Assembly: GCA_037443035.1 (NCBI GenBank)
Contig: JBBIPC010000004.1
Location: 25,502-89,501, forward strand
Length of the DNA: 64,000 bases
DNA from: Chthonomonadales bacterium
Lineage (GTDB): Bacteria; Armatimonadota; Chthonomonadetes; Chthonomonadales; CAJBBX01
Direction: 5' to 3'
Part shown: piece by piece, positions 1 to 64,000 of the stretch
Layout: every line of letters starts with the position of its first letter
How positions within the stretch are numbered: position 1 is the stretch's first letter
Program-made: the position numbers and the translations under genes
The notes under the pieces: model-generated
What the model was told of the DNA's origin: nothing
The model's database searches: none
Seen by the model: the letters and a program-made list of their open reading frames with translations, nothing else

Positions 1-704
1 GCAGGTACGGCGGCCGGAATGACAGCGATGCGGGCATCCACCGCGAAAGGTGCCCGCCCGCCGCGATCCAGTGCATCGTACAGGTTCCGCGCAGCGCTCA
101 GAGCTGCGTCCCTGACCAGGTTATCATCCGTTCGCATGAACCCGGGCGCGAACACTTTCGGCGCAGTTCGCGCGGCTCCGAGAGCGTAAAGACGGTACGT
201 ATGCGTAGGTTCCCTCAAGGAAACCAGATCGGCTCGCAGTCGAATCCATAGCTCCCGGTACAGGCCAGTGCGAACTCCCGCTTTGTCTAAGAGGACGAAC
301 AGCGCAGCATCCCCATCAGCGGTGCCGGCCGCCTCGACTAGCTCCTCCACGCGTGGTTCGTGTATCCCGCTGAAAGGCCGCGGCTCAACGCCGGTCCTAG
401 GACGATCTATGCCCAAGAGAACCACGCCAGATGCCTCTAGCCTCTTGCTCAGCTCCTCTTCGGCAATCTGCAATCCTGTGCGAAGCACGGGGGCCAGATC
501 GTCGGCCGTTCTTCGCATGTTCTTGGCTACACGCTGGTTTCCTGCCGTGTCGACCGCGGCCGCGAACGGCAGGACGACCAAACGACGTACATAAGCGAGG
601 GGTGACGCGGGCCGCGAGGCGCTCTGCTGAGCGACACAAGGGCTGCTACCTACCACCATTGACACAGCGAGAGCGAGCCACGTATACTGGCAACCGGGAC
701 CCAT
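1..704 (-). CDS. Hypothetical secreted protein, partial (runs off the left edge)
   Basis: Manual translation: open frame from ATG 704 (alternative ATG 659), MGPGCQYTWLALAVSMVVGSSPCVAQQ...VRRLVVLPFAAA..., with no stop before position 1. N-terminus resembles a signal peptide. Not in the ORF track because it lacks a stop. Confidence 0.65.
   Translation of the reverse strand, partial: MGPGCQYTWLALAVSMVVGSSPCVAQQSASRPASPLAYVRRLVVLPFAAAVDTAGNQRVAKNMRRTADDLAPVLRTGLQIAEEELSKRLEASGVVLLGIDRPRTGVEPRPFSGIHEPRVEELVEAAGTADGDAALFVLLDKAGVRTGLYRELWIRLRADLVSLREPTHTYRLYALGAARTAPKVFAPGFMRTDDNLVRDAALSAARNLYDALDRGGRAPFAVDARIAVIPAAVP
659..688 (+). promoter_or_regulatory. Sigma70-type promoter for the ABC exporter
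   Basis: TTGACA (659-664), N18, TATACT (683-688), 34 nt upstream of the permease start. Confidence 0.6.
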
Positions 705-722
705 GACGGAGTTCAGCGACCC

Positions 723-1568
723 TTGATACAGGACGTTCGGGAGCTTTGGCGCTTTCGCGAGCTTCTGTGGCAGCTTGTTCGGCGCGATCTCAAGGTTCGG
801 TACAAGAACTCCAAGCTCGGTTTCTTCTGGTCCATCGCACCTCCGCTGATGCAGGTCGCTTGCATCACATTCGTGTTCAAGTACGCAGGCTTCGCCGCGC
901 ATTTCAGGAGTTACTCCGCATACGTGCTTGTCGCGATCATCCCTTGGACGTTCTTCCAGACAGCCATCCTGGATGCCAGCCAGTCCATCCTCCTCATGTA
1001 CGGCGTTATCAAGAAGGTCTATCTCCCACGGGAGGTGGTACCGCTCTCTTCCACCATCGCCAACTTCATCCATTTTCTCCTGTCGTGGGGTGTGTTCTTC
1101 GCGTATCTCCTGCTCTATGTGAGGGCACCCATCCTGCCCACGATTGTCTGGTTCCCCTACCTCATAGTAGTCCAGCTTGTGCTCGTTACGGGTCTGTCTC
1201 TTCTGGTAGCGTGCTTGAACGTTTTCTATGAAGACGTCAAGTACATCACATCGGTGCTGCTCAATCTCCTCTTCTTTCTCCTGCCTGTCATGTATGTCGT
1301 GGAGCAAGTCTACTACTCTCCCATGTTCGCCGAACCGGGGAGAGGATGGTTGCGTGCCCTCTACATGGTCAACCCCATGGCGTCGCTCATCAACGGCTAC
1401 CGTAAGTGCCTCCTCGAGCCCCCTCACCCTTCGGCCATCGGAGGTCACCAGTCCCTGCCATTGGATCCCGGGAACCTACTCCTGACGGGAGCGATCTCCG
1501 TAGCAATACTTGTCGGTTGCTATGCTTACTTCAATAGCCGCAAGTGGCAGTTCGTGGAGCGGCCGTAG
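723..1568 (+). CDS. wzm: ABC-2 transporter permease, Wzm/TagG-like polysaccharide exporter
   Basis: RELLWQLVRRDLKVRYKNSKLGFFW N-terminal motif, IKKVYLPRE, six hydrophobic segments, NPM motif. Confidence 0.9.
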   Translation: MIQDVRELWRFRELLWQLVRRDLKVRYKNSKLGFFWSIAPPLMQVACITFVFKYAGFAAHFRSYSAYVLVAIIPWTFFQTAILDASQSILLMYGVIKKVYLPREVVPLSSTIANFIHFLLSWGVFFAYLLLYVRAPILPTIVWFPYLIVVQLVLVTGLSLLVACLNVFYEDVKYITSVLLNLLFFLLPVMYVVEQVYYSPMFAEPGRGWLRALYMVNPMASLINGYRKCLLEPPHPSAIGGHQSLPLDPGNLLLTGAISVAILVGCYAYFNSRKWQFVERP

Positions 1569-1570
1569 CC

Positions 1571-2326
1571 ATGCACACAGACGCCGCGGTCACCTGCGAG
1601 GACCTCCGGAAGTCGTTCGTCGTGCATCACCATGTCTACGGGTCCCTCAAAGTGGCTGCGGTGAATGCCCTACGCAGGCGGCCGCGTGAGGTCATCGAGG
1701 TGCTAAAGGGTATCAGCCTGAGCATCCCGTGCGGACAGACAGTCGCAATCATCGGTCGAAACGGCTCGGGCAAGTCCACCTTCCTCTCGTTGGTCGCCCG
1801 CGTCTACAGACCGTCCAGCGGCTCCATCGTGGTGAACGGTCGCGTGGCGCCACTGCTGGAGCTCGGAGCAGGCTTCCATCCCGATCTTACAGGCCTCGAG
1901 AACATCGAGCTGTACGGCTCTATCCTGGGCATGTCGCGCAGAGAGATACGAGAGCGCATGGACGCCATCGTCGCCTTCGCCTTCGACACGCCCGATCTTG
2001 CAGCGAAAGTGGATACTCCCTTGCGCAACTACTCCGAAGGCATGAAGATGCGTCTCGGATTCTCCATCGCTGTACACACCGAACCTGATATCCTCCTTGT
2101 GGACGAGGTACTGGCAGTGGGAGACGAAGCATTCCAAGCCAAGTGCTTCCGGCGTATCGAGGAGGTCCAGCGTCAGAAGCGCACCATCATCTTTGTCAGC
2201 CATGACATGAACGTCGTCCAGCGAGCAGCTTCGCGAACCATCTGGCTCGACAGCGGCATCATCCGCATGGATGGCGCAACCGACGAGGTTGTGCGTTCTT
2301 ACTTAGCCTTCAGCGGCCAAGCGTAG
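1571..2326 (+). CDS. wzt: ABC transporter ATP-binding protein, Wzt/TagH-like, no C-terminal carbohydrate-binding domain
   Basis: Walker A GRNGSGKS, LELGAGFHPDLTGLEN, YSEGMKMRLGF, Walker B LLVDEVLAVGD, VSH; ATG 1571 just after the wzm stop. Confidence 0.9.
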   Translation: MHTDAAVTCEDLRKSFVVHHHVYGSLKVAAVNALRRRPREVIEVLKGISLSIPCGQTVAIIGRNGSGKSTFLSLVARVYRPSSGSIVVNGRVAPLLELGAGFHPDLTGLENIELYGSILGMSRREIRERMDAIVAFAFDTPDLAAKVDTPLRNYSEGMKMRLGFSIAVHTEPDILLVDEVLAVGDEAFQAKCFRRIEEVQRQKRTIIFVSHDMNVVQRAASRTIWLDSGIIRMDGATDEVVRSYLAFSGQA

Positions 2327-3124
2327 CCGAGGATATAGTTCTGCAGCATTGGCGTCCGTGAGCGCCGCTAGATCCGCGGCACTCATATCCAGCAGTCTCG
2401 CGACCTCCGCTGCCGTCCATCGTAGGAACGCTGGCTCATTCACCCTCCCGCGCATGGGTGTGGGCGATAGATAAGGCGCATCTGTTTCGATGACCAGTCT
2501 GTCCCTAGGGACGGCCCGTACCACTGCCGGAAGGTCGCCAGGTTTCTTGAAGGTCACTACGCCGGCAATGCCAATGTACAGACCCGACTCCACCGCACGC
2601 TTCGCTTCGGAGACTGAACCTGACCAGCAGTGCATCACCCCAGAGATGCTGCAGCCAGCAGCTCTGACGGCGCCGAGTGTATCAGCGTGAGCCTCGCGAC
2701 AGTGAATAACGACAGGCAGACCGAGCTCGGCCGCGAGATGAAGTTGTGCTACGAATGCTTCGAGCTGAATCGCCCTCGGTGCGAAGTCATAGTGGTAGTC
2801 CAGGCCGATCTCGCCGATGGCCACGACGCGCTCATCCTTCGCCATGCGCCGAAGCGATGCTTCCACCTCCGACGTATAAGTTGCCGCGTCATGGGGGTGA
2901 ACACCGACCGCGCACCAGACGTCCGAATGTTGTCCAGCGATGGCCAGCGCTCGTTCCGAGCTCGCCAAGTCGTACCCAATGGCGACCACGCGGTGAACTC
3001 CAGCCTCTCGAGCCCGCCGCAGTACGTGGGGCAGGTCGGCGTACAGCTTCTCGTGGTTCAGATGGCAATGCGAATCGGTCAGTTCAGCTACCCACCATGG
3101 GCATGCGCATCCGTTCTCGACCAT
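2303..3124 (-). CDS. tatD: TatD family hydrolase
   Basis: DSHCHL, GVHPH, AIGEIGLDYH, IHCREA, MHCWSG, IETDAPY motifs; start uncertain. Confidence 0.93.
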   Translation of the reverse strand: MVENGCACPWWVAELTDSHCHLNHEKLYADLPHVLRRAREAGVHRVVAIGYDLASSERALAIAGQHSDVWCAVGVHPHDAATYTSEVEASLRRMAKDERVVAIGEIGLDYHYDFAPRAIQLEAFVAQLHLAAELGLPVVIHCREAHADTLGAVRAAGCSISGVMHCWSGSVSEAKRAVESGLYIGIAGVVTFKKPGDLPAVVRAVPRDRLVIETDAPYLSPTPMRGRVNEPAFLRWTAAEVARLLDMSAADLAALTDANAAELYPRLRLAAEG

Positions 3125-3831
3125 AGCGGATGACGGCAGGCGTCCAGGAACTCAGCCACCACGCTCCTGTCCGCCGGCATGCCGCCATACGCAATGCGAT
3201 CGAAGAGCTCTACGACCGGCGCGACCAACACGCCAACGTCAGGCCTCTCACGAAGGATCCGGATGTATTCCCCATTCGTTCTTGCCGGGTCGAAGGGAAC
3301 GACGCCACTATCGTCAAGTCTCTTCAGCAAGCAGGCCATCGCCAGACGGCACGCCTCTTCCCACTTCTCCTTCCGTGCTGCCTCGGACGCCCGCGATAGC
3401 AGTTCGTCGGCCTGCCCCACCTCGCCGGTCCGTCTCTGATCCACTAGTCGTATCTGACGCCGAACACGCGACCGCCGCTCGACCTTCGCCATGCGGAAGG
3501 CACGCACGAGCGCCCAGGCGACAAGGAGCGCCACGGCGGCCATCACAAGCCACGTCAGCATCCTCATACTGCCTGGATCGGACAGCCCCCCGAAGCGAAA
3601 GAGCCGAGCGAAGAAGTCCGCAATCGCTCGGAGTGCATCGAGCAACCACTCACCAATCTGGCGAAGCAGGTCATGGCGCCGAGCCGCCGCCCTGTATTCG
3701 GGCTGAGCTAGGATGCTCGCAATCTGACTCCGAATCTCGGATTCCCGGCTGCCATCTTGCGCTATTGCCACAGTCTGCGCGGTCGCCACGCCCATGAAGC
3801 ACGCGATGCTCGCGGTGAGTCCTCGCCTCAT
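3088..3831 (-). CDS. DUF4129-domain membrane protein
   Basis: Signal peptide, ILAQPEY, one TM helix, then EACRLAM..LL..LD..G...DPARTNGEY...LFDRIAYGG typical of DUF4129. Confidence 0.75.
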   Translation of the reverse strand: MRRGLTASIACFMGVATAQTVAIAQDGSRESEIRSQIASILAQPEYRAAARRHDLLRQIGEWLLDALRAIADFFARLFRFGGLSDPGSMRMLTWLVMAAVALLVAWALVRAFRMAKVERRSRVRRQIRLVDQRRTGEVGQADELLSRASEAARKEKWEEACRLAMACLLKRLDDSGVVPFDPARTNGEYIRILRERPDVGVLVAPVVELFDRIAYGGMPADRSVVAEFLDACRHPLWSRTDAHAHGG

Positions 3832-4832
3832 CTGACCGTCTCGCCGCTTGCGACCGCCGGAAGCTTGTCCACCATCCAGAGCAAGTCCAGGGCCTCATTC
3901 CTGACTCTTGCGTCATAGTAGAGGACGACTAGCGCCGATGCCAGGTAAGGCTGGATGAACAAACCGACGACCGACGCGAGCACATCGAGAATGATTGTCT
4001 GCGTCTCTTCCGTCACCCGCAGGAATGGCAACAAGAGGCCGCCGACGCTGAACGCGATGGAGGCCGCGAACGTGAGCTGCAGAACACTAGTGATTACCCA
4101 CGCGAGACCCAGGCCGCTAACCGCCCTCCATCCAGCGACACGTAGCAGGGCGAAGTTCCGCTGGAACGCTCCGACGATACCCTCGGTCTCCAGCACGATG
4201 ATCTGTGGAAGAAACGCCAGGACAGCGGCTGCTGCCACGACCATGACAAGAACCACAACCACCATGATGGAAAACGCTGCCACGGCTACAATCACGCTAT
4301 CGCCAACGGCGGTGCTACCGACCGCAGCGAAGACAGCGAAGACAAAGATGAGAGCGAAGTAGACACCACCGATCACGACACTCGCAAGAAGGAGCGCAGC
4401 AACCAACTTGCCATAGCACGCCAGGGCCCGGCGGTAGGCGGCTCGCAGTGTGCAGGGCACCCCAAGGTAACGAGCCGACGCAGCCACAATCATGGCGGCG
4501 TACTGGGCTACGTAACCGAGGGTCGCGATGATGCTGGCGACCGAGTAGATCGCGAGCGCACCAAGCATGCGCATGACAGCAGCCACGTCGTCTGGGTTCG
4601 ATGGCTGGGTGTCCGCAAACAGATTGTTAATGCCCAATAGGCCACCCGCAAGCAGAGTGAGAGCTGTCGCGGGCACCATCACAGCAGCCGTCACGGTAAC
4701 GAACAGGACGAAGTTGCTGCGGTACAGCCGGAATGCAGTATCGAAAACGTCGCCCAGTGACATGGGCCGTAGCTCCGCATGAACACTCGTTCCGAACACT
4801 GCTTCCCTCGCGCCCCGCTCTGTTGCGGTCAC
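3828..4832 (-). CDS. Integral membrane protein (GDPD-membrane-domain-like family usually found with DUF4129)
   Basis: LRPMSLGDVFDTAFRLYR N-terminus, about six TM helices, LYYDARVRNEALDL C-terminus. Confidence 0.7.
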   Translation of the reverse strand: MTATERGAREAVFGTSVHAELRPMSLGDVFDTAFRLYRSNFVLFVTVTAAVMVPATALTLLAGGLLGINNLFADTQPSNPDDVAAVMRMLGALAIYSVASIIATLGYVAQYAAMIVAASARYLGVPCTLRAAYRRALACYGKLVAALLLASVVIGGVYFALIFVFAVFAAVGSTAVGDSVIVAVAAFSIMVVVVLVMVVAAAAVLAFLPQIIVLETEGIVGAFQRNFALLRVAGWRAVSGLGLAWVITSVLQLTFAASIAFSVGGLLLPFLRVTEETQTIILDVLASVVGLFIQPYLASALVVLYYDARVRNEALDLLWMVDKLPAVASGETVR

Positions 4833-5773
4833 GGCTCTGCCTTGGAAACGTCCTTCACGCGAATGGTCACGTCTACGGTGATCCGTCGGCCGCGAATCTG
4901 GATCGTAGGCGGCAGGTCCAGAGCGACTTGCCGCACCGCGTCGGCCCGCACGCCATCCAGGCTGATCGGAACAGTACGCACAGCATCCATGGCAGCCAGT
5001 TCAGACGGAGGTCCAGAAACGGCCACCTGAGCGGGGTCACAGACAACCGACGTCACGATGAATGGCGCCGGCGGCCGTCCTTCCAGCACGGGCGACACGA
5101 CAAGGACTCTCGTCTCTGCAAGGTCTAGCACGTCGACTTCTACGTGCACGTTAGGAGGGTCCACGCGCACCCCAGCTACAGTGAGGCCCTGCCTGTCCAC
5201 CGGGTCGATCATTACCTGGCCCCGAAAGCCCGTCGGCCTAATGTCCGGACGTACGACCAGCATCGCGACCTGTTCGACCGCCTCCCTCGGACCCTCGACA
5301 TCCGCCCAGCCTGGTTCGACGCGTGGGGCTGAGTACCTCTTTCCCTGCGGCGGTTCCGTGGCGATCTCGACGCTGATGCGCACACGCTTGCGAACCGTGG
5401 AGTGAACCACCGCCTCGACGGACCTGGTCTGCGGCGGGAACGTGACGGCTGGTGCCTCTGGTGGTGCCACGAAGCGTATGACACGTAGCGAACGCACTCC
5501 AGGGCGAGCCGTGGAGAGGTCTACGATCGCCTTGACAGAGCCCTCGGTAATCGCATCGAGCTGGGCCCGCGGCCCCATGACTTCCACCAACACGCTGTTA
5601 GCCCGTATCTCCACGTCCAGGCCACGCGGCGGTTCTCCCACAACTACGACCTCAGCTAGGACCTGACGCGACGGTGTGGCAGCCCGATCGCTGACAGCGT
5701 AGGACCAAATCATGATCGCAGTCGCCAACGAGATCAGCTTTAGGGCCAGGTTATGGCGCAGTCTGCCTATCAT
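4829..5773 (-). CDS. cdaR: CdaR/YbbR-like regulator of diadenylate cyclase
   Basis: NLALKLISLATAIMIW anchor; three YbbR-like repeats (VEVMGPRA, ADVEGPRE, VAVSGPPS); 4-nt overlap with cdaA. Confidence 0.85.
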   Translation of the reverse strand: MIGRLRHNLALKLISLATAIMIWSYAVSDRAATPSRQVLAEVVVVGEPPRGLDVEIRANSVLVEVMGPRAQLDAITEGSVKAIVDLSTARPGVRSLRVIRFVAPPEAPAVTFPPQTRSVEAVVHSTVRKRVRISVEIATEPPQGKRYSAPRVEPGWADVEGPREAVEQVAMLVVRPDIRPTGFRGQVMIDPVDRQGLTVAGVRVDPPNVHVEVDVLDLAETRVLVVSPVLEGRPPAPFIVTSVVCDPAQVAVSGPPSELAAMDAVRTVPISLDGVRADAVRQVALDLPPTIQIRGRRITVDVTIRVKDVSKAEP

Positions 5774-6678
5774 CGTACGCTGCTCTCGCGTGGCCGGCGG
5801 CGCGACCTTCGCCGCGCTCCCGCTGTCTTCTGAATGATAGCGCCGCTAACGCGCACGGCAACCTGGCCGATGGGCGTGCCCACCAATCCCTCTTGTTTCT
5901 CGACATCCAGCAGCTGGCGCAGTCTCTCCCGGAGCGCCTCGTAGGTGAACCCGCGTACCAGCCTGCCTTCGACCGCGATGGAGATGGTTCCTGTTTCCTC
6001 CGATACAACTACGATGACTGCGTCGCTCTCCTCCGACATGCCCAGTGCCGCCTTGTGTCGCGTGTGGACCGCAGCCTCGATTCTGGGAGCACCCGTGAGC
6101 GGCAGCGTGCAGCCTGCCGCAACGATGATGTGGCCCCGTATGACCACAGCCCCATCGTGAAGCGGATTCCCAGGATAGAACAGCGTCTGGAGGAGGGTGT
6201 CCGTTGTAACCGCATTGATCACCGTCCCCGAGGCGATGACATCTTCGAGCTTTGTCTCCCGCTCGATGACAATAAGCGCTCCCACACGCTTCACGGACAT
6301 TGCAGTCGCCGCCCGGACGACGGCATCGATCATTTCGCCAACGGACTCCTCAGCCACTAGCCCGAAGCTCCGTCCCCAGAAACCGGGCCGGCCGAACTCC
6401 TCTAGCGCGTGGCGCAGCTCAGGAAGGAACAAGATCACCAGGGCAACCGGACCGAACGCGAACATGCTCCGTAGCAACCAGTTCAGTGCCGCTAAGTTGA
6501 GCCAGTCTGTCACGAAGACTCCGGCAAAAAAGATCAGTAGCCCCCAGATGATCTGCCACGCGCGCGTGCCCTTCGCCCATACGAGCAGCTTGTAGATGAG
6601 CCACGCAATGGCGAGTATGTCCACTATCACAAGATAGTTGAACCGGGATAGGATTGCGCCGAGGTCGTTCCAAGACAC
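5770..6678 (-). CDS. cdaA: Diadenylate cyclase CdaA
   Basis: Three N-terminal TM helices, FLPELRHALE, GALIVIER, PLHDGA, TRHKAALG, VVSEETG. Confidence 0.95.
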   Translation of the reverse strand: MSWNDLGAILSRFNYLVIVDILAIAWLIYKLLVWAKGTRAWQIIWGLLIFFAGVFVTDWLNLAALNWLLRSMFAFGPVALVILFLPELRHALEEFGRPGFWGRSFGLVAEESVGEMIDAVVRAATAMSVKRVGALIVIERETKLEDVIASGTVINAVTTDTLLQTLFYPGNPLHDGAVVIRGHIIVAAGCTLPLTGAPRIEAAVHTRHKAALGMSEESDAVIVVVSEETGTISIAVEGRLVRGFTYEALRERLRQLLDVEKQEGLVGTPIGQVAVRVSGAIIQKTAGARRRSRRRPRESSVR

Positions 6679-6726
6679 GAGTCAAGACTCCGGCCCCGCA
6701 AAGGAGCTATCTGGGGCTTAGAAAAG

Positions 6727-6755
6727 AGTATAACACTCCAAGTGTCAGTAATCAA
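6727..6755 (-). promoter_or_regulatory. Sigma70-type promoter of the cdaA operon
   Basis: Minus strand TTGATT (6755-6750), N17, TATACT (6732-6727). Confidence 0.6.
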
Positions 6756-6774
6756 AGAACGGAGGCAGTTTCTC

Positions 6775-8064
6775 ATGCGACGTCGGTTGGTCCCACTGGC
6801 GAGTCTGGCGGTTCTCGCCGTCGTGTCCATCTCCATGGCGCGGGCGGACTTTGCCCAGTACCTCGCGAAACCCGAGCCAGCGTTCCGCTGGGAGAAGCGC
6901 GACGAACGAACCTTGTCGGGAGGCAAGGTATACGACTTCCACATGGTGTCACAGGAATGGCAGGGCATGCGATGGGAGCACAGGCTGCAGTTGTTCGTAC
7001 CCGACAAGTGTGACAACCCATCGTTGTGTACCTTGCTGAACACGGGTGGAAGCGGCGGCGCAGAGGAGGCGATCCTCGGTCTCATGGCGGCGCGGGCCTC
7101 GGGATCCCCGTTCGCCATCCTCTACAACATTCCGAACCAGCCCCTCTTCGGTGGTAAGACCGAGGATGCTCTGATTGTCTACACGTGGCTCAAATTCATG
7201 GAGACCGGCGACGAGTCCTGGCCCCTGCACTTCCCCATGGCCAAGGCAGTCATCAAGGCTATGGACGTTATCGAGGCATTCACCAAGCAGCCTGGCCAGA
7301 GACCCATCACCCGTTTCCTTATAACCGGTGCCTCGAAGCGTGGCTGGACCACCTGGCTCGTCGGCGCTAGCAAGGACAAACGCGTATCGGCTATCGCCCC
7401 CATGGTCATAGACATCCTGAACGTGCGGGCCCAGGTGGAGCACCAGTTGCAGTCCTATGGCAAGCCTAGCGAGCAGATTGATGACTACACGTCGGCAGGT
7501 CTGCTACCACTTCTGCAATCCGACAAAGCAACCAGGCTGCTGGAACTCGAGGACCCCTACAGCTACCGTCAGATCATCACCATGCCGAAGCTGATCATCC
7601 TGGGTACCAATGACCGTTACTGGACGCAGGATGCGCTGAATCTGTATTGGGACGGTCTCGTCGGTCCGAAGTGGGTGGCGTACATTCCGAATAGCGGACA
7701 TGGTCTCGAAGATCGCGGACGCCTACTGAACGTGCTGACAGCGTTTGCCCGATCCATCGGTGAGCGGAAGCCGTTCCCGACGCTGAGCTGGAAGTACGAA
7801 GACACTCCAACTGGAGTCAGGCTCACCGTCACCTCCAGTGAGACGGCCAAGACCGCTCGTCTGTTCTACGTAACGGCACCGACGAAGGACTTCCGAGATC
7901 AGAAGTGGACATTCCGGCCCATGGAAGGCGACGGAAAGACGTTCAGCGGCGCATACGAGACTCCAGCGAGTGGTTACGCTGCAATCTACGGCGAGCTAGT
8001 CTTCGAGCGGAATGGCAAGGAGTTCACACTGACGACGCAGATACGGATCCTGGGCAAGCCCTGA
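6775..8064 (+). CDS. pqaA: PqaA family (PhoPQ-activated pathogenicity-related) secreted alpha/beta-hydrolase-fold protein
   Basis: GGAGG RBS before ATG 6775; signal peptide; IPNQPL, EDALI, WPLHFPMAKA, GASKRGWTTW, DPYSY, PNSGH. Confidence 0.85.
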   Translation: MRRRLVPLASLAVLAVVSISMARADFAQYLAKPEPAFRWEKRDERTLSGGKVYDFHMVSQEWQGMRWEHRLQLFVPDKCDNPSLCTLLNTGGSGGAEEAILGLMAARASGSPFAILYNIPNQPLFGGKTEDALIVYTWLKFMETGDESWPLHFPMAKAVIKAMDVIEAFTKQPGQRPITRFLITGASKRGWTTWLVGASKDKRVSAIAPMVIDILNVRAQVEHQLQSYGKPSEQIDDYTSAGLLPLLQSDKATRLLELEDPYSYRQIITMPKLIILGTNDRYWTQDALNLYWDGLVGPKWVAYIPNSGHGLEDRGRLLNVLTAFARSIGERKPFPTLSWKYEDTPTGVRLTVTSSETAKTARLFYVTAPTKDFRDQKWTFRPMEGDGKTFSGAYETPASGYAAIYGELVFERNGKEFTLTTQIRILGKP

Positions 8065-8085
8065 TTGTGAATTCGACCCGTGAGA

Positions 8086-8123
8086 CACGCTGGTTGCTGT
8101 ATGCAGCCAGCGTGCGCTATACT
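8086..8123 (+). promoter_or_regulatory. 12-bp inverted repeat overlapping the putative promoter of the lrp-aminotransferase operon
   Basis: CACGCTGGTTGC-tgtat-GCAGCCAGCGTG (8086-8114); TTGCTG (8094-8099), N18, TATACT (8118-8123). Confidence 0.5.
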
Positions 8124-8178
8124 CAAGCAGCCCTGCTTCACGCGACGGTGGCAGGGCGACTTCATTGGTGACGATCGC

Positions 8179-8658
8179 ATGCTTACAATTCTCGACATCC
8201 TCGAACAGGACGCGCACGCCACATCCGCTCAGATCGCCAGCCGCTTGGGGCTCGATGAGGAGACGGTGCGCCGGCAGATCGCCGACTGGGAAGCGTGCAG
8301 AGTCATTCGGCGCTACAAAGCAGTGGTGGATAGGGAGCCGCTCGGTGCGACCCCTGTGGTGGCATTCATTGACGTGTCCGTAACTCCAGAACGGGGTGCT
8401 GGTTTCGATGAAGTCGCTGCACGGATCGCGCGGTTCCCGGAGGTTAAGTCAGTGGTGCTCGTCTCTGGTGGCCACGACCTCCGCGTCGTTGTGGAGGGGA
8501 AGGACATGCGAGAGGTGGCGAACTTCGTCGCCCAGAAGTTGGCCACCCTTGACCGCGTTACATCCACAAACACCCATTTCGTCTTGAAGCGCTACAAAGA
8601 GGACGGCGAGCTTTACATTGACGGCGACGCGGACCACCGGTTGTTGGTTACCCCGTGA
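8179..8658 (+). CDS. Lrp/AsnC family transcriptional regulator
   Basis: ILDILEQDAHATSAQIASRLG HTH; IARFPEV...VSGGHDL; TNTHFVLKRYK (YugG/AlaR-like). Confidence 0.9.
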   Translation: MLTILDILEQDAHATSAQIASRLGLDEETVRRQIADWEACRVIRRYKAVVDREPLGATPVVAFIDVSVTPERGAGFDEVAARIARFPEVKSVVLVSGGHDLRVVVEGKDMREVANFVAQKLATLDRVTSTNTHFVLKRYKEDGELYIDGDADHRLLVTP

Positions 8659-9818
8659 AGCCCCTGAATAGAACGGTTTCAGCTATTCCACCTTCTGGCA
8701 TACGCCGGTTCTTCGACTTGGCATCGAGCATGCCCGACGTCATCTCGTTGGGTGTCGGCGAGCCGGATTTCGTAACTCCATGGAGCGTGCGCGAGACGGC
8801 CATCTACGCTATCGAACGTGGCTACACGACCTACACCTCCAATGCCGGTCTCTCGGAATTGCGTCAGCTCATCGCCGAAGATGTTCTGAGAGTAGACGGA
8901 GTCTCATACGATCCGGAGACGGAGATCCTTGTCACGGTGGGTGTTTCGGAGGGTCTTGACCTTGCCTTGCGCGCCTTGCTGGAAACCGGTGATGAGGTCA
9001 TCCTGTTCGACCCATGCTACGTCTCGTACGCCCCGTGCATCCGCATCGCAGGTGGAGAACCGGTTTTCGTTAGGACGAGCGCGGCCGATGGGTTCAGAAT
9101 CGACCCGGGCGAAGTCGCACGGTGCGTGACATCCCGCACGAAAGCCATGCTCATCTGCTCGCCAGGCAATCCCACCGGCGCCCTACAACCTCCGGACGTC
9201 CTTCGGGAACTCGCGCGCATCGCAGTAGAACACGACCTCTATGTGATCGCAGACGAGATCTATTCTCGGCTTGTGTACGAGGCGCCAAGGCAGTGCATAG
9301 CTTCTATGGATGGAGCACGAGACCGAACCGTGCTTCTGAATGGGCTTTCGAAGTCTCACGCCATGACCGGTTGGCGAATCGGATACATGTGTGCGCCTGA
9401 GCCGATCTCTGGCACCATGTTGAAGATCCACCAGTATACGACCTTGTGCGCCCCGCACATCTCGCAGATGGCTGCCATAGAGGCCCTGCGTAACGGTTAT
9501 GCGGAGTCGGCCGCCATGGTCGAGGAATACGACCGTCGGCGGCGCTACTTGGTGCGTGAGCTCAACGGTATGGGCCTCCCGTGTTTGCTTCCAGACGGTG
9601 CTTTCTACGCGTTCCCATCAGTCGAGCCGACCGGCCTGAGCTCCGAGACGTTCGCGACTCGACTGCTTCAGGAAGCCGGCGTCGCTGTCGTTCCTGGGGA
9701 TGTATTCGGCCCTGCTGGCGAGGGACACGTGCGATGCTCGTTCGCTGCGTCGTTCGACCTACTGGAACAAGCAGTAGCACGGATGCGTCAGTTCGCAGCA
9801 GACGTCTTAGCGGCATGA
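8655..9818 (+). CDS. PLP-dependent aminotransferase class I/II (YugH/AlaT-like)
   Basis: PSGIRRFFD, SLGVGEPDF, PGNPTG, DEIY, SKSHAMTGWRIG, GEGHVRCS; 4-nt overlap with the Lrp gene. Confidence 0.92.
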   Translation: MKPLNRTVSAIPPSGIRRFFDLASSMPDVISLGVGEPDFVTPWSVRETAIYAIERGYTTYTSNAGLSELRQLIAEDVLRVDGVSYDPETEILVTVGVSEGLDLALRALLETGDEVILFDPCYVSYAPCIRIAGGEPVFVRTSAADGFRIDPGEVARCVTSRTKAMLICSPGNPTGALQPPDVLRELARIAVEHDLYVIADEIYSRLVYEAPRQCIASMDGARDRTVLLNGLSKSHAMTGWRIGYMCAPEPISGTMLKIHQYTTLCAPHISQMAAIEALRNGYAESAAMVEEYDRRRRYLVRELNGMGLPCLLPDGAFYAFPSVEPTGLSSETFATRLLQEAGVAVVPGDVFGPAGEGHVRCSFAASFDLLEQAVARMRQFAADVLAA

Positions 9819-9870
9819 GGGGCATCATCGTCATGGAACGGGATGCGGCGCTTTCGAGAGGCACACTAGC

Positions 9871-10509
9871 ATGAGGAACTACACGAGAACCTGGCTCGTT
9901 ACGCTGATCGTGTTGTCTCTTGGTCGTGTGACGAGCGCGGACCGAGTGGTTCTGGCCCCATCAGGTCGCATTACCCTGCCAGCGGCAGCGAACATCGCGT
10001 ATGTATGGGACGTGGATGGGAAGGGCGGACGGGGATGGCTACACTTTGGCTGGCCCAAAGATGACCTCGGGCTCGAAGTGGAACTCTCCTCATTTGCCGT
10101 GAGTGACAACTCGATGGCGACGGTCGGCCTCCATTACTCCGTTATCAGTGAGGCATTCACCAACAACCTAGCGCCAGCGGTAGCCGTCGGCATTCGCGAC
10201 CTACCCAACCGTGGCTGGGAGGGGCGCTCTGTGTATCTCGCTCTCACGAAGACACTCAGGCTGACCGAATATGGAGAGCGCACGCTTGGCGCCGTCAGAC
10301 TCCACGCTGGCTATGGTTCTGGACGTATGGGAGGAGGATATGTTGCAGGTTCGCTCCACACCCCGTTCCGCGTTACAGTCGCAACCGAATTCCTCGCCCG
10401 AAGAATGAACTGGTTAGCCCGGTTCAGCCCGCATCGAGCACTGGACATCGAGTACTACGCCATGGAAGGTCGAGACTACGTCGGTCTCCGTGTGCATGTG
10501 AACAGGTGA
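9871..10509 (+). CDS. Hypothetical exported protein, probable small beta-barrel
   Basis: Signal peptide, alternating amphipathic beta-strand pattern, PAVAVGIRDL, RLHAGYG, C-terminal YVGLRVHV. Confidence 0.55.
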   Translation: MRNYTRTWLVTLIVLSLGRVTSADRVVLAPSGRITLPAAANIAYVWDVDGKGGRGWLHFGWPKDDLGLEVELSSFAVSDNSMATVGLHYSVISEAFTNNLAPAVAVGIRDLPNRGWEGRSVYLALTKTLRLTEYGERTLGAVRLHAGYGSGRMGGGYVAGSLHTPFRVTVATEFLARRMNWLARFSPHRALDIEYYAMEGRDYVGLRVHVNR

Positions 10510-10519
10510 ACGACAACCA

Positions 10520-11641
10520 ATGGCAGTAGCAAGCCGAACGACGACCGAAGCGCTTCACGACCATCGAAGGGTGGTTCTCCTCAAGAGTCTTGCCACCAAC
10601 AATCGCTTCTACGCTCTCGTAGAGCCTGACTCCGGATTAAGAAACGCCGACACTGTAGCGACCTTCCCTGAGGGGCTGCACCTCGGCGTGGCCTATCCGT
10701 GCCTGGAAGATGGCTTGAACGACTTCGCCGTGATCCGCACGACTTTCGAAACGATCGAGTTCTTCCCCGACGACGCCGCCATGAAGGAAGAGTTGATGGC
10801 CATCATCCAAGAGGCCAGGGACAAACTCGTCCTCCGTCTGAGGGAGCTGCGTGACCGGATCGGCAATCGCACCGCGCACTTCCTGGGGACCGACCTGGCG
10901 GACTTCCGTGCCCATGCCCTGGACATGGTCCGCAAAGGCTATCCACGTCGGAACCTCGACAGCATGATGAAACTCAACGTGTTCATGTCCGTGGCCCAGC
11001 ACGAGCCCGCGGCCAACGGTCCCGAGCCGCTCTTCTACTACGTGTTCCGGGATCCTTCCGTGGCGCACGAGGCCGAGAGCATGTCGTCGCGCAGTTTCAT
11101 CGCTGCGATGTTCGACGATATCCTGTCGGCGGTCCTCGACGAGCGCTCATACGTGTCGCGGCACGTCTTCGATCGCGATGTGTTCCAGAAGTTCATCGCC
11201 ATGATGTTCGTGAACTACGCAACGACGGACCACATCTTCTACGGAACTCACAAAGCCGACTACGGCGTGTCCGCAGAGCGGGATATGGACTCCACGCCGC
11301 TCTACCAAGCCATCGCGCGACAGCTACGGGAGATCGAGAAGCGCTACCGAGAGGATCTCCTCAAGGTTGAAGACACCACTACCGAGCCGACACGAGAACT
11401 CGCCGTAGATCTGCCCGACGTCGTGCTCAACGAGGAAGCACTCCTCGGTCCACTGGTCTCCATCTGCACGGCGGCCAAGCGCCTGGAGAAACTCGGCCAG
11501 GCCGACGCGACCGAGCTGGCACGCGTGATTATGGCGGACGTCTCCATACTAGTGGAGCAGCTCAAGGAACGGGGCCTCATCAGCGACCAGGCCTGCGACC
11601 CGGGTTCGAACCACCTCTCGGCACATCGCCAGCCATCGTGA
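10520..11641 (+). CDS. Hypothetical protein (373 aa) directly upstream of shc
   Basis: Long ORF with strongly G/C-ending codons, 10 nt after the previous stop and about 22 nt before shc; no family recognised. Confidence 0.8.
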   Translation: MAVASRTTTEALHDHRRVVLLKSLATNNRFYALVEPDSGLRNADTVATFPEGLHLGVAYPCLEDGLNDFAVIRTTFETIEFFPDDAAMKEELMAIIQEARDKLVLRLRELRDRIGNRTAHFLGTDLADFRAHALDMVRKGYPRRNLDSMMKLNVFMSVAQHEPAANGPEPLFYYVFRDPSVAHEAESMSSRSFIAAMFDDILSAVLDERSYVSRHVFDRDVFQKFIAMMFVNYATTDHIFYGTHKADYGVSAERDMDSTPLYQAIARQLREIEKRYREDLLKVEDTTTEPTRELAVDLPDVVLNEEALLGPLVSICTAAKRLEKLGQADATELARVIMADVSILVEQLKERGLISDQACDPGSNHLSAHRQPS

Positions 11642-11663
11642 AACCGGTCTAACTTCATGGAGG

Positions 11664-13583
11664 GTGCCGGTGGTTAGCCCTGCGCAAGTCCAGGACATCC
11701 GGTGTACGATCGACAAGGCACGCGCTTGGCTTCTTGCGCGACAGCACGATGATGGCCACTGGGTTGGAGAGCTGGAGGGCGACACGATACTCGAGACTGA
11801 GTATGTGCTTCTGCACTGGTTCCTCGGGCGGACGGACAGCACGAAGATACGCGAACTCTGTCGCTACGCAGTCGAACAGTGGCAGCAGGAGGATGGCGGC
11901 GTGCCGCAATACCCCGGCGGTCCGTCGGATGTCAGCGCCTCCGTGAAACTCTACTTCGCCTGCAAGCTCGCCGGTTACACAGCCGACGAGCCCTTCATGC
12001 AGCGCCTGCGTGATTGCATCCTGCGCCTCGGCGGCGTGACGGAGTGCAACACCTTCACCAAGCTCTACCTGGCCGTCTTCGGTCAGTACGACTGGGACGG
12101 AGTACCAACAATACCGCCGGAGCTGTGCCTGCTGCCGCGCTGGTCCTACCTGAATATCTACGAGATGTCCTCTTGGTCACGTGGCATCCTGATCCCTCTC
12201 TCTATCATCAACGCGACGAAGCCGAGGCGACAGGTTCCTCCGGAGTGCTCCATTGATGAGCTGTTCGTAGGTGGGCGTCACGGGCCGCACCTGCGACTCA
12301 AGCCCGATCGCCGGCCATTCACCTGGAGGAGCTTCTTTCTTGCTCTCGACCGGCTCCTCAAGGTCTACGACAAGTGCCCGATCAAACCTGGGCGGATCTT
12401 GGCTATGCGAACGGCTGAGCGGTGGATGTTGGAGCGGCAGGCTGGCAGCGGGGGGCTTGGTGCCATCTTCCCTGCCATGACTCACGCCGTCATGGCATAC
12501 AAGTGTCTCGGCTATGCAGACGATCATCCAGCGGTGCAGCATGAGCTTAGCGAACTCGAAGCCTTCGAGATGAGAGACGAACGAGGCATTCGGGTTCAAC
12601 CTTGCGTCTCGCCTGTCTGGGACACCGCCATCGCGTTGAATGCACTCCTCGAGTCGGGCGTTCCCGGAGACGCACCAAGCGTACAGAAGTGCGTGAGATG
12701 GTTGCTGAGCAAAGAGACGCGAGTCAAGGGCGACTGGGCGGTCAAGGTGCGGGGTGTCGATCCTGGTGGTTGGTTCTTCGAGTACGAGAACCAGTTCTAC
12801 CCAGACGTGGACGATACAGTCATGATCTTGATGGGACTTCGGAAGGCCGTCAGGCGTGGCTGCTGCATAGACGACATAGAGCCTGCGATCGCCCGAGCTG
12901 TGCGGTGGGTGAGAGCCATGCAGTGCCGCGACGGAGGCTGGGCTGCGTTCGATCGCGACAACACGCGCGCGGTCTTCCAGTACGTTCCGTTCGCTGACCA
13001 CAACGCCATGCTGGATCCACCGACAGCAGACATAACTGCGCGGACGATCGAGGCGCTGACCGAGCTAGGTGTTCCGGCCACGGACACGGCTATCAAGCGT
13101 GCGATCGCGTTCGTGTGGCGCCACCAAGAACCGGACGGCTCGTGGTTCGGTCGCTGGGGCGTGAACTACCTCTACGGCACCTGGCAATGCCTTCAAGGGT
13201 TGGCCCGCGCTGGCGTCCCCGCTGAAGACCCGCGGATACGGAAGGCTGTACAGTGGCTTGTTCGGTCGCAGAATCCAGACGGCGGTTGGGGTGAAACGTG
13301 CGAGACCTACGACAAACCCCATCTCAAAGGCAACGGGCCTAGCACTCCATCGCAGACGGCCTGGGCGGTCCTCGGCCTCACCAGTGCGGGCGAAGCTGCA
13401 TCGGAAGCCTGTCGACGCGGAGTGGACTTCCTGGTCCGAACACAGACCGAGGACGGATCTTGGGAAGAGCCCTGGTTCACGGGTACCGGGTTCCCGCGCG
13501 TGTTCTATCTGCGTTACCACTATTACCGCCACTACTTCCCCCTCTGGGCACTGGGGCGTTACGTGTCCAGCGTATCTCGTTAG
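11664..13583 (+). CDS. shc: Squalene-hopene cyclase
   Basis: DXDD motif YPDVDDT, QW repeats (QHDDGHW, QEPDGSW, QNPDGGWGE, QTEDGSW), SPVWDT, FTGTGFPRVFYLRY; true start may be GTG 11670 (GGAGG at 11659-11663). Confidence 0.97.
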   Translation: MPVVSPAQVQDIRCTIDKARAWLLARQHDDGHWVGELEGDTILETEYVLLHWFLGRTDSTKIRELCRYAVEQWQQEDGGVPQYPGGPSDVSASVKLYFACKLAGYTADEPFMQRLRDCILRLGGVTECNTFTKLYLAVFGQYDWDGVPTIPPELCLLPRWSYLNIYEMSSWSRGILIPLSIINATKPRRQVPPECSIDELFVGGRHGPHLRLKPDRRPFTWRSFFLALDRLLKVYDKCPIKPGRILAMRTAERWMLERQAGSGGLGAIFPAMTHAVMAYKCLGYADDHPAVQHELSELEAFEMRDERGIRVQPCVSPVWDTAIALNALLESGVPGDAPSVQKCVRWLLSKETRVKGDWAVKVRGVDPGGWFFEYENQFYPDVDDTVMILMGLRKAVRRGCCIDDIEPAIARAVRWVRAMQCRDGGWAAFDRDNTRAVFQYVPFADHNAMLDPPTADITARTIEALTELGVPATDTAIKRAIAFVWRHQEPDGSWFGRWGVNYLYGTWQCLQGLARAGVPAEDPRIRKAVQWLVRSQNPDGGWGETCETYDKPHLKGNGPSTPSQTAWAVLGLTSAGEAASEACRRGVDFLVRTQTEDGSWEEPWFTGTGFPRVFYLRYHYYRHYFPLWALGRYVSSVSR

Positions 13584-13595
13584 TGAGTGAGCAGC

Positions 13596-14597
13596 ATGCG
13601 ATATCCCCTGGGTTTCACCATAGCGCAGTTTCGCCACCGAACGGCAATGCAGCGGCAGGGGCGCACGCGTTACCCTACCGTGCTCATGCTGGAGCCGCTC
13701 TATACCTGTAATCTGGCGTGCATCGGATGCGCGGTGGAGCGACACACCGGTAAGCTCGCGGACCGCCTCAGCTTGGAGCGATGTCTCCAGGCAGTTGACG
13801 CATGCGGCGCCCCTATCGTGAACCTCTGCGGTGGGGAGCCAACGCTATATCCGGAACTGCCACAGCTCGTCCAAGCATTGATCGACCGTCGCCGGTATGT
13901 GCTGTGTTGTACCAACGCCCTCAAGCTCGATTCGAAGGTGTTCGGCGTCATACCACCGCATCCTCAGTTCTATCTAATGATCCATCTCGACGGCATGCGC
14001 GAGACCCACGACATGGTCTGCCAGAGGAAGGGCGTCTTCGACAACGCCGTAGCCGGAATCAAGGAGGCCAAGCAGCGGGGATACGTGGTGATGATCAACA
14101 CCACGGTATACAAGGAAACGCGGGTGGAGGAAGTCGAGGAGCTGTGCAGGCTGGCCGAGGAGCTACACACCGACGGCATTCTTCTATCACCCGGCTACGA
14201 GTACGAGAATGTCGAGGCGGATGTGTTTCTTACCCAAGAGCAGACCCACGAGAAGTTCCGCGAGATCGTGAAGTTCGCGAATCGGTACAAGATCAACGTC
14301 ACTCCCACGTTCCTGTCTTTCGCGGCGGGTCTGCTGGAGCTTCCGTGTTCGCCATGGTCCACCGTGAACTACACGCCGCACGGATGGCGCGCTCCGTGCT
14401 ACCTGATAGGAGAGAGATACTACCCCGACTGGGAGTCCTTCTGGAACGAGACGAACTGGGGGTACTGGGAAAGCCGTGTGGATCCTCGCTGCCGCAACTG
14501 CAGAATGCATAGCGGTTTCGAGCATAGCGCCGTGACGGAGACGATGAAGACACTCGCCGGTCGCCTCAAGCTCGCGGCGTGGACACTCTCGAAGTAG
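13596..14597 (+). CDS. hpnH: Adenosylhopane-forming radical SAM enzyme HpnH
   Basis: LMLEPLYTCNLACIGC (CxxxCxxC), GGEP, IHLDG, SPGYEYE, PCYL, DPRCRNCRMHSGFE; adjacent to shc. Confidence 0.92.
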   Translation: MRYPLGFTIAQFRHRTAMQRQGRTRYPTVLMLEPLYTCNLACIGCAVERHTGKLADRLSLERCLQAVDACGAPIVNLCGGEPTLYPELPQLVQALIDRRRYVLCCTNALKLDSKVFGVIPPHPQFYLMIHLDGMRETHDMVCQRKGVFDNAVAGIKEAKQRGYVVMINTTVYKETRVEEVEELCRLAEELHTDGILLSPGYEYENVEADVFLTQEQTHEKFREIVKFANRYKINVTPTFLSFAAGLLELPCSPWSTVNYTPHGWRAPCYLIGERYYPDWESFWNETNWGYWESRVDPRCRNCRMHSGFEHSAVTETMKTLAGRLKLAAWTLSK

Positions 14598-14604
14598 CGC
14601 TGCG

Positions 14605-15633
14605 ATGTCCGGTCCGCTTGCCCTTGTGACCGGTGCGACAGGATTTGTCGGATCCCATGTGGTAGAAGCGCTTCTCGGTAATGGCTATCGCGTTCGTGCC
14701 CTGGCGAGGCCAACGAGCCGCCGCGAAAACATCGCCGGGATGGACTGCGAAGTCGTGCTGGGCGACTTGCTGCAACCAGACACGCTGCATCGGGCCGCAA
14801 TGGGAGTCGACCTCGTGTTCCACGTCGCGGCGGACTATCGTCTGTGGTCACGGGACCCGCGAAGTCTCTACCGAACGAATATCGAGGGCACGGCCAACGT
14901 GCTCGAAGCTGCTCATGCGGCAAGAGCCCATCGCATCGTCTATACAAGTACGGTGGGTGTACTCGGCATTCCGGGCAACGGTTCACCAGGCACGGAGCAG
15001 ACGCCAGTCACCCTGCAGGATATGGTAGGACACTACAAACGCAGCAAGTTCCTGGCCGAGGAACGCGCCCGCAAGATGGCCCAGGAGATGGCTCTCGATA
15101 TGGTCATCGTCTACCCCAGCACGCCTGTTGGAGAGCGGGACATCAAACCAACGCCGACCGGGCGCATCATCGTTGATTTCCTCAACGGTCGCATGCCGGC
15201 CTATGTAGACACAGGGCTGAACCTAGTGGACGTGCGCGACGTGGCGGCTGGGCACGTACTGGCTGTAGAACGAGGCAGTGCGGGAGGGCGTTATATTCTT
15301 GGCAACCAAAACGTGTCCCTCAAGCAGATTCTGGAGATGCTTGCAGATATCGTGGGCCGACCGGCACCGCGGGCACGTTTGCCCTATTGGGTAGCGTATG
15401 GGACCGCAGTGCTGGACACGTTTTTCCGCGGCACTCTGCTCGGAAGGGAGCCGCGCGCCCCGCTGGAAGGTGTGCGGATGGCTTCGCGGCGCATGTATTT
15501 CGATGCATCCCTGGCAGTTCGCGAACTGGGTCTGCCGCAGTCACCAGTGCGCGAAGCCCTCCGGCGGGCCGTCGCCTGGTTCATCGCGAACGGCTATGTC
15601 GCGCGGTGTTCCCAGCCGGTAGCAGCACACTAG
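14605..15633 (+). CDS. hpnA: Hopanoid-associated NAD-dependent epimerase/dehydratase HpnA
   Basis: VTGATGFVG, FHVAADYRLW, YKRSK, PSTPVGERDIKPTPTG, PAYVDTGLN. Confidence 0.92.
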   Translation: MSGPLALVTGATGFVGSHVVEALLGNGYRVRALARPTSRRENIAGMDCEVVLGDLLQPDTLHRAAMGVDLVFHVAADYRLWSRDPRSLYRTNIEGTANVLEAAHAARAHRIVYTSTVGVLGIPGNGSPGTEQTPVTLQDMVGHYKRSKFLAEERARKMAQEMALDMVIVYPSTPVGERDIKPTPTGRIIVDFLNGRMPAYVDTGLNLVDVRDVAAGHVLAVERGSAGGRYILGNQNVSLKQILEMLADIVGRPAPRARLPYWVAYGTAVLDTFFRGTLLGREPRAPLEGVRMASRRMYFDASLAVRELGLPQSPVREALRRAVAWFIANGYVARCSQPVAAH

Positions 15634-15644
15634 AAAGGATCGGG

Positions 15645-16575
15645 ATGCGTACGCGTCGCTACCACTCGGAATCAGGGAGGATTGTGGAAGTCGCCGAAGA
15701 GGTCGGCTTCTGCTTTGGAGTCAAGCGCGCCATCTCCATGACCGAAAAGGTCCTGGGCCGTGAGCAGCCAGTCTTTATCGTCGGTGATCTTGTGCACAAC
15801 CGGATGGTCACAGAGCGCCTCGAGGCACGCGGTCTTCGCAAGGTCAAGACGCTCGATGCAGCTTCAGACGGCATCATGGTGGTGCGCGCGCATGGATTGC
15901 CCCGACAGGAGCTGCGTTCCGTACAGGAGCGAGGGCTCGCAGTCGTGGATGCCACCTGCCCCATCGTCCATCGCGCCCAAGAGGCCGCACAACTCCTCGA
16001 AGAGCGAGGTTGTCAGGTCGTCGTCATTGGCGATGCGAATCACGCCGAGATCAAAGGGATCGCCGGTTCGCTGAAGGAACCGCCGCTGATCATTGAGACC
16101 CTCGACGAACTGCGCGCTGCCAAGGCGAGCCACCGGCTGCGTCGAAAAGTTGGCGTCGTATTCCAGACAACGCACTCCCTCGAGCTCTGCAAGGAACTGG
16201 TTGCGGAACTGATCTTTCTCTGCAAAGAGGTTCAGATCATCAACACGATTTGCCGTCCAGTGCAGAACCGACAAGACGACGCCGTCGAATTGGCCGAACG
16301 GGTGGATCTGATGCTCGTTGTGGGAAGCGCTACGAGCGCCAATACGATGGAGCTTGCGGCACTCTGTCGTGCCCACAATCCGTGGACTAAGCACATCGAG
16401 TCTGCAGAGGACTTACGGCCGGAGGACCTGGCCTGGCCAGCACGGATTGGGATCGTGTCGGGCCTCTCCACGCCGGAGCAATGCGTAGAGACTGTGCGAG
16501 ACGCAATACTGGCGGTCGCCGAGTCGCCCGACCCTTCGCAGCGGCCGGACCCCTCGGTCTACGAGGCAGATCACC

Positions 16576-16583
<8 letters not shown>
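15645..16583 (+). CDS. ispH: 4-hydroxy-3-methylbut-2-enyl diphosphate reductase
   Basis: GFCFGVKRA, VHN, RAHG, DATCP, HAEIKG, QTT, NTIC, SANT; all three Fe-S cysteines present; AAAGGA RBS before ATG 15645. Confidence 0.92.
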
Positions 16584-19118
<2,535 letters not shown>

Positions 19119-19136
19119 GGTCACGTCTCCTTTCTT

Positions 19137-19187
19137 CAAACCCTGCCTGCAGCCAGCAGGCGATTGCGAGACCGGCCGCGTTGCCGG
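19137..19187 (-). promoter_or_regulatory. Putative ANTAR-target dual-hairpin RNA element with competing terminator-like hairpin in the amtB leader
   Basis: Minus strand CCGGC-AACGCG-GCCGG, UCUC, GCA-AUCGCC-UGC; both hexaloops have A1 and G4; competing GCCUGC-UGGCU-GCAGGC followed by AGGGUUUG. Confidence 0.7.
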
Positions 19188-19298
19188 ATGGGCATAAGGC
19201 GTCCAACGGACTGAACCATGCGCGAACAAGCATGGTCCTGTGCTGTGGACATGCTCGGGGATAGGATGGTGAGAAGGGCCGATGCGCCGAGCCGATGA

Positions 19299-19880
19299 CT
19301 ACAGAGCCAGGTTCGCCGTCAGCACGATGGCCTCGGCAACCTCACGCAGCGTCTTGCCATAAGCAGAGGAATGCAGACGCATGCGGCGCATGGCTTCTAT
19401 TTCGTGGACTCCGTGGCGCCGCATGAGGATCCGACGAGCCTCTTGGACCACCCTCTCGGTCTCCATCTCTTCTTTGAGGGCATTGCATTGCCCCTCCAGC
19501 GCAAGGAGTTCACGATACCGTGCAGTAGCTATCTCGAGCGCAGGCTGGATGTCCTGCCGACTGAATGGCTTGACAATGTAGCCGAGCACGCCAGCACGAC
19601 TGGCCTCCTCGATAAGGTGCGCTTCGCTGTATGCGGTGAGGAGTACGACCGGACACAGGCGTTCGCGGCCCATCATGGCCGCTGCCTCCAGGCCCGTCCC
19701 GTTTGGCATGCGGACGTCGAGCACAGCCACCGACGGCCCAGCCTCGCGGGCCAACCTCACTGCTTCGTAGCCTCCTGAGGCCTCGCCGACCACTGTGTGG
19801 CCAAGGTCTTCCAGGAGTGCACGGAGATCCATCCTGATTACAGCGTCATCGTCGGCGATGAGGACGCTGAGTTTTTTCAT
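19299..19880 (-). CDS. Response regulator with receiver and ANTAR RNA-binding domains (PdtaR/EutV-like)
   Basis: VLIADDDAVIRMDL, VLDVRMP, LLTAYS, YIVKPF (intact phospho-site); coiled coil; ANTAR-like EARRILMRRHGVHEIEAMRRMR...KTLREVAEAI. Confidence 0.9.
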   Translation of the reverse strand: MKKLSVLIADDDAVIRMDLRALLEDLGHTVVGEASGGYEAVRLAREAGPSVAVLDVRMPNGTGLEAAAMMGRERLCPVVLLTAYSEAHLIEEASRAGVLGYIVKPFSRQDIQPALEIATARYRELLALEGQCNALKEEMETERVVQEARRILMRRHGVHEIEAMRRMRLHSSAYGKTLREVAEAIVLTANLAL

Positions 19881-19924
19881 GCTATATATCGTACCCGCGC
19901 ACCCTGCACGCGTGTCAATGCCTG

Positions 19925-19954
19925 TTGACGGTCGGGCGAAGAGCTCGGTATAAT
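19925..19954 (+). promoter_or_regulatory. Sigma70-type promoter of tRNA-Val
   Basis: TTGACG (19925-19930), N18, TATAAT (19949-19954). Confidence 0.75.
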
Positions 19955-19970
19955 CTTCTCGTCCGGTCGC

Positions 19971-20042
19971 GGGCGGTTGGCTCAGTGGTAGAGCGCCTCG
20001 TTCACACCGAGGAGGTCACTGGTTCGAATCCAGTATCGCCCA
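19971..20042 (+). tRNA. tRNA-Val (CAC)
   Basis: Cloverleaf: acceptor GGGCGGT/ATCGCCC, D arm GCTC/GAGC, anticodon arm CCTCG-TTCACAC-CGAGG, T arm ACTGG-TTCGAAT-CCAGT; CCA not encoded. Confidence 0.97.
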
Positions 20043-20109
20043 CACATCCAAGAGCGCAGTATGGAAGTTCCGCTATCTCCGCGTTCCGCCTTTCTCTAGC
20101 GCGCCACCT

Positions 20110-22674
20110 CTACTCCGCATCCTCTGGAGGTCGGAACAGATGCCTGGGGAACGGGCGCCCGGGACGCTGGGCCAACCACACAGCACGAGCGACTACCTCT
20201 GCGTCAGCACGGTCAACGTCCGACCAATCTAGCCGTGACGAAGCCACTGCAAGGTGCCTGGCTTCTCCACGGAGAGTCGTCGCGGACTTGTTCAGCTCGT
20301 CCAGCGGTACGCGGTTGGGCCGGTGGACGTACGGCGTGAGGTCAGCAGTACTGGTGAAACACTCGCGCAAGGGTCTGCCGGCACGGTCGAACCTGTTCAT
20401 CGCCGGAATGCCCAGCACCAGCTCGATCGTCCGCACAATACCCGTGTGGTCGTACATTCTGCTCACCACCGCACGCCGCCTCGTGTAGGGAGAGACACAG
20501 TAGGCAAGCGTTCGATGACCATCCACGTGGTCCACACCGAGCTGGGAATCATCTTCGATGCACAAGATCAGCGTCTCGCTCCAGAAACGGCTGTGGCTCA
20601 GGGCATCCACAATCCGACCGAACGCGAGGTCATTGTCTGCTACACAGGCACGCGGCGTCGGCATGCCTGGAGTTGTCCCTGCTGTATGGTCGTTCGGCAG
20701 GAGGATGATGCTCAGCGCGGGCATTCTGCCGCGCCTCTCCCACTCCCGCAGATCGGAAAGGAATTGATCCGCCCGCCACTGATCGGATACGTTCATGGGG
20801 AAACCGATGGCATGTGGGTGGAGATGCGGCCGCAGAGCTGCGTTGTCGGTCTCGGCAAAGATCTGGAATCGCCCGGACCCTGTCCGGTAGTCGTTCCACA
20901 GCTCTGACCACGATGGCCTGCCTCTTCGTTGCGGGTCTTTCCGGTCCACGATGCGCGGGCGATTCACGAACTCTCCGAACACTCGCACCCACAGCCTTTT
21001 CCGAGCCGCTGCCGTCCAGAGGAAGCCCTGAGGGGAGTACGCCAACGCGTCGCCGCCGTCGTACGGATAGCTCCGGGCATACGACGAGTAGTTCTGCTCC
21101 ATGTAAGCGTTGCACAAGGACGCTGACGTCCACTGGTGCCCGTCCGCTGAATTCGTGCCGCTCGTGTATGTGTTGTCCAGGAGCACGAACTCCCGCGCTA
21201 TCGCGTGCTGGTTAGGTGTTACCTCTTCACCAAACAGGCACAGTTTGGGGTCGCCGTTACCCTCAGGCATATCGCCGAGGGTGACGTCGTAGGTGTGATT
21301 CTCCTTGATGACGTAGACGACGTGTTTGAAGACGGACGGCTCACCCACGCGCTCTGGCACGGGTACTGGTACTATGCCGCGCCTGGGAGGGAGATCGTCC
21401 CCCCACCGGTTGTTGGCGGCGACCTGCTCGGTCCACTGAGCTAGGTGTTCCATGTCCTGCCGCCTCACTTTCTGAACAGTGCCCGTGCTCGCGTGCACCC
21501 AGAATCCTCCCTGTCGCTTATCCCCTCGAGATCCCATACCTTTCGCAGAGGCTATCCACAAGGCGTCGTCCGTCCATGCCACGGCTACAGGGAACCACCC
21601 TGTGGGAATGTAGCCAGCAGGCGACTTGACCGAGGGAAGCCCGTCCCCGTCGAGCGGTACGACGGCCACTGCATTGATTCCACCACAACTCACGTAGAGC
21701 GTCCGCTTGTCTTCCGTCAGCGTCACGCTGGTCGGCATGTGGCCGAACACCGTACCCTCTGCGGCCCTCACCGTGAGCGATGCTACGACTCGCAGCTTAC
21801 GCACGTCGATCACGCTGACGGTGTCATCATCGGAGTTGGTGACGTACGCATATGTGCCGTCATCGCGAAAGCACAAGCCTGATGGTTGTCTTCCGACCTT
21901 CACGCGAGCCGTGGTACCTGTCTCCGTATCAACCACCACGACGGTGCCCTGACATACCGCGTCCGTGCGAGGATCGATGCGGACCCCGATGCCAGCCGTC
22001 AGCGCACTGGTTCTGCGCCTGCCCTCAGCCTCACCGCCTCGGCATGAGACCCATACTCTCCGACCGTCAGGTTGGACTGCCACGTGGTAGGGGCACACGT
22101 CCACGGGCACGCGCGCCTTCACCGTGCCGCTCGGCAGATCGACGATCGCCAGAACATTGCGCGTTCCCAGTGCCACAGCCAGCGTCTGGCCATCGGCAAG
22201 AAGCGCAAGTCCGCTTGCCTGCGGATCCGCTGGAAGGCCCTTGGGGCGGTCGGCCGATGCTTCCAGCACGATTTCACGCAGCACTCGTATCTGCCCCTGC
22301 TCCACAGCGCATTCGACAGCTTTCGCACCGGCCGAGAAGTACAGGCGCTTCGAATCGCGGCTCCATGCGATCCCCAGTGGACCTCCCCCGCGCGCAAGGG
22401 TGACTGGCGCCGCCGAATCGGTACCGTACACAACGATGCGCCCAGGGCACAAGACGGCCACCTTCGATCCGTCCGGAGCGACGGCCATGTCCTTAGGACG
22501 GTCGTTCGGGATGAGCCGAGTCTCCCCCACCGGCGAAATGCGCTGCGAGGTCGGCACGAGTGCGCTGCCGTCGGGCAGGATGCCGATCTCTTCGCGATTC
22601 TGGCGGCTAGCGACGACGAAGACGCCTCTCGCCAACGTGAGTAGGAAAACCAAGAGCAGAACACGGGACCTCAT
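20110..22674 (-). CDS. Secreted YncE/YVTN beta-propeller plus alkaline-phosphatase-superfamily phosphoesterase
   Basis: Signal peptide; YVTNSDDDTVSVID, VGRQP, PTGWFP repeats; HVVYVIKENHTYD, TPNQH, SADGHQW, LPNDHT, EDDSQLGVDHVDGHR. Confidence 0.85.
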   Translation of the reverse strand: MRSRVLLLVFLLTLARGVFVVASRQNREEIGILPDGSALVPTSQRISPVGETRLIPNDRPKDMAVAPDGSKVAVLCPGRIVVYGTDSAAPVTLARGGGPLGIAWSRDSKRLYFSAGAKAVECAVEQGQIRVLREIVLEASADRPKGLPADPQASGLALLADGQTLAVALGTRNVLAIVDLPSGTVKARVPVDVCPYHVAVQPDGRRVWVSCRGGEAEGRRRTSALTAGIGVRIDPRTDAVCQGTVVVVDTETGTTARVKVGRQPSGLCFRDDGTYAYVTNSDDDTVSVIDVRKLRVVASLTVRAAEGTVFGHMPTSVTLTEDKRTLYVSCGGINAVAVVPLDGDGLPSVKSPAGYIPTGWFPVAVAWTDDALWIASAKGMGSRGDKRQGGFWVHASTGTVQKVRRQDMEHLAQWTEQVAANNRWGDDLPPRRGIVPVPVPERVGEPSVFKHVVYVIKENHTYDVTLGDMPEGNGDPKLCLFGEEVTPNQHAIAREFVLLDNTYTSGTNSADGHQWTSASLCNAYMEQNYSSYARSYPYDGGDALAYSPQGFLWTAAARKRLWVRVFGEFVNRPRIVDRKDPQRRGRPSWSELWNDYRTGSGRFQIFAETDNAALRPHLHPHAIGFPMNVSDQWRADQFLSDLREWERRGRMPALSIILLPNDHTAGTTPGMPTPRACVADNDLAFGRIVDALSHSRFWSETLILCIEDDSQLGVDHVDGHRTLAYCVSPYTRRRAVVSRMYDHTGIVRTIELVLGIPAMNRFDRAGRPLRECFTSTADLTPYVHRPNRVPLDELNKSATTLRGEARHLAVASSRLDWSDVDRADAEVVARAVWLAQRPGRPFPRHLFRPPEDAE

Positions 22675-22709
22675 CGGATCACTCCTCTCGAGCGTGTGGG
22701 GCCTGCCCT

Positions 22710-23972
22710 CTACAGACCTACCATGCTGCGGAAGTTGGTCCGGAAAAGGCGATCCACATCTTGACGGATGTCATCCAGGTATACCGGCCGCCCGGCATCT
22801 GCCAGTGCTTCGTAAGTGTCCGCAAGCGCCTCTCCGACGACTCGCCGAGACACTGGCCACTTGTAGAGAAGCTGATCCAGCACTCTGGCGTCCGAATGCT
22901 GCGCCACGAAGGTCGCCCCCAGCATCTCCAACCGTTCCCGGGTAATCTCGCCCACGATAGATGGGTTGTTGAGAAACCACCAGCAGCCGAACGGGAGGAT
23001 GTTCCCGAACTTTCGCGCGCATACGCACAGTTCGTGTTGGTTCTCCCTCGATAGCATGGTGACGAGATAGCGAACTGTGGGGAAGTCCTGCACCAGCCGC
23101 TCCAGCACCGTCACGTCGGCGCGTCCTACCCCGTCCCCGGCGAGCTGCAGCTTCGGGTTCACCTGGCGTCGTACGCCAATCATCAGTCCCATCGGGAGTC
23201 CGTGTTCGTGGCATGTGGGCAAGACTACCTTCCGCAGCAGGGAGGCCCGCGCCGACTCATCTGGATAGGCGAAGTCGGCTGGTAGAGACACAGCAAGGTA
23301 GAGAGGATGCATCCTCTCGATCCAGTCATCGAGGAAGCGACGTGCTTCCGCAGATGTGCGATCGCCTATTACCGTGGAAACGTCGTAGCCTTCCTCTCTC
23401 ATGCAGGCACATGCTTGGGGCCAGTTAATGAGGATTCGATCCAGGCGTAGAGCAGCGCGGTAGCGGGGATTCAGCTCGCGGCCCGTCCGCCAGACACCAG
23501 CTTCGTCTGCGTCGAAGGGGTCGTTCGTCATCACCACGACATCCACACGGGCCATGTCGAGAACCTTATTGGCGTATGTGCCCGCCTCCTGATCGGCAAA
23601 GTAGGCCCGGGCCTCGCTCAGGTCCCGCGCGCAAGGATCCAAGCCCAGCGCTGACAACACACGTACTACACCTTGAGCGGCTTCCGAGATGGGGGGGCGC
23701 TCGACGAAGAGCGTGCGCCAAATGAGATCTGCTTGCTCGCGTTGCGACAGCGCCCAGAACGTGTCATAGTCCAGAGGAGCGACACGGAAAAGCTCGGCCA
23801 CAAGGTAGTGGTAGTTGAGGAGGGCATCTATGCCCCAGAGGTTCAATTTGCCGAACTCTGGTGCGAAAAGATGCGTATGCATATCCGTTACGGTAGCGGC
23901 GCCGACTGTTTCGAGGACAGCCGATCGGATACTGGTTCGCGGTAGTGGACGGGGGGTCTGAGTCACGTGCAT
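22710..23972 (-). CDS. uxaC: Glucuronate (uronate) isomerase, divergent Bacillus halodurans-like type
   Basis: DMHTHL, YHYLVAE, MTNDPFD, FGCWWFLNNP, QHSDARVLDQLLYKW; GGAG before ATG 23972. Confidence 0.85.
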   Translation of the reverse strand: MHVTQTPRPLPRTSIRSAVLETVGAATVTDMHTHLFAPEFGKLNLWGIDALLNYHYLVAELFRVAPLDYDTFWALSQREQADLIWRTLFVERPPISEAAQGVVRVLSALGLDPCARDLSEARAYFADQEAGTYANKVLDMARVDVVVMTNDPFDADEAGVWRTGRELNPRYRAALRLDRILINWPQACACMREEGYDVSTVIGDRTSAEARRFLDDWIERMHPLYLAVSLPADFAYPDESARASLLRKVVLPTCHEHGLPMGLMIGVRRQVNPKLQLAGDGVGRADVTVLERLVQDFPTVRYLVTMLSRENQHELCVCARKFGNILPFGCWWFLNNPSIVGEITRERLEMLGATFVAQHSDARVLDQLLYKWPVSRRVVGEALADTYEALADAGRPVYLDDIRQDVDRLFRTNFRSMVGL

Positions 23973-24028
23973 CGCTCCGTTCCATGGGCATGGCCGGCGC
24001 TCTCCAAAGAGGGCGATCGGCAGCATTC

Positions 24029-24057
24029 AGTATATTCGCCCTCCACCTCCATGTCAA
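24029..24057 (-). promoter_or_regulatory. Near-consensus sigma70 promoter of uxaC
   Basis: Minus strand TTGACA (24057-24052), N17, TATACT (24034-24029). Confidence 0.75.
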
Positions 24058-24072
24058 ACGGCTAGAAGGGAA

Positions 24073-24996
24073 ATGGACGCAATGATCCTCGGGATCGTCA
24101 TTAGCCTCACGGCGCTGGGGAGTGCCTCCTCAGGCGCCAAGCAAGTTCAAGCTGCTGAGGCGATAGTTTCTTCGTCGTCTGCGCGCATTCTGCACGCGGG
24201 GACGGAGGTCCCGTTCGAGCAGATGGTCGCTGACTTGGCGCGAGCGGATGTGGTGTGCCTGGGCGAGCAGCACGACCATGCCGAGGGTCACGCGTTCCAG
24301 TTGCAGCTTGTGCAATCTCTCGGAAGCAAGGCACCGTCCATCGGTCTGTCGCTGGAAATGTTCGAGAGGGACGTTCAGATCGTTCTTGACGAGTACCTCC
24401 AGGGCCACATCACGGAAAGCGCGTACCTCGCGGCGGCCAGGCCATGGCCTCGATACAAGACGGACTATCTTCCGCTCGTCGAATGGTGCAAGGCCAATGG
24501 CCGACCGGTTATCGCTGCGAATGTGCCGCGTCGCTACGTGAACATCGTTGCACGCCTGGGCCAGGCCGCCTTGCTGAAGCTGCCTAGAGCATCTCGAGCG
24601 TTCTTGCCGCGCCTCCCGTACAGCATGGATCTCCCACGCGAGTACGATGCCGCTCTAGATCAGGTGTTCGGCGGCGCACACAGCCAGGCCGATTCCACTG
24701 CCACCCCGCGGCCGAACCTGATGAAAGAGGCGCAGGGTCTCTGGGATCATGGCATGGCGGAGAGCATCCTCGACTCCGTGCGGAAACGGCGCCTGCATCC
24801 GGTAGTGCATGTAGTCGGCTCCATGCACTGCGAACGAGGGTTCGGCATCGTGGATCGGTTGCGGAGGGCTGCTCCTCGATTGCGCATCTTGACGGTAATT
24901 GTCGTGCCTCAGCCACGGGCTGGAGACCCACCCCTTCCCGGTGACCTTGGCGACTACGTTGTCCTCTGCGCCCGGATCGAGGGCGCGTCTCGATAG
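24073..24996 (+). CDS. ChaN family (PhuW-like) exported protein
   Basis: ADVVCLGEQHD, LSLEMFERDVQ..LDEYL, Y.PLVE, IAANVPR, AQGLWD..MAESI, GSMH. Confidence 0.82.
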   Translation: MDAMILGIVISLTALGSASSGAKQVQAAEAIVSSSSARILHAGTEVPFEQMVADLARADVVCLGEQHDHAEGHAFQLQLVQSLGSKAPSIGLSLEMFERDVQIVLDEYLQGHITESAYLAAARPWPRYKTDYLPLVEWCKANGRPVIAANVPRRYVNIVARLGQAALLKLPRASRAFLPRLPYSMDLPREYDAALDQVFGGAHSQADSTATPRPNLMKEAQGLWDHGMAESILDSVRKRRLHPVVHVVGSMHCERGFGIVDRLRRAAPRLRILTVIVVPQPRAGDPPLPGDLGDYVVLCARIEGASR

Positions 24997-25010
24997 CCGA
25001 CAACCGCCCG

Positions 25011-28000
25011 CTACAGGCCAAGCTCGCGCAGCACGTCAGGCGCCAGGTTCGCTTTCAGCCAACGAGCCACTTCTCGAACGGACATGGATCGCCGCGAGGC
25101 ATAGTCTTCCAACTGGTCGCGTCCGATCGTGCCCACGGGGAAATACCGGGCACCCGGATGGTTCAGGTAGAAGCCGCAGATAGAGCTCGGCGGTGCCATG
25201 GCCATGGTATCCGTCAGAGTGACCCCGGTGCGGCCAGGCGCGTCCAGCAGCTCGAACAGCATGGTTTTCTCGCTATGGTCAGGGCACGCGGGATAGCCTG
25301 GCGCAGGTCGGATGCCGCGGTAGCGCTCCTGAATCAGGTCTTCGTTGCTCAAGTTTTCCTTTTCTCCGAATTGGCAATCGCGCCGCGCCTGCTGGTGGAG
25401 CCACTCGGCAAGTGCTTCAGCCAATCGGTCTGCCAGTGCTTCGACCATGATGGCGCTATAGTCGTCTCCCCGCTCCCGGTACTCATGGGCCACCGCATGG
25501 ATACCTGCTCCAGCGGTCACGACGAAAAGACCCACGTAATCGAGTAATCCAGACGCCTCGGGCGCGACGAAGTCCGCGAGGCAGTAGTTCTCCGTTCCTT
25601 CGCCCTTGTCTTGCTGCTGCCGTAGCATCGGGAATGCTGCTGCGCTTTGGCCTCTATCCAGCAGGACAATATCGTCTCCGCGTCCCATGGCTTCCCAGAA
25701 GCCGTACACACCCGCTGGCTGAACCTGTTCGTCGCGCTCCAGCACGTCCAGGAGCCGCTCAGCGTCACCGAGGAGCTCCTTAGCGCGATCGGCCACATCT
25801 GGGCGGTCCAGCACTTCCGGGTACCGCCCGCGAATGTCCCAGACGTGCAAGAAGGGCGACCAGTCTATGAAGGGCCGTATGGTGGCGACGGAGGGAGAGA
25901 CTGTCCTCGTGCCGAGAAAGCTCGGCCTAGCAATGACCTCTTCGGTCCATGGAAGCTGCGGCGCTCTACGGCGTGCTTCCTGGATGGTCAGCAGTCTGCG
26001 TTCCTGATGGCGCCTGGCGAACTGCTCAGCTAGCTCCGCCTGCTCGCGCCGTACTTCGCTGGCAAACGCATCCCGCTGTGAACGATCCATGAGGTTCCGA
26101 ACCACGGGACCGGCTCTGGAAGCATCCTGCACATGAACAACCGGTCCTGAATACTCGGGTGCAATTCTCACTGCAGTGTGCGTGCGGCTCGTGGTGGCTC
26201 CGCCAATCAGCAAGGGAATCGTCATGCCCCTTCTCTGCATTTCGCGGGCTACGTGGACCATTTCATCGAGAGATGGCGTGATCAGACCGGACAGACCCAC
26301 GCAGTCCGCCCCCCACTCCATCGCCGTGTCGAGGATCACTTGCGCCGGCACCATGACACCGAGGTCCCGGATTTCGTGGCCAGCACAGGCAAGCACCACG
26401 CCGACGATGTTCTTGCCGATATCGTGAACGTCGCCTTTGACCGTCGCCAGGAGAATCCGTGCGGCCCCCTCCGTTCGGTGGCGCCGTTCGTCGCCCGTAC
26501 TCTCAGCCTTCTCCATATAGGGCGTCAGGAATGCGACTGCCTGCTTCATCGTACGCGCGCTTTTCACCACCTGCGGCAGGAACATGCGTCCATCGGCGAA
26601 CCTATCGCCGATGACTCTCATGCCCCTCATGAGGGGACCTTCGATGACGGCCAACGCGTTGCCATACTTCGCCAGTGCCTCGGCCATCTCTTGTTCGATG
26701 GTTTCGGTGCGTCCGTGGATCAGCGACATGGCAATTCGCTCGTCCACGTCAGCCTGCTCAACTGAACGGGCCACACTCGTGTCCGCGTTTCCAGTCGAAG
26801 CCTCTGCGTGCTGCGACGCGTAGTCCAACAACCGCTCTGTCGCGTCCGGCCGACGGTCGAAGATCAGGTCCTCGGCGAGCTTCCTCAGTTCTGGATCCAC
26901 ATCTTCGTACAGAGCAAGCTGCCCAGCGTTGACGATCCCCATATCCAGACCAGCATGTATGGCATGGTACAGGAAGACGGCGTGGAGGGCCTCACGAATA
27001 CGGTCATTGCCACGGAATGCGAAGGAGAGATTGCTGATCCCACCACTGCACAAGGCGCCTGGACAGTCGCGCTTGATCTGACGCACAGCCTCGATGAATG
27101 CGAGAGCGTAACCCGCATGTTCAGGTATGCCGGTGCCAATCGCCAGGACGTTGGGATCGAAGATGATCTCCTCTGGCTCGACATGCTCTTCTTCCACGAG
27201 GATACGGTAGGCACGACGGCATATCTCGACTTTGCGCTCGATAGTATCCGCTTGCCCCTGTTCATCGAAGGCCATGACAGTCAACGCTGCGCCCAGGCGT
27301 CGGGCTTCCCTGGCGCGCTCACGGAACGCGCGTTCGCCATCTTTCAAGCTAATGGAGTTGACGATGCACTTGCCCTGCGTCGCCTTCAACCCGGCCAGAA
27401 TCACCTCCCAGTTGGAGCTATCCACCATGAGTGGAACTCTGGCTACGTCCGGTTCGGATGCGGCGATGCGGAGAAACTCCCGCATTGCCGACGGAGAGTC
27501 GAGCAGTGCCTCGTCCATGTTCACGTCCAGGATGTTGGCACCATTCTCCACCTGCTGCCTGGCAACGCCCACCGCTTCCTCGTAGGCGCCCGCCCGGACC
27601 AGTTTCGCGAACCGCCGCGAACCTGCCACGTTCGTACGCTCTCCAACCAGAATGAAGTTGGAGTCTGGCCGGACTTCGAGCACGTCCAGCCCTGCGTAAC
27701 GGGGTATGCCGTCCCGGGCCGGCGGCCGTCGTGGGACCTTGCCCGTCACTGCCTCTGCGATGGCGCGAATGTGGTCGGGTGTAGACCCGCAACATCCGCC
27801 CACGATGTTCAGCCAACCTTCGGCCACGTAAGAACCGAGATACCCGGCCATCTCCGCCGGTGACTGGTCGTACTCGCCCAGGGCATTCGGAAGACCTGCG
27901 TTGGGATAACAGACCGTGGGTACCCAGGCCACACGACTAAGCTCTTCGATGGCCCCGCCAAGTTCTGCGGCACCCAACCCGCAGTTCACACCCACTGCGA

Positions 28001-28724
28001 ATAGTGGATAGTGATTCACAGACGTCCAGAAGGCCTCCAACGTCTGGCCCGACAACGTCCGACCGCTCTTATCACTGAAGGTCACACTAACGATAACCGG
28101 CGGAACACCGCCGAGCCGATCCGACAACCTGGCAATGGCGTAAAGGGCGGCCTTGACATTGAGCGTATCGAAACTAGTCTCGAGGATGAGTAGGTCCACC
28201 GTACCTTCGATCAAAGCAGAGGTCTGCTCCTCGTAGGCGTCGGCGAGTTCGTCGAAGTCCACGTTGCGATAGCCAGGCCGTCCCACATCTGGTGACATGG
28301 ACGCCGTCCTGTTCGTGGGTCCCATCGTTCCGGCTACGAAGACTGAGCGTCCAGTGGTTTGGAGGATGCGATCGGCAGCTCGTCGTGCAAGAGCAGCGCC
28401 CGCGAGGTTCATTTCCCGCACGAGATGGGCCGCTGCAAAGTCTCGCTGCGAGATAGCATTCCCGTTGAACGTGTTCGTGGCGATGATATCGGCACCCGCA
28501 GTCCCGAACTCGAAGTGGATCTGCTCCACCAGGTCCGGCTGGACCAGGTTCAGTATCTCGTTGTTATTCCGCAAGTTCACGGGGTGCTCGGCAAAGCGCT
28601 TACCGCGATAGTCTTCCTCGGCAAGGCGATGGCGCTGGAGCATGGTGCCTTTGGGCCCTTCCAGAACGAGGATGCGCTCCCGAAGGAGCGCACTCATTCT
28701 GTCCCGGGTCAGGTCGTGTCTCAT
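25011..28724 (-). CDS. metH: Cobalamin-dependent methionine synthase
   Basis: [24 protein letters not shown], pterin domain, [40 protein letters not shown]. Confidence 0.97.
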
Positions 28725-28728
28725 ACGA

Positions 28729-30513
28729 TTACCTCTTGAACCTCCGATCGATCTCGCTATATGGCACCAACACTGCGGCAGGCCGTCCATGCGGGCAGAA
28801 ATGCGGGTTCCTTGTCTCGGCAAGCTGCCGCAAGAGACCGGTCATTTCTTCGACCGAGAGCGCATCGCCCGCCTTCACAGCCATGCGACAAGCGTGGGCG
28901 ATGGTCACTTGGTCGCGATCCACCACCAACCTTCGCGCTACCGTCTGGTGCACCAGCTCGTCCACCATATCGCGCAGAACGGCCTCCTGCTGCCCCTGGC
29001 GCAGGAGCGATGGCACGGCACGCACAACGAGCGCCCGACCGCCGAAGGGTTCCAGCTCCCAACCCGCGGCTCGGAAGTCGTCCAAGCGTCGACTCACTAA
29101 TGCGAACTCCGCGGCCCCAAAGGACACGGTCAGGGGTACTGCCAACCGCTGGCTCGAGACGCCGTGCTCCGTTTGCTTTGTAAGTAGCCGTTCGTACAGC
29201 ACCCGCTCGTGTGCCACGTGCTGATCAACTAGCACAAGACCCTGCTCAGTCGCCGCAACTATGTACGTATTGTTGGCTTGGCCGAGCACCCGGAAATCGC
29301 GGAGCATATCCGCCAACACCGCCGCGTCGCCGGTCTGCTCAGCACCGCCGAGCGCAAGACGATCGTCATCGAAAAGGCTCTCTGCCGTGGCGCTCGCTGG
29401 CGTGCGCCCGAACGCGGCTAGAGATGTGGTCACAGCCTGTACGGTGGATCCAGAATCCCTTCGCGGAACCTGCCACGCCCCCCCGGGGGTCAGTCCTGCA
29501 GAACGCACCTCGGGAAGCAACCCGTGTCGTACCAGTGCACGCCGAACCGCCCTTCCTAAGATCGCATGGACCTCGGATTCGTTTCGGAATTTCACTTCGA
29601 GCTTGGCTGGATGGACGTTCACGTCCACCTGTTCCGGATCCATCTGCATGTGAATGCAGCAGATTGGATACCGGGCTTCCGGCGTAATGTCGCGGAACGC
29701 TTGCTCCACAGCATGAGCGAGGACACGACTTCGCACGGGCCGACCCGACACGACAAAGAGCTGATGAGTCCGCCCGGGCCGACTTGCCTCGGGCGTGCCC
29801 ACATAGCCATCCACCCGCAAGTGCGGCTCCTCCTCAGAGATCGACACGAGTTTGCGTGCGACGGCCCGCCCCCAGATGTTGGCCAGGACTCCCACCAAGT
29901 CACCGGTACCCGGTGTCGAGAGGAGCTCCTGGCCGTTGTGCACGACCCGTACCACGATGGATGGGTGCGCTGCCGCGAGCATGCTGACCGACTCGACGCA
30001 CCTGGTAAGCTCCGTCGCCGTCGTCTTGAGGAACTTCAGGCGGGCCGGAGTGTTATAGAACAGGTCCTCCACGATAACCGTAGTGCCATCGCGCCCTGTT
30101 CGGTCTGTGAGCTTCTCCAGTACGCCACCATGGATCGTGAGTTCCGTGGCGACAGGGCTGTTCTTGGCCTTCGTGATGAGCGTGAAGTGCGAAACCGACG
30201 CGATGCTAGGAAGCGCCTCACCGCGGAACCCGAGTGTCTTTACCCGCTCCAGGTCGTCCGCCGATCGTATTTTCGAGGTCGCATGGCGCTGAACCGCCAG
30301 GATCGCGTCCTCGGCGTCCATCCCACAACCGTCGTCGGAGACCTCGATCCGGCGTTTGCCCCCCTCCTCCAAGATGACCGTGATATGGGAAGCGCCGGCG
30401 TCAATGGCGTTCTCGACGAGCTCTTTGACTGCGGACGCAGGCCGTTCGACCACCTCACCTGCAGCGATGCGGCTGGCAGTTACGTCATCCAGCAGAACGA
30501 TGCGTCCCCCCAC
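28729..30513 (-). CDS. mutL: DNA mismatch repair endonuclease MutL
   Basis: IAAGEVVERPAS, GFRGEAL, VDVNVHPAK, endonuclease motifs DQHVAHERVLYE, ACR, CPHGRP. Confidence 0.97.
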   Translation of the reverse strand: MGGRIVLLDDVTASRIAAGEVVERPASAVKELVENAIDAGASHITVILEEGGKRRIEVSDDGCGMDAEDAILAVQRHATSKIRSADDLERVKTLGFRGEALPSIASVSHFTLITKAKNSPVATELTIHGGVLEKLTDRTGRDGTTVIVEDLFYNTPARLKFLKTTATELTRCVESVSMLAAAHPSIVVRVVHNGQELLSTPGTGDLVGVLANIWGRAVARKLVSISEEEPHLRVDGYVGTPEASRPGRTHQLFVVSGRPVRSRVLAHAVEQAFRDITPEARYPICCIHMQMDPEQVDVNVHPAKLEVKFRNESEVHAILGRAVRRALVRHGLLPEVRSAGLTPGGAWQVPRRDSGSTVQAVTTSLAAFGRTPASATAESLFDDDRLALGGAEQTGDAAVLADMLRDFRVLGQANNTYIVAATEQGLVLVDQHVAHERVLYERLLTKQTEHGVSSQRLAVPLTVSFGAAEFALVSRRLDDFRAAGWELEPFGGRALVVRAVPSLLRQGQQEAVLRDMVDELVHQTVARRLVVDRDQVTIAHACRMAVKAGDALSVEEMTGLLRQLAETRNPHFCPHGRPAAVLVPYSEIDRRFKR

Positions 30514-30517
30514 AGAT

Positions 30518-33241
30518 CTAAGCCCTCTCCCTAGCCTTCCGCTGGAGTTCGTTCAGCTTGACCAAAGCCTCGATCGGTGTCAGCGTAGTCAGGTCCAGTA
30601 CCTGCAGCTCTTCGATCACAGGGTCTGGCTCCAAGTCGAACAACGTGAGTTGTACTTGCTTGCGACGCTCCTGAACAGCCACATCCTCGGACAGTTCGCG
30701 CGCTCGGCCACGCGTGCCATTCCGCTCCAGGTCTTGCAGAATCTCCCTGGCGCGACCCACGACTGCCGGCGGTACTCCTGCCATCCGCGCAACCTGAATG
30801 CCGTAGGACTTGTCGGTGCCACCTTCGACGAGGCGATGGAGGAACAGCACCCGGTCGCCCTGTTCCTTCACTGCCACGCGGTAGTTCCGCACGTTCGGTA
30901 TCCGCCTGGCCAGGTCGTTCAGCAGATGATAGTGAGTCGCGAACAGCGTGCGGCACTGCAACTGGGCAAGGTACTCCGCTACTGCCCACGCGATGGAGAC
31001 GCCGTCGTAGGTGCTCGTTCCTCGTCCGATTTCGTCGAGTATTACCAGCGACCGCCGTGTTGCGTTATTCAGAATGTTCGCCGTCTCGGTCATCTCGACC
31101 ATGAACGTGCTCTGACCGGTGGCGAGTTCGTCATGAGCTCCCACCCGAGTGAAGACGCGATCCACTAGTCCAATCGAAGCCGAATCCGCCGGTACGAAGC
31201 TGCCCATCTGGGCCATGATCGTGATGAGCGCAACCTGGCGCAAGTACGTAGACTTGCCCGACATGTTCGGGCCAGTAATGACGTGCAGGGAGCCGCCGTT
31301 GCAGTCCAGCACACAATCGTTCGGCACGAACGATGCGCGTTCCGATATCTGCTCCACCACAGGGTGCCGGCCGCCACGGATCTCGATGCGCTCGGTGTCG
31401 TTGACCTGCGGACGCGTGTAGCGGTTCCGCACAGCCACCTCCGCCATGCTCGAAATCCAGTCTAGCTCGGCGAGAGCACGCGCCACTCCTAGGAGGTCGG
31501 CCGATGCTTCGGAGACGCGCTGCCGCAGTTGTCCAAGGATACGGAACTCCAAGTCAAGCGCTTTCTCTTCCGCTCCGAGGACTCGTGCCTCTTGCTCCTT
31601 GAGCTCAGGGGTAATGAAGCGTTCACCGTTTGCCGTTGTCTGTTTCCGGATGTAATCGGACGGCACTTTGCTTAGATTGGGCCGTGTAACCTCGATGAAG
31701 TAGCCGAATACAGCATTGAAGCCCACCTTCAGCGATGCGATGCCCGTTCGCTGTCTCTCCGTTGCTTCCAGACTAGCGATCCACGACTTGCCCTCTTCCG
31801 AAAGCTTGCGTAGCGCGTCCAGTTCTGGTGAATACCCAGTCCGGACGATGCCGCCTTCGCGCACACCGGCAGGCGGATCATCCACAAGCGCCCGCTTCAG
31901 CATGTCACGTATCTCGGCCACACTGGGAGGCACGGCAAGGGAACTCCGCTCGCGTGCCAGCATGGTACCAGAGCACGCACTAGGGCTAGCGGGCTTGGGC
32001 CGCAAGACGTCTGCGACAGAGCGCACCAGTGCGGCTGGGCAGGACTCGATAGCGTCCGCCAGTGGCTCGAGCCGCTCCAGGGACAACCGTAGCGCCACCA
32101 GATCCCTCGCTCCCGCCAACCCCGCGGCCGCCCTCGATACAAGACGCTCCACGTCATTCACGTGACGGAGCAAGTCCCGAACATCACCACGTAAGATCTC
32201 ATCCTGAGCGAAGGTTGCCACTGCATCCAACCGCTTCTCTATTGTCTCCACGTCGAGGAGGGGCTCTTCGATTCGCCTCCGAAGCAAGCGAGCACCCATG
32301 GGTGTCTGCGTAAGGTCGAGAACGCTCAGCAGTGTTCGCGACCGGCTTCCATCCACGAGCGACGTGGTCAGCTCCAGGTTACGCCGTGCCACAACATCCA
32401 GGCCCATGAACGAGCGCGTCGAATAGGTGCTTAGCGTGGTGATGTGCTGCAGCGCTCCGACTTGAGTTTCGCGCAGGTACTCCAAGATCAGCGCGGCTGC
32501 TTCGACACCAGCGGTGTAGTCTTCGCAACCGAACCCGCGTAGGCTAGCAGTCTGGAAGTGCTGCATCAGCACATCTCGAGACGTGCGGGACCGAGGAACG
32601 TTGGTGGGAGAGTAGACCGTGACGGGTGCCGAGACACTGCTCTTGATCATGTCCGCAAGCTCCATGTCACCATCGGGAACGAGAATCTCGGCCGGTTCTA
32701 GCCGCAGGATCTCCTCCAGCAGTTCATCTGTCCGTTCCTCTCCGGTCAGCTCCGTCGTCAGAAACTCCCCTGTCGTAACGTCCACAACGCCCACCCCGGC
32801 GACAGGGTCCCTTACCACCGCTGCCACAAGGTAGTTGTTGGATCGGCTGTCCAGCAATGCCTCATCGAAGACCGTCCCTCGGGATAGAACACGCGTGACC
32901 CGCCGCTTCACCAGCCCCTTGGCCGTCTTCGGATCCTCCACCTGATCCATCAGCGCCACGCGATAGCCTCGTCGAAGAAGCCTTGCGACGTACCGCTCCA
33001 CTGCATGGTACGGTACACCAGCCATGGGCAGGCGCTGTGGTCCGTCGTCCTTACCTGTGAGAGTGATGCTCAGCTCATCAGCGATGGTCACGGCATCTGG
33101 TCCATACGCCTCGTAGAAATCGCCGACGCGCATGAGCAGGAGGACTCCCGGGTGCTCTTCTCTTGCCCGGAAGTACTGCTTCATGAGGGGGGTGTTCGGT
33201 ATCACCGGCCCGTTGTCCGCCGTGCACGATGCCTTGGCCAT
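30518..33241 (-). CDS. mutS: DNA mismatch repair protein MutS
   Basis: TPLMKQY, GDFYE, GPNMSGKS, STFMVE, DEIGRGT, FATHY, SYGIQVA, C-terminal clamp-binding-like QLTLF; start taken at ATG 33241. Confidence 0.97.
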   Translation of the reverse strand: MAKASCTADNGPVIPNTPLMKQYFRAREEHPGVLLLMRVGDFYEAYGPDAVTIADELSITLTGKDDGPQRLPMAGVPYHAVERYVARLLRRGYRVALMDQVEDPKTAKGLVKRRVTRVLSRGTVFDEALLDSRSNNYLVAAVVRDPVAGVGVVDVTTGEFLTTELTGEERTDELLEEILRLEPAEILVPDGDMELADMIKSSVSAPVTVYSPTNVPRSRTSRDVLMQHFQTASLRGFGCEDYTAGVEAAALILEYLRETQVGALQHITTLSTYSTRSFMGLDVVARRNLELTTSLVDGSRSRTLLSVLDLTQTPMGARLLRRRIEEPLLDVETIEKRLDAVATFAQDEILRGDVRDLLRHVNDVERLVSRAAAGLAGARDLVALRLSLERLEPLADAIESCPAALVRSVADVLRPKPASPSACSGTMLARERSSLAVPPSVAEIRDMLKRALVDDPPAGVREGGIVRTGYSPELDALRKLSEEGKSWIASLEATERQRTGIASLKVGFNAVFGYFIEVTRPNLSKVPSDYIRKQTTANGERFITPELKEQEARVLGAEEKALDLEFRILGQLRQRVSEASADLLGVARALAELDWISSMAEVAVRNRYTRPQVNDTERIEIRGGRHPVVEQISERASFVPNDCVLDCNGGSLHVITGPNMSGKSTYLRQVALITIMAQMGSFVPADSASIGLVDRVFTRVGAHDELATGQSTFMVEMTETANILNNATRRSLVILDEIGRGTSTYDGVSIAWAVAEYLAQLQCRTLFATHYHLLNDLARRIPNVRNYRVAVKEQGDRVLFLHRLVEGGTDKSYGIQVARMAGVPPAVVGRAREILQDLERNGTRGRARELSEDVAVQERRKQVQLTLFDLEPDPVIEELQVLDLTTLTPIEALVKLNELQRKARERA

Positions 33242-33312
33242 ATGCCGAAGGATACCCAGACACCGGATGTACGTCAACCGCAGATCCACGGTGAGGGACT
33301 CACGGCTTGGGG

Positions 33313-33428
33313 TATACTGCATTCGAGTCGCACACACCGCACCGACGTCGAGATTGCGCAGGGTCGCTCCAAGGAGGGGTGCTGCCAACCGTTGAGGCGT
33401 CGGGAGGACACAACCAGGAGGTAACCGC
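33313..33428 (+). promoter_or_regulatory. rpsB promoter -10 and structured 5' leader (putative S2 autoregulatory element)
   Basis: TATACT at 33313-33318; CACAC, stem CCGACGTC (33342-33349)/GGCGTCGG (33396-33403) enclosing GGTGCTG; AGGAGG RBS. Confidence 0.55.
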
Positions 33429-34316
33429 GTGGCAACCCTTACGATGAAGGAGCTCCTCGAGGCAGGAGTTCATTTCGGTCATCAGACTCGCCGGTGGAAC
33501 CCCAAGATGAAGCGCTACATCTATGGGGCACGAAACGGCATCTACATCATCGATCTTCATCAGACCCTCAAGCTCTACGAGACGGCGCAACAGTTCATTC
33601 AGGACGTCGTTCTGAACGGCCAGCACGTTCTCTTCGTCGGTACGAAGAAGCAAGCACAGGACGCCATCCAGGAGGCTGCCGTTCGTTCTCGCCAGTTCTA
33701 TGTGAACCAGAGATGGCTCGGTGGCATGCTGACGAACTTCCAGACCATCCAGTCGCGGGTCAAGCGGCTTCAGAGCCTCCGCCAACTGGAGGCAGACGGT
33801 ACGCTCGAGAGGCTCACGAAAAAGGAAGCGAAGGCGCTCGTCGAGGAGCGGATCAAACTGGAGCGGTATCTTGGCGGTATCGAGAGGATGCAGGTTCGCC
33901 CGGGAGCACTTTTCGTTGTGGACCTCAAGAAAGAGCACATTGCAGTTGCCGAAGCGCGCAAGCTGGGCATTCCCATTGTTGCGATCGTTGATACCAACTG
34001 CGATCCCGACGAGGTGGATTACGTCATCCCCGGCAATGACGATGCCATTCGCGCCATCAAGCTCATCGCGGGCAAGCTCGCCAGTGCCATCGTCGAGGTC
34101 ATGCAGGAGCGCTGGGATATGGAAGCTGAGGCGCCCGTCACGACGGTCGAGGAAGTGGCGCTGGAACCAGTGGAGGTTACAATGACCGAGGAAGATAGCC
34201 TATTCCTTGGTGACGAAGAGGACGAGTACGCTCGTATGGCCCAACGGCTGGAGGCGAGTGCACGCTCGTTGGACGACGATGATCTGGTCAAGGATGAGGA
34301 TTTCGAGGAGGAATAG
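33429..34316 (+). CDS. rpsB: 30S ribosomal protein S2
   Basis: [46 protein letters not shown]; acidic C-terminal tail. Confidence 0.99.
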
Positions 34317-34319
34317 GCG

Positions 34320-35180
34320 ATGGACATAACGGCACAGATGGTCAGCAAGCTCCGGGAACAGACCGGAGCGGGCATGATGGAATGCAAGCGGGCCCTCGTC
34401 GAGTGCGAGGGCGATTTCGAGAAGGCCATAGACCTCCTTCGCGTGCGCGGCAAGGCAGGCGCCGAGAAGCGTGCGGGGCGTGCCGCTGCAGAGGGAGTGG
34501 TAGCTGCATGTGTCGAGAACGGCGTGGCCGCTATGGTGGAGCTCAACAGTGAGACGGATTTCGTTGCGCGCAATCCTGAATTCCGCCAGACGGCCGAGAT
34601 CGCGGCAGCGATCGCATGCACCAACGGTATCGAGGACGTGGAGTCTCTGCGCAATGCTTCTGTGCCAGAGAGTCTCGGTGCACACGCGGGCAGGCAGCTC
34701 TCCGAACTTCTGGATGACCTCACATCTCGCATGCGCGAGAACATCGTTCTCCGGCGCTGCGCCGTGCTGAGATCGGGTACCGGCGAGATGGTAAGCGCCT
34801 ACGTTCACACAGTCACCAACAAGATTGCCGTTCTCGTACTACTCCGCGGCGATTCGTCGAATCCTGACCAAGCATCTCTGGCGCGCAACATCGCCATGCA
34901 CATCGCTGCGAGCAAGCCCCTGTACGTTCGCCGCGAAGAAGTGCCGGCAGACGTTCTGGACCACGAACGCCAGGTTCTCTCCGAGAAGACCCGAACCGAA
35001 GGCAAACCCGAGGCAGCTATACCCAAGATCGTCGAAGGACGTCTGGGCAAGTTCTACGAGCAGGTTTGCCTCGTGGACCAGCCATACGTTCGCGAACCTT
35101 CCCAGCGCGTTGGCTCCTTGCTCAAGGCAGCCGGTTTGGACGTTGTCGCCTTCCGTATGTTCGTTGTTGGACAGGAATAG
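34320..35180 (+). CDS. tsf: Elongation factor Ts
   Basis: LREQTGAGMMECKRAL, ELNSETDFVA, IAMHIAA, KIVEGR. Confidence 0.98.
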   Translation: MDITAQMVSKLREQTGAGMMECKRALVECEGDFEKAIDLLRVRGKAGAEKRAGRAAAEGVVAACVENGVAAMVELNSETDFVARNPEFRQTAEIAAAIACTNGIEDVESLRNASVPESLGAHAGRQLSELLDDLTSRMRENIVLRRCAVLRSGTGEMVSAYVHTVTNKIAVLVLLRGDSSNPDQASLARNIAMHIAASKPLYVRREEVPADVLDHERQVLSEKTRTEGKPEAAIPKIVEGRLGKFYEQVCLVDQPYVREPSQRVGSLLKAAGLDVVAFRMFVVGQE

Positions 35181-35902
35181 TGCCCGACCTGCGCTGGCAG
35201 CGTGTGCTCCTGAAGCTCTCCGGTGAAGCTCTGGCAGGGGAGCGGGGTTTCGGGTTCGATCCCGGTGCTGTCTCTCGCATCACGTCCGAGATTGCCACCT
35301 CTGTCGACACGGGTGTACAAATGGCGATCGTCGTTGGTGGCGGCAATGTTCTGCGCGGACACATAGCCTCGGAAGCAGGGATGCAGCGGGTCGTCGCTGA
35401 CCAAATCGGCATGCTGGCCACCGTGCAAAACGCCTTAGCGCTCCAGGATGGCTTGGAGAGACTGGGACTGGAAACGCGCGTTCAGACAGCCATCGAGATG
35501 ACCGAGCTCGCCGAACCGTTCATCCGGCGACGCGCCATCAGGCACCTCGAACAGGGCCGCCTTGTCATCTTCGCAGGCGGTACCGGCAATCCGTATTTCT
35601 CGACAGACACCGCCGCCGCACTGAGAGCTCTGGAGATAGGCGCGGAAGTCGTACTGAAGGCAACGAACGTAGACGGCATCTACGATGCGGATCCCCGCAA
35701 CACCGTTGGGGCGCGCCTATACCGAAGTGTCACGTATGCGGAGTGTATAGAGAAACGGCTCGGAGTCATGGATGTGGCTGCCTTCGCACTGTGCGAAGAC
35801 AATGATCTGCCCATCGTCGTCTTCTCACTTCAGAAGCCCGGCAACGTACGGGCCGTGCTGCTGGATGAGAACATTGGAACGATAGTACGGAGGAATCCAT
35901 GA
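35180..35902 (+). CDS. pyrH: UMP kinase
   Basis: RVLLKLSGEAL, VGGGN, GTGNPYFSTDTAAALRA, VDGIYDADP; GTG 35180 overlaps the tsf stop. Confidence 0.98.
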   Translation: MPDLRWQRVLLKLSGEALAGERGFGFDPGAVSRITSEIATSVDTGVQMAIVVGGGNVLRGHIASEAGMQRVVADQIGMLATVQNALALQDGLERLGLETRVQTAIEMTELAEPFIRRRAIRHLEQGRLVIFAGGTGNPYFSTDTAAALRALEIGAEVVLKATNVDGIYDADPRNTVGARLYRSVTYAECIEKRLGVMDVAAFALCEDNDLPIVVFSLQKPGNVRAVLLDENIGTIVRRNP

Positions 35903-36459
35903 GCATCGAAGACATCCTGAAGACCGCCGAACAGAAGATGGATAAGAGCGTCGAAGCTACCAGGCACGAGTTCACGCTCATCCGCACCGGTCGAGCGAAC
36001 CCGGCCATCGTCGAGCACGTGATTGTCAGCGCCTACGGAACCGAGCTGCCACTGCAGCAGGTGGCGACCGTCACCGTGCCTGAACCACGGATGCTTCTGA
36101 TAACCCCGTTCGACAGGAACACGCTTGCCGCCATCGAGAAGAGCATTCTCAAGTCCGATCTCAACCTGACTCCGATCAACGACGGGCAGAGCATCAAGCT
36201 CAACATTCCGCCTCTGACTGAAGAGCGCCGCAAGGAACTGATCAAGCTCCTCCACAAGAAGGCCGAGCAGGGCCACGCCGCTGTTCGCAACATCCGCCAA
36301 GAAGCGCACAATCACCTTCGCCAGCTTGTAAAGAACAAGGAATGCGGCGAGGATGACGAGCGTCGCGCGCAAGAGAAGCTCCAGAAGCTGACCAACGACA
36401 GGATCGCCGCAATCGACCAGGCCACGAAGCAGAAGGAGAAGGAGCTTCTGGAAGTCTAG
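35899..36459 (+). CDS. frr: Ribosome recycling factor
   Basis: IRTGRANP, PPLTEERRKEL, VRNIR, KEKELLEV. Confidence 0.98.
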   Translation: MSIEDILKTAEQKMDKSVEATRHEFTLIRTGRANPAIVEHVIVSAYGTELPLQQVATVTVPEPRMLLITPFDRNTLAAIEKSILKSDLNLTPINDGQSIKLNIPPLTEERRKELIKLLHKKAEQGHAAVRNIRQEAHNHLRQLVKNKECGEDDERRAQEKLQKLTNDRIAAIDQATKQKEKELLEV

Positions 36460-36504
36460 CCTGGCCGCAGCGACGGGGCTCTGCCAGGCGTGCGTCCCAT
36501 TCCT

Positions 36505-37233
<729 letters not shown>

Positions 37234-37304
37234 CACTGGAACTTCGCAAGGGTCCCTTCTGTAGAGTCCAATACAGCTATAGCGAGTTACCGGCGAGCGC
37301 GAGA

Positions 37305-38396
37305 ATGTTCCAGCAACCCCTCCCACCCGAGTACATGATCATGGGTCCCGACGAGGCGGCCGAGCACATCGGAACAGCACGCGCAAAGCTGGGCAGCATC
37401 CTTGTCATTCTGGGACATCACTACCAGCGCGATGAGATCATCCGCTGGGCCGATCACCGAGGGGACTCGCTCAAGCTATCGCAGATAGCAGCCCGTACAA
37501 ACGGTGCGTCGTACTTCGTCTTCTGCGGCGTCCACTTCATGGCTGAGACGGCTGACATTCTTACGCGTCCAGACCAAGTAGTCATATTGCCGAACATGTC
37601 CGCTGGCTGCTCCATGGCCGACATGGCGCGCCTCTCCCAGGTGGAGCGTGCGTGGGAGTTTCTCGGCCGCACATTAGGCAAGACGCGAGTCCTTCCGATC
37701 ACGTATGTGAACTCGGCTGCGAATCTGAAAGCTTTCGTAGGCAGCCATGACGGAGCGTGTTGCACCTCCTCCAATGCCAAGAGCGTTCTCGAATGGGCGC
37801 TGGAGCGCGGCGACAAGGTCTTTTTCTTCCCCGACCAGCACCTCGGCCGCAACACCGGCGTGGCCATGGGACTCGATCCAGACGAGGACATGGTTCTCTG
37901 GGATCCAGACGCGGTGGATGGAGGCGTCGAGGCACGTGCCTTGTCAAGCGCGCGCATTATCCTCTGGAAAGGACACTGTTCCGTCCACCAGCGGTTCACG
38001 GTCGAACAGATCCAGCAGGCTCGAGCGGAACACGAGAACGTGCGCATCATTGTCCATCCCGAATGCTCTCTCGACGTGGTGCGCGCCGCTGACTTGAGCG
38101 GTTCTACGGAGTTCATCCTCAAGACCATACAAGCTGCGGAGCCAGGCTCGGTATGGGGCGTCGGAACCGAGATCAACCTCGTGCGCCGGATGCAGGCGGA
38201 CATGCCTGATCGGACGGTCTTCTGTCTCGATCCCATCGTCTGTCCCTGCTCGACGATGTACCGGATCCATCCCCGCTATCTCGCATGGGTACTGGACAAC
38301 CTTGCTGCCGGTAACGTCGTAAACCGGGTCGAGGTGCCAGAGCCCATCAGGAGCCAGGCACGTCTCGCCCTGGATCGCATGCTCGAGATCACGTGA
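37305..38396 (+). CDS. nadA: Quinolinate synthase (Bacillus-type)
   Basis: GHHYQR, GDSL, CGVHFMAE, AGCSMADM, YVNS, PDQHLG, CSVH, HPEC, CSTM. Confidence 0.96.
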   Translation: MFQQPLPPEYMIMGPDEAAEHIGTARAKLGSILVILGHHYQRDEIIRWADHRGDSLKLSQIAARTNGASYFVFCGVHFMAETADILTRPDQVVILPNMSAGCSMADMARLSQVERAWEFLGRTLGKTRVLPITYVNSAANLKAFVGSHDGACCTSSNAKSVLEWALERGDKVFFFPDQHLGRNTGVAMGLDPDEDMVLWDPDAVDGGVEARALSSARIILWKGHCSVHQRFTVEQIQQARAEHENVRIIVHPECSLDVVRAADLSGSTEFILKTIQAAEPGSVWGVGTEINLVRRMQADMPDRTVFCLDPIVCPCSTMYRIHPRYLAWVLDNLAAGNVVNRVEVPEPIRSQARLALDRMLEIT

Positions 38397-38433
38397 GAAT
38401 GATTGTCGTTTCGATGCTAGCTTGCAGTCCGCG

Positions 38434-39948
38434 TCAGTGTTTCTCCGTCGGCATAGGTTGCGAACCTGAATAGTCGGCCAGTACCCGCACGATGCGATCC
38501 TGGATAGCCGTAGCATCGGCATTCCGGCACGCATGGTTGTTCATGAGGATCACGAACAAGTGTTCCTCCCCGGACTTCGCTCGAACGTAACCGGACAGGG
38601 AACTCACGTTGGAGACGTAGCCCGTTTTCGCCCGCACCTGGCCCTCGGCGGCTGTGCCTCGAAGCCGATTGCGAAGCGTTCCGTCCACCCCAGCAACAGG
38701 AAGTGATGCATACCAGTAGGCTCTGTGCTCGCGCTTGGCCATATAGCGAAGGAGGATCCGCAGAACGTTCGCTGTGACGAAGTTCATGCGAGACAAACCG
38801 GATCCATCTCGGATAATCAGGCCGTCCTCCGGCGCACCGATGCCACGCAGCCACTCGACCACAGCTTCCCGACCCGCTGACACCGTTCCTGCGCCTCTTC
38901 GGACTAGCCCTATGGTTCTCAACAGGCACTCGGCGCCAAGGTTGTCGGAGGGCTTGTTGACCAAGCTGATGATCTCCGACATGGGTCTGCTCTCGAATGA
39001 TGCGAGAACGCTGGACGCCGAAGCAGGAGTGGCACCTTCCGTCGCTTTTCCGCTCACGACGACGCTGGCTGCGCGAAGCCTCTGCCTCAGAACCTCGGCT
39101 GCATACAGCGCAGGACGCTCAACCGTGACTGGAATCGGCCGCGCATCGGCAGAACCTTCGAGCAGTGGAACGTCGCCCTCTACCATGACGACATCACGGC
39201 CCAGCACTCGCTCCACCGTCAAGCTGCTCGAGCTGCCTTTCGCCACGGTCCTTGTTCGGTTCATCACCGCGATACCGCTCGGCCTGGGCGTGATGGTGAC
39301 GCTCGCCTTCATCCCTGCTCGCTTGCCGGGGCTTACCGTGACCTGCAGGACGTTTCTATTCAGATTCAGCCCGCTCACCGGTGCGGAATAGTAGTAGCTC
39401 ATGTCATCCCACGACCAGCCGTAGCCGTACTGCGGCGGCGGGAAGCATGTGCCATCGCCGACGATCCTTCCCTCGATTCGCCGCACGCCGCGCCTTACCA
39501 TCTGTTTCACGAGTTCGTCTACGGCACCGCTATCGAGAAACGGATCCCCACTACCCTTCAGGTAGACGTCGCCTCGCAACGTCCCATCATGCAGATTGGC
39601 CGTGGCAGTCACGACGGAAGTGCGGTACCGGTACTCCGGCCCAAGCAGCACGAGCGCTGCCGCGGTCGTGATGAGCTTCTGATTGCTTGCGGGAATTAGC
39701 AGAAGGTCAGGGTTGCGCTCGTACCACACCGCACCGTCGGATAGTGACTCGACGATCACAGCTTGTATACCTCCGCGAAGCTGAGGCGATCTGAGGGCGG
39801 TATCGATCGCTTCGACGACGAAGGGAGGAGCAGCCGACTGCTCGACGGTGTTAGGTGCGTCTGCCGCCGCCGTCGCAACGCCAAGCAGCAGACAGAGAAG
39901 AAGAGAACAGGCACCAAGCCGCCGCTTCCGACCGGCCTGTCCGATCAT
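38434..39948 (-). CDS. dacB: D-alanyl-D-alanine carboxypeptidase/endopeptidase (peptidase S13, PBP4-like)
   Basis: Signal peptide; SxxK (PASNQK), GSGDP, SxN (PSDN), DGSGLSR, GVDGTL, KTG. Confidence 0.95.
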   Translation of the reverse strand: MIGQAGRKRRLGACSLLLCLLLGVATAAADAPNTVEQSAAPPFVVEAIDTALRSPQLRGGIQAVIVESLSDGAVWYERNPDLLLIPASNQKLITTAAALVLLGPEYRYRTSVVTATANLHDGTLRGDVYLKGSGDPFLDSGAVDELVKQMVRRGVRRIEGRIVGDGTCFPPPQYGYGWSWDDMSYYYSAPVSGLNLNRNVLQVTVSPGKRAGMKASVTITPRPSGIAVMNRTRTVAKGSSSSLTVERVLGRDVVMVEGDVPLLEGSADARPIPVTVERPALYAAEVLRQRLRAASVVVSGKATEGATPASASSVLASFESRPMSEIISLVNKPSDNLGAECLLRTIGLVRRGAGTVSAGREAVVEWLRGIGAPEDGLIIRDGSGLSRMNFVTANVLRILLRYMAKREHRAYWYASLPVAGVDGTLRNRLRGTAAEGQVRAKTGYVSNVSSLSGYVRAKSGEEHLFVILMNNHACRNADATAIQDRIVRVLADYSGSQPMPTEKH

Positions 39949-40292
39949 GCCTCGAACAACTCCTGCAGCGTTGGGCAGAGAACCCTGGCAATGAGCCCTT
40001 CAGGGTCGGTCACCAGCAAGAGCCGGTTAGCTGGGGGACGCTGCAGTAGCGTAAGGACATCCTCCACGACATAGGGGTCCTCGTCGCGAAGCAACGTGAA
40101 CTCGGTCTCATTCACCATGAGCAACCTGGCGTACTCGCCAAACGTCATCCGCGTAATTCTGCTCATGACGGAGTTCGTGTAGATGGTGATGTGATCGTTC
40201 AGGAAGAACGACCGAGTCAGTTCATCCTGATGACCAAAGGAAACGTCCAGCCAGTCGTCCTCAGCGTCATAGTCTAGTGCGATAGAGGTCAT
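39945..40292 (-). CDS. Hypothetical protein, weakly DUF2283-like N-terminus
   Basis: 115-aa acidic ORF, LDYDAEDDWLDVSF; 4-nt overlap with dacB. Confidence 0.6.
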   Translation of the reverse strand: MTSIALDYDAEDDWLDVSFGHQDELTRSFFLNDHITIYTNSVMSRITRMTFGEYARLLMVNETEFTLLRDEDPYVVEDVLTLLQRPPANRLLLVTDPEGLIARVLCPTLQELFEA

Positions 40293-40330
40293 ATTCCTGT
40301 CCCGTAGTGCGCGGACACGCAAGAGGCCAG

Positions 40331-40660
40331 CTAGAAGCGTTCGAACCGCTCCACGTTGATGACGAACGCGACCGCACCCCCTACGAGGACCTTGACGGGG
40401 GATGGCATGAACGCGCCCACCGGCGCCGCATCTGGCGGAAGGACGTTTACGAACTGCTCACGTGTCTTGCAGGACTCCCCAATGACACTCAGCACCTTGT
40501 CGAGCTGATCTTCCTCGACACCGATCAGCAAGGTCACGTTGCCCTCTCGCAGGAACCCGCCCGTGCTGCCGATCTTGGTGAACTTGAAGCCGTTTCGCAG
40601 TAACGCTTCAGATATCTTGTTCTTGTCCCGATCGTGGACCACGGTTAGGACGAGTTTCAT
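40331..40660 (-). CDS. pstA: Cyclic di-AMP receptor PstA/DarA (PII-like, DUF970)
   Basis: MKLVLTVVHDRD, TKIGSTGGFLREGNVTLLIGV, VGGAVAFV; AGGAGG RBS; downstream of tmk as in Firmicutes. Confidence 0.93.
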   Translation of the reverse strand: MKLVLTVVHDRDKNKISEALLRNGFKFTKIGSTGGFLREGNVTLLIGVEEDQLDKVLSVIGESCKTREQFVNVLPPDAAPVGAFMPSPVKVLVGGAVAFVINVERFERF

Positions 40661-40717
40661 GGATAACCTCCTAGTCTGGGAGGCGCACCCTCCCGTTCCG
40701 TCACGCACGCCCTCCGC

Positions 40718-41332
40718 TCAGGTCGCAATCCCTCGCGTGCACAACTTGCGCCACAACTCCGCATGCACGCTATCCGGTGACTGACTACCGTCTATAACCA
40801 CCACGCGCCGTGGATTCGAAGCAGCTACCGCGAGATACCCATCACGCACGCGACGATGAAAGTCTAGCGGCTCCTCTTCCATGCGGTTCCGATCCTGTTG
40901 TCGGGTCAACCCCAGTTCGGGCGGTACATCGAGCACGAATGTGATGTCGGGCTCCAGACCCGCAGTCGCAAACACATTCAGCTCGGTCACGGTGCTGAGA
41001 TCGAGGCCGCGCCCATAGCCTTGGTATGCGACAGTCGAGTCGATATAACGGTCGCAAACGACGACGCAGCCATCCAGTACTGCAGGTCGGATGACATCGT
41101 CCGTGAGTTGCGCCCTAGCAGCGAGGAACAGCAGTAGCTCGGCACGCGCGCCCATCTCCGAACTCTTCTGCAGCAACAACCGCCGTATTTCCTCGCCCAG
41201 ACCGGTCCCGCCAGGTTCCCGCACGAGAACCACCGACCGCCCTTGCTGCTCTAGCCGCTCTCTTAGCCTCTGCGCCTGGGTCGTCTTGCCGGCGCCCTCG
41301 ATGCCCTCCAGAGTGATGAGTGCGCCGTTCAT
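40718..41332 (-). CDS. tmk: Thymidylate kinase
   Basis: [38 protein letters not shown]. Confidence 0.97.
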
Positions 41333-42972
41333 CGGTTAGGCAGGATGCGCACACGACGTCTCGGCTCGGTCCCGACGCTTTCCGACAGCAGTTCGAGGCG
41401 TTCTATGACTTGATGTTGTAGCCTCCGCACGTAACTGTTCTGTGGCTGCAGCTCGATCGGCTCTCCTGTTTCCCGTACGCGGCGGGCACCTTCCTCCGCC
41501 TCCCGGAGTGCGGCTTCAGTATCGCCGCGTTCCAAGCCGGAACTCTGAAAGACCTCGCGCATGGCTGACGCGATCTGTGCATACGTGTTGCTCCGCACAA
41601 CATACGTCGGCAAGCCCCTAGCCGATCCTTCACGCATGCGTGGTGGTTCTCTTCGGTAGCTAGCCTTCAATGCGATGATCACATCTGCGTCTCGGATGTC
41701 ACGAGCGACTACCGCCGGCAAGCCACTCTCCATGATGGCACGGTCGAGCCTACTTCTATTGACTCCATATGGAAACACGCGCAATGCTCGTGCCGTCCGT
41801 TCGAACGCTCCAGTACCGCGTCGGCCGATCCGCACAGCACCATCCGCGTCGTCTGCATCGTCGTCATCCTCCAACGCCGGTCCTATGTTCGGAGCGCCTG
41901 CCGAATCCTCGAACACGCGCAACCCGCCGATGGGCGCGACATCGCCTCGCTCAACGACTTCGACGTCTCCGAAGCTATTGCGCACGCGAATCTCGGGCCG
42001 CGGGCGCTGGCCGCGTAACATTCGATCCACCGTCTCTGCCACGTTGTGGTGTATGGCCAGCTTGTCCACGTCCATGATCTCGATCACCACGTCGAACGTC
42101 GGCGGCGCCTTCCGCTCCAGAACGGTCTTCTGCGTTCCGCGGCGGCGTGCTTCCTCGTCGGACAGAGTCACCGCGTGAATGCCGCCCACCAGGTCGCTCA
42201 GGGTCGGATTCATGAGGAGGTTCTCCAGGCTATGCCCATGAGCCGTGCCTATGAGCTGAACGCCACGCTCGGCAATGGTCCTCGCAGCAAAAGCCTCGGC
42301 TTCTGTACCGATCTCGTCAATCACCACCACCTCGGGCATGTGGTTCTCCACAGCCTCTATCATGACAGCGTGCTGCAGAGACGGTTCGGCCACCTGCATC
42401 CTTCGTGCGCGCCCTATGGCCGGGTGTGGAATGTCTCCGTCTCCAGCGATCTCGTTGGAAGTGTCAACAACCACGACGCGTTTGCGAGCCTGTTCCGATA
42501 GGACGCGCGCTACTTCGCGCAGCTTCGTTGTCTTCCCCATGCCGGGCTTACCCAACAACAGCAGGCTCTTGCCTGTTTCGACCACATCCTGGATGATGTC
42601 AATGGTTCCGTACACCGCACGGCCGATCCGGCACGTCAGCCCGACGATGGTGCCCATACGGTTGCGTATCGCCGAAATCCTATGGAGCGTTCGCTCGATA
42701 CCCGCACGGTTGTCCTTGCCGAATGCGCCCACCCTTTCGACGACGTACTGGATTTCGTAATCACCGACGGTAGTGCTGCCGAGTTCCACAACTTTTCCCG
42801 GGAAACGTGCCTCAGGAACCCGCCCCAGGTCAATGACGATCTCCAGAAGGTCCTCCAGAGAACCCAACCTCTCGAGCGGGTCCCGTATGGTGGGCGGAAG
42901 CACCTCCAGGAGCTGATCCAGATTGTCCGTGATGCGTTGTTGCTTCAAGACGCCTCCTGTGCTTCTTGTCAT
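41329..42972 (-). CDS. Ycf45/SpoIIIAA-like AAA ATPase with C-terminal R3H domain
   Basis: [50 protein letters not shown]3[13 protein letters not shown]...[12 protein letters not shown]. Confidence 0.88.
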
Positions 42973-42977
42973 CGTCC

Positions 42978-43049
42978 ATCATACCGGTTTGCAGCCATCT
43001 TGGCAAGTGTGGCACGCGGCTTGACGCCTGTCGCAACCTGTGGTACGGT
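42978..43049. promoter_or_regulatory. Back-to-back sigma70-type promoters
   Basis: Minus strand TTGCCA, N17, TATGAT (-10 at 42983-42978); plus strand TTGACG (43021-43026), N17, TG-extended TACGGT (43044-43049). Confidence 0.55.
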
Positions 43050-43093
43050 GGAGTCGCTGTGGAACGACTGCACAATCGCGGGAGGCTGCCACT

Positions 43094-44614
43094 ATGGGCG
43101 CCGATTCTCTATGGCATGTACCAGCCGTGTCTCTTCTCGTCTGGATCGCTGGGTTTCCCTTCAGCAGTCCGTATCACCCTCGCCGTCTTCTCAGACCACT
43201 GCTCATAGGTGCTCTCGCTGCCCTGACGGCCTACCTCATAACCCTCCCGCACGAGGGCGTTTTCCAGCCGGGACAAGCGCTTGGTTGGGGAGTCGTGGCA
43301 GGGACCGCAGCAGCCACACTGGCCTTCCTGCCGGTCGTCGGTGTAGCCACGGATGCTCAGGCCGGCCATCCCCGCGCCTCTGCAAGCGCTATTGCGCCGA
43401 TCTTGGCGTGTCTCTGGCTTCTGCTACGTCTGCGGTTCGCGGATCGGATCTTGGCTGTGGGCGGGGTCGGGGCAGGGTGGACGGTCACTGCTTTCCTCGT
43501 CGCCGCAATGGGTCAGTCCGGACGGGATTCCAGGCGCATGCGAGCAGTAGCCACCATGTCCTCAGTCGTCGCGACCACTCTTTGCTTGCAGCTTGCCCTT
43601 GCTTTCGCGAGAGCAGGTAATCCCCAGACAGCTCACCACTGGACAACTCTTCTGCTCGATCTGAGCACCGTCGGTGTTCTCACTGTGTTACTGGCATCCG
43701 TGATCCGGGACCGGCCATCCTCCGTAGCGGCCGCCATTGTCCGTGGTGCGCTGTCAGCAGTAGCCATCGCTGCGGGCACTGGTCTGCTGCTCCACGCGTT
43801 CGGAGCTTGGCTACGTATCGAGCGTTCTGTTCCAGCGCTCACCGCTGCCATCATATGCGCCGTGGCAGGTGCCGTCGCCATGGGCGCCATGGCTGTCAGT
43901 AGACAAGCCAGAGTCGTCTTATGGGATGCCGCGATACTCGTCCTCCTAGGCTGCGCCATCATAGCACCGGCCATGCAGATCCTTGTAGGAACGGGGGCGG
44001 CCATGGCTGCCCTGTCGGCGCTGTTCGTCCTCACGGCGATGGTACTGCCGAGCGCTCTGGAATCAGCGGAGCTGGCATCGGATCGGGCGACCTTGCTCCT
44101 GGCGGCGGCGCTCCTCCCTCCTGTGGCACTCCTCGTTGTTCGCCTGGCTAGCAATACGGCGGATGGTGTCTTCATTGCCTTCGGTGTGACCGACCACGTT
44201 CAGACACTAACGTTGGTTCTCTTCGCAGTGCTTCCTGGAATCATTGCAGAGCTACCGGGAACGCGTTGGCCATGGCTCGGTTCGATCGTTGCGCTGGCAG
44301 CAGCGACAGTCGCACCGGCACTCGCAGCAATCGTCTGGGGAGGCCGCGTGGCCTACTCGATGCTCGTCGGTCTGGGGTTGTCCGGCATGCTTGTCCTTTC
44401 GTACGACGATGGCGAGGACTCTCGCCAATGGGTTCCTCTCTTGAGTATCGTCATGATGGCCGCGGTCCTACATGGTGTGCCCGTTGTCTTGCATGCGACG
44501 GCTCTGCCGCGAAGCATACGTGCCGCGGTCGCTATGGCCATCTTGCTACTCCTCGTCGTTCCACCATGGGTCGTTCGTGCAAGACGCACGCGTGCTTCTC
44601 ACGGAGGGGCGTGA
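43094..44614 (+). CDS. Hypothetical polytopic membrane protein (roughly 15-16 hydrophobic segments)
   Basis: GGAGG RBS before ATG 43094; Ala/Leu/Val-rich throughout; stop abuts the next ATG (TGAATG). Confidence 0.75.
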   Translation: MGADSLWHVPAVSLLVWIAGFPFSSPYHPRRLLRPLLIGALAALTAYLITLPHEGVFQPGQALGWGVVAGTAAATLAFLPVVGVATDAQAGHPRASASAIAPILACLWLLLRLRFADRILAVGGVGAGWTVTAFLVAAMGQSGRDSRRMRAVATMSSVVATTLCLQLALAFARAGNPQTAHHWTTLLLDLSTVGVLTVLLASVIRDRPSSVAAAIVRGALSAVAIAAGTGLLLHAFGAWLRIERSVPALTAAIICAVAGAVAMGAMAVSRQARVVLWDAAILVLLGCAIIAPAMQILVGTGAAMAALSALFVLTAMVLPSALESAELASDRATLLLAAALLPPVALLVVRLASNTADGVFIAFGVTDHVQTLTLVLFAVLPGIIAELPGTRWPWLGSIVALAAATVAPALAAIVWGGRVAYSMLVGLGLSGMLVLSYDDGEDSRQWVPLLSIVMMAAVLHGVPVVLHATALPRSIRAAVAMAILLLLVVPPWVVRARRTRASHGGA

Positions 44615-47600
44615 ATGGAAGGCAGAGTGGTGCGTTCGCCTCGGCCGTCGTCGTGGGCGACGGCCATGGGCCTCGTCGCGCTCGCCGTTCTCACGGCGAT
44701 TGGAGTTGCCAAGGAAGAACCTGTAGGAGCCATCGAGGGAGTTGTCTTCTGTGCCGACGATGGCAGTCGAGCCCCGCGTGCAGTAGTTGTACTGTCTAGT
44801 ACTTCCCGCACGCTGCATGCGCGCACGGATACCTCCGGTCACTTTCGCCTCGGCCACGTGCCCGCTGACGCATACGGTCTGAGCGTAACGACGGATGCCT
44901 ATGAGGGAATGGCCGGCCCGGTGCACATAACGGAGGGCAAGACGACACACGCGACTCTCCGCCTCCAACGGTCACTCCCCAATCTCGCCCTACGCACAAT
45001 GTCACACACGTGGCTGCCGACGGAGAGGGGTATGGTCCAAGCGTCCGGTTACCTGCCACCTCCAGACCAGCAGACCAGGAGCATCGAGATTCACGTTCGG
45101 CCCCTGGACACGGACCGTCTACTCCGTTCGAGCCGAGGGGTCATGGACCTCCACGACGCTCTCGCAGGCGACGCGTCCACCGTGGCGCGACTCAGCCGCG
45201 CCGCTCTGCATCCGGTACGGACGATCACCTTGCCATTACCGACCACTAGCTGGGAAGGGTACTACGACCGCACAGTGAAGCTGGACCCGTTACCGCCAGG
45301 GGTGTACCTGCTAACTGCACGATGTGGCACCTATGCGGCAGCAGCGGTCGTCCACGTCACTGACCTTGCGATCCTTGCCAAGGCGGACCGCAAGCAGATC
45401 GTCGTTCTCTGTACTGACGTTGCGACGGGCAAGCAAAGGCCGGGGACCATGGTGCGGCTCGCCGACATGCGCCAGGGACCACGATCGGACGAGGCCGGTG
45501 TCGCTAGACTCGCGTCCACGTCTCGCGATGGCGCACAGCCGATCGTAGCTCGGCATGGCACGAGCGTTGCCTTCACCACCCTGCACGTCTGGGACGACAC
45601 GACGGGCATGGTCATCGGAGCCTATACGGAACGTCCGGTCTACCGTCCTGGGCAACGTGTCTACTTCAAGGGCATCGTGCGGAGACGTCAGGGCTCGAGC
45701 TACACCGTTCCCGCGCCGACCCGGGTGACGGTTCGAGCCGAGGATCCCGAGGGTGTCGTATTGGCACGCCTGACATGCCGCACGAACGATTTCGGAGCCT
45801 TCAGTGGTTCCTTCGATCTGACCAATGAGACCCCGACGGGTGCAGGTACGATCTTCTTGTCTGCAGGTGATGCCACTGCTATCGTGGATGTGAACATCGC
45901 CTCCTATGCCAAACCTCAGGTTCAGCTCACCGTCAAGCCGATTCGAAACACTGTCATTGTCGGAGAGACGGTCGAGTTCGACGTCACAGCCGCCTATTAC
46001 TATGGAGCGCCGTTGCCGGCTGCAGAGGTTTCCTACACCGTGTCGGTGTCTCCGGCGTGGGACTGGCACTTGGAGCCTGATGCAGAGGACGAACTCTCTG
46101 ACAGTGCATGGATGCGACGTTACGACACTCTCACTGACCAAACGCTCCGAGAAGGCACCGTGCGCACCAGTTCCGACGGACGTGCCAAGATCACGGTTCC
46201 ACTGCATGTTCCTTCTCGACCCGATGCCCCCCAAGCTCTGAGGATTCGCCTGTACGCTAGCACAACAGACCCGGCCTATGGTTACGCAGAGGACGAAGCC
46301 ACCGTGACGGCGTATCGTGGTTCGCTCCGTTTGCATGTGAATCCTGGCTCGTATCTGATCCGCCAGGGTGTCGCGACCCCAGTCTCGGCCGAAGTCACCG
46401 ACCTCGCGGGCCAGCGCGTTTCCGGATCTCCAGTACGCTTCGAGCTCTTCCAAGACACACGAAAGGATGGCTCGGTCATCCAGGCAAGGCTAGTGGCCAC
46501 AGCCGAGGGCACCTCCGACCGGCATGGCATCGCCAGCAGCCGGATCATCGCTCCGGAAGGCGGCGAGTACCGCCTCGTAGCGAAGGCCATGGACACTGGA
46601 GGCCGAACGGTCTTCGATCACTGCTACCTCTGGTCGAGTGGCCCAGGGGAGCTCAGGCCTGAGGACACGGGAATGCGTCTCGACCTCTACCCCGACAAGC
46701 GTCGCTATCGCGAGGGCGACACAGCCCACGTCTTGCTACGGAGCAGTTGCATCGGTGCTCGGGCGCTCGTGACCGTCGAGGCGCCTGACATCCAGCAATA
46801 CTTCACGATTCCTATCCGACACAGCAGCACTGTCCTCGCCATACCTGTGCGCAGACTACCCGGCCGCCGGATGGAGCTGGCCGTGGGTCTCATACAACGA
46901 AAGCGCCTCCTCTCTGCAAGTGTCGTGTTATCAGTCGAGGCGCCACGACGTACTCTCAGTATCCGCGTGATACCGGACACACCAGTACACCGGCCCGGCG
47001 ACACCGTGCGGCTGCGCGTCGAGGCGCGCGACAGTAACGGCAGGCCGGCTCCAGCAGAGGCCTCCCTCGCGCTCGTAGACGAGTCCATCTACGCGGTCAT
47101 GGAGGATCAACCGCGACTGCTGGAAAGGACGTTCTACCCACGTCTATGGTCCTCGGTTGCCACGGCGTGCTCATGCGAAGAGACTCTGCTGGATGCCGAA
47201 GGTGCTGGTGCCAAGGGCCTCAACGCAGCCGCCATCCGACGACGTTTCGCCGATACGGCCGTATGGATACCGCACATACGAACCGACAAGAATGGCCAGG
47301 CCCAAGTCGTGGCCAGACTGCCGGACAACATCACACGCTGGAGGGTTACAGTGCGAGCCCATACGAGGGAGACCTACCTCGGCTACGGTCGCGGGAGCGT
47401 CACGGCGACGCTACCATTTCACGTTCGCCTCGATGCGCCACGGTTCCTCACCGCTGGTGATACGACGCGGGTGACCGCTGTACTGCGCAATGGCACTGCG
47501 TCTGTCCTCTCCGGTAGAGCAACCCTCCTCCTGGCAGGCGGCCTGCGTAACGAGGAGCCGGCCACGAAGTCCTTCATACTGGCGCCTTCGAGTAGCGGAA

Positions 47601-49309
47601 CGATAACTTGGAGCCTATCGGCACGGGACGCTGGACCTTCGCAAATTCGCGTCGTCGCTGCAACGGATCGCCCGACCATGACCGACGGAATGCTGACGCG
47701 CCTCATGGTTCGGCCGTGCGCCAGGGAGCGTACATGGACCGTGGCAGGCGTGCTCGAAGGCGACGTCGTCCACCGCATCGCACTCTCGCAGGACGCTAGT
47801 GTCTACCCAGGCAGTGTCACCGTCCGCCTGACGCCTTCCGTGCTCGCTTCGGTCGGCCCTGGTCTCGACTATCTCGTACGGTACCCCTATGGCTGTACGG
47901 AACAGACGGTCAGCAGTTTTCTGCCCGATATCCTGGTCGCCCGGTTGCTCCGCAATCTGGATCCTTCCACTGCTGCGGAGCTTCGAAGCACCCTGAGCCG
48001 CCAGCATCTGCAGGAGCTTCCGGCCATGGTTCGGGCGGGCATTTCGCGCCTCAATCACATGGCGAACCGAGGCTGGGGGTGGTGGGGATCGGACACCGCC
48101 GACCCGTGGCTCACAGCCTACGCCACAATGGCTCTTGGCCAGGCCACCAGGGATGGCTACTCGGTTCCGCAACACCTCATCGAACAGGCAGCGGAGGCCT
48201 GCAAGGCGCTTAGCACCAAGGCTCGCCCCGACACGGCAGCATTCCTGTCGTACGCCCTGGCCCTGGTCGGGGGCAGGCGTCTTCCGACGCTGCCACTGAA
48301 GAAGATGGGACCCACGGGACTCGCATTCACCCTCCTGGAATGCCGTGTCCGTCAAGATGGTGGACCGACGGCCAAGAATGCCTACGACCGGCTCGCAGCG
48401 AAGATGATACGCTCCGGCACTGTCGCGTATTGGACGACGAGCTCTCGTGATGTTGAGAGCGATGTGCTATGCACTGCTCTCGGGCTCCAGGCATTGCTCC
48501 AGTACGCACCCTCGTCACCCGACATAGAGCGCTGCCTCCGCTATCTCATGATGGCACGAACCGATGACTGTTGGACATCCACGCGCGATACAGCGTTCGT
48601 TCTCACAGCACTGGTGGACTATGTCCGCGCAGTTCCTCTGGCGGTACGGGTACCTCGAGCCGTAGACGTAGTCATCAACGGCAAGTTGGCACATCGTTTC
48701 GACCTGACAGCCGCACGGAGGAACCCCACAGCGCTTGTTGCACGACTGCAAACCACATCGCTCCTCGCCGGACAGAACAGACTTGAGCTTCGTGTCATCG
48801 GCAGAGGGACCCCTTTCTATTCTCTTGCAGTCAAGACGTATCTTGCCAAGGATATGGCCGGTTCTACGTCTGGAACGTCCCATGTTCGCGTCATACGCAC
48901 ATACGAAGTGATCGAAGACGGCGCACACGTGTCCTCTCGAACAGGCCCTGCAGCCGGAACGTTACGTGGCCCGGTGAAGGCTGGAACTCCTATTCGTGTG
49001 AAGCTCACTATTCACGCCAAGGACAAGCTACGATTCGTGCTCATCACGGATCCATACCCGGCCGGCTTCGAACCGATCGTGTCGTCGGAAGACCCCTCGT
49101 GGACTGGCACGTGGTTCAGTGCCATGGACTTGCGCGACGATCATGCGGCAATCTTCGCCCACGAGGTGCCAAGGGGTAAGTTCGTCGTAGAGTACTACGT
49201 CCGCGCCGGTCGCCTGGGTCGCTATACAGCACTTCCCACGCGAGTCGAGAACATGTACGACCCATCCGAATGGACTGAGGGTGCTGCTGCTAGCGTGGAG
49301 GTTCGCTGA
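44615..49309 (+). CDS. Bacterial alpha-2-macroglobulin family protein with N-terminal carboxypeptidase-regulatory-like domain
   Basis: Signal peptide; MG2 YTERPVYRPGQ; LALVDESIY; RRRFADTAVW; LPDNITRW; thioester YPYGCTEQT; W..TRDTA; VENMYDP. Confidence 0.93.
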   Translation: MEGRVVRSPRPSSWATAMGLVALAVLTAIGVAKEEPVGAIEGVVFCADDGSRAPRAVVVLSSTSRTLHARTDTSGHFRLGHVPADAYGLSVTTDAYEGMAGPVHITEGKTTHATLRLQRSLPNLALRTMSHTWLPTERGMVQASGYLPPPDQQTRSIEIHVRPLDTDRLLRSSRGVMDLHDALAGDASTVARLSRAALHPVRTITLPLPTTSWEGYYDRTVKLDPLPPGVYLLTARCGTYAAAAVVHVTDLAILAKADRKQIVVLCTDVATGKQRPGTMVRLADMRQGPRSDEAGVARLASTSRDGAQPIVARHGTSVAFTTLHVWDDTTGMVIGAYTERPVYRPGQRVYFKGIVRRRQGSSYTVPAPTRVTVRAEDPEGVVLARLTCRTNDFGAFSGSFDLTNETPTGAGTIFLSAGDATAIVDVNIASYAKPQVQLTVKPIRNTVIVGETVEFDVTAAYYYGAPLPAAEVSYTVSVSPAWDWHLEPDAEDELSDSAWMRRYDTLTDQTLREGTVRTSSDGRAKITVPLHVPSRPDAPQALRIRLYASTTDPAYGYAEDEATVTAYRGSLRLHVNPGSYLIRQGVATPVSAEVTDLAGQRVSGSPVRFELFQDTRKDGSVIQARLVATAEGTSDRHGIASSRIIAPEGGEYRLVAKAMDTGGRTVFDHCYLWSSGPGELRPEDTGMRLDLYPDKRRYREGDTAHVLLRSSCIGARALVTVEAPDIQQYFTIPIRHSSTVLAIPVRRLPGRRMELAVGLIQRKRLLSASVVLSVEAPRRTLSIRVIPDTPVHRPGDTVRLRVEARDSNGRPAPAEASLALVDESIYAVMEDQPRLLERTFYPRLWSSVATACSCEETLLDAEGAGAKGLNAAAIRRRFADTAVWIPHIRTDKNGQAQVVARLPDNITRWRVTVRAHTRETYLGYGRGSVTATLPFHVRLDAPRFLTAGDTTRVTAVLRNGTASVLSGRATLLLAGGLRNEEPATKSFILAPSSSGTITWSLSARDAGPSQIRVVAATDRPTMTDGMLTRLMVRPCARERTWTVAGVLEGDVVHRIALSQDASVYPGSVTVRLTPSVLASVGPGLDYLVRYPYGCTEQTVSSFLPDILVARLLRNLDPSTAAELRSTLSRQHLQELPAMVRAGISRLNHMANRGWGWWGSDTADPWLTAYATMALGQATRDGYSVPQHLIEQAAEACKALSTKARPDTAAFLSYALALVGGRRLPTLPLKKMGPTGLAFTLLECRVRQDGGPTAKNAYDRLAAKMIRSGTVAYWTTSSRDVESDVLCTALGLQALLQYAPSSPDIERCLRYLMMARTDDCWTSTRDTAFVLTALVDYVRAVPLAVRVPRAVDVVINGKLAHRFDLTAARRNPTALVARLQTTSLLAGQNRLELRVIGRGTPFYSLAVKTYLAKDMAGSTSGTSHVRVIRTYEVIEDGAHVSSRTGPAAGTLRGPVKAGTPIRVKLTIHAKDKLRFVLITDPYPAGFEPIVSSEDPSWTGTWFSAMDLRDDHAAIFAHEVPRGKFVVEYYVRAGRLGRYTALPTRVENMYDPSEWTEGAAASVEVR

Positions 49310-50130
49310 TGCGCAGCCATGCCGGCTGGCTGCCCATAGCCATCGGAGCGACAGCGTGCGCGATTGTCGCAGGTAACCTCCTAAACACCGTGCACTCTCA
49401 TGGCTTTCCTCGGCACCTGCTGGCGTCATACACAACGCCGCTACGCGGCAGGACCGCTAGCCAACGGCACAACGCTACATTGGCCGCTCGAGCGCTGGAC
49501 CGAGCGGTGGTCATGCCAGGAGACACTTTCTCGTTCAACCGTCGCGTCGCCAGTTGGACGAGAGAACGCGGCTACCTGCCGGCGCCAGTGAGTTACGAGG
49601 GCGTTCTTGCCGAATCCGTCGGGGGCGGTGTCTGCCAGGTCTCGACAACACTCTACAACGCGCTCTTGCTGGCAGGACTGTCGGTTGTGGAAAGACATCG
49701 CCACGCTGTGGCGCCCGGCTACGTACCACCTGGTCGGGATGCCGCTGTTGCTCAAAGCGCTTTGGATCTACGCTTCGTGAACGCACTCGGTGGGCCGTTG
49801 CTGATCCGGTCGGAGTGCACGTCCAGCTCGCTCGCCGTTCGGCTCTACTCCACGCAGCCGCCGCGGTACGCAGTATCGCTGATCACTCGCGTTCTCGATG
49901 TCGCTCCGCCGCGGCCGCATGTGCGGGCTGAACATCTCTCCCATTCGCGTCGTCTTAGCCACGTGTACAGGCCCTCCCGTGGCGTCATGGGTTGGCATGT
50001 GGTAACGTATCGTTGTTATATGGCCGGCGACAGAGAAGTGCGCCGAGAGCTTGTATCGTCCGATACCTACCGAAGTGTCGACTTTGACATTGGCATGACG
50101 GAGCAATTCGCCGATCCGCGTATGCGGTAG
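49309..50130 (+). CDS. VanW family protein with C-terminal G5-like segment (putative L,D-transpeptidase)
   Basis: N-terminal anchor; HN..LAA, PGDTFSFN, GY..AP, GGGVCQVSTTLYNA, ERHRH, YVPPGRDA, DLRFVN; ELVSSDTY. Confidence 0.9.
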   Translation: MRSHAGWLPIAIGATACAIVAGNLLNTVHSHGFPRHLLASYTTPLRGRTASQRHNATLAARALDRAVVMPGDTFSFNRRVASWTRERGYLPAPVSYEGVLAESVGGGVCQVSTTLYNALLLAGLSVVERHRHAVAPGYVPPGRDAAVAQSALDLRFVNALGGPLLIRSECTSSSLAVRLYSTQPPRYAVSLITRVLDVAPPRPHVRAEHLSHSRRLSHVYRPSRGVMGWHVVTYRCYMAGDREVRRELVSSDTYRSVDFDIGMTEQFADPRMR

Positions 50131-50209
50131 CTCTGGATAGCCCCAGAGTCAGTCGTTGCATGCCCCAGCAATAGCAACCAGGAGTACGGGAGGAGAGTAC
50201 AACCGCTTG

Positions 50210-50593
50210 ATGACTTCTGAGGAGAAGGTGCGTCGCCTCGTTCAGGCCGCCGACGCCAAACAGGCGCGCAATATGGTCCTGCTGGATCTGCGCGGCCTAA
50301 CCTTGCTTACCGACTATCTGTTCATCTGCGGAGGCACATCGCAAGTGCACATTCGTACCATCGCTGACAACATCGTCGAAGTCATGAAGCACTCCGGACT
50401 TGGCGGGATACGCGTCGAAGGGTACGAGGCAGCACGCTGGGTTCTCTTGGATTACCAGGATGTCGTGGCTCACGTCATGGCGAGTGCCGAACGTGACTAT
50501 TATGACCTTGAAGGCATGTGGCCTACTGCCCCACGGATCGTGATCGAGAACGGTCAGCCAAAGGGTTTCGACGGAGATGGAAACACAGCCTGA
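50210..50593 (+). CDS. rsfS: Ribosome silencing factor
   Basis: LDLRGLTLLTDYLFICGGTS..H, VEG....WVLLDYQDVVAHVM...RDYYDLEGMW. Confidence 0.92.
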   Translation: MTSEEKVRRLVQAADAKQARNMVLLDLRGLTLLTDYLFICGGTSQVHIRTIADNIVEVMKHSGLGGIRVEGYEAARWVLLDYQDVVAHVMASAERDYYDLEGMWPTAPRIVIENGQPKGFDGDGNTA

Positions 50594-51461
50594 ACGATCT
50601 TCGGAGTCCCACAACGAAGACACCGGCGACAAGACAACTTCGCTTGACACGCCCCAACCGCCAGTGCTTAAGGATGATGAAGCTCTTGCACGCGCCCTTG
50701 CTGCTCGAGGCGTGCCCCCCGAGGAAATCCAACGCCTTCTCTCTCTGGGAAGGTCGAGCGGCGCCACGCCCGCTACGACGCCGGGTGTTGCAGCTACGCC
50801 ACCTCAATGCCCCATACCAGGTCCGGTTTTCCAGCCCCACCCTACGATCACATTCCCCGAGTTTCGCGATTCGACTGCTGAAGAAGCAGACAAGGCTGAC
50901 AAGGTGCTGCGCCAGGCCGCTCTTCACAAGCGACGGGGACGATTGGCAGACGCCGCGAAGGAATGCGAAGAAGCGATCCGCCTCATACCCAAGGATGCAG
51001 CAGCATTGGAGCTCTACGGAGACATCTTACAGTCGCTGGGCAGGGTTGACGACGCGCTCGCAGCGTATCGAAGAGCTGGTGAGGCGGATCCGCGCCGTGC
51101 TAGCGCCGAAAAAAAGTACGCCGAACTGCTGTTGATGCAGGATCGCTCCGTGTCGGCCTTTCAGGGACCAGCAGAAGTGCGGAATCCCTACGTTGCTGTA
51201 CTGCTGTCGGCTCTCTGTCCTGGGGCGGGACAGTACTACAACGGCCAGCCCGTCAAGGCCTTGACTCTCGCCGTTCTCGCGCTGGGGTTTGTGGCCCTGT
51301 TGTTCTGGACTCCGCTCGGCTTTGCAACCGCAGAAATAGGGTTATCGGCGACCAGTGTGCTGCTGATTGTCCTGCTCGGAGCGCTGTACATCTACGCCCT
51401 TGTGGATGCGAACCTGGTGGCGCGCATGCCTGTGCGACGCAAAGGCGGCTGGGACGTGTAA
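50577..51461 (+). CDS. TPR-repeat membrane protein
   Basis: Two TPR-like repeats; C-terminal NPYVAVLLSALCPGAGQYYNGQ and TM helices. Confidence 0.75.
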   Translation: METQPERSSESHNEDTGDKTTSLDTPQPPVLKDDEALARALAARGVPPEEIQRLLSLGRSSGATPATTPGVAATPPQCPIPGPVFQPHPTITFPEFRDSTAEEADKADKVLRQAALHKRRGRLADAAKECEEAIRLIPKDAAALELYGDILQSLGRVDDALAAYRRAGEADPRRASAEKKYAELLLMQDRSVSAFQGPAEVRNPYVAVLLSALCPGAGQYYNGQPVKALTLAVLALGFVALLFWTPLGFATAEIGLSATSVLLIVLLGALYIYALVDANLVARMPVRRKGGWDV

Positions 51462-51514
51462 CTGGGACGGCTCCGCCAACGGATCGGGCCAGGAGACGGG
51501 TCCGCCGTCCCAGT
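51461..51514. terminator. Inverted repeat between convergent genes (putative bidirectional terminator)
   Basis: ACTGGGACGGC ... GCCGTCCCAGT, 11-bp perfect arms; no U tract. Confidence 0.5.
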
Positions 51515-51524
51515 CATGCGATTC

Positions 51525-52685
51525 TCAGGCTAGGCTCTTGGCAAGGTCAGTCGCTTCCCACGGAAACTCGGCGTGACCGAAGTGTCCGTTCTTGGCCGTC
51601 TGGTAGTACTTGACCCTCGTCGGTTCCAGCAGGCCCAGCCGCTCGATCATGCTACGCGGCCGCAGGTCAATGATCTTCTCATCGAGCAGCAGTTCCGTGA
51701 TCTGCTCATCTGGCACTGTCCCTGTACCGAAGGTCTCGACGAAAACGCCTACCGGCCGAGCGCGTCCGATGGCATACGCAATCTGAATCTCGCACTTCCT
51801 CGCCAGTCCAGCCTTCACGACGTTCTTAGCAACGTATCGCGCCGTGTAGGAGGCTGACCGATCCACTTTCGAAGGATCCTTGCCGGAAAATGCCCCTCCA
51901 CCATGGCGAGCGTAGCCGCCGTACGTATCCACGATGATCTTCCGACCTGTCACACCAGTATCGGCCTGGGGACCACCGATCACGAACCGTCCCGTCTGGT
52001 TCACGAGTACTCTGCAGTCGTCTGTAGCTACCTGCGGAAACTCGGCGAGTACTGGTCTGACGATCTCCGCCTCGACTGTTTGGCGGATCTCATCCTCCGT
52101 CAGTGCATCCGTATGCTGCGCGGCCATGACCACTGTCTCGATCGCGACAGGACGCCCATCTTCGTAGCGCACTGTGACCTGCGACTTGCCATCCGGGCGC
52201 AGACCGAATTCTGGCTTCTCTCGACGCACCTTACTGTAGCGACCCGTAAGGCGGTGCGCCACAGTGATGGGCAGAGGCATGAGTTCTTCGGTCTCGTCGC
52301 AAGCAAAGCCAAACATCATGCCCTGGTCGCCGGCGCCCTGCTCCTCTGCGCTGGCACCGTTCACCCCCACAGCAATGTCCGGCGACTGCTCCTGAATCGC
52401 GAGCAGGACGCCAGTCGTATGGCCGTCGAACCCAAGGTCTGTATCGTCGTAACCAACGTCCACGATGGTGTCACGTACGATCTTGGCAATCTCGACATAC
52501 CCCTTGGTCGTCACCTCCCCTGCAACGATGGCAAGACCACGGGTGAGCAGGGTCTCGAGGGCAACTCGCGCGTAGCGGTCTTCTACCAATAGCGCGTCCA
52601 GCACGGCGTCGCTAATCTGGTCCGCCAGCTTGTCCGGGTGTCCCTCTGTCACGCTTTCCGATGTGAACGAGTATCTTCGTGCCAT
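51525..52685 (-). CDS. metK: S-adenosylmethionine synthetase
   Basis: [61 protein letters not shown] before ATG 52685. Confidence 0.98.
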
Positions 52686-52755
52686 GATGATGTGGTCCTC
52701 CTGACCACCGCCGGTTCTATGGGATGTGCGCCCCCGCCCTATCCGACACGGCGCC

Positions 52756-52790
52756 AAGAATAAACCCCTTCCAACACCGGAAGGGGCTTC
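52756..52790 (-). terminator. Intrinsic terminator forming the SAM riboswitch expression platform
   Basis: Minus strand GAAGCCCCTTCC-GGTGTT-GGAAGGGGTTTATTCTT; its 5' arm CCCCTT can pair instead with AAGGGG at the aptamer 3' end. Confidence 0.8.
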
Positions 52791-52816
52791 CAACGTACAC
52801 TTGGTTCGCCTTTGCC

Positions 52817-52922
52817 CCTTATCTTGCAGCTTCCGCTGCCCGGACTTAGCACCTGCCCCGCCGGCGAACGGGGTGGTTGTTGTGGCTTCATAGGGCCGGT
52901 CCCTCCACCACTCTTGATAAGG
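52817..52922 (-). ncRNA. SAM-I (S-box) riboswitch
   Basis: Minus strand CCTTATCAAGAG-TGGTGGAGGGACCGGCCCTATGAAGCCA..CAACC...GGTGCTAAGTCC...AGATAAGG, upstream of metK. Confidence 0.95.
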
Positions 52923-52937
52923 CTGGAGACAGAGGGG

Positions 52938-52966
52938 ATAATACCTTCCCGTCAGCCGTGTGTCAA
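52938..52966 (-). promoter_or_regulatory. Sigma70-type promoter of riboswitch-metK
   Basis: TTGACA (52966-52961), N17, TATTAT (52943-52938). Confidence 0.75.
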
Positions 52967-53073
52967 GGAACGAATCGAGCACGGACCGATACGCACGCTT
53001 CCCGCCAGGTTCGCGGCAGGAGCTCGCTCGGGTCGTGAAGAAATGATTCCAAACCTACGCAGGAGGTTTGTCC

Positions 53074-54087
53074 ATGAAGAGCATCGGTGTCGGGATTGTA
53101 GGCGCTGGATGGGTATCCACGGAGCATATCAAGGCCTACGAGAAGAACCCCGAGACGCGAGTTGTCGGCATTTACAGCCGAACGGCCGAGCACGCTGCGG
53201 CTCGGCTGGCTGAAACCGGGCTTACCGAGGCGCGCGTCTACGCCACTCTCGATGAGATGCTGGCCGATCCGGAGGTGCACGCCATCTCGATCTGCTCGCC
53301 ACCGAACTGCCACCCGGATCAGGTCATCGCCGGCGCCCGTGCTGGCAAGCACATGCTGATCGAGAAGGCCGTGGCCAACGACCCCGAGAGCCTGGATCGA
53401 ATGCTGCGCGAGGTCGAGCGTGCCGGAGTGAAAACCGTCGTCAGTTTCGTTCTCCACTGGAACCCCGAGTTCATGCTCATCAAGCGCATGGTGCGGGAAG
53501 GTGTCATCGGCGACATCTTCTACGCCGAAGTGGACTACTGGCACAACATCGGCCCCCATTACAAGCAGTACACGTGGAACATCAAGCGAGAGGTGGCGGG
53601 AAGCGCTCTACTCTCGGCGGGCATCCATGCAGTGGACGCCATCCGGTATTTCGTCCAGGACGAAGTCGTCGAGGTCTGCGCCTATAGCAACAAACGTAAC
53701 GCCGAGTACGAGTACGACACAAATATCGTGGGCATCCTTCGGTTCGCAGGGGGTGCCATTGGCAAGGTCTCGACAAGCTTCGATGTCCGATCGCCCTATG
53801 AGTTCAACATTGACCTGCTAGGCACTCGGGGAACCATCCGCGACAATCGCATCTACGCACGTGACTTCTTCACTGGCCAGAATGGCTGGGTGGAGGTGCC
53901 GACGATCCGGCCGGACAGCGGAGACGTCACCCATCATCCGTTCGAAGGTGAGATCGATCACTTCGTCGAGTGCATTATCACGGGCACCGAGTCCCATGTG
54001 AACCTGGCCGATGCAGCCAAGACGCACCGCGTGTGCTACGCGTTGGACCTGTCCGCGGCGGAGGGTAGGTCGGTAGCACTAGAGTGA
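53074..54087 (+). CDS. Gfo/Idh/MocA family oxidoreductase
   Basis: VGIVGAGWVS, ICSPPNCH, GKHMLIEK, GIHAVD; AGGAGG RBS. Confidence 0.9.
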   Translation: MKSIGVGIVGAGWVSTEHIKAYEKNPETRVVGIYSRTAEHAAARLAETGLTEARVYATLDEMLADPEVHAISICSPPNCHPDQVIAGARAGKHMLIEKAVANDPESLDRMLREVERAGVKTVVSFVLHWNPEFMLIKRMVREGVIGDIFYAEVDYWHNIGPHYKQYTWNIKREVAGSALLSAGIHAVDAIRYFVQDEVVEVCAYSNKRNAEYEYDTNIVGILRFAGGAIGKVSTSFDVRSPYEFNIDLLGTRGTIRDNRIYARDFFTGQNGWVEVPTIRPDSGDVTHHPFEGEIDHFVECIITGTESHVNLADAAKTHRVCYALDLSAAEGRSVALE

Positions 54088-54206
54088 CTCGTCATCAGCG
54101 CAGGTGTCGCAAGCCCATCGCCGCGTTACTGCAACCGAGCGGCGCGTGACCGGTCGTATGCGGCAGGTACGCGGATACTTCCGTGGATTCGTTTCGCGCG
54201 ATCTCG

Positions 54207-54215
54207 TGGTATAAT
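54207..54215 (+). promoter_or_regulatory. Extended -10 promoter of tRNA-Gly
   Basis: TG-G-TATAAT, 33 nt upstream of the tRNA. Confidence 0.6.
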
Positions 54216-54248
54216 CGCAGTTGCGCAGGGGGATGAGCCCCGACGCAC

Positions 54249-54319
54249 GCGGGAGTAGCTCAGTGGCAGAGCTCCTGCCTTCCAAGCAGGTGGCGCGGGT
54301 TCGATTCCCGTCTCCCGCT
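54249..54319 (+). tRNA. tRNA-Gly (TCC)
   Basis: Acceptor GCGGGAG/CTCCCGC, anticodon arm CCTGC-CTTCCAA-GCAGG, T loop TTCGATT; CCA not encoded. Confidence 0.97.
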
Positions 54320-54335
54320 TGACTAGCACATGCAC

Positions 54336-54375
54336 GGCCCGGACGGATGACCGAGGCGGTCAGTCTGTCCGGGCC
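54336..54375. terminator. Long hairpin between tRNA-Gly and the convergent gene
   Basis: GGCCCGGACGGA-TGACC-gaggc-GGTCA-g-TCTGTCCGGGCC. Confidence 0.6.
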
Positions 54376-54393
54376 AACTCTTGGCAATATGCC

Positions 54394-55263
54394 TTAGCGC
54401 CTTACCGGTGGCTGCCCACTTGGTGCGCCCGGGTTACCTCCTCCGCCTGGTCTCACCATGCCAGGGGGACCGCCGAAGCCCGGCATTCCGAACATTCCTG
54501 CGTTGACGGCGATGGCTGTGGCGTTGAACGTTCCGTCATCGCCTTGGCTCCCGGCTACCATCACCCTATCGTCTTCCTTGATGGATGCCAACGTAGTAGG
54601 AATGAATTTCGTCAGTCTCGCGTCGGAGGCGACTCGGACCGTAACCCTCACGTTCTCATTGACTGCAATGGTCAGAGGGTTGAGCGCCTTCACCGTACCC
54701 GTTGCCATGGCCATTGCTTGCGGCATCTGCGGCATGGCTGGCCGACCCGGGGTGGCAGACCGCTGGCTGCCGCCGGGTCTCGGTCCCATCCTAAGCCCTT
54801 CCGGCATCTCCCCGATCGTCACTCCTGAGGCTGCGATGCCCGTTGGCATGCCCTGAATCTGGAGCCGGTCACCGACCTTGATGTCCGCCACCTTCGCCGT
54901 CGCCTGCGTCACCAGTTTGGTCGCCGACGTCACCTTGACGGTCTGCTCTCCCCCGAACGGCGCCTCGACATACAGCACATTTGCCTTGGCGTCTACTTCC
55001 ACCACCGTACCCATTACAAAGGGCATGCGTCCCGGAAAGCCTCCAGGTCCCATTCCCGGTCCTTGACCCGGAAACCCTCCGGGCGGGCCTTGTCCAGGCT
55101 GGAATCCCTGAAACGAAGGCGGGCCTTGGTCTTGCGGAGCTTGTGCCTGGGCCACTCCTTCTCGTCCATGCTGCGTACCAGGTACGAGCAGTGTTGCCAT
55201 GAATATGGCGCTGGCGACGACCACCACCGAGACGGCCCACCCGGGCCTCTTGTAGTTCTCCAT
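54394..55263 (-). CDS. Exported Gly/Pro-rich protein with repeated small beta domains (DUF5666-like)
   Basis: Signal/TM segment, PGQGP low-complexity repeats, duplicated VADIKVGDRLQIQG / LASIKEDDRVMVAG; AAGGAG RBS. Confidence 0.7.
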   Translation of the reverse strand: MENYKRPGWAVSVVVVASAIFMATLLVPGTQHGREGVAQAQAPQDQGPPSFQGFQPGQGPPGGFPGQGPGMGPGGFPGRMPFVMGTVVEVDAKANVLYVEAPFGGEQTVKVTSATKLVTQATAKVADIKVGDRLQIQGMPTGIAASGVTIGEMPEGLRMGPRPGGSQRSATPGRPAMPQMPQAMAMATGTVKALNPLTIAVNENVRVTVRVASDARLTKFIPTTLASIKEDDRVMVAGSQGDDGTFNATAIAVNAGMFGMPGFGGPPGMVRPGGGGNPGAPSGQPPVRR

Positions 55264-55377
55264 GCTGCAGCATCTCCTTTCTCCGGAAACTGGAGCCTTG
55301 CCTTGCGTTGTCTTGGTCGGCCCCCTACCGCTGCCTGCGTAGGCTCGTCGTGCCTTTCAAGTGGAGACGGTGGTAAG

Positions 55378-55406
55378 ATGAAGATATCATGAAGACGGCA
55401 TGGACC
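55378..55406. repeat. 11-bp-period tandem direct repeat (candidate OmpR-family binding site)
   Basis: ATGAAGA (55378-55384), N4, ATGAAGA (55389-55395), N4, degenerate ATGGACC (55400-55406). Confidence 0.55.
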
Positions 55407-55454
55407 TTGCTCGACTGATTCGCCTTATGCAGGGATGCCGCAGGCGGTGAACTC

Positions 55455-56153
55455 GTGCGAGCGCTGATTGCTCACCCCCACCCGGCTGTCGCGGACCGCC
55501 TCCGCCATCTGCTGGCGCAGGCGCACTGCATCAGCGAAACCGTCGGCGACGGCCTGCGGGTGATCCGATACGCACAACGCACGCGTTATGCCGTCATCGT
55601 CATGCATATGCACTTGCCGCATCTCGATGGAGTGAGCGCTTGCCGAGAACTGCGGCTGCGCGGCTGCCAGACGCCCATACTCCTGGTCGCCGATGGCTGT
55701 ACCGTCGAGGATGGTGTGAAAGGGCTGGACGCTGGTGCAGACGACTGTCTCTCCATGCCCTTCGAGCCGTCCGAGTTTGTCGCTAGAGTGCGCGCTCTCA
55801 TCCGCAGAGACTGGACGCACCGAAGCTCGGTGGTCCATGTCGGACCAATTGAACTGGACACCGTGACACGCCAAGCGTCCGTCGCTGGCACATCTCTTCA
55901 CCTGACCCCACGCGAATACGCCCTCCTAGAAGCGCTGGCAACACGCGAAGGCCGCCCTCTGACTCGCCAGTACATTCTGGAATCGGTATGGAACGATGAC
56001 CGCAGTTACTCCAATACCGTGGACGTGTTCGTGGCTCAGCTCCGGCGCAAGCTCCGGCCTTACGGTGCGGACAGCCTCATCCGCACTGTTCGCGGTGTCG
56101 GGTACATGCTGAGCGCTGACGACTTTCTGGCTGGCGAAGGCGTGGACGGCTAG
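55455..56153 (+). CDS. OmpR/PhoB-family regulator with atypical (pseudo-)receiver domain
   Basis: Intact winged helix (LTPREYALL, NTVDVFVAQLRRKL, IRTVRGVGY) and GLDAGADD; the acidic pair, phospho-Asp, Thr and Lys are all substituted. Confidence 0.88.
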   Translation: MRALIAHPHPAVADRLRHLLAQAHCISETVGDGLRVIRYAQRTRYAVIVMHMHLPHLDGVSACRELRLRGCQTPILLVADGCTVEDGVKGLDAGADDCLSMPFEPSEFVARVRALIRRDWTHRSSVVHVGPIELDTVTRQASVAGTSLHLTPREYALLEALATREGRPLTRQYILESVWNDDRSYSNTVDVFVAQLRRKLRPYGADSLIRTVRGVGYMLSADDFLAGEGVDG

Positions 56154-58036
56154 TCTGCCACAGCAGCCGGCTGTGGCTTTTCGACAGAACGGCGCTGCCC
56201 GAGGAGGCCGAACCACCGTACGAGCGCATCCAGCGTGATCAGAACCGTCAGGACAAGCATCACCGACGCCAAGATCACCAGGAGGCGCTGGTAGAACAAC
56301 TGCTCGGGAGCCGAAGCACGCAGCACAGGTATCTTCGCTGCCCACTCCTGCACCCGTACGACACCAGCGGCTAGCGTCGTAACGAACAGGAACGCCAGGG
56401 GCAATGCCGTGCACAGCGCGTATGCTCGCTTGCTCGCATGACGGAGGAGGAACGTGGTTCCGACCGTCAGGGCGATGATGGCAAGGAGCTGATTGGCGAT
56501 TCCCAGCATCGTCCACAGGGTGTTCAGGTTGCCGCTGTAGAGCAGGTAGCCCCAGGAAAAGCATGTCACGAAGCTCATGAACACGTTCATGCCCCAGTTC
56601 GGCTTGCCGGACGGCATCCCAGAAGACCGAAACTGGGTGAACACCTCCTGAAAGACGAACCTAGCCACCCTCGTACCTGTCTCCAGCAGCGTCAGGATGA
56701 AGAGGGCCTCGAACATGATGACGAAGTGATACCAGTAGCTCATGAGATGCCGCAGGCCACCAACGCTGGAAAACACCTTGGCCATGCCCACGGCCAGCGT
56801 CACTGCGCCGCCGGTTCTGCCCACCAGGTTCTCACGCGTGCCAGCCTCCAGATTCTCCAGTTCGATCGTGCGAAGATCCCAGCCACCACGTGTATGGGTC
56901 TGGACCATTGTCGTATAGGCTGCCTTCTGCGCGGCCGTGTCCTGCGGAACATTGATGGCGAGGTAGTCGCCGGGGTGGAGCGCACACGCAGCAATCAGCG
57001 CCAGGACCGCCACGAACCCCTCCGTGAGCATGGCTCCGAAGCCGATGACCCGGATGTCCGACTCCCTATAGATCATCTTGGGCGTCGTGCCCGACGCGAC
57101 GAGAGCATGGAATCCCGAGATGGCGCCGCACATAATGACGATGCACAGGAACGGCCAGACTGCGCCGCTAATGACAGGCCCGCCACCTTTCACGAACGGC
57201 GTCACCGCCGGCATCTTGAGCGTCGGATGAGCAAGGACCAGGCCCACCGCCAACACGACCATGACCCCGACCTTCATGTAGGAGCTCAGGTAGTCCCGTG
57301 GGCACATGAGCACCCAGACCGGCAAGATGGACGCAACCAACGCGTACGTGGGCAGCATCAGGGACAGTGTCGGCTTGTCGAACAAGAGCGTGTGGCCCAG
57401 CCCGGACTCCGCGAAAGGCTTGCCGAGCACCACGCCCAGCAACACGATGGTCACACCGACTGCACTGGCCTCGCCCACACGCCCTGGACGGATCCTGTAC
57501 ATCCACATCCCCGTGATGAGCGCCGCCACGATCGTGACAAGGATCGTGAACATCCCCCACGCGCTCTCGCTCAGCGCGTTGACCACCACGATCGCCACGC
57601 TGGCCAGCGTGCACACAACGATGAAGAGCGTCGCGACCGAAGCGATGACTCCGGAGAATCGGCCGATATTCGCTTTCGCCAGTTGCGGCAGCGACATTCC
57701 GTCGTGACGTACCGACGCCAGGAGAACTACAAAATCATGGACAGCCCCGGCCAGACACGCTCCAACCACGATCCAAGTGAACCCTGGCAGATACCCCCAC
57801 TGGGCGGCCAGCACCGGACCGACGAGAGGTCCTGGACCAGCGATAGCCGCGAAGTGATGGCCGAAAAGAACGAGGCGGTGGGTCGGATGATAGTCCACAC
57901 CGTCCCGCAGGCGATGCGCTGGCGTCAGTCGACTGTCATCGAGCACTGCCACCCTAGCCGCTAGGAACGCACCGTAGAACCGGTACGCAACCGCGAACGC
58001 ACATAGCGAGACGACGACGAGCCAGATGGAGTTCAT
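56150..58036 (-). CDS. cstA: Carbon starvation protein A family transporter
   Basis: TPAHRLRDGVDY, FGHHFAAIAGPGPLVGP, PRDYLS, CGAISGFH.LVASGTTPK, GRTGGA.TLAVG, FEALFILT. Confidence 0.95.
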   Translation of the reverse strand: MNSIWLVVVSLCAFAVAYRFYGAFLAARVAVLDDSRLTPAHRLRDGVDYHPTHRLVLFGHHFAAIAGPGPLVGPVLAAQWGYLPGFTWIVVGACLAGAVHDFVVLLASVRHDGMSLPQLAKANIGRFSGVIASVATLFIVVCTLASVAIVVVNALSESAWGMFTILVTIVAALITGMWMYRIRPGRVGEASAVGVTIVLLGVVLGKPFAESGLGHTLLFDKPTLSLMLPTYALVASILPVWVLMCPRDYLSSYMKVGVMVVLAVGLVLAHPTLKMPAVTPFVKGGGPVISGAVWPFLCIVIMCGAISGFHALVASGTTPKMIYRESDIRVIGFGAMLTEGFVAVLALIAACALHPGDYLAINVPQDTAAQKAAYTTMVQTHTRGGWDLRTIELENLEAGTRENLVGRTGGAVTLAVGMAKVFSSVGGLRHLMSYWYHFVIMFEALFILTLLETGTRVARFVFQEVFTQFRSSGMPSGKPNWGMNVFMSFVTCFSWGYLLYSGNLNTLWTMLGIANQLLAIIALTVGTTFLLRHASKRAYALCTALPLAFLFVTTLAAGVVRVQEWAAKIPVLRASAPEQLFYQRLLVILASVMLVLTVLITLDALVRWFGLLGQRRSVEKPQPAAVAD

Positions 58037-58084
58037 AGGATCGACCCCACATCCAGAAAGCCCTCGCAGAACCGAGGTGCGTAC

Positions 58085-58114
58085 ATGCTACGTCCTCGGA
58101 GCCTGCACTGTCAA
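58085..58114 (-). promoter_or_regulatory. Sigma70-type promoter of cstA
   Basis: Minus strand TTGACA (58114-58109), N18, TAGCAT (58090-58085). Confidence 0.55.
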
Positions 58115-58209
58115 GGGTCTTGGTAGCGTTCCACCATGCTCGCCACTCCCCGCGTACTCGTGTATAGCTCGTCGCCGTCTACTTGCGGGTATTATGGAGT
58201 TGGATTGGT

Positions 58210-58282
<73 letters not shown>

Positions 58283-58330
58283 GGGGTTATGTAATCCTTC
58301 GCCGGACGTGCACGAGATGCCAGGCCGCGA

Positions 58331-61300
58331 TCATCCTATGTTTCGGATCTGGCGGAGCGTGTCTCGAGCCTTCCAGCGCGGATCCCTGACTGCAGCTTCC
58401 AGCTCCGGCGCCAGACCCGTGGATTGGCGCTTGCTCGCGGGCGAATCTGCCGCGTGGCGTTTCGCATCCTCCCGTTCCTCCTCGGTCCAGTCCACATAGT
58501 CACCGAGATACTCGCGAGCGCGCCTGCACCAGTCCGACCGCTCCCCTTGCGCGTCGCTCAGGCGCCGCCACAGAACATTCAGGTCTCCCGACCCATACAT
58601 GCGTAGATGACGGGCCAGTGCCCTTCGCAGCCGTGCAAATGCCGCATCCACCTGTTGCTGCAACCCGGCTCGAAACCTCTCCGTCGCCTGGCGCACGGCC
58701 TCCTCTGCACGCCTCCTGGCGTGTTTCCTCGCCTCGACCTCGGTGCGCATGATCTGTTCCGGCGCCACGACACTTCCGTCCCACTTGGCCATTAGCTCGC
58801 GCAGCTTCCCCAGCGTCGTTACACGCACGGGAACCGGTCCAGCCCACCATGCCTCACGGCAGCAATACGAACCTTCACGGCATTCGGCGGTGACCAGCGG
58901 TAGCGCGGGTAGTGTGCCAGAGAGCTTCCCGGCAATGCGTGCCGGCAGTGCCTCCCAAAGTGTAAGGGGGATCGCATTAGAGTGCCGCTCCAGGACGTCG
59001 GCATCCAAGGCGACGTCCACCGCCTTACCGCCCAGTCCGCGGATCCTCCACACACCCTTACTCGGCGTCTTGACCTTGAGCGCACATTCCAGGCTGGCGA
59101 GTTCGTCAAGGCCCGCTCTGACGTCTTCCCGTGTAGCTCCCGGCTCCGGACCGGTAGGGACCGAATCGAGGACCGAGGATGCAGAGAATGCCGCCCTTAT
59201 TTCCGCGCGCTTCTCCACCTCGTCCGCCATTCGTTCGATCCGGTCCTCGGCATCCCGTCCGTTTGCGGCAGCCCGGCGCAGTACCTCTCTTGCCAGGGCG
59301 AGAACTGGCTGCATGTCGCCGATGAACTGCTCGAAGAGCCGGCAACGGCGCCGCAACGCGCGATACACCGACATGTCCACGCTGTTCTCGAGAAAGAGAT
59401 TCACGACGGGCAGGGTCCGATGGCGCTGGCCAATGCGGTCGATGCGTCCAATCCGCTGCTCGACACGGCTGGGGTTCCATGGCAGGTCGTAGTTGATCAG
59501 AGCACCTGCCGCCTGCAGGTTCAATCCTTCGCTGGCCGCGTCCGTGCAGATCAACACGCGAATGTCGCCCCGTTCCAATAACTCCGTGATCTCCCCCTTG
59601 GTAGCCCGAACCCACCGCCCATCCTCGTACCGCTCGCCCCCACGCCCACTGTAGCAAGCCACCTTCTTGTCCCATAGCGGGGTCAGCTTGTCCCGCAGGT
59701 ACTCCATGGTGTCCGTGTACTCGGTGAACACCAGCACCGAGCGGCCGTCCGATTCGACCATGTCCAGGACCTTCATGAAGCGGCTGAGCTTACTGTCCAT
59801 TCCACCAAGCTCATCCAGTTTCGCGAGCAGTTTCTCGATCTCGCTGTACTCCCGCCGTGCCTCGACTTCATTCGGCGGCAACGCCGAGTCCACCCGCTCC
59901 TCCAGGTCCGCGTCCGCCAAGTCCATCAAGAGCGCTTCTTCTATCTCCACTACACTGCTCTCGTCAAAGCCCCTGCGTTCCATCACTGCCCGCACAGCCT
60001 CCATACGCCTCTCCAGGCTCCTGCGTAATGCCCGGGGAGAGCTGGCCGCACGACGGCGGTAGATGGTCATGACGAATCCTTTGCCGCCTCGCTCCCGCTC
60101 CAATTGCTCGTAGCGCCGGTCGATGTATCGGGTTATCTGATCGTATGCCTGCCGTTCTTCTGCTGTTTCGAAGTTGTACACTTCGTCGCGTACATCGCGA
60201 ACCGGAGGCTCGTGCTCGAGCCATCCCTTTCGGAAGTATTCCCGGAGCTTCTCACGAGTGCTCCGGTGCATCCGCTTCGCCAGCGGCGATTGTCGCCGCA
60301 GTTTCTCGGCGTCCCTCCGCGTCAGCAGTTCTACCGGGTGTTGATCTTCGCCGTCCTGCGTCAGCAGGCTCCTCACGACCCGAAGCTGCTCGAGGCTCGG
60401 CGACCGACCCGACTCCAGGCTCGCCAAGACCCCGTAATAGGTTCGCACGCGATCGAACGACGACAGCCACTTGCCCCCGACGCCCAGGATCGCCAGCAGA
60501 TCCCACGGCTCCCAGGGTTCGATCTGCATGGGCGTCGCGCTTAGCAACAAGAACCCGCGCGCGTGCCCTCTGAGCTGGAGCTCCCGGAGCAGTTCCAGTA
60601 GCAAGTTGCCCTGGTTGAACGCGTTCTCGTCCATCTCCTTCCGACGTGCGGCATGTGCCTCGTCCATGAGTACCAGGTCCCACGAAGGTGCGTCGCACAG
60701 CAGCGCCCGATTCTGCTCCAGCCGGGCCCACTCTCGGCTCACGATCAATGGCCCATCCCTCGTAAGCGCCGTCCTCGGGTCCATCGGCTCCTTGCGGCCG
60801 TCAGGATGGCTCAAGGACTCCTTGTCGTAGATCGGAACCAACAGGCCACCCTTCTCCCGCAGCTCTTCCTGCCACTGACGCATCAGACCCGCTGGCAATA
60901 GTAGCAGAGCTCGCCGAACCCCCCGTCCGGCCATTAGGCGCCGCAGAATCAGAATCGCTTCGATGGTCTTTCCAAGGCCGACTTCGTCGCACAGCAGCCT
61001 GCCTTCGGGAAATGCACCAGCCGTCTCCTCCACCACCCGCGTCTGGTGGGGCCACGGATTCGTGGGGGCTGTGGCATCGCACGTCGCACCGCCATTCTCC
61101 AGATACGGCGCCGCAGCCAAGAACTGCCACACCATGGCGGCCCGTGCCAGCTCCATGGACGCCACAGGTTCGGCCACAGGCGCATCACGAGGAGCCATCT
61201 TGATCAGCTTCAAGCGCACCGCATCAGGCAGAGGCAACGTCAGCACCTCCGGATGTTCCTTGGCCCACAGCCTCTCGAACTCCGTGCAGAACCTCTCGGC

Positions 61301-61924
61301 CAGCTCCGAATCCACCCACGATGGAGCCAGCGTCAACACTTCGTAGTTCGCCCCGACCGCCTCTCCCGTCTCATTGTCGCTCCCCATGAACGTCAGCTTG
61401 TCGCCCTGACGATCCACGACGACACCGAACTTCGCGTGTAGCAACCCGACGCCCCGCCGCGGTACCCCCACGCGCACTTCCAACAGCCCTTGCTGCACCA
61501 ACCAAGCCAGCATCTCCAGCCGCCGTTTCTCCAGAGCCTCCGTGGGCGTTGTCAGCCTGCGCATCAACTTCCGCTCCAGAGCGCGCGTCTCGCCTGTCGC
61601 CAGGAGCGCCTCCACATCCTCGGGCTCCAGGTGCTCGTTGACGATCAATCGCGCCGCCGGCCGAGGCGCTTCCGAACCCAGCTTCAGCAGGGTCTCGATG
61701 AACTTCCCGAAACCGCGCGCCGCCAGCGAAAGCACACGGCTGGAAAAATAGGCGCAGCAACGGTCGTAGCGAATTGCCCGGCTCAGCGCGGGGACGTACA
61801 GCTGCTCCAGAAGGTCCGCTTCCGGCGAGGACAGGAACTTCGGCCACTGCACATCCCGGAGGCTGCCGCCCCCCGCCTCAGGCGTCCTCTTCGTCGTACT
61901 CCTCGTCGTCCTCGGCTTCCTCAT
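58331..61924 (-). CDS. PLD-nuclease plus SNF2-family helicase fusion (restriction-like defence subunit)
   Basis: HKD-type LHAKFGVVVD...GSDNET; Walker A CDEVGLGKT; DEAH; LSATP; SEGLNLQ; YDLPWNP; EQRIGRIDRIGQ; GAGGAG before ATG 61924. Confidence 0.9.
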   Translation of the reverse strand: MRKPRTTRSTTKRTPEAGGGSLRDVQWPKFLSSPEADLLEQLYVPALSRAIRYDRCCAYFSSRVLSLAARGFGKFIETLLKLGSEAPRPAARLIVNEHLEPEDVEALLATGETRALERKLMRRLTTPTEALEKRRLEMLAWLVQQGLLEVRVGVPRRGVGLLHAKFGVVVDRQGDKLTFMGSDNETGEAVGANYEVLTLAPSWVDSELAERFCTEFERLWAKEHPEVLTLPLPDAVRLKLIKMAPRDAPVAEPVASMELARAAMVWQFLAAAPYLENGGATCDATAPTNPWPHQTRVVEETAGAFPEGRLLCDEVGLGKTIEAILILRRLMAGRGVRRALLLLPAGLMRQWQEELREKGGLLVPIYDKESLSHPDGRKEPMDPRTALTRDGPLIVSREWARLEQNRALLCDAPSWDLVLMDEAHAARRKEMDENAFNQGNLLLELLRELQLRGHARGFLLLSATPMQIEPWEPWDLLAILGVGGKWLSSFDRVRTYYGVLASLESGRSPSLEQLRVVRSLLTQDGEDQHPVELLTRRDAEKLRRQSPLAKRMHRSTREKLREYFRKGWLEHEPPVRDVRDEVYNFETAEERQAYDQITRYIDRRYEQLERERGGKGFVMTIYRRRAASSPRALRRSLERRMEAVRAVMERRGFDESSVVEIEEALLMDLADADLEERVDSALPPNEVEARREYSEIEKLLAKLDELGGMDSKLSRFMKVLDMVESDGRSVLVFTEYTDTMEYLRDKLTPLWDKKVACYSGRGGERYEDGRWVRATKGEITELLERGDIRVLICTDAASEGLNLQAAGALINYDLPWNPSRVEQRIGRIDRIGQRHRTLPVVNLFLENSVDMSVYRALRRRCRLFEQFIGDMQPVLALAREVLRRAAANGRDAEDRIERMADEVEKRAEIRAAFSASSVLDSVPTGPEPGATREDVRAGLDELASLECALKVKTPSKGVWRIRGLGGKAVDVALDADVLERHSNAIPLTLWEALPARIAGKLSGTLPALPLVTAECREGSYCCREAWWAGPVPVRVTTLGKLRELMAKWDGSVVAPEQIMRTEVEARKHARRRAEEAVRQATERFRAGLQQQVDAAFARLRRALARHLRMYGSGDLNVLWRRLSDAQGERSDWCRRAREYLGDYVDWTEEEREDAKRHAADSPASKRQSTGLAPELEAAVRDPRWKARDTLRQIRNIG

Positions 61925-64000
61925 CGTCTCCTCGGCTGTCCGTGAACAGGTCCGCTTGCGGTAACGGCTCTTTCCATTCCTCCACCTCACCGCCGAAGAG
62001 AGCCCTGTACATCTCGTGCCAAGCACGGAACTCCCAGTAGATATCGCCGGCCGTCTTGTTCTTACCCTTGCCAGCGAAGCGCACCGCCTCCGGAGCTGTC
62101 TTCAGAAGCGCCGACATGAGAAGCTCGCATGGCCCACCGGCTTTCCAGCCCTGCTGCCGTGCCAGAGATGCCGCCGCACCGATCCCGTTCTGGCCCCGGC
62201 CCGCGTCGTCGTAGCGCAGGGCTAACGCGTGGCACATGTCCACTGCCGTCTCGAACCGCGAGTCGTCGGGATGCACCTTCCGCACAACCCGACGTTTCCT
62301 CGGCGCCTCCAGGCCGAGTCGAGTGCTGTCGAGACGGAGCGGCTGCTCCCGGCGTCGCTCCAAGGCCGTCAGGATCCGTACCTGGTCGCCCGACTTGGCC
62401 ACCAGCCCGGCGTCCACAAGGCTCCCCACGTCCATGCCCACGGACCGCCCCAAGAGCATGGCCTCGTTGAACCGAAACTCGCCGGCCCGGAGCACGTCCC
62501 AGCACAGCAGGTAGAACCGACTCTCGGCATCTACGCCCTCCAACCCGCGGACCGCCATCTGCTCCACACGCCACTCGATGACGGCGTCCGCTGCCAGCTG
62601 GATGGCGTCGTCCACGCTCACGCGGGCACCCGTATCAGTTCGCACCTCGTCGTAGGCGGTGAAGGGCTCCATGGCCGCACCGAACGAGCCCACCATCTCG
62701 TCCACGGGGTTGAACCCCTCTGCCTGCAGTTGCGCCGCCTTGGCCCGCGCAGCCTGACGCATGCGCCCCTGTAGCTCCGCATCGAACCAGCCGCGCCCTG
62801 CACCCTCCGGCCGCTTGCGCGCCACGAGAATCACGGTACTCTGGGCCGCGTTCTTGTTGGCAATGTGCAGGCTGTGCTGGCTCTCGGTCTGAACCGGCCA
62901 CGTGGCCGTGATGGTGAACCCTGCGGCGATGAGCGATTCGAAGAGGGCCGCCCAGGCGCTCTGCTGTATGTGGGTGAACATGACGGTCAGGACCCCGTCA
63001 TCGCGCAGGACCCGATGCGCCTCCCGGAACGCGTCCGTCATGAGGCGCTGGTAGCGAGCGTGGGACTCCGCCCTGGCGTCCTGCGTCTTCTTGCCGTCGG
63101 AGGCGTGGCGGGAGACGTTGACCACGGCCTCCTGATCGTGGTCACACAGGTAAGTCCCGAACCACTCAGGTCGCCGGTGCCCCTGCGTGCGCTTCAGCCA
63201 GACGTAGAAGAAGTCCGCCAGCTCCGCATACTGGACGTTGTCGGCGTAGGGTGGATCCACCACCACGGCCGTCACCGAGCCGTCGTCCAGATGCGCCAGG
63301 TTCGTGGCGCTCCCCTGGGTGATCTCCACCGGGCGCGCGTTCTCCGCACGCGGCAGCTCCGCCAGCTTCTCGTAGGCGTCCAGCACGTTGTCAATGGCCC
63401 ACGCCAGCCCGCCGCCCGAGACGCATGGGGCAAGTTCCGCAAAGGTCGGACGGAATGCGTAATCGTGACGATCGAACTTCCCCGCGATAACCCCACGGCC
63501 GCATCCCCACTTGCTAAGGCCGCAGTTGAAGTTCGCGAACTTGTCCACCACCAGCGCCAGCAAGTGGACGATGGCCTCGCCCATCTCCTCGCCCTCGGTC
63601 TCGATGATCTCCGGTCGAAGCCGCCGCAGTTCCTCCACCAGCACGCCCATGGAGAGCAGCTGGCGCGGCGAGAACATGGAGGCCCAGTGCATAATCCCGA
63701 AGTTCATGATCTCGCGAGTCTTCAAACCTAGAGGGAGCGCTTCCGTTGGTATAATCCCGTCCCGCTCCCACTGGGGGCGGAGGCGCGCCAGCTCCTTCTC
63801 GGCTTCGGCCAGGGCGCGGAGGTCGGTCTCGTCGGCGGGACGGAACTCGAGCTTCGTCGTGGCCTTGGTGGCGACGGCGTAGAGGGCGCTGCCCATCCTG
63901 CCGAGCTGCGCCTGGGCCTTGATGTAGTCCGCGGCGATGGGGCCACCGGAGAAGAGCGAAACGCCCTTTCCGCCTTTGTACGTGGGCGGCGGCGGTGTGC
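61878..64000 (-). CDS. DUF1156-type adenine DNA methyltransferase, 5' part outside the window
   Basis: Frame open to position 64000; MFSPRQLL, GSAT.L, VDPPYADNVQYAELADFFYVWLKR, RVLRDDG.LTVMFTH, AGFTITATWPV.TE. Confidence 0.88.
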   Translation of the reverse strand, partial: TPPPPTYKGGKGVSLFSGGPIAADYIKAQAQLGRMGSALYAVATKATTKLEFRPADETDLRALAEAEKELARLRPQWERDGIIPTEALPLGLKTREIMNFGIMHWASMFSPRQLLSMGVLVEELRRLRPEIIETEGEEMGEAIVHLLALVVDKFANFNCGLSKWGCGRGVIAGKFDRHDYAFRPTFAELAPCVSGGGLAWAIDNVLDAYEKLAELPRAENARPVEITQGSATNLAHLDDGSVTAVVVDPPYADNVQYAELADFFYVWLKRTQGHRRPEWFGTYLCDHDQEAVVNVSRHASDGKKTQDARAESHARYQRLMTDAFREAHRVLRDDGVLTVMFTHIQQSAWAALFESLIAAGFTITATWPVQTESQHSLHIANKNAAQSTVILVARKRPEGAGRGWFDAELQGRMRQAARAKAAQLQAEGFNPVDEMVGSFGAAMEPFTAYDEVRTDTGARVSVDDAIQLAADAVIEWRVEQMAVRGLEGVDAESRFYLLCWDVLRAGEFRFNEAMLLGRSVGMDVGSLVDAGLVAKSGDQVRILTALERRREQPLRLDSTRLGLEAPRKRRVVRKVHPDDSRFETAVDMCHALALRYDDAGRGQNGIGAAASLARQQGWKAGGPCELLMSALLKTAPEAVRFAGKGKNKTAGDIYWEFRAWHEMYRALFGGEVEEWKEPLPQADLFTDSRGDDEEAEDDEEYDEEDA

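Follow-up and report, generated by a model that had tools for sequence, protein, structure and literature searches.

A conserved Armatimonadota envelope module encodes a thioester alpha-2-macroglobulin together with a VanW protein and a membrane protein of predicted pyrophosphatase fold

The proposal that bacterial alpha-2-macroglobulins (A2Ms) act with a wall enzyme in trapping and repair reportedly goes back to Budd 2004. Two kinds of A2M system provide the closest described parallels to the locus analysed here. Type I A2Ms are lipoproteins, and a Type II A2M depends on a transmembrane protein, exemplified by MagB, which holds and stabilises MagD in the Type II system (PMC3735191, PMC5764988, both in part). 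The basis for a trap-and-repair role of the A2M-PBP1c pair is the adjacency of the two genes, and the sections of PMC5764988 that deal with this role still call it a hypothesis. A third parallel is the VanW domain, whose Cys is needed for L,D-transpeptidation by the Clostridioides difficile protein; in the C. difficile assay, three of seven foreign VanW proteins were active, so the activity of any given VanW protein is not guaranteed. A figure legend in the same source lists a Chthonomonas VanW, the paralogue being unspecified (PMC11348318, in excerpt).

The window, the whole stretch of DNA that was analysed, is 64,000 nucleotides long and comes from a Chthonomonadales genome. It contains a trio of genes for a membrane protein (MP), an A2M and a short VanW protein, with the following features:

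43094-44614, + strand: MP gene, open reading frame of 506 aa
44612-44617, + strand: TGAATG, MP stop abutting the A2M start, present in the sequence
44615-49309, + strand: A2M gene, open reading frame of 1564 aa, a thioester alpha-2-macroglobulin
44654-44728, + strand: A2M hydrophobic helix (residues 14-32) with E34-x-P36-x-G38, from hydropathy and alignment
44732-44968, + strand: CarboxypepD_reg-like domain (residues 40-118), from Pfam, a marker of this A2M subfamily
47894-47905, + strand: CTEQ thioester motif, C1094-Q1097, from the sequence
49307-49311, + strand: TGATG, A2M stop overlapping the VanW start, present in the sequence
49309-50130, + strand: short VanW gene, open reading frame of 273 aa
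49621-49644, + strand: GGGVCQVS with putative nucleophile C109, from the sequence

An earlier note on this DNA described the three genes as translationally coupled behind one promoter. Both junctions are confirmed in the sequence, and in relatives a 4-base overlap between the upstream stop and the nearest start codon is seen at 37 of 75 MP-A2M junctions and at 40 of 66 A2M-VanW junctions; coupling at both trio junctions exceeds chance. The single promoter fared less well: a scan for sigma-70-like sites gave none on the + strand, and the sole site found lies on the - strand. A GTG at 43040 is disfavoured as the MP start because the family alignment starts at the ATG at 43094. The flanking genes rsfS, TPR, AAA-R3H and tmk were rejected as parts of the module; they recur beside it in close kin only. 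The A2M of the trio is the single A2M found in the source genome, which carries two VanW genes, the short one in the trio and an unlinked one with a 507-aa open frame, and, elsewhere, an intact HppA.

We read the trio as a trap-and-mend unit at the inner membrane in which MP would serve as docking scaffold, and give this reading a probability of about 0.5. The thioester A2M would capture proteases entering the periplasm, through bait cleavage and covalent trapping as in Type I A2Ms (PMC5764988, in part), and the short VanW would add 3-3 cross-links to the nearby wall, on the model of Ldt4 and Ldt5 (PMC11348318, in excerpt). MP would hold both partners at its conserved surface, on the outer side of the inner membrane, and, by analogy with MagB only, would dock and stabilise the A2M in place of the missing lipid anchor. 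Support for such a unit comes from gene order, coupling and co-occurrence, together with the intact CxEQ, the Cys, His and Asp of VanW, the modelled fold of MP, its loss of pyrophosphatase catalytic and gate residues and the one-sided conservation of its surface.

The trio is a conserved envelope module of Armatimonadota. Its best named relatives are Armatimonadota records (Chthonomonadales, Fimbriimonadales, Abditibacterium and Armatimonas), and about half of the sampled genomes of the phylum carry the three genes, usually adjacent, with about half lacking them. Conservation elsewhere had been named in advance as a point on which the proposal could fail; among 101 fetched loci with MP, 85 could be judged for gene order, and the order MP-A2M-VanW is intact in 63 of them (one with only a contig-end fragment of VanW). 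MP lies directly upstream of the A2M gene in 70 of these 85 loci. Thirteen of the 101 loci end after MP-A2M and three end at MP itself. In metagenome contigs, 26 VanW loci have 7 kb or more of sequence upstream; 19 of them carry both MP and A2M, and 7 neither. Twelve Bacillota loci among the relatives encode a long VanW, and the DNA fetched for them gave no A2M or MP match.

At the level of whole genomes, 104 of 201 from the phylum score with the MP profile (E ≤ 1e-18), 98 with the profile of the A2M N-terminal domain (E ≤ 1e-15) and 96 with that of the short VanW (E ≤ 1e-70). MP is also present in 96 of the 98 A2M genomes and in 95 of the 96 short-VanW genomes, and 94 of the 201 have none of the three. 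These counts are descriptive and no statistical test: the three search profiles derive from the operons themselves, which makes part of the co-occurrence true by construction, and related genomes are not independent. Most apparent exceptions resolve on a closer look. In six of the eight MP-only genomes a divergent A2M gene adjoins MP (in line in five, convergent in one), and one has an A2M-VanW pair elsewhere. The single VanW-only genome contains a full trio with a divergent MP. For the two A2M-only genomes, the gene sits at a contig start in one, and the match in the other is a 641-aa non-orthologue. Nine MP genomes fall under the VanW threshold, and all four of those inspected encode a diverged short VanW.

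The operon is not rigid, however: MP has no A2M downstream in 15 of the 85 judgeable loci, and in another 7 VanW is not adjacent to MP-A2M. This dispersal, and the fact that A2M and VanW each have a hydrophobic anchor of their own, would suit a set of co-regulated, physically independent envelope-stress genes, with A2M and VanW acting alone and MP doing a separate job in the same response. We consider that explanation unlikely. The three genes are co-present or co-absent in nearly all 201 genomes, even when unlinked (all five of the dispersed cases tested have A2M and short VanW at another place in the genome); both junctions repeatedly show the 4-base overlap; and the conserved surface of MP lies on the side expected for A2M and VanW.

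The A2M shows the Pfam series CarboxypepD_reg (40-118), bMG3, MG2, bMG5, A2M_BRD, A2M, TED and bMG10, and matches the Salmonella A2M structure 4u48 with an E-value of 5e-22. Sequence and Pfam thus agree with its first description as a 1564-aa A2M with an intact CTEQ motif and an extra N-terminal carboxypeptidase-regulatory-like domain. Among 88 orthologues covering the site, 80 have CxEQ and 8, in several lineages that retain the linkage, have lost it, so covalent trapping is not indispensable. As for the label 'exported', also given to this protein, there is one N-terminal hydrophobic helix and no lipobox: none occurs in 66 aligned N-termini, a looser scan yielding pattern matches in 2 of 67. 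AxA near the end of the helix is seen in 10 of 66, and E-x-P-x-G directly after it is conserved. The helix is thus likely an uncleaved membrane anchor, judging from these alignments. That the A2M bears its own hydrophobic helix is a counterpoint to the scaffold, which the A2M may not need. A complex prediction for MP (84-row alignment) with A2M residues 9-135 (66 rows) scored 0.00 in two runs, for which controls were not folded.

The short VanW is built of an N-terminal hydrophobic helix, a VanW domain at residues 52-180 (Pfam E 4e-45; PF04294, 153 bits against a cut-off of 27) and a G5-like tail, its C-terminal part matching the solved G5 domain 6oh1 at E 1.6e-4. Helix, both matches and the intact GGGVCQVS motif bear out the account of an anchored VanW protein with a G5-like part. 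It scores under the NCBIfam cut-offs for resistance-cluster VanW. The residues C109, H132, D144 and D153 are invariant in 65 of 65 short VanW proteins, which hence share a conserved Cys-His-Asp set. The short form lacks the long N-terminal region of the second VanW of the source genome and forms its own clade (support 0.865), separate from the long VanW, which occurs also in genomes without the trio; it has invariant residues of its own, R48, W83 and S95. A joint loss of the thioester and the VanW Cys was considered and is ruled out, the Cys being retained in six of six thioester-less loci checked.

The same features can be turned to a different role for VanW, which would link the A2M (or MP) covalently to peptidoglycan, the A2M being mainly a membrane-to-wall strut and its thioester secondary. 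The Cys kept in those six loci, the thioester lost in 8 of 88 orthologues and the particular residues R48, W83 and S95 would all fit such a tether; YkuD has no match in the source genome, where the second, long VanW could do the ordinary cross-linking. Protein anchoring is a common LDT role in the relevant section of PMC12729407, which reports it, however, for YkuD enzymes (as with Lpp) and not for VanW. Among the A2M C-terminal tails inspected, moreover, there is no conserved terminal Lys or Gly-Gly acceptor, and 80 of 88 orthologues still have the thioester. A tether is rather unlikely, and a cross-linker within the trap-and-mend unit is the likelier role of the short VanW.

The membrane protein had been described as unknown, with about 15 transmembrane helices, and both statements need revision. 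Hydropathy gives 16 hydrophobic segments and the AlphaFold model 17 long helices (pLDDT 88.3, pTM 0.91), and both the profile and the predicted model place MP in the 15-17-helix fold of the membrane pyrophosphatases (mPPases). Proteins of this family are homodimers through helices 10, 13 and 15. They are described as primary ion pumps, their helices move during the catalytic cycle, and their topology puts the catalytic region on the cytoplasmic side (PMC6882861, in part).

Searches with a single sequence or a shallow alignment do not detect the relationship. Pfam and NCBIfam return nothing for MP, and PF03030 is absent in 26 of 26 members scanned singly. An alignment of 26 sequences suggested a degenerate membrane pyrophosphatase, and its profile missed the mPPase fold when run against PDB sequences; hhalign of MP against the single HppA of the source genome gave a probability of 0.3. 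With 84 sequences, the profile matched the plant V-PPase 4a01/6afz at E 5e-11, the next unrelated chain standing at 0.008, and against 30 HppA sequences hhalign gave a probability of 97.6 over 470 colinear columns. In whole-genome searches with MP profiles, many of the next-best matches after the true orthologues are HppA genes. The predicted model aligns with mPPase structures at Z 27.9 (rmsd 3.0 over 453 residues) and 26.9, the next entry scoring 10.5, and on this modelled structure MP has the membrane-pyrophosphatase fold. ESM Atlas searches with MP gave best scores of 0.82-0.84, to be taken as leads only. In a word-indexed protein search, the MP profile returned MP itself only, and one MP member returned 44 relatives, without a Pfam domain and unnamed or called 'hypothetical'.

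What MP has lost is the catalytic apparatus. The six catalytic-loop motifs found in 27-30 of 30 HppA sequences occur in 0 of 84 MP sequences, and of 51 polar positions in the aligned region that 90% or more of HppA sequences share MP keeps 0 (33 deleted, 18 replaced), its deletions coinciding with four cytoplasmic catalytic segments. The Asp/Lys motifs of the hydrolytic centre, the coupling funnel and the ion-gate residues are missing, and the former gate holds no conserved charged residue. The 13 positions that MP and HppA have in common are all Gly, Pro or Leu packing positions.

Conservation in MP is found on the other side. When helix limits set by the analyst are combined with the sidedness known for mPPases, 50% consensus or more is reached at 31 of 116 positions in the outer loops against 2 of 133 in the inner loops. 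This contrast may be partly structural: Gly or Pro accounts for 7 of the 31 positions, and the inner loops, as deletion scars, align poorly. The outer loops are also of nearly constant length. Their conserved polar residues include R173, R350, R355, H368, Y369, K418, R473 and K476, none of which is shared with HppA; in the MP copy of the source genome several consensus residues are replaced. By this topology, we infer that the conserved face is periplasmic.

An Arg/His-rich outer face not shared with HppA, the mobility of mPPase helices during the cycle (PMC6882861, in part) and the presence of 17 helices, large for a mere anchor, might speak for an active MP: a receptor of cleaved A2M that activates VanW, or a protein that binds or translocates an anionic wall precursor. 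Such activity seems quite improbable, given that no conserved cytoplasmic surface (2 of 133 positions) is available for an inward signal, that the former gate has no conserved charge and that the source genome's own MP departs from consensus at several residues. A specific version, in which MP would be a receptor that reads the shape change of cleaved A2M and directs VanW cross-linking at that spot, is about as improbable; if true, bacteria would have a relay for sensing damage with the first mPPase-fold pseudo-enzyme at its base. The idea of a divergent pyrophosphate-driven pump energising the module, suggested by the fold match over 453 residues, is nearly excluded by the sequence and was rejected: with the six motifs absent from all 84 MP sequences and 0 of 51 conserved polar residues kept, MP cannot be a pump, and an intact HppA lies elsewhere in the genome.

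As the docking scaffold of a trap-and-mend unit, MP would belong to a system from which pbpC is missing. Scored by the TIGR02073 cut-off, pbpC was found in 0 of 1 source genome, 0 of 41 order-level genomes and 1 of 201 phylum-level genomes. The single genome with pbpC is absent from the MP, A2M and VanW lists, its pbpC following an A2M of another type, and no orthologous A2M was seen beside pbpC. The anti-correlation with pbpC that the earlier note suggested checking was set aside as a test that tells little, since the whole phylum has almost no pbpC and 16 of 16 loci with other A2M types have neither VanW nor MP nearby. One of these 16 loci has AMMECR1 upstream.

The earlier note knew of no description of this arrangement, and the literature found gives none, subscription journals and supplements lying mostly outside the search. 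For an A2M-VanW pairing, only unrelated papers appeared, judged by title and the start of the abstract and with supplementary operon tables not covered; nothing related was found for macroglobulin in Armatimonadota, the matches listed for VanW in Armatimonadota were unrelated surveys, and no catalytically dead mPPase family was found. The main text of the Lipocone paper (PMC12419801) mentions neither VanW nor macroglobulin nor pyrophosphatase. The coupling of a thioester A2M, across a phylum, to a second kind of wall cross-linker with no relation to PBP1c would be independent support for trap-and-repair, and since VanW can be assayed simply by fluorescence and has one catalytic Cys, the idea becomes testable. 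A widespread mPPase-fold family without catalytic residues and conserved on the opposite face would show that the fold has been reused for a non-pumping job.

Among known systems, the trio comes closest to the Type I A2M-PBP1c pair (E. coli yfhM-pbpC, Salmonella Sa-A2M). It has the same CxEQ thioester A2M domain series, likewise sets the A2M gene directly upstream of that of a peptidoglycan cross-linking enzyme, and would follow the same proposed trap-and-repair logic (PMC5764988, in part). It differs in that its enzyme is of VanW type, unrelated to PBP1c, with no adjacent pbpC, that its A2M has no lipobox Cys and carries an extra N-terminal CarboxypepD_reg-like domain, and that one more gene, the third, encodes a membrane protein of 17 helices. 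In the trap-and-mend reading, to which we give even odds, the trio is analogous, not homologous, to yfhM-pbpC. With the Type II mag operon of Pseudomonas aeruginosa (MagD with MagA/B/F) it shares a non-lipoprotein A2M and a membrane protein; it stands outside that type, however, by its CTEQ thioester, where Type II A2Ms have no CxEQ, by having three genes instead of six, one of them for a wall enzyme, and by a polytopic membrane partner, without Pfam match, that would be pyrophosphatase-derived.

Its parts compare in the same way with their own relatives. The C. difficile enzymes Ldt4 and Ldt5 have the same membrane helix, VanW-domain Cys/His/Asp and G5-like tail (PMC11348318, in excerpt), whereas the short VanW, known here from its sequence, is 273 aa long, lacks the extended N-terminal part in which PG4 sits in Ldt4/5, and forms a separate clade in a diderm phylum, tied to an A2M. 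The mPPases (HppA, V-PPase; PF03030; 8b37, 5gpj, 4a01) share the predicted helix bundle of MP and have about 700 aa or more, against about 500 in MP, which is without hydrolytic centre, coupling funnel and gate residues and has its conservation shifted to the opposite face; MP is, by these residues, a protein of the mPPase fold and not a member of the enzyme family. Taken together, the trio is a real, conserved and apparently undescribed variant of the A2M-wall-enzyme theme, with a new pseudo-enzyme family as its third component.

Upstream of the trio, which comprises the membrane protein (MP), the thioester alpha-2-macroglobulin (A2M) and the short VanW protein, the window holds two features on the opposite strand:

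38434-39948, minus strand: Peptidase_S13 D-Ala-D-Ala carboxypeptidase gene (Pfam)
39945-42972, minus strand: divergent gene run encoding an AAA/R3H protein, a putative thymidylate-kinase-like protein, a cyclic-di-AMP receptor and a 125-aa protein

Within the divergent run, the cyclic-di-AMP receptor gene was identified by Pfam (PF06153), one gene is thymidylate-kinase-like as judged from its sequence, and a Pfam scan of the 125-aa protein returned no match. The Peptidase_S13 gene lies 3.1 kb upstream of the trio. D-Ala-D-Ala carboxypeptidases of this kind generate the tetrapeptide donors used by L,D-transpeptidases. Three close relatives carry a similar-sized gene at this position (gene cluster c7), possibly its counterpart.

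A complete trio is also present in a record labelled Actinomycetota (L205:2-6821), which may reflect mis-binning or transfer. In genome G016, two extra genes separate A2M from VanW (L041:2413-4186); the first encodes an ankyrin-repeat protein, identified by Pfam, and the second falls in the same cluster as the first. In family f33 (loci L134, L136, L137, L140, L141, L146, L147 and L149), the trio genes are scattered. MP lies either upstream of uvrD, where namZ precedes MP at two loci, or close to a gene for a short-chain reductase; A2M is upstream of the Flp-pilus gene cpaB or of a SIS/CBS gene. In one family (L277 and L278, from G201 and G194), the A2M thioester is gone and the VanW motif reads GGGVCET in place of GGGVCQ, with the cysteine retained.

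Among genes for the membrane pyrophosphatase HppA, whose fold MP shares, those at G048:C45, G063:C30 and G075:C5 occupy frames of 1105-1125 aa, in which a large insertion splits the PF03030 match near profile position 298.

The window's genome has a single AMMECR1 gene, located away from the trio (L244:1399-2067, G000:C5), and its short N-terminal extension might be a signal peptide. At another locus (L306:6116-11248), an AMMECR1 gene immediately precedes a 1466-aa A2M of a type different from that of the trio.

The canonical pairing of A2M with pbpC, the PBP1c gene that usually accompanies Type I bacterial A2M, was seen only once among the 201 phylum genomes, in G198 (L322:10776-18000).
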